From contig NW_027191483.1 in NCBI RefSeq assembly GCF_011745625.1, positions 62,001 through 126,000 of the forward strand: a stretch of DNA of 64,000 bases, given 5' to 3'. Positions 1-64,000 of this stretch are shown one piece after another (position 1 is the first letter of the stretch; every line of letters begins with the position of its first letter). Source of the stretch: Cladosporium halotolerans (taxonomy: Eukaryota). Both the position numbers and the translations under genes were made by a program. The notes beneath the pieces are model-generated. The model saw nothing but the letters and a program-made list of their open reading frames with translations. It was not told the DNA's origin and did no database searches.

Positions 1-944
1 TCCGCCGGCGGCGTGGCTCGCCTTCGCCCTACGAGAATTGCGCGAGCAGCGAGGCACCTCAGACAGCCAGCAGCACAGCAGACGCCCGGACATGGTGGGA
101 TGATGACAGCAGGCTCGCGCCGTTGCAGGGCCGCCACTCAGCCCCGCGGATAAAGGCAAACGGTTGCTACGCCTGCGGAAAAACCAAACAGCGTCATGCC
201 CGCCGTCTCATCTCCCGGCAGCGGAGATGCAGTGCGAACAGTGCTTGGCTAGCACGCGGCGAAATGGCATAGGGCGAATGGCCGCCTGTCGACCCGATAA
301 GGGAGGGCGGCGTGGGCAGGGCAGCGTGGGCAGCCAGACGGACGGGTGTGACAGCGTGCTACACCGCATTACAGTAATAGTAGCTCCGGGCGACGAAACG
401 CGGCCGTACTGCGGTTTCGCGCTCGCCGTCGACGGCATGACGATCGATGCGTGTCAGTGCTGGTGAGAGGTGGCTCAAGTGGGAGGGCTGGTGGGCCTGC
501 TCGGCAACGGAAGCAGCGCGCTCTGGCTCGACTTTGTCCTGGTGGGCGAGGGAGGGCGCGGAGGGCGCGCAGAGCCGCGGCAAACAGCAGAGCGTGGGCA
601 GACCAGACAGAGAGGGAGGGCAAACACTCGCGCGCCGCTGCAAACTCACGACTCCCTTCGCGCATTGAGCTGAGCGTCGCCCTGACCGTCCATCGCTGAG
701 CTGCTGCACCTCCGCCTGCTGTCGCCCGCGGCCTCCCGGCACTGTAATCGCTTACCTGATCCCGCCGAACGCGCGACCTGCCAGCCAGCCCGGTCCCACA
801 TTACTCGCCCCTCCTCCGATGCTCATGACCTTCCCAACCAAAACTTCCAGCGGCAGCCACCACCCAAATACCTCGCCTACCACTACTGCCCAGCGTCGTC
901 TCGACACACTCTCGCAACACATCACCGACACCACCTCCGCCACC

Positions 945-2844
945 ATGTCTTCCGAGCCTGTGTGAGTTCCTCCATCCCGCAACCCCCACCATCGTCGCCC
1001 AGCTGCCCCGCCATCCCACCGCCTGCTCGAGAAATCCTCCGCCAGAGCTCCGCCATCGCCATGGCTGCGAATGCATACGCGGTGGACAGCAGCGGCGCTG
1101 TAGATACACACACGCACCTCCTGTATCAGGAGTCTGCTCGCTCAAACGGCGACAATCGAGCGTTCCGCAAAATTCTCATGGCCTATGACACAACCCCACG
1201 TATACCCAGATGGCAGCATCACAACATTGCAAACGCCCGCCAGAGCAGCAGCTGACCTGGCTTCCTTCACAGTGGAGACTTCGGTCTCATTGGCCTTGCG
1301 GTCATGGGCCAGAACCTGATCCTCAACGCCGCCGACCACGGCCACACCGTCGTTGCCTTCAACCGCACCGTCGCCAAGGTCGACCGCTTCCTCGAGAACG
1401 AGGCCAAGGGCAAGAGCATTGTTGGCGCACACAGCATCAAGGAGTTCATCTCCAAGCTCAAGAAGCCCAGGCGCATGATGCTCCTCGTCATGGCCGGCAA
1501 GCCCGTCGACGACTTCATCGAGCTCCTCCTCGAGAACGGCCTTGAGGAGGGTGACATCGTCATCGACGGTGGCAACTCTCACTTCCCCGACACCAACCGC
1601 CGCACCAAGTACCTCCAGTCCAAGGGCATCCGCTACGTCGGCTCCGGTGTCTCCGGTGGTGAGGAGGGTGCCCGCTACGGCCCCTCCATCATGCCCGGTG
1701 GTAACGAGGAGGCCTGGCCTTACATCAAGGACATCCTCCAGGACATCTCCGCCAAGTCTGACGGCGAGGCCTGCTGCCAGTGGGTCGGTGACGAGGGTGC
1801 TGGCCACTACGTCAAGATGGTTCACAACGGTATTGAGTACGGTGACATGCAGCTCATCTCTGAGGTCAGTGCAGCATTGGAATCATATCGAGACCAAAAA
1901 CTAACATTCTGCAGGCCTACGACATCCTGAAGCGTGGTGTCGGTCTCAGCAACAAGGAGATCGGTGACGTTTTCGCCGAGTGGAACAAGGGCGTGCTCGA
2001 CTCTTTCCTCATCGAGATCACCCGCGACATCATGTACTACAACGACGAGGACGGCACTCCCCTCCTCGAGAAGATCCTCGACTCTGCTGGCCAGAAGGGT
2101 ACCGGCAAGTGGACCGCCATCAACGCCCTTGACATGGGTCAGCCCGTGACTCTCATCGGCGAGGCTGTCTTCTCCCGCTGCCTTTCTTCCCTCAAGGCTG
2201 AGCGTACCCGCGCCAGCGAGAAGCTCCAGGGCCCCAAGCCTAACTTCACCGGCGACAAGAAGGAGTTCATCGCCAACCTTGAGCAGGCCCTTTACGCCTC
2301 CAAGATCATCTCCTACGCCCAGGGCTTCATGCTCATGCAGGCCGTAAGTATTTGCTGTGAACATCGTCAGTGAACGAGGCCTTTACTAACACCTTCGTCA
2401 CAGGCCGCGAAGGACTACGGCTGGAAGCTCCAGAAGCCCGAGATCGCGCTCATGTGGCGCGGCGGCTGCATCATCCGCTCCGTCTTCCTCAAGGAGATCA
2501 CCAAGGCGTACCGCCAGAACCCGGACCTCGAGAACCTTCTCTTCGACGACTTCTTCCACAAGGCCATCAACACCGCCCAGGCCGGCTGGCGCGACGTCGT
2601 CTCCAAAGGCGCCCTCTGGGGCATCCCCACGCCCGCCTTCAGCACCGCCCTCTCCTTCTACGACGGCTACCGCACCAAGGACCTGCCCGCCAACATGCTC
2701 CAGGCCCAGCGCGACTACTTTGGCGCCCACACCTTCCGCATCAAGCCCGAGTTCGCCAGCGAGAAGTACCCCGAGGGCAAGGACATCCACGTCAACTGGA
2801 CCGGCCGCGGCGGCAACGTCTCCGCTTCCACCTACTCTGCTTAA
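945..2844 (+). CDS. gnd1: 6-phosphogluconate dehydrogenase, decarboxylating (492 aa; exons 945-961, 1273-1864, 1915-2343, 2404-2844)
   Basis: Spliced N-terminus MSSEPVGDFGLIGLAVMGQNL (Rossmann motif), VKMVHNGIEYGDMQL, GQKGTGKW, MWRGGCIIRS, QAQRDYFGAHT; three GT-AG introns with branch sites give a 1479-nt frame. Confidence 0.97.
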
Positions 2845-3751
2845 GCGGATCGGTGTCGAAGGCGAGAAGAGCTTGTCTGGCGGTTTGATTTTGAAGATGA
2901 AGAAGAAAATTGACTTGTCGTCCTGCTTTCGCTGCCTATGGTGGTGATGACGGCGGGGGCTTCGAGAAAGACGTAGAACGATGGAAACGACCCAACACAT
3001 AACTTTTTGCTTGATGATGGATGGATGGATGGATGCAGATAGAGTGATTTCAAAATCTTAACAGGCTCTATTGAAAAGAACCACGGATGAAAAGGATCAC
3101 CCCTCTCGTGCTGAAGCCCGGTGATGTTTCTTTCCTCTGATGTCTGCCACGCCACGCCCTTGTACCTAGAATCCGTGCCTGTGAGAGTAGACCGTCTTGT
3201 AATCCCTTCTCTGGCCCTCACCTGAGTGAGCACATGCCTCAATGAAAGGGCACCTCGACGCCGATCAAACCTAGGTAGGGAGCAAGGCGATGGGATCAGG
3301 TACCTAAGGTAACCCTCCCACGTGCTTTCTCCAGCGCCGATCTCGCTGCGATGCTCCGCAGAGTGCAGACCGCCAGAACAGAACAGAGCGGACGGAAGCA
3401 AGCAAGCTGCGGGGTCACGTGCGTTGAGACTTTCCACACGTCACATGACCGACCGACCGGCCGGGGCGGCCAGCAAGCGGCTCACGTGCAAGCAGGCAGG
3501 GAGGGAGGGAGGGGTTCGAGAGCATACATATCGAGGTGCTCGAAAAGTGAATTTTCCTTCACTATGAGAAAAAGAGAAAAGGTAGACGAGTTAAGTAGAA
3601 TGTGCACTTTTTTCTTTCAATGTGGTGTGGTATGGTATGGTATCTAATCTCTTTCCCCCGTCTATGCAAAACGTCGGCTCTCCAAGCCTTCTTCCTTCTA
3701 TCTATGGTCTCGTCTCTTCCCCATCTAATCTATCCTATGCAAACCCTCAAT

Positions 3752-5570
<1,819 letters not shown>

Positions 5571-7621
5571 GATGAATGGTGGGGCGGATGAGTGAGAGTA
5601 TGTAAATGCGCCGAGATGCGTTCACGGCGAGAAGGTGGGATGAGTGGCGGAGGGAGGAGGGAGGATGAGGATGAGAGGGCGGCGGTGGTGGCGGCGGGGG
5701 AGGGACGACGACAATAATATTGGTATGGGCGGCGGTGGTGCATGCAGGCGCAAGGTGTCGGCCGCCAGCCCACGGCCCACCGCTACTCCCGCCGCGCCAG
5801 CGCCCGCGGCAGGCCTCGCCCAGCGTGCCTCCCTCATCCCACCACGCGGCGTGGGCAGGCACTAGACTAGAGGCGACTAAGCAGCTCCCTCTTCGCCCTC
5901 CCTCGCCTCCCTCAATCAACAAGGGTCCAAGCAGCACTTTTTAAACGCTCGGGCCCGCCGCCACCTGAGACGAAACGAGGGCGGCTCGCGGTGACGGACC
6001 CGCCGCCTCGCAGTGGGCTTCGTCGACACCAATCACACACGGAGCCCTCGCCGCGACCAGCGACCCGGCTCCCTCCCGCCCGCCGCTCCATGACACCGAC
6101 GACACACGCATCCGCGCAGACGACAGCACGCCGCCCAGCGATTGCGCGTTGCGTCCTCAGATACCGCCGCGTTGGGCGCGCTGCCCTCCCACCCGTGCCT
6201 GGCAAGTGGCACACCCTCCCCGTCGCCGTCACGACCGTCTGCACGTCGGCTGCGCGAGCACCGGCGCTCTGCACGCAACCGGCGGTCTGGGGCTTGGTAG
6301 AGGCTTGTCCGGCGGCTGAAGAGCGGCGAGGGCTCTACCGAGCGCACTGTGAGGACTGGACTGCGGGCGTCGTCAAGCCCGCCGATGACGATTGCAGCGA
6401 CCCAGATAGATGAAGATGGCCGCTGCCGCGCCTGGCGATCGGCAAGGAGGCAGAGGGTCTCGAGGGTTAAGCTTGAACAACGGCCGGCGTCGTTGCTGTG
6501 TCGCGGCGGCTGCGGTGGGTCTTGGGATTGGATGAGTACGTACGCATCACGGCGCCGCCTCCTGACTGACGATGCTGCCATATGGGGGCCAATCTCACGC
6601 CCACGCGTGGCTTGCGGGAGCGCGTGTGGCGCTGACTGTGTAGACGAGCCCCTGTGTGTGAGTGTGGGTGTGCGCGCTGCTGCAGAGAGGTGTTGCGCCA
6701 TCAAACGGGCGGCGGACAGCTGCTGCGCGGGCTGACACGGCGCACAAGGCTGGGTCTCACGGCGCGGAGGTACGTCTGGATGTACATCGTACAGCCATCC
6801 ACGGGCAGACAGAGTTGCGGGCGGGCACAGTGACAACTGACAATGCGATCAGAGTTTGGCAGGGCCAACAGGCTCGAGGCCGATCTCAACGCGCCTACGT
6901 ACGCGCGCCCCCGGCTCATTAGCAGGCGCCGGGAAAGGCCGGCGGCGTGAGGCGTTTGCGGGCCTTCGTTGGTGGGAGGATGGCGCATTGGCGGGTGGTG
7001 GATGGACGTCTGTGCCTGTCTGTGTCGCAGCGTTGGCTCGTGGCCTGGCACAGTGCAGGCATCCCCTTTCCGCCGCGCTGAGGCTTGCGTCGCAGCTTGA
7101 ACGGGCGTCGCGTCGTCCGCCGTCTGGCGCTGCAGAGTCGTCGTGTCGTCGCCGATGCGATCGTCGCCGCCGCCCGTCGCCGCATCCCTGCCGGCCCTCT
7201 GATACCGCACGCCGGCGATGGCTGTCCTTGGTCCGTTGCTGCAGCGCTGGCTGCTTGTAGCTGCTGCCGCCCGTCATCGCGCGCCCGACTGTTATTTTTC
7301 GTGACACGCCATTCCTTTGCACCTGACACCCGTCCTTCCCCTCCCACACCCATTCTACCACCACCTCTTGATATTATTTTTTTCTCTCCTGCGCCACGAC
7401 CGCTGTCGCACCGGCCAGGCCGCTTCTTCGCTTCTCACCACTGCAGCTGCGCATCTGTCGCGCTCCCCGCGCCGCTACTGCATTCCGCGTAATCTTTCCG
7501 CCAACCGCTAGCTGGCTGTACCCTTCGCCGTCCAGACCTCAACTGTTGCCAGACCTTCTCTGCGCAGTACACCCAACACCGTTCTCCCGCACACCCACAC
7601 CCACCGCACACTCTAGTCACA

Positions 7622-9083
7622 ATGGCCGAAAAGGAAAGAGTCTCGGGCGAGATCGAGATGGAGGCCCGCCAGTCGCCCCAGGAGCCCGTCCTCCCTACTC
7701 ACAACCCGGCGGCCGAGAAGCCTGCGCCTGCTCAGGCTGGCATCCACCCAGCCGTCTACATCGCGTACGTGCGACTGCAATGAGAATAGCTGGGAGACTT
7801 GCTGACGGACAAACAGCGCATGGATCTCCCTATCTTCCTCCGTCATTCTGTTCAACAAGTACATCCTCGATACCATGGGCTTCCGCTTCCGTATGCGCCT
7901 CCTGAAGAACATCCAGAAACACACGAGCTCGAAACTGACAAAATGCTGCAGCCATTGTCCTCACAACATGGCACTTGGGTTTTGCGACTTTCATGACCCA
8001 GATCCTCGCCCGCTTCACCAACGTCCTTGATTCCCGCAAGAAGGTCCCCATGACCGGCAAGATCTACTTGCGCGCCATTGTGCCCATTGGCGTTATGTTC
8101 TCTCTTTCGCTCATCTGCGGCAACGTCACCTACCTCTACCTCTCGGTCTCCTTCATCCAGATGCTCAAGGTGCGCATTCGCTGAAATCTTTGCGCTCTAA
8201 GTTCTAGGGCTAACCAATCCACAGGCCACTACTCCCGTTGCCGTTCTTATCGCTTCCTGGATCATGGGCGTTGCGCCGCCTAACCTGAAGACCCTCGGCA
8301 ACGTCTCTTTCATCGTCCTCGGTGTGATCATTGCCTCCTACGGCGAGATCAAGTTTGTCATGATGGGTTTCCTCTTCCAGATTGCTGGCATCGCTTTCGA
8401 GGCCACTCGTCTGGTTATGGTCCAGAAGCTCCTCTCCTCCGCCGAGTTCAAGATGGACCCCCTTGTCTCTCTTTACTACTTCGCGCCTGCTTGCGCTGTC
8501 ATGAACGGCATCACCAGCTTGTTCGTTGAGGTGCCTCACATGTCCTGGGCAGACATTGAGAAGGTCGGATACTTCGTTCTCCTCGCCAACGCTCTCGTTG
8601 CTTTCGCCCTGAACGTCTCCGTCGTTTTCCTGGTAAGCAAATTTCCCCTACTCTCCAGCATGCCTGAAACCCAGCTAACTCCCCAAACAGATCGGCAAGA
8701 CCTCTGGCCTCGTCATGACCCTCTGCGGTGTGCTCAAGGACATCCTCCTTGTCGTTGCCTCCATGATGATCTTCCGCGACCCCGTTTCCCCCCTCCAGTT
8801 CTTCGGCTACAGCATCGCCCTCGGCGGCCTCGTCTACTACAAGCTCGGCGCCGACAAGATCAAGGAGCACATGGGCAACGGCCAGCGCGCCTGGGCCGAC
8901 TACGGCGTCCGCCACCCGGCCGCCCGCAAGCTCATCGTCATCGGCCTTGTCCTCTTCACCCTCATCCTGCTCCTCGGCGGCGCCGGCCACTCCGGCGCCA
9001 TCCCCAGCCAGTACACCGACTACGCCAACAACAAGCTCTCCGGCATCGTCAACGGCGGCACCGGTGCTGCTTCCGGCCACTAA
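7622..9083 (+). CDS. ugtA: TPT-family nucleotide-sugar transporter, probable UDP-galactofuranose transporter GlfB/UgtA (411 aa; exons 7622-7764, 7817-7890, 7952-8169, 8225-8632, 8691-9083)
   Basis: IHPAVYIAAWISLSSSVILFNK, GNVTYLYLSVSFIQMLKAT, FKMDPLVSLYYFAP, GKTSGLVMTLCGVLKDILLV; multipass hydrophobic; adjacent to ugmA as in Aspergillus. Confidence 0.88.
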
Positions 9084-10095
9084 AGCGTCACTTTTGACGT
9101 GATTCTCACATGTAAAGAGCTGAGGGCGTACGACAAGGCTGGTTTAATAGGATACGATATGACGGGAAAAAGGCCAGCTACACCAGCAGCATCGAGGAGC
9201 TCTGCCGCGTCGCCGCAGGCGGCAGCAGCACTCGTCGTTTTACATTCTTCGACTTCCCCTATTCGCATAGGTCTCGAGCCAGCGAACGGTTTTCTCAAAC
9301 GGGGACCTCGCACGGCGACGGACCACGCTCGCATAGATTTTTCCCGCGGACGCAAACATCGCTGTCCGCGGTCACAACAACCACAACACCACAACGCTCC
9401 CAAAAAAAATCAGGCAGAGAAAAAAAAAATCCAATCATCATCCAGGGAAAGAGATACCACTTGGCGGAGCAAGGGTGGGTGGGGGGAACCAACGGCGTTT
9501 TCTCCATTTCCCCTTTTTTTTCCCGTGTTTTTTACACTTGCTTTTCATTTTGTTCAGCTCCTCATTTTCCTTTTGCTAGCTCGCGCGCGCGGATCGAGGG
9601 CGAGAGGATCGGTCCTCTGTTGTTGTATGATTACATCTGATGAGACGGAGGGAGGCGGGGGGGGAGTGTAGGAAGGAAGAACGAGGAGAGATACCTGAAA
9701 GAAAAAAGCATTTTTCAAAACATCACCCGCCGTATTCTTCCATCCTGTTCTCAAATCGCGTCCAAATCCGAGGTGTCGCATCGCTTTCGCTCCGTGACCT
9801 GCTCGCTCAGGCTCGCTCTCTCCCTCCCTCCAGCAGGAAAGTCCACCGCACGAGAGTCTTTCGCCCTCCCAGCAGACGCGCGACTTATTAGGTACCTAGG
9901 TAATCAATCACTTCCGAATCTCAGCTGGCGGACAGCCAACCAACCTCTCGCCGCGCGCCGATCCGCCGCGCTCTCCCTTTCTCAAGAACGGCACCGCACG
10001 TCTTCTCGCTCCTCGTCTGGAGAAGAGAAAGGAAGGGCTGTGCGTCAAAGGGGGATGGAAGGATGGCTGTTGGTTGGTTGGCTGCGCTGGGGGTC

Positions 10096-10260
10096 GTTGC
10101 GTTGCGTTGCGTTGCGTTGCGTTGCTTTGGATCGCGTTGGATTGCAATTGCGCTGCGTTGCGTTGGATTGCGATTGCAGTGGAGTTGCTCTGGATTGCAT
10201 TGGGGTTTGCATTGGGATTGCATTGCACAGGATCAATCAAATTGAATCACATTGGAATGA
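10096..10260. repeat. Pentanucleotide microsatellite (GTTGC)6 decaying into TTGCA/TTGGA variants
   Basis: Six perfect GTTGC units at 10096-10125, then degenerate 5-6 nt units. Confidence 0.85.
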
Positions 10261-11078
10261 AAAGAGGTGAAAGTGTCCGATCCCTGCCATGGACTACCGT
10301 CGTATTCCCTACCCTCGCCTTCCGTGTTCAGACAAGGACTTCTTTGGACGACGGCGATGAGAGAGGTGGGGAGATTTCAGAGCCGACGAACCGTGAGCAC
10401 AGTGGTGTCGTGGAGTCTTCTCCGGAGCAGAATCGTAGGTTGGCGGGGGATCTAAAAGGAGGACTCAGCAGGACAGTCAGTAGTCGCTACTGCGTTTGGC
10501 TCTCCGATGACGGTCTTGTCTGTAGTTGGTGCGCAGGTTGGGCGAGTCGAAAGCTGCTGTGATCCGTCCGTCCTTTGACTGGTTCTTACCACACACGACT
10601 TCGTTTGGAAACTCAAGCAGACGAAAGATCCTCAGTGACTCCAAACGAAAAAGTAGTGGCCTTTGGAGCAAAAAGACAAGTGCACAGTAGGTAAGTTTCG
10701 AATCAAATGTCTTGTTCTTTCTATCGTACAGGCCTTCAAGGAAGGCAAAGAACCCGTCCCTGTTCACTCTTGCTATAGCTGTCAATGGCTGGGGGTATCA
10801 TCGTACAACCTGCTGCATTTCCATTTCCCAATGCAAAGCCGGATTAAAAGGTAGAAAAATAGGTAAAAGGTGGTAATCGAACTCAAAGAGATGATGATGG
10901 CGAAGCTGTGGTGTGGCATGTGTCGCCGCGGAAAGCGTCAAGCGGCGTGTGTGCGTGTGGGCAAAAGACGTGTTCCTTTTCCGTCCCATTGTGTTCCTTG
11001 TCCTGTGAGAGCCTCCGGCGTCCGGCGTGGTTTTTTGTTTCTTTCTTGTTTCGTTCGTGTGTCCGGTTTTTGTTTTCT

Positions 11079-12446
11079 TTACTTCGCCAGCGAGTCCAGC
11101 TCGTACGCCCTGCCGGCGCCCGCCGTCGCGAAGTCCTTCCTCTTCGTCCCGGACAGCACGCGGCTGACGCCGCTCTGGTGCACCTGCAATTGCTGCTGCT
11201 CTCTTTCTCTGGCAATGATCGGGTCGACGGAGCCCGTCGGACTAGGCGAGCGGTCGCGGATGACGCCCTCGCTCTCGCTCTTGGTCCGGTGCTCGGATAA
11301 GCTGGACGTCGAATCGCTGCTGGGCGCGGCCTCGACCTGCGCGGTGCTCTCGCCGGGTCCGCGGGCGAGCTCGAAGCTCTCGTTCTGCACAGTCCAGGTG
11401 GTGGTCTGCAGGATGGTGCCGTTCTTGGTCTGGCCCTCGGACTGCGACTGGCCGGTGCTGCCGGTCTTATTGGCGGAGCCGTGGTTCATGGTCTGCGAGA
11501 GCAGCTTCTCGCGAGTGAGGGTGTAGAGCAGGCAGTCGACCCAGCCGCAGCAGGCGAGCAGGGCGCCGGTGACGGCGTTGGTCACCTCGCTGGGGCTCTT
11601 GCCGCCGCGGGCCATGGACCACATGCGCGCAGCGCTGAGGGGAAGGGTGAGGACGACGTAGACGAGGGGATACAGCATCATGAGGGTCGTGATGCGGTTG
11701 ACGGCATTGATGCTGGCCTGGTTGGTGACGGAGACGCCGGCGTGGCGATCCTCGGCGAAGAGCGAGCGGGTCTTGTGGCGGAGCTGCAGGATGGTGACGG
11801 CGTAGAGGACGATGAGGCCGAATTCGGACAGGAAGAGCCAGAAGTAGTGCAGGCCCAGGCGCTCGGGCTCGTAGTCACTGCTGATCCAGCACCAGGAGCC
11901 GGCGCGGACGAAGTAGTCGTGCGGGTGGATGGCGAGGCCGATGACGGTGAGGAAGATGGCGGCTGCCCAGATAATCAGGATGATGCAAGTGAAGATTCGG
12001 TATGGTACGCGACGGCTCATGACGGCCGTCCAGTACGTGTGGATGGCAATGGCGAGGACGAAAAAGGCGCTCGAAACATCGCCAAGGTGGAGGAAGAAGC
12101 CTTGCGCTGAGCAGCCGGGTGTGGGAGCCAGGATGGCATCTTTCGCTATCCAGTAGAAGCTGACGAGGAAGGAAGCTGCTTGGAAGAGGTCTGCCAGCAC
12201 GAGGTTGAGGAAAAGCAAGACATATTGGTTATATCCGATGAATGTCTTGTAGTGGTCTCTCCAGGTCGCGAATCGGTAGAAGATAAAGCTGAGTAGCGAC
12301 AGCGTCGCGAGGAAAGAAACCAGACCGCAGATGCCAATCACAATGAGGCCGATGCTGAGGCTTGAAGTGAGCGGTGTAATGCTGTGCGGTGGTGGGAAGT
12401 ATGCAGCCTGTCCATCGTACACGAAGGTCTTGTCTGCTGAAGACAT
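11079..12446 (-). CDS. Seven-transmembrane G-protein-coupled receptor, Git3/Gpr1-like (455 aa, single exon)
   Basis: About 7 hydrophobic segments; NLVLADLFQA, CSAQGFFLHLGDVSS, AGSWCWI, RLGLHYFW, MMLYPLVY, GWVDCLLY; Ser-rich cytosolic tail. Confidence 0.85.
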   Translation of the reverse strand: MSSADKTFVYDGQAAYFPPPHSITPLTSSLSIGLIVIGICGLVSFLATLSLLSFIFYRFATWRDHYKTFIGYNQYVLLFLNLVLADLFQAASFLVSFYWIAKDAILAPTPGCSAQGFFLHLGDVSSAFFVLAIAIHTYWTAVMSRRVPYRIFTCIILIIWAAAIFLTVIGLAIHPHDYFVRAGSWCWISSDYEPERLGLHYFWLFLSEFGLIVLYAVTILQLRHKTRSLFAEDRHAGVSVTNQASINAVNRITTLMMLYPLVYVVLTLPLSAARMWSMARGGKSPSEVTNAVTGALLACCGWVDCLLYTLTREKLLSQTMNHGSANKTGSTGQSQSEGQTKNGTILQTTTWTVQNESFELARGPGESTAQVEAAPSSDSTSSLSEHRTKSESEGVIRDRSPSPTGSVDPIIAREREQQQLQVHQSGVSRVLSGTKRKDFATAGAGRAYELDSLAK

Positions 12447-15199
12447 GGCCTCAATTGGTCACGGCACGAAACCAGGCCAATTCCTACGACAATCGTGATT
12501 AGTAGGCGGCACGCAAAACCGGGAAGAGCATGGATGAGTTTAGAGACGAGATGTTGCAACGGGAGGCCGTCTGTGTAAGAGGACCGATCGACGGGGAGAA
12601 CTTGCTCCCGTGTGTGTGCAGTGACCTCTGTCGCAAGCAGACGCCACCGTTTGCCTATTCTCAGGTCCCAACTTAACAGGGGTAAAACGAACGGTGACTT
12701 ACCAGAGTGGGCAGGTCCAGACTACTGCTACGCGGCAAAGACGGGCGGCCGAGTGGGAAGTATTATCGAATCCTCTGTTAATTGATATGCGCCACAATTA
12801 AACCTGGTGACCGACAGGCTTGTGAAACTCCGGGGTACAATGGTCGGTACTGGTCAGAACGGAAGTCGGGATGGCGGTTGGTCGATCAGGGCGAGGAGGA
12901 AAGTGTGCCCTTCTGGCTGTCAAAGCACCTAGAAGCAACAAGGTAGGTTCGACCGGCTGGAACGCAAAGTTCGAAGGCTGGTGAATGAGAAATCGAGAAC
13001 GAGCGAAGCCGACGGGGATGTGGGACAGGGGACAAAACATATAGCGTCCAAGGGCTCTGTTTCCTCTTCGACCGTTTCCCTGTCCTCGCCAGGGTAGACA
13101 GGGAGAGAGTCGTGACAGTCTTCCCTCCGCAGATGTTCCAGTGGCAGGCGGTGCGTCGAGCGTGCTGCACTCCACCGACCCTGAGGGCGATCTGGTGAAC
13201 AAACTTCACGAAGCGCGTGTCTTGAATCGCATGGCGCTGCCCGTAGTGCCTGGACCCAGTAGTTGCCGCGAGGCAGAGAGCAAGATCGGCAGGCCGGTGG
13301 CCGTCAGCTGTGGCTAGCTGGAGGGCGTAAGCGAATGGGCGAGGGAGCCGTGTCGACCGTTTCGAACCGCACCCTTGTCGCCGGGCGTGGAGACACCCAG
13401 GGCTTCTCGCCCTAAGACTCAAGATCTGCAGGCACCGGTCATGCTTGAGTCTCGCAAGCTCCCCCACGCGTCTTGGGGGAAGAACGTCGGCAGGCGTCTG
13501 CGGCGTCGAGTTGGCGTGTCCCAATCATTGCAACGTTGAGCAGGCCTGCACTGGCCTCAGGTCGTCGTTCTGCTGGCGGTCATTGGCCTGTCGGAACCCC
13601 TTCCAGACGCTCGACGCGTCGTATAAACCACCTTATTATTTCGTGATCTGCGGCGCCGTCTGCCGTGGAGTTCGTCCCGAAAGTCTACGAGGCAGGTGCC
13701 TTCTCGGGTCAGACTCTGAACTACCTACCCTCAGCAGGATCACCGTCGTGCAGTCGCCAGGATCGCTGATGGTCGTGGGCTCTGCTGGGCACGACCATCA
13801 CGATGGACAAGCCTCCCCATAGCGCTCGCGTGACATGGAGTCGCCGTGAAGATGGGGGCGGGAGCCAGGGGCGCCACCAAGCATCTGTGCCCTCGGCTTG
13901 GCGTGGTCATAATCGCCAACAAGCCTCGGTCGCAGGCTCCATGTCGCCACCCGGCAGCGGCTTCTGTCTGCCGCTTGTCTTTCGGCCAGCGAGCCTTGTG
14001 TATGCCGGCAACGGTGACACGGGTGGCAGACGTTGCACGGAATAATAACATTAACATCGACCGCCCTCAGCAACAGTGCAGTCTCCCGCGATGCAGCTAC
14101 GGAGAAAACCAAGCACTTAGGTTTCTTCACACCCGCATGGTCGGCGGGCCCGGGCGGGGGAGGAGCGCGCAAGGACCGCAACCTTCCTGCTCTCAGGTCC
14201 AACGTCGCCAATCTGCAGACCCGTCCCCAGCAGCAGCCAAGCAGCCAAGTCCAGGCTTCACCCTCACATCACCATCCCTCCACGCACATCAACCCTGAAG
14301 TACCTAGACAAAACGCCACCTGCGAGCCAAGCAACATGCCCACACACACACGCATCCATAGCGGCGGCCAACTCGCAGCAGCGCGCGCCCCCAAAACGCA
14401 GGTACCCTAACGCGCGCGCGCGCTCTGGCATTCTCTCGCCCGCCCTAGATCCTTCGCGCGCTCAACTTCGCCGGGCCCGGCATTGAGCCGTCTCACATGG
14501 GAAGTTACCTGCCGCGCGGAACGGACTTGACTGTGAGATTTGCTGTTGCGAAAGGCGGCGCGCGCAGGACGGGCAGTCGCTGTCGCAGTCGCTGGTTTGC
14601 CCTACGGCTCTAGGTGCCTAGTCGATCCTCGGAGGAGCTCCCTCCGGTCGGTCGCCTGGGCTGGAGGGTGGTTTTCAGGTGGTTGATTATTGCGCGTAGG
14701 GGTTGGAGGAAGGGGGTTGGTGCGGGTGACGATCGTTTGGTCGGGATTGTCTTCGATTTGGCGGAGGGCTTGAGGGCGCGGAAAGCGCTGATTTGTGTGG
14801 TTGGCGGGCATTTGCTTGTATGTAATGATGTTCGATCTGGGGGAGGGTTTCCGAGGCGCGGAGAGCGTTGGCTTGTTCAGTTGACGATCGGTTGGTTGCA
14901 ATGTTGGATGCGGTGGATGGATTGCGGATTGCGGGTGAGCGATGAGAGTTCTGATGGATTTGTCTGCTCGACAATCGTCTGCATCCGACGTCAAGACTAT
15001 CCAGCCAGGGAATGGTTGGTAAATCAATGCTTACAGACTAACGTCAGTAGTGAAGGATGCAGGAATGATCTCTTGATTGAGTGTAAAGTCACTCTATATG
15101 CATGCAATACACTCCATGAAATACGGTACAATCTGCAAGGTGCATTGAGAATCACAAGGGACACGCTTCGCTCGGCACGTCAAGCGGCAGCCAACACCC

Positions 15200-16839
15200 T
15201 TAATCTTCCTTGCGGCCGGCGCCCTTACCACTACTACCTTCCCCACTCTTGACCAAGATCGGACTCGGGCTGGTCTCAACCATCCCCTCGCCCTTCTTCC
15301 TGCCCTGAAGATCTTCAGTACCGGCGACGCTGTCATCGTCATCGTCGTCGACAACGAAGCGGTCGCGCTCCTCGTCGCCCTCGGCGTCCGCCTCGTCGCC
15401 GCGAACCTCCTGGTAGCCCTGCCCGCGCTTGCTGTCCTTGATGAAGCTGTCGATGATGTAGTACTGCAGGATGTTCATCAGCAGCGGGAAGATGAACATC
15501 ACGAACGCGATCTGCAGCGCCTCGCTGCCCTCCGTCCAGCGCAGCGCCCAGTCGCCGACCCATGGGAGCCAGGGAAGCAGGGCGAAGAGCAGCCAGACGA
15601 ACAGCTTCATGCACACCAGGCCGATGGTGTAGATCAGCAGCTGCTTGAAGAACCACGGCCAGCGGGGCGGGCTGCCGTAGTTGCCGGAGGAGATGGACTC
15701 CATGGGCTTCGCGAGGGGAGTGCGGAGGAAGATCTTGTGAAGGACCTTGAGGAAGACGAAGAGGACGGGGATGCCGATGGTGGTCTGTGAGTTGTTTGTT
15801 AGAGTCTGATAGTGACTTTGGAAATCGGCACGCAGTATCGACTTACATCAATGGCTAGGTTGAGGAGGTAGAACGAACACGGGTTCGGCTTCCTGCCCTC
15901 CTCGTCCTGCGTCTTGCTGCCAACGTCAGCGACCGTGTTCTCCAAGTCGCCAGCGCCCAGCTCGCTCATCATCAAGTTGATCAGATGCAGGATGACAGCG
16001 CCGGTCACTTGCTTGGCAACGTCGAAGAACCAGACCTTCCACGGACGCTTGGGAGTCTCGCGGAACCTCTTGAAAACCAGAGTGAGCAGAGCCAGCACGC
16101 CGAGAGCTGCCTGGACAAGCAGAGCGAAGGGACCCAGAAGCTTGCACTGGTTCTCCTCCGCCGCTGCTTGATCTTTGGGAGAGGTACCTACGCGGTCCTC
16201 CGAGTTGACCGCACCAGTAGGCACGAGAGCGCCCGCACCGAGAATCGGCCATGCTGGGGTTGCGGGTGCGGTAGCAGTAACGGTCATGACAGTCTCGTGC
16301 GTGGTGAAAACCGACCCGTTGCTCTGGGTCACCGTGGCATTGATAGCCGTCGGAACCGGCACAGGCGACCAAGTGCTGATGCTCTTCTGCTTGTGGCCGT
16401 AGATGGTCAGCATCTCGGTGTCGAAGACCAGCGTCGCGTTCTCCGGAATGTCATCGCCCGAGCCCTTCTCTCCGTATGCCAAATAAGGCGGGATCGTCAG
16501 TGTCCGCCTCTCGCCGGGACACATGTTCATCATTCCCTGGTCCCAGCCCTTGATAACGTGTCCCAGGCCAACCATGAATGTGAACGGCTTCTTCTCGAAT
16601 GTAGTCTCGATGATGTCCTCAGAGCCGAAGACCTTCAGAGCGTAGTTGACCTTGACCGTGTCGCCCTTCGCAGTCGGATGCGAGCAGAAGACATGGTTGG
16701 TGATGTTGACCTGCAACTCGGTCGGAGGCTCATCGGACTCGGTTTCCAGAGCGAGGTCTGGAGTTTCTTGGGCGAGCGCCGGGGTGATGGCGGGCAGCAG
16801 CGCGAGGAGCGCCGCTGGCAGGGCGCGAGAGAACCGCAT
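15200..16839 (-). CDS. Signal peptide + FKBP-type PPIase domain + Thr-rich linker + STIMATE/TMEM110-like (YPL162C-like) multipass membrane domain (525 aa; exons 16839-15847, 15784-15200)
   Basis: MRFSRALPAALLALL signal; PFTFMVGLGHVIKGWDQG...RTLTIPPYLAYG...ATLVFDTE FKBP; CKLLGPFALLVQ, RPWKVWFFDVAKQ, NPCSFYLLNLAID|TTIG, SGNYGSPP, NILQYYIIDSFIK; one GTAAGT...CAG intron at 15846-15785. Confidence 0.85.
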
Positions 16840-17669
16840 CGTTGGCGACTCGTGACACGGGAGGCGCAGAAAGCGAGAAGCGTGTCGCTGACGCCTGGGA
16901 AGTCGGATGCGCTATATACTGCGCGGCACGGAGGAGCCTCGTGGCTCAGACCTCACCCGTGGAGTTGGCGGGCCTTGGCTTCTCGTCTTCCCCTTTATAT
17001 GACGGTTGATATTGTTCGGCGGTGATAGAGGCCTCCAGTCGAATCGCGCGAGGTATCCGTGGGCACCGCAAAACACCAGATGCAATGCGAGTGTGAGAAA
17101 GCAAGATGGAGGAAGTGGGCCTGATGGCGGGCAGTCGGGTAGTCGGATGCCCAGAGAGAGGTCCCTTCGACTTCGCCCCGTGGACCATGGACGGAATCTC
17201 CGCCGCGGTACCATCGTTTGCCTGAAACGTCCAGGCTGCCAACTTCGCCCAGCGTCTCTCAGGCCATTTCCATCGGCGTAATAGCTATATGGTGACATCT
17301 TCAGAAGCGTGATATGCCACACTGTATGGTTCTAGTTCTCTGATACTTGCAATTTTGCGTGGTCAATCTAAAGCTCTGCAAGAGACTTGCCCTAACCCTA
17401 ACCCTATCAACACCGACGAAAGAGGTCTTCCAACTTTGAACCATCAACAACAGATTTCCGGCGTTACTGCTTGTGAATAGAATGGATTAGGAATTCAAAT
17501 CTTGAAGTTAGATCGGTGACTCCACCGAGAAAATGGAGCGCTGCTCCGGTAATGCTCACAGAAGCTGCTTCACATTCAAGTTTGAGATGTCGCAACAAAA
17601 CTGACGTCCTTAATGCGCCTTCGCGCAAAGGGAATGCAAGTGCATGTCAGATCATTCATTTATCCCGAC

Positions 17670-20600
17670 TTATTTCCTCTCCGCTCTAGCAAACATCGCC
17701 TCAAACAACTCCATCCACCTGCCCAGTTTCCCACCCAATTCGCGTCCCGGGTATCTAAGCAGCCTTCCCAGCACCTCTCTAGACCTTGCCCTCAAGACCT
17801 TCAAGACAGCCATGGTCTTCCAGTCCTTAACCTTGACCCTCACCCTGTTGCCGTCGATAACAATAACGCCAGCATACATATGGAACACCGCATCGCCAGC
17901 CAGCAGGACCAGCGCGAAATCCGACACAGGGCTCGTCTCCTGCGCGTTGGTGAATCGCGAGGACGACTGCATGATGCTGTAGAAAGAAAGGTACTTCACA
18001 TTCGTATCCAGCGATGTCTTGTTGACGGACGTCGGGTGGAGGCCGAGCGTCTGGTTGTTGGCGATGTTGCGCCAGCCTTTGCCCTCGCGCTTGCCGATCT
18101 TGGGGTAGAACGACCAGGCGACGACCGAGTTGGCGATGTCGTCGTTCGCGTCCGCGCGCGAGGAAGATGCGGGCAGGGCGACGAATTGGCGCTGGCGCTG
18201 GTTGTAGCGCATTTTCGAGAGGGCCTGGCGCTCCTCAGGCCCGAGAGTCACGAAGCCGGCGTCGCTGAGGGAGATAAGCAGCTGGCTCTTGAGGTCTTCG
18301 ATATTGGCGAGGTTCTGCGCGCTGAGGAAGTTCTTGTTGCAGAAGCTGAACTCGGACATGCCGGGCGTGGTGCAGATTTTGCGCCAGGTGACATATGCGT
18401 TGTATGCGGTCAGCAGATCGGAGTCGCCGCGCTTGAAACCCAGGCGCACCGTGTCGGCTTGCTTCTTTGCGTGCATGGGGCTCAGGAATGGCGACTTCGA
18501 GGACAGCGTGGCTGCTACTGTGAGTGCGAAATCGAGACAGCCATAGATGCTGCCGTACAGGATGAGCTTGCCGAGTTGGGCGTCCAAAGGCAATTTAGCA
18601 AGCTGCTGACCCAGAGGCGTGAGCTCTTCTCTCGCGGTCAAGGCATCCACTTCAATCAGCGCGTCGATCGCACGACGGATGTTGCGGCTCGACGGCGGGT
18701 CGAGGGCCTGTGAAAGAGTGCCCTCAATGTCTCCAAGCTTGCAAATCTTGACCCTCATGACCAGGTCTTGCAGAGACAGACGGAGCATCTCAGGCGTCTG
18801 GGCCTCGGCCATCATCTCATCGAAGCGATACTTGGTGAAAAGATGGAAGCAAATACCCTCCTGCACACGACCTGCACGACCGCGACGTTGCTTTGCGTTG
18901 GCTCGTGCGATGAAAGACTGGATCAGTCGGGACATCTGTCGGCGCTCATCGAAACGCATCTCCTTGTGTTTGCCAGTATCGATCACGCAGGTCACATCAG
19001 GGATAGTGATACCAGTCTCGGCAATATTTGTAGCAAGCACAATTTTCCTGACACCTTGCGGTGGAATTTCGAACGCTGCCTGCTGGTCTTCGCTGGAGAA
19101 AGTCGAATGCAGAGGGTGGATGCGCCACCCTTTCAGGAAAGATGGATGGCCTTGGAGCATGTCGTTGAGTTGTCTGATTTCTGCAATACCGGGAAGGAAG
19201 ACTAGCACAGCCTTACTGTACCGCTCGTAGTCCCTCGCGTACGCAACCTTCTCGAGGAGCTTGACGATGAGACTGAAGTCAATGCGGTACTCATCGTAAG
19301 ATGCCAGGGTGTTTCTGGTGCGTTTGCTGTAGGCTGCGAGTTGCTGCGCGTCTTTCGGCTTACTTTGTCCCTCTGCTTCGGCCTCATCGTCCTCCTCACC
19401 CCCAGGCGTCTGCGCTTGCGCATCTTCATTGGTGTGGCCAGTGAGCTCGATGGCGTCTTCGAGGAACTTGGCCTCCACGGGAAAGGTGCGACCAGGTACA
19501 GAAATGATGGGTGCATTGTCAAGGTAGCTAGAGAAACGCTGGGCGTCGACTGTGGCACTCATGAGAACCACCTTGAGGTCTGGGCGTGCAAGTAAAAGTG
19601 TCCGCAACACGATCAGCAAGAAGTCGCTGTCAATGCTACGTTCGTGCACCTCATCGAGGACCAAGTGGGTGATCTCGTTGAGGCCGTCTGAGCGCTCCAA
19701 CATACGCAACACAATTCCAACGGTGGCGTATACCAGGCGTGTGCTTGCTGTGGTTTGAGACTCGAGTCGGATGGCGTAACCAATAAGCGACCGCGATGTA
19801 CCGACGTCGCCCTTCCGCTCACCCATCTCTTCACTTACACGCTGGGCAAGAGAGATGGCTGAGATTCGCCGAGGCTCAGTACAGTAAATTTTGCAATGTC
19901 TCCCCTGAGAGAGCTCGTTCTCGAGAATGAAAGCCGGTAATTGTGTACTTTTACCGCAACCTGTTTCACCACACAAGATTGTGATCTGATTTTTCTCAAT
20001 GGTCTCGATGGCTTCAGCTCGGAATCGGAACATTGGCAAATTCATTCGGGCCTGCAACATTTTCTGATATGCTGGAGCCATTTGCTTCTGAGACCACATC
20101 TCCTGGAGTGCTTGCGAGGGTTCGCCGTTCCCTTGCTTCTGGACTTCCTGTCGGGAAGATGGTGTAGATGTACCGCTTGCGGCTCCGTTAAGCCTCCTGG
20201 CTGGATTGTAAACGATCTCGTCATCATCTTCTTCCACCTCTGCTTGAGCATGCTGATCGATGGTTTTTCGGAGCTCTTTCACAAGCTCGCGATCCGCCGC
20301 ATCGACGTTATCACGCTTGAGCTTCGCGAATTCGTCCCATAAGTTTCTGAATGTGGGCGGTAGACGCAGATGCGCTTTTTCTTCCTTAGGGGAGCCTGAG
20401 AATATGAGATGGAGTGCAGCAGTCGCGACATATGCCTCACTCTGGGCAGTTTCGGGAGTTGCTTCTTTCATCATCGTGATCACGGTCCGCGTAGGCCCTG
20501 CATCGACGTTGAGTGCTTGCATGTAAGCGCCGTCCACTGGCTCTGGATCCTTTGACCATTGAATGGTCAGAGAGTGCCGGCTTGCGAATGTGGTCGGAGA

Positions 20601-22079
20601 GACGAGCTTGTATGTAAGCTTGACCCGGGAGTCTCGAGCCTTGCACGCCTCCTCAAGCACGCGCTTGGGACTCATCCCGGTCATTCTGCCAAAATCTCTG
20701 ACCAGAACGTTTTGACTGGGAATCACACCTGCAGAAGAGTCTCCCGAAGGCGCGGTATCTTCGCCATTCAAAGCGCCAAACATGCCACCAAGCATATCAT
20801 CATCGCCCATAGCCTCTGCCTCTTTCAGCAACTCTTGACCAAGCCTTTCTGCCTCGTCGTTGATATCGCCACTTTGTACCTCGTCTGGCTTCTTCGAATC
20901 GGATGGCGTAGTCTCTTGACTTTTGCTCTCTTCCTCTTTTTGCAGCTGCCATTTCCGGCGCTCGGCATGTTCTCGCGTCAAGCCGATCTTTTTCTCCGCC
21001 CACTGTGCCTCGCCCTCACGTTTATCAAAAAGTACGTCAGATTCGATTCTTTGAACTCTGTCTTGAAGCTTCTTCTGTCCACGTCCCACAACGGGATTTG
21101 CTGCGGATTGACCCTTTTGACCCCTGCCCTGTTTCTTCTTTGACGACGCTCCTCCTTCAGCCTCGGGGTCGATATCGAAAAGTCTAGCTTTCGTCCTCAG
21201 GTAGACCGACAGCAGCTCGTCGGGCTCAAGATCGCTCTCAATATCGCTGACGTCAATGCCGTCATCGTTTGACTGCTCAGTGGTTGCTGTGGGCTCGGGT
21301 TGGGGCTTCTTCCATTTTGGTGCATTCTTGGTCGTGTCTTTGGAATCGATATCGTCGTCCACGGGATCGGAGCTAGACGCGATAGCTTTGGGCTTTTCGT
21401 AATCGTAGTCGTTCAACTCGGCATTACTACAGTTCCAGGAAAGCCATTCCAAGGCTTCAGGGAGACCCCATGGTTGGCCAGAGGCGTCTTCCGACGGTGG
21501 GTTTGATAGAATATGGGCAATCACCTCGTCTATTCGCTCGATAGGAATCTCGAGACCAAGGAGGCACAGGCGTAGCTGCCAAACTTTTGACAAGAGTTCG
21601 TCGCCTTTTGGCAATACGCGTTTCGCCACAGGCGGCGGTTCATTTCTGCTTTGCAAGGCGTACTCTACAATTTGCTGCATTAATTCTTCGGGAAGCCAGT
21701 CCCGTACAGACATGTAGTCCGACTGTCCTCGGAACAATCGCTTGTCTGTTTGCATTCGTGATACATGGCGCGAAGATTCTTTTCGGACTTTGCTAGCATA
21801 TTGCTCGACAAATTGTTGAAGCTCAGATGCCTCAAGTTGCGCCTCGAGTTCCTCAGGGCTGAGCTCGTGGAGTTCGCGATCGGCACCAGTACCTGTCGTA
21901 TTTGTCGAATTCTCATCTTTCACTGCTGGTGTCGTGGCCTTCGTATCGGGTGTGTTGACTCCAGAGGGTTCGACGCTGCTGGCATCCTCTGGCTTCTCAG
22001 GCTTTGGTTTCGAGGCAACAGACGTAGTAGCAAAGCCTCGTGCTGGATTGGCGGCCGGCTTTTTCTTTTTGCCAGCCAT
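17670..22079 (-). CDS. DEAH-box ATP-dependent RNA helicase, DHX29/DHX57-like (1469 aa)
   Basis: GETGCGKSTQ, PRRISAIS, DEVHER, MSAT, ATNIAETGITIPDV, QRRGRAGRV, HA2 and OB-like C-terminus; long N-terminal extension with a UBA-like ALEWL. Confidence 0.92.
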   Translation of the reverse strand: MAGKKKKPAANPARGFATTSVASKPKPEKPEDASSVEPSGVNTPDTKATTPAVKDENSTNTTGTGADRELHELSPEELEAQLEASELQQFVEQYASKVRKESSRHVSRMQTDKRLFRGQSDYMSVRDWLPEELMQQIVEYALQSRNEPPPVAKRVLPKGDELLSKVWQLRLCLLGLEIPIERIDEVIAHILSNPPSEDASGQPWGLPEALEWLSWNCSNAELNDYDYEKPKAIASSSDPVDDDIDSKDTTKNAPKWKKPQPEPTATTEQSNDDGIDVSDIESDLEPDELLSVYLRTKARLFDIDPEAEGGASSKKKQGRGQKGQSAANPVVGRGQKKLQDRVQRIESDVLFDKREGEAQWAEKKIGLTREHAERRKWQLQKEEESKSQETTPSDSKKPDEVQSGDINDEAERLGQELLKEAEAMGDDDMLGGMFGALNGEDTAPSGDSSAGVIPSQNVLVRDFGRMTGMSPKRVLEEACKARDSRVKLTYKLVSPTTFASRHSLTIQWSKDPEPVDGAYMQALNVDAGPTRTVITMMKEATPETAQSEAYVATAALHLIFSGSPKEEKAHLRLPPTFRNLWDEFAKLKRDNVDAADRELVKELRKTIDQHAQAEVEEDDDEIVYNPARRLNGAASGTSTPSSRQEVQKQGNGEPSQALQEMWSQKQMAPAYQKMLQARMNLPMFRFRAEAIETIEKNQITILCGETGCGKSTQLPAFILENELSQGRHCKIYCTEPRRISAISLAQRVSEEMGERKGDVGTSRSLIGYAIRLESQTTASTRLVYATVGIVLRMLERSDGLNEITHLVLDEVHERSIDSDFLLIVLRTLLLARPDLKVVLMSATVDAQRFSSYLDNAPIISVPGRTFPVEAKFLEDAIELTGHTNEDAQAQTPGGEEDDEAEAEGQSKPKDAQQLAAYSKRTRNTLASYDEYRIDFSLIVKLLEKVAYARDYERYSKAVLVFLPGIAEIRQLNDMLQGHPSFLKGWRIHPLHSTFSSEDQQAAFEIPPQGVRKIVLATNIAETGITIPDVTCVIDTGKHKEMRFDERRQMSRLIQSFIARANAKQRRGRAGRVQEGICFHLFTKYRFDEMMAEAQTPEMLRLSLQDLVMRVKICKLGDIEGTLSQALDPPSSRNIRRAIDALIEVDALTAREELTPLGQQLAKLPLDAQLGKLILYGSIYGCLDFALTVAATLSSKSPFLSPMHAKKQADTVRLGFKRGDSDLLTAYNAYVTWRKICTTPGMSEFSFCNKNFLSAQNLANIEDLKSQLLISLSDAGFVTLGPEERQALSKMRYNQRQRQFVALPASSSRADANDDIANSVVAWSFYPKIGKREGKGWRNIANNQTLGLHPTSVNKTSLDTNVKYLSFYSIMQSSSRFTNAQETSPVSDFALVLLAGDAVFHMYAGVIVIDGNRVRVKVKDWKTMAVLKVLRARSREVLGRLLRYPGRELGGKLGRWMELFEAMFARAERK

Positions 22080-22369
22080 ATCTGTTGTTAAATAAACGCT
22101 GTGCGATAGATTGGTGGTGTTGACAACGTCAAAAGTTGCCCCTCCATTGGGGTCCTCAACTGAGCGTCCAAACGATCAATTTTCCCGCGTGACGTCGGCG
22201 CTGGCGTCTCGCTCACTGTGACTGATGCGCGCGCGACACTTGCCCGCTTCGGGGCCCACAAAGATCAGATCGAAGTCAACTCCACAGAAGTTCGGCCTGG
22301 CTGCAACGTTTTCCATATCTCACCCAAGACCGCAGTCCATATACCCTTTGCGGCCAATTTGTTTGCAGA
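22080..22369. promoter_or_regulatory. 290-bp bidirectional promoter between the helicase and GCN1
   Basis: Divergent ATGs at 22079(-) and 22370(+); CRE-like GTGACGTC near 22189 and TGACTGA at 22219-22225. Confidence 0.6.
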
Positions 22370-25300
22370 ATGGCCGAGGAGACGGCAGTCAACGGCGATG
22401 CCCAGGCGCTGGACCTGGGCGCGCTGCGCAAGGTACTGCTGTCGAACTCGACCAAGCAAAGGACTTCGGAGCTCCACCAGCTGAACGACAAGCTCGTAGG
22501 CCAAGGTAGGTAAGGCTCTATGTGTTTTGAGCAGATGCTCTTCTAGAGTAGTGCTGACTTAACTGTAGGTGGTGTAGGCTCTCAGCTTCCTTCTGTCCTT
22601 AGCATTCTTTTCGATACATACCCTCTCTACGTCGACACGAGATCACGGCAGGCCGTCGAGCTTTGCCTGAGCTCAATAGCGAAATCGCCCGAGAACAAAG
22701 ATGTCACTTCGGCTTTCGCGACCTTGGTGGAACAAGAGGCGGCGAAGGCAAGCATAGCACCGGCGAACGCATTCGTGCTTGTACGATGGATCTCGCAGTT
22801 GCTGCAGGACTCGGCTGGTGATAAAAGCCTTTGGGATGCTTTTGGGAAAAAGCTCGTGGTTGCTCTCACAAATGCGCTGAACAACTTGCTCTCATCCGGG
22901 CCCAAGGATAGTACCCGTGCCACAGCGGTGAGAGTCAGTAGGCGCGCATTCCGCGCCGTCTTCAAGGGCCAGTTTGGGGACGATGCGATCAATGAATGCG
23001 TAACTGCGCTTTCTACCAAGGCAGCGACTCCCACGCCGAAGAATGCGATTACTCTCGGAATTGTCGCAGGAGTGAGCAAGCGTATTCCAAATAGGAGTGC
23101 GACCCTCGAATCGCGGAAGCAAGACTACATCGCTTTCTATTTGCGAGAGTTCTTGGGCTCCAAGGTCCACCTGCCACAATACCTGGCGATGAGCCTCAAG
23201 GACTTCTTCGGATCGTACCTCACGCTCGAAGATGTTCGCAAAGACATTGTGCCATCAATGGAAAAGTCTCTTTTGCGTGCGCCGGAGGTTGTTCTCAACG
23301 ATCTTGTCGCGCCCATGTTCGCTTCGCTACCGGCCGAATTCGATCTTTCCGAGATCCTGTCTTCAAACCTCCTGAAACCCCTTCTATCTAACATCAAGTC
23401 AAGCAACCCCACCACTCGGAACGGAGCCGTCCACACATTCACGGTCATAGCCAAACGTTGCGATGACGAGAAGCTCGTTGAAAAGGTGGCGGACGAGATT
23501 TTGACCCCTCTGAAGACCAACAAGGTCCCGGCTGCTGACCAGAAGGTGATACACGCTCAAATGCTTTCCGCACTCAACCCAAATGCGCAGTTGGCTTCGA
23601 AGATTCCTCAAGGTTTGGTCGCTGTCACCAGCAAAGAGACAAACGAAGTCGCGGCATCTGCAGAGATGAACGCGATTGTCAAAGCTGTTATCTACGCTTT
23701 GCAGAAGGACTTAATCGTCGACAAGACTGTTATCGATGCCTTTGCTAAAGGACTTGCGGAGAAGCGTCTGCCGCTGAGGCGCACCTGGACCCTCGGCCTT
23801 GCTACAATAATGTGGTCTCTCACAGAGGAGGATCTCTCGAAGGAGAACGTGGCCGTACTTTTTGATGCTTGCGCCGGCAAGCTTGTTGACGCCTTCAACG
23901 AAGTTGCCGCAAACCCTTCTCAAGCTGCACAGAACGGTCAAGTATCCGTGGCTTGCGTTGCAACGGCACTATGCGTATCGAAGGCTCCGATCATGTCCGC
24001 TTCGCAGAGCAAGAGTGTTCTTCAGAAAGCGTCGATCGCCGAGAAGGCCCTTACTCTAGAACCGAAGCCCTCGTTCTTGCTCACTTCTCGAGTCTACTCA
24101 AAGATGACAACAGAAGAAGACCTCGTCTGGCTTGTACGAGCTCTGGCTGCTGTGCTCCCCAAGCTGCCCAAGTCGGATGAAGCTCTGAAGGTGCGCAATG
24201 CATGGGCACAGACGCTGCTTTTCGTATTCTCTGCCACCGGAATGCCACCAAAGGTCAAGACGGAAGCCACCGTGACTTTGCAAACCCTCTATGCAGCCGA
24301 TGCAGCTTTCACATCTCAAGTGCTGATCGATGGCATATGGCAGTGGTGCGAGGATGTGGAGTCCGATGCGAAGGAGAGTGCAGCATTGGCTGCAAAGAGC
24401 GGCCGCGAAGAGCTTTTCAAGGCTGTCCGCGCGATCTGTCTCGACTCTGAAAGTGCAGCTCGACTGAACGCCCAGATTGAGAAAGAGACGATAGAAACGC
24501 AGATGACCAAGCTGCTCGTGCTCTGCAGGCCACAGCTTCTTCCACGCACCTCGTGGATCGAGTTATGCCTGAAGACCGGCACTGACCCTGGCGGTCTCGC
24601 GAGCAAGGCCCCTGAAGATTGCCTTTCCAACGTCCTAGCTGTTACCGAAAACTCACAGTGGAGGTCGCTCCCCAACTTCCAAGCAGCTGCGTTCAGTGCT
24701 ATGGCTGAGCTTGCTTTCGTTGCGCCCGAAGTGATGACTCCGCTCATCGTCTCGCAGATCAGCCTTGACCTCGACTCCACGCAGCTTCAAGACATCGGAC
24801 CCACAGAAGCCGCAATCTACAGGACACCCGAAGGTACCGCTTTTGTGGATGTCCTCTCAAAGCAGCAAAGCTCTCAAGTCATCAGCAAGAACTCCAAGGA
24901 CTATGATACGCTCAAGTGGGAGGAGGAGCTTAGGGCGACACTGGCTCAGAAGAAGGGTCAAGCGAAGAAGCTTACGCCGGAGGAGCAGACCAAGGTCAAT
25001 GCGCAGCTTGCAAAGGAAGCCGAAATCCGCAGGAACGTTACTGCAATCGACATCAAGCTCCGCCGCGGCATTGGAATTATTCACGCCCTAGCTGTCGGCC
25101 CGCCTACTGCAGCTGAGGCCTGGTTTGGCCCGTCGGTGAAGCTACTCTTCGATGCCATCCAAGCAGGTGCCGGACTCATCTTGGGTGACGCCGCGGCGCT
25201 CGGCTACTTGAGTTGCGCCGACAGAACATCGAACAGACTGGGAGCTTTGCGACCTTTCGTCGGTGTTGCTACTCTCCGTGCTGCTGGCGTAACAATTCTG

Positions 25301-28300
25301 CCTGAGAACCTTCTTGCCGAGCCGCTTGGCGATCTGGTTACAAGACTTCTCTACCGTCTACGCTTCCTGGGAGAGCAAAGGCCCTTCGACACTGTCACCC
25401 TCTCATACGTCTTTTCTTTCATCTTCCTCGTCTTGGAAAGCGGCGGCATCGATCGCAAGGAAGCGGAGGAGGCCGACGAACAAATCGTTCTCGCTGCCGA
25501 GGTTGTCTCTTTCCACACCGATGCCTGCAGTGATGTCGTTCTTCCGCGTGAGAAGCTGCTGAGCGTGCTTATCGACTCTATGCAAACATACACTCAGCAC
25601 TTCCGAACTTTCAAGGACTGCTTCACCGACCTTTGTCGCTCCGTCGCGCCAAATATGAGCACTTCTGAGACCGACACTGCTGTCAGGGGAACCATTGTTC
25701 CTGACCCATCTGTAAGGAACGCAGCCCTCCAGGCCATTAGTGCGGAGCTGGATCTCGCCGATAGGCAATTCTACGAAGAAATTTGGCTTGCTCGCCATGA
25801 CGATGTGGTCGAGCATCGTGGCATTGCTAGCGAGATTTGGGAGGAGAACGAGCTGAAGGTCCTCCCCGAATCTGCCGCACAAGTTCTGCCGTATCTCGAG
25901 TCCAAGGATAGTCAGCTCAGAAGAGCGGCCGCCCGCGCTGTTGCCGGTGCTGTCAAGGAGCAACCCAGCTGCTTCGAATCAATACTTTCGAGCCTGCAAG
26001 AGACGTACCTGGAGCGCGCAAAGCCCAGGAAGCCAGAGCTTGATCGTTACGGCATGCCCATCAAGAAAGACCTCTCAGACCCCTGGGAGGCCAGACACGG
26101 CATCTCGCTCACCTTGAAGGAGCTCGCGGCTAGCTTCCCTGAGCAGCAACTTGTTCCTTTCGTGCATTTCCTTGTTGAGAGCGGACCTCTTTGCGATGCG
26201 AACTCTACCGTCCGTGACAGCATGGTCGAGGCGGCCGTGAATGTGGTGTCGACACAGGGCAAGGCGTTGGTCGAGCCTCTTATGAAGCTTTGCGAAAGCA
26301 CATTGGAGGGCTCGAGTAGCTCTCAGTCGCAGGACCTTGTCAACGAGGCTGTCGTCATTATGTATGGTGCACTCGCGCAGCATCTGCCCAAAGGTGACGC
26401 CCGTACTCCCAAGGTCGTACAAAGGCTGTTGTCAACTCTCAGCACGCCCTCAGAGTCTGTGCAATATGCCGTGGCTCAGTGCCTGCCGCCTCTTGTTCGC
26501 GCATGCAGTGACCAGGCCACTACATTCTTGCAGCAGATGGTTGAAGAGGTCCTGCACTCCAAGAAGTATGCTGCCCAACGTGGTGCAGCATATGGATTGG
26601 GAGGTATCGTCAAGGGCAAGGGTATCTCCTTGCTCCGCGAAGCGCGCCTGCTTTCCACCATGAGGGGCGCAGCCGAAAACAAGAAAGATGTCATAGAGCG
26701 ACAGGGTGCTTTCCTCACGTACGAGCTCCTCTCCCTTCTTCTGGGACGTGTTTTCGAGCCGTATGTGATTCAAATCGTGCCTCAGCTGCTTTCTGGCTTT
26801 GGTGACGCAAGCGCAGATGTGCGCGCGGCGTGCTTGGACGCAGCAAAGACTTGCTTCTCGTCTCTGAGCTCATACGGTGTCAAGCAGATCCTGCCCACAC
26901 TCCTGGAAGGTCTCGACGAGTCGCAGTGGCGCAGCAAGAAGGGTGCTTGCGACTCGTTGGGCGCTATGGCTTACCTCGACCCCGAACAGCTCGCCGTCAG
27001 CTTGCCTGAGATCATTCCTCCGCTTACGGATGTTCTGAACGACAGCCATAAAGAGGTCCGCGCCTCGGCGAACAGGAGTTTGCAGCGATTCGGCGAGGTC
27101 ATCAGCAACCCCGAGGTAAAGAGCCAGGTCAACATCCTGCTCAAGGCCCTCAGTGATCCCACCAAATACACTGACGATGCACTTGACGCCCTCATCAAGG
27201 TCAACTTCGTCCACTACCTTGACGCACCATCACTTGCTCTGGTTGTTCGCATCCTGGAGCGTGGTCTCGGTGACCGCTCTGGCACTAAGAGGAAGGCTTC
27301 TCAGATCATTGGCAGTCTTGCCCACCTTACTGAGCGCAAGGATCTTGTGGCCCATCTGCCCATCCTTGTTGCCGGTCTGCGCGTAGCCATTGTCGATCCT
27401 GTACCGGCAACTAGAGCTACCGCATCCAAGGCACTGGGTTCAACAGTGGAGAAGCTGGGCGAGGACGCCATGCCCGATCTTATTCCCGGCCTCATGGCAA
27501 CTCTCAAGTCCGACACTGGCGCTGGCGACCGTCTTGGTTCTGCACAGGCATTGTCCGAAGTGCTTGCCGGTCTTGGAACCAGCCGTCTCGAGGAGACTCT
27601 GCCATCTATCTTGCAGAACGTTTCCAGCAACAAGGCTTCCGTGCGCGAGGGCTTCATGTCCCTCTTCATCTTCTTGCCTGCATGCTTTGGTAACAGCTTT
27701 GCCAATTACCTCAACAAGATCATTCCGCCCATCCTCTCCGGTCTTGCGGATGAAGTCGAAGCTATTCGTGAAACCTCTCTGCGCGCTGGTCGCTTGCTCG
27801 TCAAGAACTTCGCCACCCGCTCCATCGACCTCCTTCTCCCCGAGCTTGAGCGTGGTCTTGAAGATGACAGCTACCGTATCCGACTCAGCTCCGTTGAGCT
27901 TGTCGGTGACCTTCTCTTCAACCTCACTGGCATTACTGCTAAGGCCGATCAAGAAGACGAGTTGGAGGAGAACGCCAACGAGGCAGGCGCATCTTTGCTC
28001 GAGGTTCTTGGCGAGGAGAAGCGCAACAAGGTCCTCTCTGCTCTGTACATCTGCCGCAACGACACTTCCGGTCTTGTGCGCACCGCTGCGATCAACGTTT
28101 GGAAGGCTCTTGTCTCCTCCCCTCGCACTCTTCGCGAGCTTATTCCTACACTTACTGGGTTGGTCATTCGCAGACTGGCAAGCACCAACATGGAGCAGAA
28201 GGTCATTGCTGGCAACGCTCTCGGCGAGCTTATTCGCAAGGCTGGCGAAGGTGTTCTGTCTACGCTGTTGCCTACCCTCGAGGATGGTCTACAGACCTCT

Positions 28301-30538
28301 ACCGACACAGACGCCAGGCAAGGTATCTGCATTGCCCTCCGCGAGCTCATCTCCGCGGCCGCGCCGGATGCGCTCGAGGACTACGAAAAGACTCTCATTT
28401 CCGTTGTGCGTACCGCTCTGGTCGACCAAGATGGCGACGTTCGCGAGGCTGCCGCAGAAGCCTTCGACTCTCTTCAGAAGATCCTTGGCAAGCGTGCTGT
28501 GGACCAAGTCCTTCCGCATCTGCTCAGTCTGCTGCGCTCCGAGGAGGAGGCCGACCATGCACTCTCGGCGCTGCTTACGCTACTTACCGAGACGACGAGA
28601 TCCAACATTATCTTGCCCAACCTCCTCCCGACGCTGCTCACACCGCCTATCTCTCCTTTCAATGCACGCGCCCTTGCATCGTTGTCTGAGGTGGCCGGCT
28701 CTGCTATGACCAGGAAGCTGCCAACGATCCTCAACTCCCTCATGGACAGCATTACCAACTGCAAGGATGAAGAGCTCAAGGCCGAGCTGGAAAGCTCTTT
28801 CGACACAATCCTCGCCTCGGTTGATGAGTACGACGGTTTGAACACCATGATGAGCGTAATGCTGGCTCTGGTAAAGAATGACGACCACCGCAAGCGTGCA
28901 AGTGCCGACCTTCACCTGGCCAAGTTCTTTGGTTCCACGGACGTCGACTTCTCCCGCTACTACCCAGATCTCATTCGCGCCTTTCTCATCTCCTTCGATG
29001 ACAGCGACAAAGAAGTCGTCAAGGCCGCATGGAGCGCCCTCAGCGCTCTCACCTCTCAGCTCAGGAAAGAGGAGATGGAGTCTCTGGTCATCTCCACCAG
29101 GAATACTCTCAACCAGGTCGGTGTTGTTGGCCACGGTTTGCCTGGCTTCTCCCTGCCTAAGGGTATCAACGCCATCTTGCCTATCTTCCTGCAGGGTCTC
29201 ATGAACGGCTCCGCCGAGCAGAGGACACAGGCCGCGCTTGCCATGTCCGATCTCATCGACAGGACTGCTCCCGATGCCCTCAAGCCCTTCGTCACTCAGA
29301 TCACCGGTCCTCTCATCCGTGTCGTTTCCGAGCGTTCCACGGATCTCAAGGCTGCTATCTTGCTCACACTCAACAACTTGCTTGAGAAGATTCCAGCCTT
29401 CCTCAAGCCGTTCTTGCCGCAGCTGCAGCGAACTTTCGCCAAATCTCTTGCTGATCCGTCTAGCGAGGTCTTGCGCTCTAGGGCTGCGAAGGCTTTGGGC
29501 ACGCTTATTGTCATGACTCCCCGTATCGACCCTCTCATTGCCGAGCTGGTCACGGGCGCGAAGACACCGGATGCTGGAGTGCGCAACGCCATGTTGAAGG
29601 CTTTGTACGAGGTGGTCAGCAAGGCTGGCTCGAAGATGAGCGATGTTTCCATGAACTCCATCCTGGGCCTGATCGACTCAGACCAGGAGGAACACGATGA
29701 CTTGATGACAATTACTTACGCCAAGTTGCTCGGTGCCTTGATCAAGGTGCTCCCTACCGAGAGCGCAACTGGCCTGATCAAGTATGTACAAAACCGTCAA
29801 CTTTCATTATCATATTGCTAACCAATTCGCAGGAGTCGTGTCGTCACCAACCACTTCACTCATGCTTCCGTGCTCGCCCTGAACTCCGTGCTCGTCGAGT
29901 CGCCGGAATCTCTCACGACTGGTGCATTCGCCGAAGTCACGCCCTCAATCATCGTTCAGGGCATCACCAACTCTCAGCCTTTTATCGCCGACAACTGCGT
30001 CCTCGCAGCTGGCAAGTTCCTCCTCACAGAGTCGAGCGACAAGGGCTACGAGTCCACCAAGCCCATCTTCGACGCTTTTGCGCAGGTCATCCCGCCAGGC
30101 AACGCAGTTGACACCCGCCGTCTGGCCCTCGTCGTGACCCGCACCGTCGCGCGCGAGCACAACGACGCCGTCCGCCCGCACCTGCCCACTATCGTCCCCG
30201 CCATATTCGCCTCCGTCCGCGACATGGTCATCCCGGTTAAGCTCTCCGCCGAGGCGGCTTTCCTCGCCATCTTCAACGTCGTCGACGAGGAAGCCGAGGT
30301 CTTCGACAAATACATGGCAAGCCCCAACGCCGGCGGCGCGCTGGCGCCGGGCCCCAAGAGGAGCATGCAGGAGTACTTCAAGCGCGTCGCTCTCAGGCTC
30401 AGCGGCCAGGCGAGGGAGAGGAAGGAGGCCGAAGGCGGCGCTGGTGGCCTCGGGCTCAGTGGCGACGAGGTCGAGGACGAGAAGGAGGTGTGGAGTATTG
30501 GCCGGATGGAATCTGGCGATGCTTTTGCGAACGAGTAG
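22370..30538 (+). CDS. GCN1: Translational activator GCN1, HEAT-repeat protein (2684 aa; exons 22370-22505, 22569-29781, 29833-30538)
   Basis: KDYDTLKWEEELR, QRGAAYGLGGIVKG, FEPYVIQIVP, QWRSKKG, DRLGSAQALSEV, FVTQITGPLIRVV, PFLPQLQRTF; two introns give an 8055-nt frame. Confidence 0.97.
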
Positions 30539-31164
30539 AGAGGGTATTTGACATGCTATGCTCTGCTCGCTCGTGGTCATGTGGTTTTCTTCTCTTCTGG
30601 TTTGCAAAAGCATCTGGTGTTTGTTTTAGGTAAAATAGCGAAATGCATTCCTGTTCTCTCTTAGCGGTGTTCCCAGTCTCTATTCGCGAAGACATGCAAT
30701 CCGATCTCTTGATGTGGTTCTCGTCTGTGTACATGCTATCAGACGGGCAGTCCTACCTGACTGTGAAATGTCACACGAAATGATCAGTCGCGTTCATTGA
30801 CGATAGTCGATATACGTCAACGGACTTTGTGACATTCATTTGAACAAGGGGTGCCATTACTCTCAGGTTAGTGCATTACCATTGAGGCTCGATGAGGGTG
30901 GACTTCAGATCGGGACCTTGGAGGCTGGATTGCCAGAGTGAGGTGAGTTCTTTCAGCCTAATAGAATTGTCTTCTGCTGATGATGAGGAGGATGGAATCT
31001 TATCTCATGTTTACGCAAATCGCTAACGTGCTTCCAACATGGCAGACACATAACAAAATAAGAAATGAGAAACGTAGTTGGTTCATGTTGCTTTTCGAGT
31101 AAGGACTATAAGTCTAGCCTGCTTGCTGTGTGTGTTTGCGGAAATATTTATATGATCACTAAAA

Positions 31165-32883
31165 TTACATGAGACCCTCCGCATCCTGATCATTGGGCTC
31201 TTTTTGCATTGTTCTACTCGGCAATTGATCCGCCTGACTCGCGATACGCTCACGCTGCTCAGCGAACACCTCGTGACATCTGCCGACGAGCGGCAATAGG
31301 AACGACGCATCGCCACTCAGGACTTGACCGTCCTCCGCCAGTGCATCGTGTCTCTCCATCGCGGACTTGAGGTTGCGGTGTTCGTGCTTGATCGTCTCCA
31401 GGATGTGCTTGATGGCATTGCAGGAGCTGCCCAGATCGTTGTTGGGGTTCGCTTTGTCTTGCAAGCAGAGCAAGTAGGGTTGGTTTTCGCGGTATCTCCC
31501 GATCCGTAGCTGGCCCGCTAGGACGCGCTTTCTGACGAGCACTCCGGGCTTTAGCCCAGTCTGCTGGCTTCTTGGACTTGGCGAAAGGGGCGGCTGGAAA
31601 TGGGATTTCTTGAAGTAATAGCAGTTGCCTTTAGGATCTGCTATACTGATCCCGGACACATTCGAATTAAAATTGGACCAGAAATCGAGGATGCACAGAA
31701 GCTGGCTGGAAGGAGAGTGATGGACTTCGGGCGGGACTCCTCTTCGATTCAAAGCGGCAGCGAGCATCATAAACGTGCCATACGCTGAGATGCCGCCGAT
31801 GTAGGGGTCGACAAAGCCGCGCATGCCAAACATCGTTCTGAAAACCGCATATAGAGCTCGCATATTGGAGATGGCGTCTAAGTATTTTCCCACGATGTGT
31901 TCCTGTGATCCTTGCTTGCCGCTTCCGATGATTTGGAGATCGATGCCGGTCACCCTGTGCTGTACTGTGATGATCGGGACAGGTTCGGGGCGGTATACAA
32001 CACATATGTAATCCTTCGACGACCGCAGTTTGTCGTAAACCGCCTGCATTCGCTCCTGCAATTGCGTCACAGTCGTGTCCTCATCCTTCAAGGATGGATC
32101 GTCTATGCCGATGTCGATGTCCGAATATGGCATGGCTAGACCGGTTTTGGTAGAGCCATAGGCGTATATCGACGCCTTCTTGTTGGGCCAAACATACCGT
32201 ACGGTGGAGGTGATTAATCTCACGAGGCGTTTCCGAATTTGTGACTCGGTCGGCGTAAGTGCCACGTGTTCAGCGAACCGGTTGATCTCCTGATCGAGTA
32301 TTTCTGCAGCTGTAAGGTGTGTCCGCACAGGGCGCCCCTCCGCGATGGACCAAGGAACGGCTGTAGCGGTCTCGTAGGGGCTTTCTCGAGGCCGGACGAC
32401 CAGCCCCTTGTAGTTGAATTCTGGCGTCTCTGCTGATGAATCGTTTTCGGTTTTTGCCGCTTTGCCCCGACCCAGCTTCTTCATTTTCCTTACGTGCTCA
32501 CTCAACGCAAAAATTGGGGGTTTCCAGTCTTCAGAAGACACTGAGTCCCTTTCGCCTTCTGGCAGACTTTGAGGTTCCTCTGCTTCACGATTTTCTCGCC
32601 GTGAAGCAGACGGGTTCATGATGGCATCGTACATGTGCAGCTTCTCATGAGCTCGCTGCACCACTCCATCCGCATGAGCTGCAACATCGTCCTCGAACTC
32701 TGTCCTATAAAGCCTACTGCCAGTCGCGAATCTCCTGGTTGAAGCAGCGACTGCGCGGTTAGAGGCGCGCTTGGCCACACGAGGAGTTGCGTGAAGTCCT
32801 AATCTGAGTGGGCTGGCCAGCACCGCAGCGATTGCCGAGGTCGCATTGTATGCATTGGGCGCTTTGCAATGGCAGCAAAGCAT
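31165..32883 (-). CDS. Trf4/Cid1-family non-canonical poly(A)/terminal nucleotidyltransferase-like protein (about 572 aa; start uncertain)
   Basis: YGSTKTGLAMPYSDIDI (GS...DxD), VPII, GGISAYG, LCLQDKANPNNDLG PAP-associated region; Arg/Ala/Ser-rich N-terminus. Confidence 0.8.
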   Translation of the reverse strand: MLCCHCKAPNAYNATSAIAAVLASPLRLGLHATPRVAKRASNRAVAASTRRFATGSRLYRTEFEDDVAAHADGVVQRAHEKLHMYDAIMNPSASRRENREAEEPQSLPEGERDSVSSEDWKPPIFALSEHVRKMKKLGRGKAAKTENDSSAETPEFNYKGLVVRPRESPYETATAVPWSIAEGRPVRTHLTAAEILDQEINRFAEHVALTPTESQIRKRLVRLITSTVRYVWPNKKASIYAYGSTKTGLAMPYSDIDIGIDDPSLKDEDTTVTQLQERMQAVYDKLRSSKDYICVVYRPEPVPIITVQHRVTGIDLQIIGSGKQGSQEHIVGKYLDAISNMRALYAVFRTMFGMRGFVDPYIGGISAYGTFMMLAAALNRRGVPPEVHHSPSSQLLCILDFWSNFNSNVSGISIADPKGNCYYFKKSHFQPPLSPSPRSQQTGLKPGVLVRKRVLAGQLRIGRYRENQPYLLCLQDKANPNNDLGSSCNAIKHILETIKHEHRNLKSAMERHDALAEDGQVLSGDASFLLPLVGRCHEVFAEQRERIASQADQLPSRTMQKEPNDQDAEGLM

Positions 32884-33164
32884 GCCTATGGAGGTGCCGG
32901 TCGCAGTATTTAGTGGCGACAAGCTTGTATATACCGTAAAGATGGCTTGAGCATAGCATGTGCGTCCCACCGACGTCCAGCCTTGCAGTTGGCTGCCGAC
33001 AGAGTGTCGGGCTGGCCCGAGAAGCACGCGAGCCTCGCTCGGCAGAGCTTCTCCATTCGGCCGCGACGAAAGCAGCCTGCGTTTCGCCTGCGTCTTTCGA
33101 CATGACGACCTCAGCCACCCGTTCCATCGTCAACCACACCCTTCCCTCTCCTATCATAATCATC

Positions 33165-34247
33165 ATGTCTCGCGGCGGCGGCACCACCCTCTACGTGACT
33201 GGCTTCGGTCAGGGCACTCGCGCGCGCGACCTCGCCTACGAATTCGAACGGTACGTCACCACGTAAGCCAGCGACCGGCGGCTCCACGACCCTCCACGCC
33301 ATCGAATGCCTCAAAACGGCCGATCGAGCCCACCTCCTCTCCTTGCACTCTTCGGACGGACGAGTCGGAGAGAATGCCTCCCGCTCGATCAGCCCTCCCG
33401 TCCTTCGAGTGACGTCCACACGCTGCATCACACCGCCCGCGAAGCAAGATCAGAGCATTGACAATTCCTTGAAGGTACGGACGTCTGGTCCGCTGTGATA
33501 TCCCGGCTCCGCGTACTGCCTCGAGCAGACTGTAAGTTTAACGAATAATGAGAGCCATTGGTCTTCCGCTGACCTTTCATACGCAGCTTCGCGTTCGTCG
33601 AGTACGAGAGCCGTCGCGATGCCGACGATGCCTATCATGAGATGCACAACAAGCGCATTGGTCGTGATGACCTGCTGAAGATTGAGGTAACGAAATTCGC
33701 GGTATAACACGCGAACTCAGGACTGACGGACAACAGTGGGCCCGCACACCTCCATCTGCTAGCTGGCGTTTCGATGCTGGCGCCAGCCGCCGCGACGGTC
33801 CCCGCGATGGTGGCCGTCGCTCTCCTCGTGGCCGTGGCCGCTCCATGACTCCGCCACGTCGCTCCACGCGCGACCTGTCTCCTCGCGGTGACAGGGACCG
33901 CTACGATGACCGCCGTGGCGATCGCCGCGACCGCGACCGCTCTCGCAGCCCTGATGACCGTGACCGAGATGCGAAGGATATCCGTGATCGCGAGGATCCT
34001 CGTGATCGTGACGACGACCGCGAGCGCGAAAGAGAGCGTGACACCGAGCGTGATGCCGAACGTGACGCCGAACGCGACGCCGAGCGCGATGAGCGCGAGC
34101 CCGAGCCGAACGGCACCAATGGTGATGAGCAGAAGGGTAAGCTCTCCTCAAAAATATAATATTTGAAGATGTTGGATTTCGCTGACGGAGATCACAGAGC
34201 GCGACGAGCCTGCTCCCCAGCACGATGACCTGGACACTGCCGAGTAG
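33165..34247 (+). CDS. srp1: SR-type RRM pre-mRNA splicing factor, Srp1-like (230 aa; exons 33165-33250, 33475-33531, 33587-33686, 33737-34136, 34198-34247)
   Basis: TLYVTGF (RNP2), RLFAFVEY (RNP1), LKIEWARTPPS, RS/RD/RE-rich tail; four introns give a 693-nt frame. Confidence 0.88.
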
Positions 34248-35972
34248 AACTTTGCAGTGGTCTGATACCGGAGATACTCTTACCGGAGAGAGCGAAGAAG
34301 CGCTGAAGCAGACGAGTAACCAGGTCTGTGAGTAAGTCGTCGTGGAGCAAAACGGCACATTTGGTTTGGCGTTTTTAATGGAACGACGGATGCCTTAACA
34401 AAAAGTTACCAGAAACGATCGTCCTCAATCGACCCATTCGAGATCTACCACGTCCACAAATCGTCCTCCACCCTCGTCCCTCGTCCCCCTCGCACCGGCG
34501 GCATCCACCCTTCCGTCACCTGTACATATCCCCGCCGTTTCTCCTCGATCCAATCCGTCGAAGTCCTCTCACCTACGACGTCAATACCACCTTTTCGTTC
34601 CTCCGCCCGAAACCAGTCAACAGACCACGATCCGCCGCCGTTACCCTCGAAAACTGGCCGAACCCGCTGCTAACTTCTATGTTCGTGGCACTCCAAATTT
34701 CCCTCCGATCTTGAATCATTGGGCACCTGGCACAGGTCCAGGTGGCCCCCGCACATGTTCAACAGACGTGCATTGGCATTTTCTCCCTTGTTAGTCTAGA
34801 TCTTGCCAGCCTTACGGTCATCCTGCCAGCGGATTTGTCGCATGGCATTGAGTCGTCATTGCCAATAGTCGCGTGGTAGCGGCAAGCCCGGCTCCCGGCG
34901 CCAACGCACGGTAGTCAGGGGACTAGCCAGGCACTCGCGTGGTCCTTTTTGTTTTCTCCGACGCGTCCGGTAGGTTTCACGCAGCACATCAAATAGCATG
35001 CATAATTCACGATACCTTTGAAGTACCAAAGGCATCCCTGCCTGGCCATCCCTTGGGCACTTGTTGAACTAGAACGGCGCCTTGTCATGCAATAATAGTT
35101 GGGGTCGGCCTTACCTGGCCCTATGCGACCTTCCAGATGAAGTTTAGAAGGCAGCCGTGCGCACGGAGGGATATTACTCGCGTGTGTGGGGAGCTGGTGC
35201 ACTCGTGCCTTCCCCTCTTTTGTCGACCCTGGTCTTCACGATGAGACATGACGCGAATGAAGATTGTCCAGATCCATGCATCGATGTTGTCATGGCCCAC
35301 GACGATAGCAGACGTGCGTGTCGCGCCCTCGCCGTCAGAACCGCCGACCAGGTGCCCCAGTGCTCCAATGGCTCGAGCAACGCGAGTCAACCACGCAAGC
35401 TCGCCGCGGCCCACAAGGCCTCGATCCAGCCTGCGCTTAATTTACCCGTCACTCCGCTAAACACGCGGCGCTGCTGCGTCGGCGTGCCTGCACCGCACAG
35501 GGATGCGCGCGCCGACCGAACCCGCCAAACCGTCCTCCACATGGCACACGGTGGGTAGAGCCCCAACGCTCGCCTCGCCTCGCGTGCCGCCTTGGGGCTG
35601 GCCGGCCTCTTCTTTCTCCTCACCGCGAGCGCGCCTCCTGCTCCGTCCGTGTTGTGCTGCCCGGCTGCCGCTCACGTACTCTCGCCAGTGTGTTTCGCTT
35701 GCCTGTTTCGCTTGCTTCTCCATTCGCTCTAGTTCTATACGCACGCAGTCGTACATACAGTATCCATTACCGACCCGCCTTCCCTCGTTTTCGAAGCAGC
35801 GAGCATTGAGAGTCCCAGCATTCACACGCAGTACACATAAACCGGCATTGATTGCGAGAACACGAACTGCATACATATATCGAAAGCCTTCCAGACACAG
35901 CAACAGACCAGGAAGCTCCAGCTCCCACGCCCAACCACCCCACCAACCCACAAAAACACACATACACACACA

Positions 35973-36245
35973 ATGGGCCTCATCGACTCCCTCCGCGCCA
36001 AGCTCGAAATCTACCGCCTCGAGCAGCGCTACACGCGGCGCGAGAAGCGCACGACCTTCATCTCCGGCGCCCACTACGTCGACGGCGAGTACGTCTACGG
36101 CAACGAGTCGACCGTCACGTCGCCCACCTCCAGCTCCAGCAGCAAGTTCTCCTCCGGCAGCTTCGCAAAGCGCATGCCCGGCGTCAAGGTCGCCGAGGTC
36201 TTCTCTTCGGGTCGGGGAGGGGACAGGCGGAGCAGAGCGTGGTAG
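35973..36245 (+). CDS. Small hypothetical protein (90 aa)
   Basis: Strong C/G-ending codon bias, CACA-ATG context; MGLIDSLRAKLEIYRLEQRYTRREKRTTF...YVDGEYVY resembles a small Pezizomycotina family from memory (not verified). Confidence 0.6.
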   Translation: MGLIDSLRAKLEIYRLEQRYTRREKRTTFISGAHYVDGEYVYGNESTVTSPTSSSSSKFSSGSFAKRMPGVKVAEVFSSGRGGDRRSRAW

Positions 36246-37233
36246 TGGCCAGGTACTCTCTTCTTGAAGCGACGCAACGCACGCATGGGGGCTGGACACC
36301 GCACCGCACTGAGGGTTCCGTCGCGCTGGAAGTCGCGACGAGAGCGACGCTGCTGGTTCTCCGCGAGCGAGGGGTTATGACGGCACCTCTTCGAAAGCAG
36401 AGCGACACGCTATTAACGACAATGGGCGGAGGGTAGGGGAGGGCCGTTGGACGCGGAAAGCTTCTTCCAAGGACGGCCGGCGGTGCTGGCATGTCTGCTG
36501 AGGAATGCATTTCGACGGCCCGAGCCTGGGAGGGAACAGAGCTCTTCGGAGCCTCTCGCATGATGTTATCTGCCATTTCATTGCTATTTCTTTTCCTTCC
36601 CTTTTAGAGCGACGCGCAAGCGTGTTTTGCTAGGTTTTCCTTTCATGTCTCTCTTTTACACTGTCCATACGTGCACATATGTACAAAATGACGGCGGCAC
36701 CGAAAAAGCCCCATTGAACCATTGCGCAATCTCCGCAGCGAGAGATCCACGTGTTGCGTGCTGGAGGGCCACAGTGTGAAACGGCGATCTACGTCGATCT
36801 GTAAATCACCTCCGGCGGGAGATGGTCACAACAGCACGACAGACTATCACTGTCCTTTTTTGCTAAATACGATCAACAAGAAAGCTGAAGTGGTATCGTC
36901 TGTAGTCATCATTGTAGTCTGTCTACCCGCTCTCAATTCTAATCTCGCAAATTCACAGAGGTTTTAATCAATCAGTAGTAAAAGGATTCTTCAAAAGCGC
37001 ACCAATCAATCAACCTTCAATCGTAGGCTGTCGCGTCCCCTCGAGCACCGATCAGAGTGTACCTTCCCCCTCCCAGCCCAACTATCCCACGAGACGCTCG
37101 CTCCCATTTGCAAATGCAGCTCGACTCAACAATGCACCCGTTGATTAAACGAAAAAAGTCAAATCTATCCCTCCCTTCCTGCGCCGAAGTGTCTCTCAAA
37201 TAAGCGCCCTTGGTCTATCCGATAGTGCACGCA

Positions 37234-40214
37234 CTACTTCGTGTCCGGGATCGCGCCTTCGACGACAGACACGGCGGCGACGTTGCCGCCGTCGGCGGCG
37301 TTGCCGTTGAGCAGCGCGAGGGCCGAGATGACGTCCGAGGGCTCGAGGAGGTGCCAGGAGGCGATGGTCTGCTTGGAGCTGGCGCCGACGGTGACGGCGA
37401 AGACGTGCTCGTCGGGGAGCGAGGAGGCGCGGAGGGAGCGGAACATGTCTGGAGGGGTTTGTTAGCTCGTCGTTGGTACAATTGGGGGTACTTGGAGGGA
37501 TCTGAGAACCTACCTTCGTCCGTGAAGTCGTCGCCGAGGCAGAGCACGAACTCCGGCGCCTGGCCCTCTTCCGCACCATACTCGTTCACGAGCCTCTTGG
37601 CGATCTCGCCCTTGTTGACGAAGCGCGGGCGGACTTCGAGGTTGGCCTTGCCCGGCATGACCTCGACGTCGAACTCCTTGACGACCGTCTGCTCAAGCTT
37701 CTTCTGACACTCCTTGGCGTGGTAGATGCCCAGCTCGTGGTCCGCCCTACGGTAATGCCACGTGAGAGCGATCTTCTTGCGCTCGATGAAGCTGCCCTGG
37801 GTGCGCTCAGTGTAGTGCTGAAAGACGTTCATAACATCTTTCTGCCAGGACATGTCGTAGTGCTCCGCAAGGTTTTCCCACTGGGTGGTGTGGGGGAGGC
37901 GCATGAAGGAGCCGTGCTCGGCGGACAGACCGAGCTCTGTTATGTGGCCCATCCATTCGTCAAGGAAACTCTGGTCGCGACCGGAGATGATCCAGACAGC
38001 GTTGTTCGGGTTGGCCGCAAGGCTCTTAAGATTGCGGATCACGCGATCGGACGGGATGGCAGCTTGAGGCTCTCTGACGATCGGAGTAAGCGTGCCATCA
38101 TAGTCGAACATGAACAGACGCTTCTTAGCCTTGCGGTACTGGCTGAGCATCAGCGCACGGTCGAGCAGAGGGGTGGCGTGCGACTGGTCGAAGGACGCCA
38201 GGTTTGTGAGTAGGCGCTTGAGGTAGCTGGTGGTCCAGCTCTGGACGGTATTGCTGGTGACGTGGTCGAACAGTCTCTTATGCACTCGGGCCTTCTCCTT
38301 CTCCGGCATTGTCAACGCGACGTCAATGGCGTCAGCGGTGCCACCAAGGTCCCACGGGTTAATGTGCATCGCATTTCCAAGGCTGCCGGCGGTACCAGAG
38401 AACTCCGATATTATCAAAGGACCGTGGCCGTCGCGCTGGCATGCAACGTACTCGAGTGCCGTGGTGTTCATCCCATCGCGCACACTGGTGATCAGTCCGA
38501 CGTCTGCAATACGAAGCAGAGCAAAGTACTCCTCTTTCGAGAGGTACTGCGAGTAGTGCTGAACCGGGGTAAAGCTGAGCGAGCCGTACGACCCGTTGAT
38601 CCTTGCGACAAGGTCGCTAATTTTATTGGCGACCTTATCGGAGCCACTGTCTTCACGATCCTCAATGCTAGTGGGGCTCGTGACCTGGATGAGTACGACC
38701 TTGTCGTGCCATTCAGGGTGACGCTCCAGGAAAATCTCGAATGCCTGCAGTTTCTGCGCCACACCCCTCACGGAGTCCAGACGATCTCTGCCAACGATAA
38801 TCTTCTTGCCGTGATACAGTTCGCGGAGAGCCACAATCTTCTGCTCCACGAGAGGATCCTTGAAAGCCGCCTTGAGGGTAGCTTCGGCGCCGATGCCGAG
38901 CGGGAAAACGTCCGTCGACACATGCGCACCATATGCGTCAACGCCTGCCACGGACGAATCGAAGCCAAGAACTCTTGTGCAACACGACGAGAAGTGTCGT
39001 GAGTAGCTGTAGGCTTGGAAGCCGATCATGTTTGCGCCGAGCACACCCTCAAGGATCTCCTTCCGCCGACTGAGACAGCGGTAGAACTCGCTACTCGGGA
39101 AAGGAACATGCAGGAAGAAGCCGATATAGATATTGGGGAGACGCTGCCTCAACAAGCTTGGCAGCAGAAGCAGGTGGTAGTCGTGAATAAGGACAACATC
39201 TCCCGGCTTGTAGACAGTCATGATGGTGTCGGCAAAGGCCTTGTTCATCTTGTAGTACAGCGCCCAAGCCTTCTTCGCAGCACGGCCATCGGTCGGCTCG
39301 TTCTGCTTGTAGTGGAAGAGCGGGAAGAGTTCATGCTCGGCGAACCGTCGCCACTTGCGCTGATTGCTGAAAGTAGCAACGCCATTGCTATCGACGTCGT
39401 CCGACAGCCAGACGGGAGCGACACGGCCACCATGGTCGTGCTCCAACTGCTTCTCCAAACGGCGTCTGTCACTCTCGGGGACGTGGATCTCAGCGCTCTC
39501 ATTCGGTACTGCGGACTTGTGGTGGGAGTCGATTGGGATCGGTGCAGATGCCTTGTTCAACGGCACAGCGTTCACCGAGGTACCTTCATTGTTGTTGGGA
39601 GCAGTCACATCAAATTCTCCAGTCCACCCAACCAGCGTGTGATGCCATTTAGACTCTTCACTAGCGAGGAAGGCAAACGAATCAAACAATGCAGACGTTC
39701 CGCGGCGGTTGGTGAGCTTCCAGTCAGACCCGGGACGGTAGCCGACCTTGTAAGGCACGCAAAAGGTGGCGCTGATGATGTTGCCCGTCAGGCCGAGACC
39801 GGGATGCTGTTTCGTAGGGTCAATGTCCTCGAGCGTGGGTACTTTGGTGCGTGAGTCAACAAGGCTCAGGCGTCGCAGAACTTCCTCGGGATTCCTGGCA
39901 CCAGCAGCAATTTCGGCGGGCGAGCTGGGTCTACGACCCTGCTGGTTCAGAGTCGCAGGATCGTCGACGGCAACAGGGCTGATCCCGTCCTCCTCTCCAG
40001 CCTCGCGGCGGCTATCGGCCTCTTGAGCGGCCAGATAAGGGCGGTCGATTTCGGACCAGTCGTGGACACCAGGAGTCACCGGAACAGAAGTTTTGTCGGA
40101 TTCGAGAGCCGGGTTGACAGACTGGAGACGAGCAATCTGCGGCCGACCCCCGTTGTTGCGTGGAGCATTGGCGCTGCTGGGCGGACCACGACGGGTGAAG
40201 TAATCGTTGGACAT
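37234..40214 (-). CDS. TPS2: Trehalose-6-phosphate phosphatase subunit (971 aa; exons 40214-37514, 37448-37234)
   Basis: GT20 domain (IHDYHL, FFLHVPFPSSE, GRDRLD, RDGMNT, SEFSG) plus HAD motifs FDYDGTLTP, IISGRD, SAEHG, GDDFTDEDMF. Confidence 0.95.
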
Positions 40215-40954
40215 GCTTGCGCCTCAGCACGTGACCAGGGGCGAATTCCCGGGGCACACGCGATGATTGCTTTTTCTGTGAGATCTCAGCAAAAGTTCAA
40301 GACAGGACCGCGCAGGCCTGGAGGCGAGCAGCGAGTTATGAACGCGGTCGACAGGCAAAAAATTGTGTTTGCGATGGACTCACCGACAACAGCCTCCGCG
40401 CTCACGTCACGCTGATTCAAAGCGTGCTGGCGGCAGGTCGGGCGAAGGCGGAGGTGACTGCGCCGCGATCTGAAGGGCCGTCAGTATTGTGTAGTGATGC
40501 GAGAGCAAGCACGTAGTCAATGGGTGGTAGGGATCGGTGTGTGGCGCGGCAGTAGGGGCAGGGCGGTCGCACGCTGGGGATGGGCCCTGGCGGTGCGTTG
40601 GGCGCGGGCATAAAGGTGAAGTCACACTCAGCACAGGCTCCAGTCGCCCGCCGTCGCGCTGCCAGGCTCAGCCAGGCTTGCGCAGCGCGGTGCTGCCAAA
40701 ACGGCCCGCCGTCATGCCCTCGTGGTGGGGCAAGAAGCAGGTACTGCTAGCATGTGATAGGCCCACGCTGACCACCGCCCACCAGCCCACCCTGACAACC
40801 ATCGCATAGTGGTCACCCTCCCGTCATACCGGCGACACGAAGCCACAGCTTTTGCCTCAACATCCTGCGTACTGCTTGCCAGTCGCCTGGTGCGCACGCC
40901 AGTCATATCGCGTCAGCAAATTGTACTAGTCAGTCAGCGCATCGCAGGCAAGCC

Positions 40955-41572
40955 ATGTCTGGCGCCCCAAAGACAGCAAACTCTGGCATCCAGCGCCTGA
41001 GCAACGGCTCGTCGGTCATCCCGTCCTCCACACGTGCCGACGGCTCGGTGCGCAGGGAAATCAAAGTCAAGCCCGGCTACAAGCCGCCTGAGGACGTCGA
41101 GCTTTACAGGAACCGCACTGCAGCGGCTTGGAAGAACCGCGGCAAGGGCGGTGTGCCTGGCGCGGAGAGCGTGCAAAAAGAGGATGAGGAGGCTAGTCTG
41201 GCTCTGAACAAGAATGCCAAAAGGCGAGAGGCTAGAAAGAAGGCCAATGCGGCTAAAGATACAGCCGACGAGACCGCTGAGATTGTGAAACCTGCCAAAG
41301 AGGCAGAGCCTAAGGCAGAGGAGGTGGATCCCGAGGCTGAGAAGGCGAAGGAGGCGAAGAAGCTCGCGAAGAAGCTGCGCCAGGCACGCGACCTGAAGGA
41401 CAAGAAGGAGAAAGGCGATAACCTGCTTCCCGAGCAGTTTGCGAAGGTTATTAAGATGAATGAGCTCATTCGCCAGCTCGATTCGCTTGGATTCGACTCT
41501 GAGGGCGAGAAGAAGGCCGACTCCGAGCAGGCAAAGGAAGAGCAGTCTGCAGCTGGCAAGGTCGAGGGCTGA
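40955..41572 (+). CDS. PYM1: PYM1/WIBG exon-junction-complex (Mago-Y14)-binding protein (205 aa)
   Basis: IPSSTRADGSVRREIKVKPGY Mago-binding motif; C-terminal KKLAKKLRQARDLK...LLPEQ coiled coil. Confidence 0.88.
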   Translation: MSGAPKTANSGIQRLSNGSSVIPSSTRADGSVRREIKVKPGYKPPEDVELYRNRTAAAWKNRGKGGVPGAESVQKEDEEASLALNKNAKRREARKKANAAKDTADETAEIVKPAKEAEPKAEEVDPEAEKAKEAKKLAKKLRQARDLKDKKEKGDNLLPEQFAKVIKMNELIRQLDSLGFDSEGEKKADSEQAKEEQSAAGKVEG

Positions 41573-42001
41573 AGCCCTTCACCTGCTCTCTTAAGGCGAT
41601 GCTCATCCGCCTACCAACCACGACTTCCTTACAAGGGAGATGCCAAGCACCCCGAGCATTCTGAGAATTGTACAATGTAGGGATAAAGATGAGCTTGATG
41701 CAATTCCCATGATGAATTCACCCATATCTACGGATTTGGGGAAATGCTCACATCGCTCAACTCTGCACGCGAGCCTTGCCTAATGATCAGGTCCTTCCGC
41801 TGCGAGCCAGAGCCCGCCAGGCACCAGTCACAAGCTGGTCAACGTCGATGTCGAAGACAAAAGTTTTCGCTCGCAACCTCGTTCGAAGCTGAATTTTCCG
41901 AACGAGGCCATCTCAACGCTTTTCAGGAATTGAGACTCAATACGCACAAAACTCTACTTAGGATACCGTACCACAAACCGATCACATTCACCAATCTAGT
42001 C

Positions 42002-42781
42002 TCAATCCTCCCTCCCTTCCTCGCTTTGCACAGCAACAACACTCCCCTCAGCCGCCCTCACACGCTCAAACCCCACCCGCCACTTGCCGCACGACTTGCA
42101 ACCCGCCCTCTCCCCGCCCTCACGGCAATTCTCCTGATGGAACCGATCCCAGTCAACCAGCACGTTCCGCGTCGGCGAACCCCTCTCATGCTCCTCCTCA
42201 CCACACCCCACCCCCTCACCATCCTCTCCATCGTCCTCCAGCACCTCGCTCGACGGAACCGGCGACGGCGAAAACGACACCGACCTCTCTCTCCCCCTCT
42301 CCACCACGCCCCCGAACTCCCTCCCCAGCGCTCCCAACCCCTCCTCCCCAGCTCTCACAACTCCCCTGCCTCGCTCGAGCAATCCCTCCACAGCGCGTCC
42401 GCAAGCCTCCGCCCTCTCCTCCGATTCCGGGAGAGAAGCCATTTCGGCGCGCAGAGCAGCGAGGCGGGATTGCAAGGCGGAGTCGAAGGTTTGGAGGAGG
42501 GTGTGCAGGGCCGTTAGGTGGGGTCCGAGCCGCTGTGCGGCGGGGCGGGGTTCGGAAGGGGGTCTGGCGGGGGTCTCTGTGGGGTGGAGGGGCTCGTGGT
42601 CGAGGGAGAGGAAGGAGATGTCGAAGTCCTCCGGGTCGTGGTGGTCGTGTGGGGAAAAGGGGCCGCTGCTGCTGTCGCCCACGTTGTGTTGGAAAGCTTT
42701 CCGGCTGGCTTGGGGGTTAGGAGTTTGGTTTGCGGTTTTGGTGGACGGGGAGGCTTACGGGGAGGGCGGGTAGCGGTGCAT
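42002..42781 (-). CDS. Hypothetical protein (about 241 aa; exons 42781-42759, 42704-42002)
   Basis: ATG CAC CGC TAC CCG CCC TCC CC|GTAAGC...CTAAC...CAG joins in frame to the 226-codon ORF; no recognisable domain. Confidence 0.4.
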
Positions 42782-45722
42782 TTGGGCTGGTTGTGGATTG
42801 TGTTCTTGAGGGGATACTTAGGCCTCGATGGCGGAGTGCGTGGAGGGTGCTTCCCATGAGGCCTTTGGTCGATTGGGCTATATATCACGATTTGATTGGA
42901 GAGACATATTTACTGAGAGCGTTATTGCGAGAACCATGGTGAATGATGCCGTTCGAGGGGATCATGAGAGCGTGCGAAGGCCCACGTTTTTGACCAGCTG
43001 TGGTGGCCGAGCAAACACATAATCTCTGCGTGTGATGTTTTGCAAACAGCAAAGTGGTAGCATGCCGGAGTCACTGACGGTGTCGAGCCAGGAGAGTATT
43101 CAGGTAAATGCTCTCGACAACTCGCTCGCAAAGTCAACAGCAATGCCGTTTGCCAGAAGGGCAGAGAAGGCGGTATGCATTTCGAGGACTCACGAGACCT
43201 CCGCCCACCGAGCTGTGTGCTCGAAGCCTAGACTTACACCCACCGCAAACGCGTTCCCAAAACAGGCCCAGGTTGGACACTCACTCCACCTCCGCGCAGA
43301 CGCGAGAACGTGACGCCGGTACACTAACGCCGTCGACTTTCGTGCTGCGTACCTACATATGCGGGTCCGAATACGGACCGTGAACTCGCGGTACAGTGTC
43401 GAAATAATATCGACCCACCAACGCACCTGCGCCGCACGCCGCAGCGCTTGCAAGCCGTCGTGGCAGACGCCATGCGTACATTCATGCCGTTGGTGCATGA
43501 TGTGGGCCCAGGTTGTTGTTGAGCCGCAGAGCCCAGCCCAGGCTGGCTTGCTATTGTACCGTAGAATGCCATGTGGCACCAGAGGGGGGCGCGCAGGATG
43601 CAAGACGGCAAAATACAGGAACTCATGTGGGAAGAGTTGATGTGCTGGGCCGGCCAATCGTGCTGCTAGTGGAGGAAGAACTCTGCTCTTCGCAGACCCT
43701 GGGAAGGAAATATTTGTTCCAAGAGGCGTTGTGTCACATGTGGGCTTCTATTCACGGAAGGACTGGTCCGACAACGGCAAGCGCGATTCGCATCGTAACC
43801 CGGTTGTGAGAGATTCGTATGTTGTTCGAGCAGGGGAAGAATTTAGCCCTGTCGGTGAAAGAGAATATCTCGACAAATTCAGTATACACGCACGCGGGCG
43901 GGTGGGGTCAGAAGTAGCGGCGTGATGTGCTGCGGCACTGGTCCTGTAGGCGAAGAAGTAAATTGCGTGCAGCGAACGCGTCAATCGCTAATTCGTGGCC
44001 GGCCAAGAGCTGAACATCGGGTATACACTGCAAAGAGTTCATTTTCTTGGCGTGTTCAGGGAGAGTGAACGACCGTGCCATCGGGCAGCAACGAAACCAC
44101 ACGTGGGCGGTAGATAAGGGGTCGTCAACGAAGGATCCCATGGGATGCCTGAAGACACGACCTAGGCAGGGACGAAGTTTCCGGGTTGATGTCGCCAGAC
44201 AAGGAACGCGAGACGCGGTTCCAGACATCCGCAATCGCGTCTACGCGCTTAAAGGGGTGATAGCCGCTGTTGGTGCTTTACTTTCCGCCCCAATCGCCCA
44301 CAAGCCCGGACGAGAATCCCCGGCTTTCCCATGCCCTTCCGCATCGGAACGACCGGGGTAGCCGGCGCCGCATTACTCGTAATTAAACCCAGTCGGCGCA
44401 GGCGAGGGCAGGCGAGGCAGAGGCGTGGCAGGGTAATATGGAAGCCAGCCGCGATTCCAGGGCAGACGCATCGGCTCAATGCCCGCTGAGAGCGGATGCA
44501 GAACGTACGCTGGGAATACGGGACAGAGCGGGTCCGCGAGCGTGATAACTCATCGTGAAACCTGTCACGTGTGCGAGCGACGAAGGAAGCAGACGAGGTT
44601 AGAGCAAACGTTCGCGGTGGGCCAAGTTTGATAAATTGCCGATGAGTGCCGTGACAGGTCAAGCACCAGAAAACGCCTCCGGCAGAACGAAGCGTCGTGA
44701 AGCGGCAGCGGGCATCCAGGCCTGCGCCTCGCTTCAACCTGTCGCGTGAAAGTCAAGTGGCGTGGCAGGCGTGCAAGGCGTGCTGCTGCACGGGCACGCC
44801 TCGCACGCGGGACCAGGATGGCGCCGCTCCGCCAGCGGCATGAGAGCTGAGCGAAAATAGGTCATGGCCTGAAAAGCTGAGGAGACTTGCAGTATTGCAG
44901 TATTTCATGCTGAGGGAGTCATGGCCTCTGTGCGCACACGCGTTGCGGTGATGTGCAGACCTAAGGGATGTGCTAGTCGTCTGCACAACCTCGCGGCACA
45001 TGTACAGCACCGTAAGTACCTCGGCCAGGAGCAACAGCAGCGGATCTGCAGAGAGCTATCTCGCCGGCGTGTGATGCACGTCGGCCTGCCATAGTAGTTG
45101 AGTTGCACGGCGGAGCGGGCCCGTTGGCAGGGGCCGGCCAGGGGTGATGAGATGCCGATGGCGTGAAGCGTAAAGCTGCTTGCGGTAAAAGCGTGGAAGG
45201 CCCGTCGGCGTAATCGGGCACCGATGCTGTGGGATGCTTTGCACTTGCGCCTTAGCGCGTCCTCACGCGCGTGCCTGAGGTTCGTCGCCCGTGTCCACAA
45301 ACACGATCGTGATGCAGATGCGAGCTGTCGATGGCTGCTGAACGATGGCCCTCCCGCCGCCCTCGCTGACCGCATGCGTCCGGAAGTCGTAGCAACATCA
45401 TCCCATCCATGGGTCGGATGGAAGCCGCGACAGCAGGCTCGCTTGCGGCGAGAGCGTGTGTTGCGACGCAAACAGACGAACCACGCGTGTCGTGTCCACG
45501 CTACAGCACGTTACTACTGTACATACCTTACCTAGACACTGGCAGCGCAGGGCAAGCAGGGCAGGACAGGCTGCTCGTGCGCGCCGCTGCACGCAACGGC
45601 GGAGGCCAGCTGGTCGGGACCGCGGCTGCATGTGCGATGCCCAGTGCTCAGTATTGCTCCACGCTCTGGCCCGGCGATGATCGTGCAAGGCCCTCCCGGC
45701 GGCGGGCGCAGGGCGAAGGAGT

Positions 45723-45776
45723 TGCTGCTGGCCGTGCTGCTGGCCGTGCTGCTGGCCGTGCTGCTGGCCGTGCTGC
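45723..45776. repeat. 12-bp tandem repeat (TGCTGCTGGCCG) x4.5, with a (GGC)n run about 40 bp downstream
   Basis: Directly visible tandem copies. Confidence 0.85.
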
Positions 45777-46833
45777 CATGCGCGCACACGCCTCCCGGTA
45801 GCCCGCAATTGCATGCGGCGGCGGCGGCGGCGGCGCGAGGTACGCAAGCCTGCAGCTGCAGGCCACTCGCTGCAGGCCTAGCAGGCCCATCGCCGTTCGC
45901 CTGTGCGTGCTCCGCAAACGCAGCCTGGCCGCGATTTTGTGACTGGGGACCGCGGCCCGCCCTCCAACTGGTGCCATTGAGTAAATTGGCCCGCGCCGCC
46001 GCCGCCCATTGGGTGGCGGGTGGGTGGGTTGACGAAGGTCGTCGAACCTGTGGTCCTGTGGTCCTGTGGACCTGCGTTGCTGCTGCAGGTCGCGCGCAGC
46101 TGCAGTAGCCTGGCGTGTGGGTGTTTAGGCGTGCAGAGCGCACGGCGTGTCTTCACTTCTCGTCACGCCCATTGTTTTTTTCTGCGCATCTGCGTTTGCT
46201 GTCTCGTCTGCTGTCCTACTCCCCATCTCATCACTCGTGCTACGGTGGAGCAGCGGCACAGCAAAGGGCGACGGCAAGGCCATCCCAGCGCCCCGTATTC
46301 CGTCGACTCACTACCCCGGCTCGTGCGTTGTGGCCGCAGCCTGCCGGAGACAGGCGTCGAGACCCTTGCTCGCATCTCGAGCACGCCCGCCGCGAGAAAG
46401 TTCCCTTAGGCTTCGCCTCTCGCTCAACACCCGCCCGACGCCTGCGCACGCCCTCGCCCTCTCGCGTGCACAAACACGCGCGTGCTGCCACTCGCACTGC
46501 TCTGTTCGACCTCGTCCGGCCTCTGTTCGCTCCGTCGACGCCCATTGCTGGCGACGCATCACTGCCTGCCCGCTGCCGACAGCCCGTAAACAGACGACTG
46601 TGGGGTCCGCTCCGCTGTGTGAGACACACGAACACTCCAGAGTCAACAAACCGAGTCAACATACGTCAACAACCCGGCATCTGCGACATTCGAAGAGCAA
46701 CACTGCTCGCTCGCCCTTTTATTCCTCGATCCGCCGTCTAGCACGCTTCACTCGGATTCCCATCACGTCGACTTTCACGCTGAGCGACTTCGACGCGTTG
46801 AAGGCCTGAGGCCTCCCACCAGCATCCATCGTC

Positions 46834-48240
46834 ATGGCTATCCTAGACCACTCCCGCTCCGACTCTTCGGATACCTCATCCACCGGCTCGTCCTACCAAC
46901 ACATCCTGGATCATGTCTTGACCTATCACGCTGGTTACGAAATGCCCCTCCGTACCATGTACACGCTCAACAGCGCCCCACGTGCACAGCCATTGCCACC
47001 TCGACGCGGTACACCCACATCGAGTGCAAGCAGCTCGCCCACGTCTCCCATCGTCAGCAATGCATGGCAAGAGAACCCGACGACCAGCATCTTCAACGAG
47101 AACCTGATGGCACAGATGTCGCAACTGCCGACCCAACCTGCTTCGTTGCCTCCCAGTTTCATCACTTCGTTCCTTGGCAGGTGTTTCCCAGCAGACCTGG
47201 TCAGCGTGGACTTCCCACAGGCCCTGACCGGTCTTGACTACCTCAAGGACCTGGAGATCCGGAGGCAAAGGGAGGTTGCCCTTGCGCTCGGCCGCACACA
47301 CGTGGATTCGGCCACCCTGGAGAACGAACATGAGTTAGCTCACCAATTCCCTGGTGTCGCCCGATGGAAGCGAAACATCAGGAATCAAGAGCAGATCATT
47401 GAGTCTCTGTACACTGGCCTGTACATCGGGCTGAGGCGTTGGGTGAGCACCTTATCTGACCGTGGCTATCGTGGAAAACATGCACTAACTTTCTTCTAGA
47501 TCCTCATTAACGAGCTTTCCTTGACGCCTTTCAACAGGCACAACTGCGTGGCCATGCTCAACACATTGTACCCACCTTTCGCAGCACCGCCCACGACCGT
47601 CAACATCTCTCAGGACAACCTCAAGAAGCAGAGAGATGGCTTCTTCCGATACATCTCAGCCGTCGATCGAGATGGCCCGCGAGTCCTGTCGAACGTCATT
47701 AAGCAAGGTATGGCTGAGGGTGACAGTAACGGCTGGGCACCCGTTGTTCGTCAACTCCAAATGTATCTCCAGCACGCCAACAACATGATCAACGAATGCT
47801 GCAACGTTCACGACCTCGAAGATCTCGAGCCATCCAAGCTCGTCTACGGCAAAGGCAGACGGTCAAAGACCGATTCAGGGATCTCGATCCAAGGCTCGGA
47901 TGTGCGCCCATCTACTGCGTCCCACGAAAGTACACATAGACCCAAGACCCCGTCTATCGGCCGAGGCACCGCCCTGGAGAAACTTGCTCGTGGCCTGAAG
48001 ACCATTGGCCGCAGCCGGACAGATGTCACAGAGATCAGCCCAAGGGAGGAGATGTTCAATACGTCGCCACCGAAGCAGCACAAGGGACTTCGAAAGATGC
48101 GAAGCATGGGCGACCGTTCCTTGAAGTCCGCACACGCGCAGGACTCGCCCGCTTTCGACGTGGAAGAGATGCGCCGCCACCGTCTGGCATACGAGGCAGG
48201 CCAGAAGCGGTTGGCCACTGGACGCAGCTTTGAGGTCTGA
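46834..48240 (+). CDS. Fungal hypothetical protein, probably conserved (449 aa; exons 46834-47442, 47500-48240)
   Basis: YEMPLRTMYTLN, SLPPSFITSF, VDFPQALTGLDYLKDLE, LYIGLRRW|ILINEL, NCVAMLNTLYPP; a canonical 57-nt intron joins two ORFs in frame. Confidence 0.8.
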
Positions 48241-49382
48241 GCCGACCGTCCACTAACACTCTCACCACTGGCCAATGCTAATTGGCCATTCTGGATTGTA
48301 CGATTTTCTTATTCTCATGCGACGATACCACGACGAGCGCTCACACGTGCGCCACCACACTTGTTTCCATTATTCTCCTCTTGTTTGCACTTTTTGTCTA
48401 TATACTTATCTTGCTTTTTCAATTGGGCGAACTGGCGTTATAGACGAGGGGGATGTCTAACACGGGATGGATGCCTCGCTGGCGGCAAAAAATATCTATG
48501 GGTTGGCCTTGATGGCCCGTGGTCGGGAACCAAAAGCCTATGGTCGAGGCAAAGCGTGTAACGCTATGGGAAGACGGGTACCGGCTGAGGACTTTTGGGT
48601 ATAGGCCCAGGGATGGCGTTTACAATTGCTTTTTGCGAGATTACGAGACGGATTGGCTTGCTTGTGAGGCGATAGCCTGCCACTCGAGTTGAGCCAAGAT
48701 GTTCCGTGGGGATAGGACGTCGGATTACTCTACCTTAGCCAAAGGAGATGACAAAAACCACAAAGTTTCCACACAAGAGCTGAAGAGATCGACTCCCGCC
48801 TCTCATTCGTCACTCAGCACTATTCTTCCAGCCTCTCTGGCTCGGTGTAATTCGGGCTCGAAAGGCTGGGCTAAGGCTCCAGAGACGGCAAGATTGGCGG
48901 GACGAGGCGCAGGAGTCATACTTTCATAGTCCCAACCCTACTTCAAGCATGCGTTTCCCGCAATCACACGAAACCCTCTTTCCACCTTCTCCATCCTTGT
49001 CGCGAAGTTGTCCATCATCGCCGGACGTAAGGCAAACGCGTCGTCGTCATTCCCGCCTTCCGCTTGCTGAACTTGCAGATCGCCAACCGCACTTGCACTC
49101 GACCGGCTTCCGCGGCGTCAAGCACCGCTCGTCCATTGGCTTTCCCGTCAACAATAACGTAGCTCAACAACGGCACTCGTAGATCTCTTGTCGTGGCGCC
49201 GCCGCTATCACTCCATCTCACCACTGCACCTTGCCTCTTTTGGCGCTGACGGGGGATTGTTCCTAGTCCACAGCTAGACGCCTAGTTGGACGCCTTGCAC
49301 CCACCGTTCCACTCCGTCGACCTCGGTCCGTCACCTCACTCGACCATCACCCAACAATTCCTCCCGAGAGCTTCACCTGAAG

Positions 49383-50644
49383 ATGGCGGAACTCTCTTTC
49401 GTCACTCTGGACGTTTTTGGTACGTTCACATGGGAACTGTCAGATCTGCGTCCCTTCAGGCTAATCGATCGTAGTAGGTCTCGCCGTTCTCTTGATGCCC
49501 GATCCAGACTTCACTTGACTTGGCCGCGCTGAGCCGCGCAGTTGGGCCTCGCGGATGAGACCCATTCGTACGAGCGCTTACGAGCATACGACGAGCCGTG
49601 TCTGCTCGCCAACCTTCATGCAACCCGTCTTACCTTCCAACCCAGCAGACCGCCCAAGCCCTTTCATTGAATCTCGCGGAGCGCCGCTCGCTCCCCTCCT
49701 CCCTACCCGCAGAGCTCTCCTCAGCTAACCCGCACCCTCCCATCCAGACCGAGACGCGCTTCAAAGGCAACCCGCTCGCCGTCGTCCTCATCCCGCACGG
49801 CCAGGACCCCGCGACCGAAACTCTGCAAACCCTCGCGCACGAATTCAACCTCTCCGAAACCGTCTTCCTCTACCTCCCCTCCCCCACCAACCCCGACCCC
49901 TCCCCCACCCCCTCCTGGCGCGCCCGCATTTTCACCGTAGCCGCCGAACTCCCCTTCGCCGGCCACCCCACCATCGGCACCGCCTGCTACGCCCTCCGCA
50001 CCCTCTCCCCCGCCCCAAGCGGCACTCTCCACCTCCCCGCCGGCCCCGTCCCCATCTCCCTCACCACCTCCGGCGCCGCCGCCCGCGCCTCCGTCCCGCA
50101 CGCCCTGCACCTGCACACCGAGACCCCTTTCTCCCTCGCGGACGTCGAAGCCCTGCAGCCCGCGCTGCGCGCGCACCGCGTGCGCGCCATCGACGTCGTG
50201 AGCCCCGTGCGCGGGATGAACTTCGCGTGCGTGGAGCTGGAGGGCCTCGAGGCGCTGGGCGCGGTCGGGTGCAACGGGCTCAAGCCCGCCGTGAGGCTGG
50301 ACAGGGAGTGGGACGTGGGGTTCGTGGGGGCGCTGTTCTATGTTGTTCTGGGCGTTGAGGATGTCGAGGGCGGGGGGAGGAAGGTGCAGGTCAGGACGCG
50401 GATGATCGAGGGCGCGTTTGAGGATGCGGCGACGGGGAGCGCGGCGTGCGCGCTGGCGGGCTTCCTGGCGCTGAAGGGGGGCGTGAGGCGGGTGGAGTTC
50501 GAGGTTGTGCAGGGGGTTGAGATGGGGAGGCGGAGCGAGATTGGGGTTGTGGTTGGGCTGACGGAGGGGTTGGATGGGTTGGAGAGTTTGGAGTTGAGCG
50601 GGAGCGCGGTGCGGGTTATGGAGGGGAAGGTGGTGGTGGAGTGA
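49383..50644 (+). CDS. PhzF/PhzC-like (diaminopimelate-epimerase-fold) protein (310 aa; exons 49383-49418, 49748-50644)
   Basis: Joined N-terminus MAELSFVTLDVF|TETRFKGNPLAVV, EFNLSETVF, RIFT..ELPFAGHPTIG, EDAATGSA, QGVEMGRRS. Confidence 0.9.
49419..49747 (+). other. Predicted [D1,2] stwintron: internal intron 49420-49474 nested in the donor of external intron 49419/49475-49747
   Basis: G|GTACGT...GCTAAT...TAG|TAGGT...GCTAAC...CAG; removing the inner intron creates a GTAGGT donor; only this route restores the PhzF frame. Confidence 0.85.
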
Positions 50645-51639
50645 GTGAGTGCTGTTGTGTCTCAGGTTTGAGGTGATGTGAGGTTATGTGTTTGATGTGT
50701 ATTTTGTGGGGGAGTATAGATTTGTCTTACTTGGGCTTGGTTTCGATTTACACGCATACAAATATCCTTTTGATCGTTTCTTGCATCGTGAACAGGCACA
50801 ACCAAGGTAGTGCCCTTCAATAGGCATCGTATTCAGCTACCTTCCATAAATCCAGTAAGGGACTATCAGACCGCGTGTCTGTGAAAGCAACAATGCTCTA
50901 TATCAAATTACCGAATAAGGCTATCAGTGCATCATTCCGCTTACTCGGGTGTGCATTTTGAACGGTAGGGATGTTTGACACGGTATGGTTACTAGGGTTA
51001 GGGTTGGGGTTAGCTCGAAGGCCTATCTTCAACGACGACCGCTTCTTGCGAGAGGCATCAGTCGACCGAACTTTTCTATGCGAAGCAGCTGACAAGTATA
51101 CCGTGGTGAGAGGCGGTTGTTTGCTGCAAATCTGCCTTTTCATGCATTTGAAGACCCCATAGCAATGATTTGGAGGTCCATGAATGCGTTTGATGAGCAC
51201 AGAAGGCACCACATTGATCCGAGGGGAGAGCTGTGTCGAAAACAAGAGCGTCCACAATGTTCCCACTCGTTGATGACACTGCCGATCTATAGGGCATATT
51301 TCACCACAAGAAATGGAAAAGCAAGCCGAATCGACAAAGTCAAGCTCCACAACTCTTCACATTCAAACTCTCCTCCTTCTATCTCATCGTGCCTCTCGCA
51401 ATAATCTACTTCCTTTCTTTCCCACCCTCAGGGTGAGGACACCACCATGCCAGTGAAGTTGCGACTCTAAAGCGGGAAGAACAAAAAACCCCCAACCTCA
51501 TCGAAAGAAGAAAGAACGCCGTTCCAAAGGCTGTCTGCGGGACACGAAGAAGAAAAGATGCAAAACGTCCCTCCCTTCACTTCCCTCCTCATCTCCCAAG
51601 CCAACTCGCTAACAGAAAGCAGTAACATTACACGCCACC

Positions 51640-54600
51640 TCAAAGGTCGCCCTCGTCTTCTTCACTCAACACCTCCCCGTTGCCGTTGTACCCCCCACTA
51701 TGCCTATACCCATTCACACCCCTCGAACCCGCACCAAGATCGCCATCCTCCTCGTGCCCGTCCAGCTGCCCGGCGCCGGCGCCCTTGGCGTCGATCTGCT
51801 GCTGCAGGACGGCCTGGGCGGAGACGATCTCGGCGAGGCGCTTGAGGCGGGGCGTCTGCAGCCAGGACGGCGTGTAGGTCTCGAGGGCGGTGATGACGCG
51901 GGGCTCGGCGATCTCGTAGGGGCCCGAGTCCTCCATGTCGACGGCCTGCAGCAGCAGGACGTCGGACTTGGGGTCGGTGACGCGGGAGGCGACGGCCTTC
52001 ATGATCTCGCCGTTGATGGGCTGCTCGTAGTCGGCGACGAGGTATTGGTTGAGGAGCTTTTGGATTTGGTTGGGGGTGAGCCTGGGAGTGGCGTTGTTAG
52101 TTATGGTTCTGGGCAGAAGGGGGATGGAAGGTTGTGAACTTACATCCAGCAGATATCCTGAATGATCTCGATGTCGTTCAGGGTAGCCTTCTTCAGCTGC
52201 AGCAGCTTCGTAGCCTGCATCAGATGCTCAAGCTGCAGGGTGCCTTCGGGCATGTCGTGGCTCTTGCACCACTCCTCGATCCTGGTAATGTTGTAGTTGA
52301 TCTGCAGACCTCTCTTCCAGCTAAGGAAGTTGCGGCGCATGAGCAAGTCGTTGAAAGCGGTGACACCAACCAGTCGGAGCAGCTCGGTGACGGTCTGCGT
52401 GATGATGGTGTCTTCGATGTAGAATGCCTTCATCGCCTTGAACACGTTGTTGAGCAGGGAGAGGAGGTTGTCCATGCTGAAGGCCGGGGCGTTGGAGGAC
52501 TGCAGCAGCTTGCCGAGGAAGCGGTTGTTCTCGTTTGTGACGAAACCAGGCAAGCTCTGGCTCTCGATGATGGCCGGGACAATCATCTTGTGGAGCTTCT
52601 TCTTCAGGACCTTCATCCAGGTGTGGTAAATGTTGAACTCGAGACTCTCAAGATCGTGTTTAACGATCTCGAGCAGGCGATCGTACTCAAAGTTGTCGGT
52701 CTTCTGTGCCTCATACCAGTCTTCTGCGAGGAAGACGAAGGAAAGCATCTCGTGCACGTTGCTGAGCCAGAAAGCGCCGGGGTTGACCGCCTCATCACCA
52801 TCGTGCTGCATGACCTCTTGCTGGATCGACTGCATGACGTTGGCGAGGAAGCGCTCGCTCTCCTTCACAAAGCCGTTGTTCCACATCTCGCTAGTGACAA
52901 GGTTGATGAGGTATGCGGGGAAGAGCACCTCCTTGTCGGTAGGCGGCGGTGTCGAGCCGGGCGAGGGAATCTTCAGGTTGCGGATGAGGCCCATGGTGAC
53001 TTCGTCGTTCAATCCATCCTCATCGGCGAGAAGGTTCTCAAGCTCCATTTCAACGCTCTCCTGTGCAGGGTTGAAAGTTGAGCCAGACAGGTTCTGCGTG
53101 TGGCCAGATGTCGCGCCGAAAGCCATTGAGACAGGCCTCGGGTTGAAGGCGCCACTGAATCTCTCGCTGTTAATTTGTTCGGGACCAGCGGACCTTCGCT
53201 TGGGCTTCTTGCTCGACACCAGGTTGATCAGACCACTTGCCTGAGGAAGTTGTTGGGCAACACCGTTCGCGCCCTCGCCGTTGACAGGCGCAGCGCGCTT
53301 TGCAAGCTCGAGCTGGTCTTGAAGATCCGCAAGCTGCTGCCTGAGCGACAGCTTCTCGGTCTCTGAGACGGTCTTGCTCTGCCTGGTGGTCTCGAGCTCC
53401 TGAGAGGTAGTTCGGAGCGACTCCCGCAGGTTCTTCTCCTCGTCTTGTAGTCGTCGCATAGCAGCGGTGCTCTCTTCGTAGTTTGTCCGCAGCTTTTGCA
53501 TATCCTGCTCCATGGCTGTGAGCTTGGCAGCTGTGATACCAGCCTGGTTGGCCTCGGTCTGAAGATCCTTGGTGCGGTTCTCCAGAGCATTGTGGCGCTC
53601 TCTCCAGGACTTGAGCTGAGACTCGTAGTTCGCGACCTGGGTCTTGAGGGTCTTGTTCTCTGACCTGACGGTGCCCAGGTTCTGCGTGAGCTCCACGACC
53701 TTGTTCTCCAGCTTGTACGAAATCTGCTTGAGATCGCGCGCCTCCTCGCGAGCCGTTTTGTACTCTTTTCTCGCAAGCTTACCACGCCACAGACTCTGCA
53801 CGATGGTGACCTTGCGGCGGTAGTCTCTCCAGCCACGGAGCTGATAGCGGCTGCGCCACGAGCGCTGGATGACCCTGGCGGCGTCGCCGACGCGCTTGTC
53901 GAGGATCATCTTGCGGCAAAGGAAGGCCTTCGCCGCTGCTTCAAAGACGATGAGATCGTTGCGGAACTGTAGGTATTTCTTGCGCTCTTTCGAACCCCTC
54001 CACACACGTTGAATGTCGGTGGCACCTTTGACCTTGCGACGCTCTTCGGCGTCCCGTCTCGCCATGTGGCCACGGGCAAGGGCTTGAAATGCACGAAAAC
54101 TGTCGGTCGCCTCCAGGTAGCGACGTCGGTAGTATTTGGCGCGGAGGTTCTTCTGGATCATGATCGCAGCAGCGTTGAGACGGTTGGTGCGCAGACCTTC
54201 CAAGAACGCAAGCATACCAGCACGGAAGAAAATCTTGGTCAGACCAAGCTGGTACTTGTCGCTTCCGTCGTTCTTCGCCTCGCCGAGTGCCTGGCGGAGA
54301 ATGTTGTTGCCCATCTCTCGGATCTCGGTAGTCCATTGCGTCGAGGGAATGAGCATGTAGTATCTGAGTGCGAATTCCTCGTAGACCCATCTTGTCGGGT
54401 AACCAGCACAGCTGATTCTGACGGTCTCCAACACACCACAAGCACGCAGCTGAGACAAGACCATGGGTCCCTCGAACTTCCAAGACTCTTTGCTCTCGTT
54501 CGGCTTGATACACCTGATATAGTGCACATCCGTCGAGTTAATTGTCTGCATCAGTTCGATCAAGCTGCCCTTGAAAATGCCACCAAGTGTAGGCTTCTTC

Positions 54601-56592
54601 GCGGACACGGCGCTCCTCTTCGTGACTGCGTTGGCAGCCTTGGGGTTTGCGGTGGCTGTCTCACGTTCCCTAACAGCTGCTGACATCTCCAAGACCTCGC
54701 TGAGGAAGGAGTTTGAGCTGCTCTTAAGGTTCTCCAAATGCTCGTCCGGCACGGTATCTCTGTTCTTCTCGATGAAGCCCTCGCTCTCGTATGTGACGTC
54801 GACGGCATAGTGGCAGACTGTGAACGCGCTCTTGCCGAACCTAGGCTTCTTGTAGAACTTGTGCTTGTCGCCAGAGTAGTTGTGGTGCAGCTTGTTGACG
54901 AAGCTCTCATCGGAACCCATGGGCAGCCTCGATTCTTCGTCCAAAAGCGCGAGGACACCAAGCTTGCCTTCGATCAGGTCGATACAGGGCTGGTTGTCCG
55001 AGAAGTCGATGAACTTCCAGTCGATCTCCTCACGAAGGTACTCCTCTTGCTCCAGCTTGAAGACGTGCTGGTTGAACTCCTGCTGGAGCTTTTCGTTGGC
55101 GTAGTTGATACAGAATTGCTCGAAGCTGTTCTTGGCGAAGTGCTCAAATCCATAGATATCCAGAACGCCAATGAAGCTCTTCATCTGCGCAACCACCTCC
55201 GCAGGTCCAAGGAAGCCGTTCATGGTCTCGACCAGCCAGTCGAAAAGAGAAGAGTAGATGTACTTGGCCACGGAGTCTCTCACGACAATCGCCTGCGCCT
55301 GGTTCAGGTTGGACATGATCTTCTCGCCACGGGTGACGAGCTGCTTCTTGACGGTCCATTTCGCGAACTCGCTCGCGTCGATGCCGAGAAGTTCGCAAGC
55401 CTTGACGAGCGACGGCTCATCCGCCGCAAGGGACGAATCCGATCGAGAAGCGGTGATCTTGATGTTTCCAATGTGCAAGAGCGCGGCCAGGACTCGCCAA
55501 AGAGTGCTTTGGATTTCAGACGAAACGCCCAGTCTGGTCAAAGAATCGCGGGTCTCGGAGAAGTCCTTCGCATCATCCACGCCATCGATGACGGGGGCGC
55601 CGCCCTGGTTCAAGTAATCGAAGTGTTCCACCGGCACCAGTCCAAGCTCTTCCCTCTCGGTGTCTGTTGCGCCAGCCACCAGCTGGTAGAAGATGTGGTA
55701 GTTGCGCTCCTTAAGCGGCTGGAATACCAATCTTGACCGCTCGAGCAGGTAAACTCTTATTCTTGCGCCAATGATGTCGGTCTCTTTGTTGAACATAATT
55801 TCGATGTATTTGCCGAAACGGGACGAGTTGTCATTGCGGGTGGTTTTTGCGTTACCGAACGCTTCCATGATTGGGTTGGTAGCCAGGATTCGCTCTTCCG
55901 TCTCGCTCATGGTATCGGTACGACCGCGACTCCGCACGCCGGGTTGGTCAGGGGGTTCTCGTGTAGCAAAGTAGCGCATGATGTATTTGGCGCTGACAGT
56001 CTTACCAGCACCAGACTCGCCAGAGACCACGATGGTTTGGTTGCGGCCATCGCGAAGCATGTCCGCGAAGGCCTCTTCGGCAATTGCGAACAAATGAGGT
56101 GCTTGTGAAGATCGGTGCTTGCCGGCATAGATTTGGACCATGCCAGGGACGTACAGCGAGTCTACCCTGGCGAAAGGGTTTGTTGCGATCAGCACAATAC
56201 CGGAGTACGTGTATATCTCTTTCTGGGCATAGCGGAGCTTGATGGCCTGCAACACGGCAGGCTCGTTCAAGTGAGAAAGGTTCGTCAGATCATCGCTGGC
56301 CTCCAAAATTGAAGGGTTCATAAGCGGAGGAAGGGAAGCATTGCTGTCGTTGAGCGCGGCAAGTGTCGTCTCGATCGTTTTGCTCTGCGCGAGTAGTATT
56401 GTCAGTGTGCTGTCCCATGTCTCCAGGGCTGACACCAGTATGTGGTCGGCAGCATACCTCGCCATTCTCCAGAGCAAACACCAGCTTCACGTTCTCCCCC
56501 TCGACAATCTTCTGTTCCACCTCGGAGGCAACCCAACCCTCAGTTGCGTCCGGCTGCCAGGCCTTGGTGCCGACTTCGTAGGCGTGAGACAT
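51640..56592 (-). CDS. MYO2: Class V myosin (1605 aa; exons 56592-56458, 56384-52144, 52081-51640)
   Basis: GESGAGKT P-loop, NDNSSRFGK, DIYGFE, LRACGVLE, IQ repeats, coiled coil, DIL cargo domain (FLSWKRGLQINYN, EHLMQATKLLQL). Confidence 0.97.
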
Positions 56593-58394
56593 GGTTGTCT
56601 CGAAAGCACTCGCGCGCCTCGAAGATGAGGAGAGATGCGGCTCAGTCGAGCGGGTGCGGTGTCTAGCCCCTCAGAATCCACGGGTTCTGGAATGGAAACG
56701 ATAATACAGGTTGTTCGCGCTCCGCTCTTCTCTTGACACGCTCGCAGCGCGTTATTAGGATGACACGACGGCGCAGGGTCCGGGCAAAAGACAATTAAAG
56801 GGTGGAAGTGGAAGCAGAAAGGTCCCAGGGTAACGCCAGCGCTATGCGGTGCGGCAAAGCAGGTCGTCGGTCACGTTGGCGCGCGCAGCCAGCGAAGCGG
56901 GCAAACGAGTCGGCGCCGGCAGGGAAGGGCGGCGTTGACGACGGTGGGCGGAGGGGGGAGTAGGGTGGTGCAGGCGCAGAGGCGGGTATAGCAATGGCGG
57001 TGTCGGGAGGAGGCATTAATTATCTGAGCTCCGACATCGATTAACGGCCGGGCGCACTTCCAACCTCGCTCGCCCTGCCCTGCCTGTCTCTCCGCGCCGC
57101 CGCTGGCTCACCCTGTCACCCTGTCCTCGAACCCCTTGACGGCAGCCCGCGCGCGCTCCGGGCGGCGGGCCCAGCCGCGGCTAGGGCTCCCTTAGCCTGC
57201 AGACGCGCTGGCGTTGGGCGGGTGTTTCAGGTGCGGCGCTGGCGAGCCTCAAACCACCCATCCACGCCATCCCGTCCGCCGCCCGGCAGAGGCTCTGCGC
57301 ATGCAGCGCGAGGATGCCCGGCCCTGCGAACTCCCTGCTGTGCGATAAAGGGGCGCCCGCCGCCCGTCGCCTCTTCTTCACCACTCGTCACCCCGCGCTG
57401 GTGACCCTAGGGCAGCCCTGGATCATGTGACCGCGCGAATGCTCTGGCCATTGAGCACATCATTGGACAGGGCATCTTACGCAAACCTCCCTCCTCGCTG
57501 GCACACTTCATCACTGGCGAGAGTACCGTCAAGTACGTTTGTACTGCTGTATACATGTACCACGACCCCGACACGCCGCGCAAGGCGCGAGCAACGAACC
57601 CTTCACCATTCACATCCCGTCGAAGCTCGGGCCTCCTCGCCTACAACGGGCGGACGTTAACAATCTCGTGAAGACTGCTACTACCGCCGTGCCCTCAATG
57701 CACTACTTGCGTGCTAGTCCTGATTGCCGGAGCTTCCCTCCAGCCTGGTAGAAGAGACTGACGGGACGTAAAAGCATTCGCAACGAACGTCACCCAAGCT
57801 CGCCTCACCAAGGTCCTAGACCATGCGTCGTAAATGCGTTTCTCAAAGCTGCTCATCATTGGCATCGAACGTTGTAAGACAACATCAGGCGATGGTGCGA
57901 GCGCCGGACGCTTTCTATTGCGCACATGGCGACTGACGCAGATCGCACTTCCAAATTGCCAAGCTCGTCTATCTGGAACGTTCTTATAGCTGTGATCAGA
58001 ATCCTGGTCCATACTACCTAGTCGACGCGGGTACTGACCATGGGCTCAATAATACTGGCGATATCGCGTGACTGTCAGCCACATAGCAATGGAGTCTTCA
58101 TGGCTTTGAGTAAGGTTGTAACCACAGAAACCGTCTGGACAGGGCATAGACGACTCCTATGCATAGATCATGAAGGCCAGAAAGGATCTGCAATATATTC
58201 ATCTTATAAAGGAAAGCTGGGTATATCAAAATAACAATAGCCCGAGAGACTCAGGCTCCCCGGTAAAGACTGTTCCTCCTCCCAAAACACCTCGCTAATC
58301 AAACCAGAGCCTGCACAATCCAGCTGTCCGCGAACCTGTCTATACTGAGAAGACCGTGAAGCCCCCCCTGGCCGCATCTATTCTCCAATGCTCA

Positions 58395-60272
58395 TCAAGG
58401 CACATTCCTCCCTCTCGCGGCCATCCTCGCTTTTGCGGCTGCGATTCGCTCCGCGCTGACGATTCGGCCTTCCTTGTCTTTCGTAGCTGCACTGGCCGCT
58501 GATCCACGCGGCGCATGGAGTGATTCGATGCCCTCTTTCACTCCGTTAGACAGCCCATGCGCTGCGCGAGACGGGCTAACATTCTCCTTAGACGTCGCCC
58601 TAGTCGTTGACGCAGGACGGGCTGGCAGGGGTTTGCTCGTCGGAGCCGTTGATGAAGTGTAAGGTTTCGCATCAACCTCAAAAGGACTAGACGGGAGCAG
58701 AGGCGAGCTGCGAGCTGCCAGTCTCTCGGCGGAGGAAGTCTCTTTGACTGTGGCTTTGGCGGGCGGATCCGCGGAATTCAGGTCGAGAGAGTCGCATCGC
58801 TTGACATCCTTAGTGTCGTCGGTGGGGGGCGCAGTGGGCTGGTCGTTCCGTGAGGCGTTCTGCTCGGTTCCGGTCTGGCGTGTGATGGCACTTGCACGCT
58901 CTTGTCTAGCACGCCTGTCCATCTGCTGCGAATTTATGCTGAGAGACTTAAGCGGGGTCAGATTTGTTCCGCTCGTGACAGCTCTCCCATTCCTGACGTT
59001 GTCCGCATGTAGATCTGGCTTCGACGGAGTCGGAGGTCCGGAGCAAGCCAGACTGCGACTCCATAAATCTGTGGGAAGGCTACCGGGTTGGTGACGAACG
59101 CGGGTTCGTGCGGTCGTAGCCTCAGCTTGTAGCTCAACAGCAGGCTTGGTGGCACGAGCCGCATAGACATCAGGATCCTCTAGCTTCACTGAGAGGTCGC
59201 CATTTGGCATAGGGTCGACTTGATCTGTTGAACGAGAGCGCAGGTGTCCAGGTCTAGTGGGCGACGGCGCGTCCGTCTCGTCCTGTGTGCTCCGTCGAGT
59301 AGCAGCTCGAGAAGTTCTTGTGGGTGACACTGAGGGCGCGTGCCCGAGCTGAACCTGCAGTGCTTTCAATTGCGCTTCCAGCTCAGTCGTGCGCTTCTCA
59401 AGCCTTTCCACCTTCTTCTTCTCTTGCCGCAGCTCGTCTGAAAGCTCTGTGCATTCCATGTCCTTTTCTCGCGCAAAGGCTTTGGCTGCCTTCTGTTTCG
59501 TCACTAGTTTCTTAACTTCGCGCGTAGTGTTGGCGCGATAAACATCATATTCTCGCTTCCAGTATTTGCCAGACTCGGAATCTGGCTCCTCGAAATCCTT
59601 CTCTTCACTTCTCATATGGTCGTTGGCTTCGGCGATCTTCCGCTTCGCAGACTCCTCCCGCGCTTTGTGTAGGTCTTCGGTGAGCTTACTGCGCCCTCTT
59701 TTCCTTTCTCCGGGTGTGCTATCGTCTCGATCCGTCTTATCGCTGGGCTGAACCCATGGGCTGGGGAATTTGCCAGGGAAATCATTGGGCAAGCCCGTCT
59801 TGCTCCCTTCTTTGACCTTGTCTTTCTCGTTGTCCACGACATGATCCCCGAATGTGACAGTCTTCCGTCTTGCAGCAGCGGTACCCGGTGTCATGAGGAT
59901 TCCCTTGGTAGGAGAAGGTATGGGATCGGGTAGATCGTTCGGCTTGCCGAGTGCGGCTGCGTCTCCAGCGCTTTTAGGACGGGTCATCTGTGGTCTACTT
60001 GATCGCGCCGTAGCAGAAGGTCGATGTCGTTCCCGCTCGGTTGTCGAATGTCGGCGCGCATTCGAGGGAGACTGTTGCGGAGTACCGAAGATCGCATGCT
60101 TGAAGGCGCGCACGGCAAAGACCGGAGCTGGCGTCTCGGGCGCCTCCATCACTGCGCTTGTATCATGGTCTGTTTCGCGTCCGGTCAGCAATGAGATGCG
60201 ACAATCCGCGCCTGGGTATGCGCATTCACCTGGGCCATCCGGCGGCTTTGCGCCTGCGAGCCAGTGCAGCAT
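58395..60272 (-). CDS. Cut12-domain spindle pole body-associated coiled-coil protein (about 605 aa after removing the 60-nt in-frame intron 60229-60170)
   Basis: APETPAPVFAVRAFKHAIFGTP, SPTKGILMTPGT, PGKFPSPW, ESGKYWKREY, then coiled coil. Confidence 0.8.
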   Translation of the reverse strand: MLHWLAGAKPPDGPGECAYPGADCRISLLTGRETDHDTSAVMEAPETPAPVFAVRAFKHAIFGTPQQSPSNARRHSTTERERHRPSATARSSRPQMTRPKSAGDAAALGKPNDLPDPIPSPTKGILMTPGTAAARRKTVTFGDHVVDNEKDKVKEGSKTGLPNDFPGKFPSPWVQPSDKTDRDDSTPGERKRGRSKLTEDLHKAREESAKRKIAEANDHMRSEEKDFEEPDSESGKYWKREYDVYRANTTREVKKLVTKQKAAKAFAREKDMECTELSDELRQEKKKVERLEKRTTELEAQLKALQVQLGHAPSVSPTRTSRAATRRSTQDETDAPSPTRPGHLRSRSTDQVDPMPNGDLSVKLEDPDVYAARATKPAVELQAEATTARTRVRHQPGSLPTDLWSRSLACSGPPTPSKPDLHADNVRNGRAVTSGTNLTPLKSLSINSQQMDRRARQERASAITRQTGTEQNASRNDQPTAPPTDDTKDVKRCDSLDLNSADPPAKATVKETSSAERLAARSSPLLPSSPFEVDAKPYTSSTAPTSKPLPARPASTTRATSKENVSPSRAAHGLSNGVKEGIESLHAPRGSAASAATKDKEGRIVSAERIAAAKARMAARGRNVP

Positions 60273-60645
60273 GTTGTATCCGTTCGCTGCAGAGCAATCA
60301 ATAGCGATACTCCACGCTTAAGCGATTGTCGAGCATGCAAGGCCCGTCGGCGCAAACAGCTGCAGCCGCTGAGACCCGTTGTTTTGATGTCTATTTACTC
60401 CGCAACGAAGCCAGCCACCAGCGCTAGGGCGCTAGCGCGGCTGCCGCACTTGGACTCTGGACCCTTCTTCACATGCCATCATGCCTAACGACCTGACTCC
60501 CGCCCACCGCCATTTACAGCAAATCACCACCTGACAGCAAAGCACCCAGGAAACATGTTCCGCGTGTGAGAGACTGCGGCTTCGGCTGCATGTCTTCCTG
60601 CGTCGTCCCACATGAGGCGGCTGTCCAGCCCTTATCGAAGCAGAT

Positions 60646-63600
60646 ATGGCTCCCAAATCACCACGGAATAAGAAAACACCTTCCACACCACATGTTCAGA
60701 AACACGCCCAGCCTGTCGACCAGGCGGGCCCTCCCATCAACTATGCCGAAGTCCAGGCCGAGGAGGTTGAGGTCCTCAAAGCCATTTACATGGAAGACTT
60801 CGAAGAAGTAGAGACGAAGAGCGCGTGGAGCAAGACTTCAGACCTTCGCTTCAAGCTGAAATTGAGAGCTTTCAGCGATTCTGAGAGCTTCGTTGTACTG
60901 TCCGTCCAGCTGACTGCGACGTATCCGAAATCAGCACCCGTTTTGGATATTTCGGCTTTGCAGTCTTTTCACGAGCGTACCCAGAAACGCATCAGTAACG
61001 TTCTCCGCAATAGGCCGAGGCAGATGCTTGGCGAAGTGATGATACATGCGGTTGCCTCCGAGATTCAGGATGCTTTGGAGGATGCTGTGCAGGCCAAGCA
61101 AACTGGAACCTTGCCTAGTCTGGAAGAGGAGCGTGCCAGTGCGGAAGAAGTGGCGATTGCGCTGGCCAAAGAGGCGGAAGTTGCCGAAGCCCGTCGTAAC
61201 CTGGAAGCTCAAGAAGAGGAAGATCGCGTGCTGAAGCAGATGGTGGACGAAGAAGTCACTCGACGCCAGAAACGCCGACCCACCCGTTCAGGCAATGGAG
61301 AAGGGGGTGATGTGATGGCCATTCACGGGAATGACGAGGTTGTGACCTTCGACCAGCCTGCCAAAATATCCATCGGCTCAGAACATCTGGAGTTCTCGAA
61401 AGTCAGCATTGTCAGCCATGGCCGCGGCTTCCTTTTAGCTAAGCCGACACTTCGTCCTGGAATTCTTCCGCCTTTGGTCACCATTAAACGATATGGCACC
61501 CCTGAAAAATCTCGTGCGGATCTGCTCAATATCGAGAAAACACTGGACAGCGTATGCGGACTCAGGCACCAAAATATCTTGAGCGTATACGCGTACCGCA
61601 TTGATAAGATCGATCTTCAATCTGACTTCACTCTTTGCACCGAATATGCGTCTAGAGGAACCTTGGAAGATCTCTTGATGCTTTGCGGACCACTGCAGCT
61701 GGGCAAGGCTCGTCAATTCACAATTCAGATCCTCGAAGCATTGGATGAATGCCACCGCAAAGGTATTTCTCATGGAAGCCTAAGCGTCAAGACTGTCTGC
61801 CTAGCTGGTGGCAACGCGCCAATACCTAAATTGGCCAACGTCGGATACACAAGTGTCATCAAATCTGAGGAATACGACTTACCCACCAAGTGGCAGCCTC
61901 CCGAGGGCTCTGCTACAGTATCCGACAATGTTGCTCGAAAGACTGACATATGGATGCTGGGTGTTCTGGTGTTGCAAATGTTCCTTGGCCCAGAAGTCAT
62001 TCATCAAGGCTCCCCTCAAACATTGCTTGAGAGGCTTTCGCTTACGGAACCCTTCGAAGAGTTCGTCCGCAAGATGCTCAACTGTGATGCCAAAAAACGG
62101 CCAAGTGCTTTCGATCTCTTGCCGGTCGAGTTCCTGCGAACCGAAGCGGCTGCAACAGAGACGACATTGGCTGTCGACAGAAGGGGAGATCGGTCTTCTT
62201 ATTCAGGCCTGAAAAGCCCTCTGAAGCGTCGTTCCCGTCATGGTTCGTCGAACATGATGGAGCCTGTATCACGATATACCAATGATTTCACAGAAATTGG
62301 TCGCTTGGGCAGAGGTGGGTTTGGTGAGGTCGTCAAATCTCGCAACAAACTTGATGGCGGTGTATATGCAGTCAAGAAGATCAGCCAGGCACCACAGCTT
62401 GATAAGATTTTGTCCGAAGTCATGCTTCTGAACAGGCTGAACCACCCATATGTCGTCAGATACTATTCGACCTGGGTCGAGGAGACGCTACACGTGTTTT
62501 CAGAGGAGGCTATGTCCACGACGGAGGAGACAGTTACCGAGGAGCCAACTGTAGACTCCGAAGACTCCGAAGACTCGGACGGGCCCCGATTCGAGTTTGG
62601 CTATCAAAGCACCAGTGGCCTGGACTTTGTCAGCTCAAGCGGCTATCCTCACATCGAGTTTGGCGGGGATAGCGATTCCGAAAACAGTGCTACGAACAGC
62701 GAATCCGACCGCGAAGGAGCTCATCTGAATGGAAGCTCGCAAATCGGCACGGACGTGTCGACCGCAGACAGCCGCCTGGGGCTGAGGAAGTCGCGTTCAG
62801 ATCCTCGCAAGGCACAATCGACCTTGTATATTCAGATGGAGTACTGCGAGCGTCAGACGCTGCGAGATCTAATCCGCAAAGCTTCGCTTACCGAAGATGA
62901 TTCCTGGCGATTTGTCCGTCAGATTACGGAAGGGTTGGCCCATGTGCACAGTCACGGTATCATCCACCGCGACCTCAAGCCTGATAATATCTTCATCGAC
63001 GTGGCTGGGAACCCGAAAATTGGTGATTTTGGATTGGCAACCACCAGCCAGTATCAGATCACAGACAAGACAATAGTCATGAGCGGCGCAACGGGAGGTG
63101 ACATGACGAGAAGCGTCGGTACCGCTCTATACGTGGCTCCTGAGTTGCGATCAGCGTCGGGAACGACGTACAATGACAAAGTGGACATGTACTCCCTCGG
63201 CATCATGTTCTTCGAGATGTGTGAACCTTTCGGCACCGCCATGGAACGCATTCGATCTCTGCAGGGAATCAGGGAGAAGGACCATGAGCTACCACCTGCA
63301 TACTTGAGCAGTGGCTCTAAAGCAGCCCAAGGCAAGCTCATAGAATGCTTAATTTCTCATAAGCCCAGCGAAAGGCCAAGTAGCACCGAGCTTCTTCGAA
63401 GCAACATTCTGCCGCTCAAGATCGAGGACGAGACGATCAGGCAAGCTCTGAGCGGCTTGTCGGATCCACGGTCGCCTTATCATCAGAAGATGATGTCGGC
63501 ACTGTTCTCGCACGACCAAGCAAGCAGCAGCAGGGTGAAAGCGCTCGCATGGGACGCCAAGGATCAATCTACCATCGAAAGCATGGCGAGAGTCCACATG

Positions 63601-64000
63601 CGAACCGTCGCGAAAGGCGTTCTTGAGTCTGTCTTTAGGCGACACGGTGCAGAGGAGATTCGGAGGGAAAATGTGTTCCCTCGCTCAGGCTTTTACAACT
63701 ACCCGAACGTCGTACAGCTCCTGGATGCATCTGGAAACCTTGTGCAACTACCGTATGATTTGACACTACCACACGCTAGGCAACTTGCCCGCAAAGAGTC
63801 TTCGCTGCGCCATGTCTTTACCTTCGACCGGGTCTATCGAGATACGTTTTCAGGCGGACCTCCAAGAGCGAACGAGGAGGTAGACTTTGATATTGTCAAC
63901 ATTGCTGGCAGCGATGACCAGTCACTAGACGACGCCGAAATCGTCAAAGTTCTCGATGAAGTGGCGCATGATCTACCTGGGCTGATGTCTTCTGGCACGA
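60646..64000 (+). CDS. GCN2: eIF2-alpha kinase GCN2, 3'-truncated by the window end
   Basis: RWD (YAEVQAEEVEVLKAIY...TYPKSAP), pseudokinase, kinase RYTNDF..LGRGGFGEV, YAVKKI, acidic insert, LYIQMEYC, HRDLKPDN, DFG, start of HisRS-like domain (VQLPYDLTLP). Confidence 0.96.
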   Translation, partial: MAPKSPRNKKTPSTPHVQKHAQPVDQAGPPINYAEVQAEEVEVLKAIYMEDFEEVETKSAWSKTSDLRFKLKLRAFSDSESFVVLSVQLTATYPKSAPVLDISALQSFHERTQKRISNVLRNRPRQMLGEVMIHAVASEIQDALEDAVQAKQTGTLPSLEEERASAEEVAIALAKEAEVAEARRNLEAQEEEDRVLKQMVDEEVTRRQKRRPTRSGNGEGGDVMAIHGNDEVVTFDQPAKISIGSEHLEFSKVSIVSHGRGFLLAKPTLRPGILPPLVTIKRYGTPEKSRADLLNIEKTLDSVCGLRHQNILSVYAYRIDKIDLQSDFTLCTEYASRGTLEDLLMLCGPLQLGKARQFTIQILEALDECHRKGISHGSLSVKTVCLAGGNAPIPKLANVGYTSVIKSEEYDLPTKWQPPEGSATVSDNVARKTDIWMLGVLVLQMFLGPEVIHQGSPQTLLERLSLTEPFEEFVRKMLNCDAKKRPSAFDLLPVEFLRTEAAATETTLAVDRRGDRSSYSGLKSPLKRRSRHGSSNMMEPVSRYTNDFTEIGRLGRGGFGEVVKSRNKLDGGVYAVKKISQAPQLDKILSEVMLLNRLNHPYVVRYYSTWVEETLHVFSEEAMSTTEETVTEEPTVDSEDSEDSDGPRFEFGYQSTSGLDFVSSSGYPHIEFGGDSDSENSATNSESDREGAHLNGSSQIGTDVSTADSRLGLRKSRSDPRKAQSTLYIQMEYCERQTLRDLIRKASLTEDDSWRFVRQITEGLAHVHSHGIIHRDLKPDNIFIDVAGNPKIGDFGLATTSQYQITDKTIVMSGATGGDMTRSVGTALYVAPELRSASGTTYNDKVDMYSLGIMFFEMCEPFGTAMERIRSLQGIREKDHELPPAYLSSGSKAAQGKLIECLISHKPSERPSSTELLRSNILPLKIEDETIRQALSGLSDPRSPYHQKMMSALFSHDQASSSRVKALAWDAKDQSTIESMARVHMRTVAKGVLESVFRRHGAEEIRRENVFPRSGFYNYPNVVQLLDASGNLVQLPYDLTLPHARQLARKESSLRHVFTFDRVYRDTFSGGPPRANEEVDFDIVNIAGSDDQSLDDAEIVKVLDEVAHDLPGLMSSGT

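Follow-up and report, generated by a model that had tools for sequence, protein, structure and literature searches.

Spliceosomal twin introns (stwintrons) of the [D1,2] type, in which the donor of an outer intron is split between its first and second base by an inner intron, are an established class. According to two reports (PMC9024468, PMC12403724), more than 100 of them occur in one Hypoxylon genome and more than 1500 across the Hypoxylaceae, and nearly 300 sequence-similar ones were found in 14 Xylariales. Sister stwintrons with near-terminal inverted repeats (NTIRE-10) are thought to propagate (PMC8469720, PMC12403724). In this field, a [D1,2] stwintron is validated by its mature junction together with the splicing intermediate, the evidence sometimes coming from a closely related strain (PMC12403724). 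Here, we analysed a stretch of 64 kb of DNA, called the window throughout. Its positions 49419-49747 very probably form a genuine [D1,2] stwintron in a two-exon gene of the PhzF family.

The coding part of exon 1 (49383..49418, + strand; 36 nt, 12 codons) encodes MAELSFVTLDVF. The ATG at 49383 is the first one past an in-frame stop, and the exon ends with GAC GTT TTT at 49418. Exon 2 (49748..50644, + strand) opens with ACC GAG ACG at 49748. It carries the PhzF-family domain in 298 codons followed by TGA (50642-50644), and its protein starts with TETRFKGNP. Because the exon-2 frame contains no ATG from the preceding stop to 49748, an upstream exon is needed. Comparison of exon 2 with the Pfam profile PF02567 (PhzC-PhzF) gave 3e-36 and 125.8 bits (cut-off 27) over profile positions 5-281 of 281, position 5 being placed on the very first exon-2 residue. 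The solved structures of PhzF, yeast YHI9 (1ym5) and PA4716 also align to exon 2; residue 14 of YHI9 pairs with the first exon-2 residue, and the NLSE[ST] and ELPFAGHP stretches are common to the exon-2 protein and its solved relatives of the PhzF/YHI9 family. Since the profile alignment starts at position 5 and that of YHI9 at residue 14, a short N-terminal piece is expected upstream. The predicted product of the two-exon gene, with its single intron position, is a protein of 310 residues having the family N-terminus. The PF02567 assignment bears solely on the place of the exon junction.

A shift in base composition was observed within exon 2. Over 49748-50641, the codon third positions change from C to G near codon 150: the first 150 codons have 117 third-position C and 20 G, the last 148 codons 99 G and 34 C. 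The GC skew of the exon goes from -0.57 to +0.65. The same switch in the sign of the GC skew was seen in a GC-rich block at about 41851-42750.

A search with the exon-2 protein yielded 5446 proteins with E <= 0.001 among 8000 scored candidates, and the best 120 were listed. The best named homologues within these 120 of 5446 are from dothideomycetes, e.g. Cladosporium, Oleoguttula, Elasticomyces, Acrodontium and Rachicladosporium; judged from them, the host is predicted to be a dothideomycete fungus. The N-termini of 26 of the 120 listed homologues were examined. Fifteen of these, at most 58% identical, begin with M..F.T.DVFT.T.F.GNP, as exon 1 joined to exon 2 gives. The preliminary description of the locus had read DVFT.TRF.GNP across the two exons as the N-terminus of the family, and these 15 more distant homologues agree with it. 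Orthologues beginning with M..LSFVTLDVFT match the N-terminus encoded by exon 1.

The remaining 11 of the 26 are the closest proteins examined (60-98% identical; P0003-P0011, P0013, P0014). They lack DVF and run from unrelated residues into T.T[KR]FKGNP. In P0003 (98% identical), the N-terminal residues correspond to an in-frame translation of the 3′ part of the intron. Among the 11 is also a gene model for a eukaryote, a named Cladosporium species, with a short N-terminus that is different again. We infer that these 11 close relatives would also carry an intron at the same spot and that gene callers failed there. The expectation that standard gene finders would mis-annotate such a gene was indeed borne out, as 11 of the 11 closest proteins examined are without the DVF N-terminus. 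This suggests that the intron position, and perhaps the mis-annotation, may be shared across the clade. In several of the 11, A-N or L-T residues lie 8-12 codons before the junction and could be GCTAAC/CTAAC branch elements read in frame.

Orthologous DNA was sought in metagenomes in one scan with generic patterns. Its 80 loci had identities of 42% or less, and three of them were read. The two best (L001 and L002) have DVFT uninterrupted and no intron there; the third, L045, looks bacterial. A search with the 49-residue open reading frame P0001, which runs from exon 1 into the intron, for relatives reading DVF-G..., as a stwintron would, or DVF-V..., as a canonical intron would, gave no candidate.

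The stretch between the two exons is the sole intron position of the gene. It spans 49419-49747 (329 nt, 60% G+C), begins with GG and ends with AG. Its first base, G49419 (+ strand), corresponds to G1 of the split outer donor. The inner intron occupies 49420..49474 (+ strand, 55 nt). It has the donor GTACGT at 49420-49425, the branch element GCTAAT at 49460-49465 and the acceptor TAG at 49472-49474, with 34 nt from donor to branch element and 6 nt from branch element to acceptor. The remainder of the outer intron occupies 49475..49747 (+ strand), the outer intron being 274 nt long when G49419 is counted. It starts with TAGGT (49475-49479) and contains the branch element GCTAAC (49724-49729) and the acceptor CAG (49745-49747); the distances are here 244 nt from donor to branch element and 15 nt from branch element to acceptor. 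Removal of the inner intron joins G49419 to TAGGT and creates the donor GTAGGT. This anatomy had been proposed in the preliminary description. On re-reading 49000-51200 all of its coordinates held, including those of every motif of the 55-nt inner intron and of the rebuilt donor. It had also been argued that single-step splicing would shift the frame. Indeed, a one-step splice from 49420 to 49747 leaves G49419 behind, and the first stop in the shifted frame is reached at codon 215.

We surveyed all GTs of 49383-49560 together with all AGs of 49600-49764. None of these GTs is a consensus donor in phase 0. The GT at 49420 had been described as the only GT donor. Literally taken this did not stand, as GTs are also found at 49401 and 49413 (both in phase 0, poor donors within conserved codons), and a native GTAGGT at 49474-49479 is in phase 1, for which the AG at 49724 is the sole in-frame partner. 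The substance of the claim stood: none of these further GTs, spliced to the acceptor at 49747, yields the N-terminus of the family. Two AG|T sites are present inside the intron. Only the one at 49474 rebuilds a consensus donor and has an upstream branch element; the second, at 49541, would give GTTGGG. A [A2,3] stwintron shifted by one base, a configuration known from PMC9024468, was considered as well and rejected, since it requires a G after the 3′ end, where the actual base is A. No RNA family reached its Rfam gathering score on either strand of 48800-50900.

With this anatomy, splicing would proceed as follows. The spliceosome would define and excise the short inner intron 49420-49474 (GTACGT...GCTAAT...TAG). 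Ligation would then set G49419 beside T49475, thereby building the consensus donor GTAGGT. A second ordinary reaction would excise the 274-nt outer intron by means of GCTAAC and the CAG at 49747, and TTT (49418) would meet ACC (49748) in phase 0, giving the 310-residue protein. Inner excision would have to come first because the outer donor is assembled only by the first ligation; it is from this anatomy that we infer the order of the two reactions, inner first, in the organism of the window.

The [D1,2] search expression of Fekete and co-workers (PMC9024468, section 2.1) was run on both strands of the 64 kb. With the published spacings, no match was obtained in the window. When the gap allowed between outer donor and branch element was widened to 260, the expression returned exactly 49419-49747 (+), plus one other match. 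All five published motifs are present at the locus, in agreement with the [D1,2] architecture put forward in the preliminary description. GTACGT, directly behind G49419, belongs to the 24 donors that the model lists. The inner branch element, DYTRAY in the model, and the HAG acceptor, allowed at 25-80 nt after the donor and at 4-20 nt after the branch element, respectively, are found at 34 and 6 nt, and the inner intron measures 55 nt for a model minimum of 42. The third motif, TAG|TAGGT, gives GTAGGT, again a listed donor. The outer GCTAAC-CAG gap of 15 nt falls within the allowed 4-20 nt. In contrast, the outer donor-to-branch distance of 244 nt exceeds the 25-110 nt of model A and the 111-200 nt of model C. 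The published range for this gap is a search setting, not a mechanistic limit.

In 100 dinucleotide shuffles of the window, the widened model gave on average 0.12 matches, and 11 of the 100 shuffles had at least one. Therefore, a match somewhere in the window is not rare; chance would not be expected to place one at precisely the spot where protein homology calls for a phase-0 junction. Since a motif match alone is weak evidence, the case rests on the position of the match at this homology-required junction and on the RNA data described below. The second match of the widened model, at 47317-47576 (-), was rejected. It lies antisense to the long open reading frames 46810-47499 and 47500-48240 (+), and its inner signals (GTGGGT, GTTAAT, AAG) are weak. 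This match probably arose by chance, which fits the 0.12 expected.

Four sequencing runs (X1, X19, X21 and X24), chosen by word share and sample relations, were compared with the locus. The comparison used contigs instead of raw reads, and contigs drop rare variants. No run is RNA on record; joined contigs, missing intron cover and short contigs suggest that X1, X21 and X24 are RNA. X19 is a DNA run; it shares its organism with X21 and X24, and its sample with X24. It holds the whole of the compared stretch in one contig of 61,406 letters, collinear with the window, with zero differences at a depth of 34.6; X19 may be the source data of the window itself and is hence not independent.

The mature junction 49418/49748, an apparent GG-AG intron which the preliminary description had predicted for the messenger, was found in one contig of X21 (depth 73.9, shorter side 141 letters) and in one contig of X24 (depth 74.3, shorter side 148 letters). 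This joint, 49418->49748, leaves out 329 nt that begin with GG and end with AG, and its positional ambiguity is 0, showing that G49419 is removed from the mature RNA. In both runs the contigs are short and the intron is uncovered, and the joint is absent from the DNA run X19. The junction 49419/49748, expected from the frameshifting missplice, was not among the joints of the four runs, which is no evidence of absence since contigs drop rare variants. The contigs of X21 and X24 with the mature junction extend by about 300 letters beyond 49250, the start of the compared stretch. This suggests a 5′ UTR of at least 400 nt or, alternatively, that a transcript lying upstream overlaps here. Behind 49880, a single X24 contig shows an additional C, in a C-rich tract 14 nt from the end of the match; it is absent in X21, X19 and X1 and is probably an assembly error at a contig end.

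The predicted intermediate, with junction 49419/49475, had been named as a further check. It was found in X1, a run from a close relative (organism A), as a contig of the expected structure; no contig of X21 or X24 contains it, which says little given that contigs lose rare variants. In X1, exon 2 shows 23 differences in 937 nt, and the outer intron 7 in 304 nt. Record 1 of this run covers 49250-49418 and stops there, and record 3 spans 49748-50684 with no joint in it. Record 4 (60 nt, depth 112.6) consists of 30 leading letters followed by 49748-49777, that is, the mature joint. Record 2 (334 nt, depth 50.6) opens with the identical 30 letters and continues with 49474-49777. In the window these letters have a single place of match, 49389-49418, with two mismatches, and 100 shuffles gave 0 matches; both mismatches are third-position and synonymous (CTC to CTT, ACT to ACG). 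Record 2 thus runs from the last part of exon 1 over a single G and TAGGT through the complete, retained outer intron into the start of exon 2. The exon-1 end is joined at 49474/49475, because the junction 49419/49475 reads the same as 49418/49474, both bases being G. The G between TTTTT and TAGGT is kept in records 2 and 8. No X1 contig covers 49419-49473. Record 2 appears to be the splicing intermediate, with exactly the predicted structure, in a related strain. At position 49723, X1 has G instead of A. The AG of the sole alternative in-frame acceptor (49724) is thereby lost, and the adjoining branch element GCTAAC is left intact.

Record 2 could be read in another way. Organism A would have only the GTAGGT...CAG intron, record 2 would be an intron-retaining transcript, and the inner 55 nt of the window would be a recent gain. 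The lack of X1 cover over 49419-49473 agrees with such a gain, and an intron arising inside the donor of an existing intron is a published route to stwintrons (PMC12403724). However, the two strains are very close, as the difference counts given above show, and a presence/absence difference between them would seem unlikely a priori; furthermore, a rapidly removed inner intron is expected to be uncovered in RNA contigs. We consider this recent gain improbable. Even if it had occurred, the organism of the window would need two steps, since the GG..AG stretch is not canonically spliceable in one. The strain pair would then show, before and after the event, how a canonical intron became a [D1,2] stwintron when a new intron entered its donor between G1 and U2. 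It would represent the birth of a stwintron outside the Xylariales, where births have been inferred.

It is very improbable that the 329 nt are a non-canonical GG-AG intron excised in one step and that the nested signals are there by coincidence. The mature junction alone is silent on the number of steps, and X21 and X24, the runs of the organism itself, show no contig of the intermediate. Nevertheless, U2-type splicing requires a cleavage site with GU or, in rare cases, GC or AU. The locus has all five [D1,2] motifs, suitably spaced apart from an outer donor-to-branch gap above the search ranges, and a contig having the exact structure of the intermediate exists in the X1 run of the relative. 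Moreover, apparent fungal GG-AG introns are explained as two consecutive reactions in the literature.

It is hardly credible that the additional G is an assembly or sequencing error, the true DNA reading TTT|GTACGT with an ordinary 328-nt GT-AG intron. The mature mRNA would be identical, and X19, as the possible source of the window, is not an independent witness. Against this, the independent Logan assembly of X19 agrees with the window at a depth of 34.6, a run of two bases is not an error-prone homopolymer, and the X1 contig retains a G between TTTTT and TAGGT that DNA with a single G could not have left. Finally, a main product made through the native GTAGGT donor at 49474 and the in-frame acceptor CAG at 49724, its protein carrying some 35 additional residues behind DVF, can practically be set aside: the phases fit (exon-1 length modulo 3 = 1, acceptor offset 2), but no such joint was seen in any of the four runs, the conserved DVFT motif would be split, and the G at 49723 destroys that AG in organism A. 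Overall, consecutive removal of an inner and an outer intron is very probably how the 329 nt leave the transcript, the [D1,2] architecture having in its favour both the published motifs and the RNA-like contigs.

The known mechanism of stwintron splicing is unchanged by this case. Its main value lies in annotation and in the question of how widely stwintrons occur. Nearly all described cases are from the Xylariales, and the locus would add a RNA-supported [D1,2] stwintron in a dothideomycete. Stwintrons reportedly occur in another dothideomycete, Helminthosporium solani. Motif models in use would miss the window stwintron, as it is longer than the published sets; it is also more GC-rich. The consequence for public annotation is an error in the 11 closest proteins examined, which carry a translated intron or another start in place of DVF.

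In comparison with the unique [D1,2] stwintrons of Hypoxylaceae and Xylariaceae described by Fekete, Flipphi, Karaffa and co-workers (PMC9024468, PMC12403724), the window stwintron has the same split of the donor between G1 and U2. As in that set, one G is left and the frame is shifted if the inner step is skipped (PMC12403724). The 6 nt between inner branch element and acceptor are within what is described, the distance being 7 nt in 49 and 6 nt in 11 of 81 unique published cases (PMC9024468). The differences lie in host, size and composition. The published unique set comes from the Xylariales, whereas the host of the window stwintron is a presumed dothideomycete. The window stwintron measures 329 nt, compared to 313 nt for the largest case of Hypoxylon sp. 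CO27-5, and contains 60% G+C, whereas all 117 published ones have more AU than GC (both PMC9024468). The host gene also differs, a PhzF-family gene not being found among the published stwintron hosts (PMC9024468, PMC12403724). In the open-access literature, no stwintron in a PhzF-family gene was found in the texts of PMC9024468 and PMC5639578 or in the supplements of PMC9024468 and PMC12403724. This agrees with the statement in the preliminary description that no report of one was known, and the host gene family is new for stwintrons within the texts and supplements searched.

Sister stwintrons share the [D1,2] architecture with the window stwintron. No sequence-similar copy of the latter was found in the 64-kb window (best non-self blastn E 0.2). 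Nor was a 10-nt near-terminal inverted repeat found in the 329 nt, where only a 9-nt arm pair with 89% complementarity occurs, 23 and 31 nt from the ends. Compared within the 64-kb window, the stwintron behaves, by its sequence, like the uniquely occurring type. The minimum-energy fold of the 329 nt contains a 6-bp stem, ATGGGA/TCCCAT, pairing 49430-49435 with 49738-49743, its arms being 11 nt and 4 nt away from the 5′ and 3′ ends, respectively. This stem, too short to be told from chance, recalls the near-terminal stems described for the sister stwintrons of Xylariales.

Recursive splicing at ratchet points of long animal introns also proceeds by consecutive removal, the first ligation regenerating a 5′ splice site. 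There, both bases of the regenerated GU come from the downstream side of the ligation point (AG|GU). In contrast, the window stwintron takes the G from upstream and the U from downstream, and the product of its first reaction has one extra intronic base.
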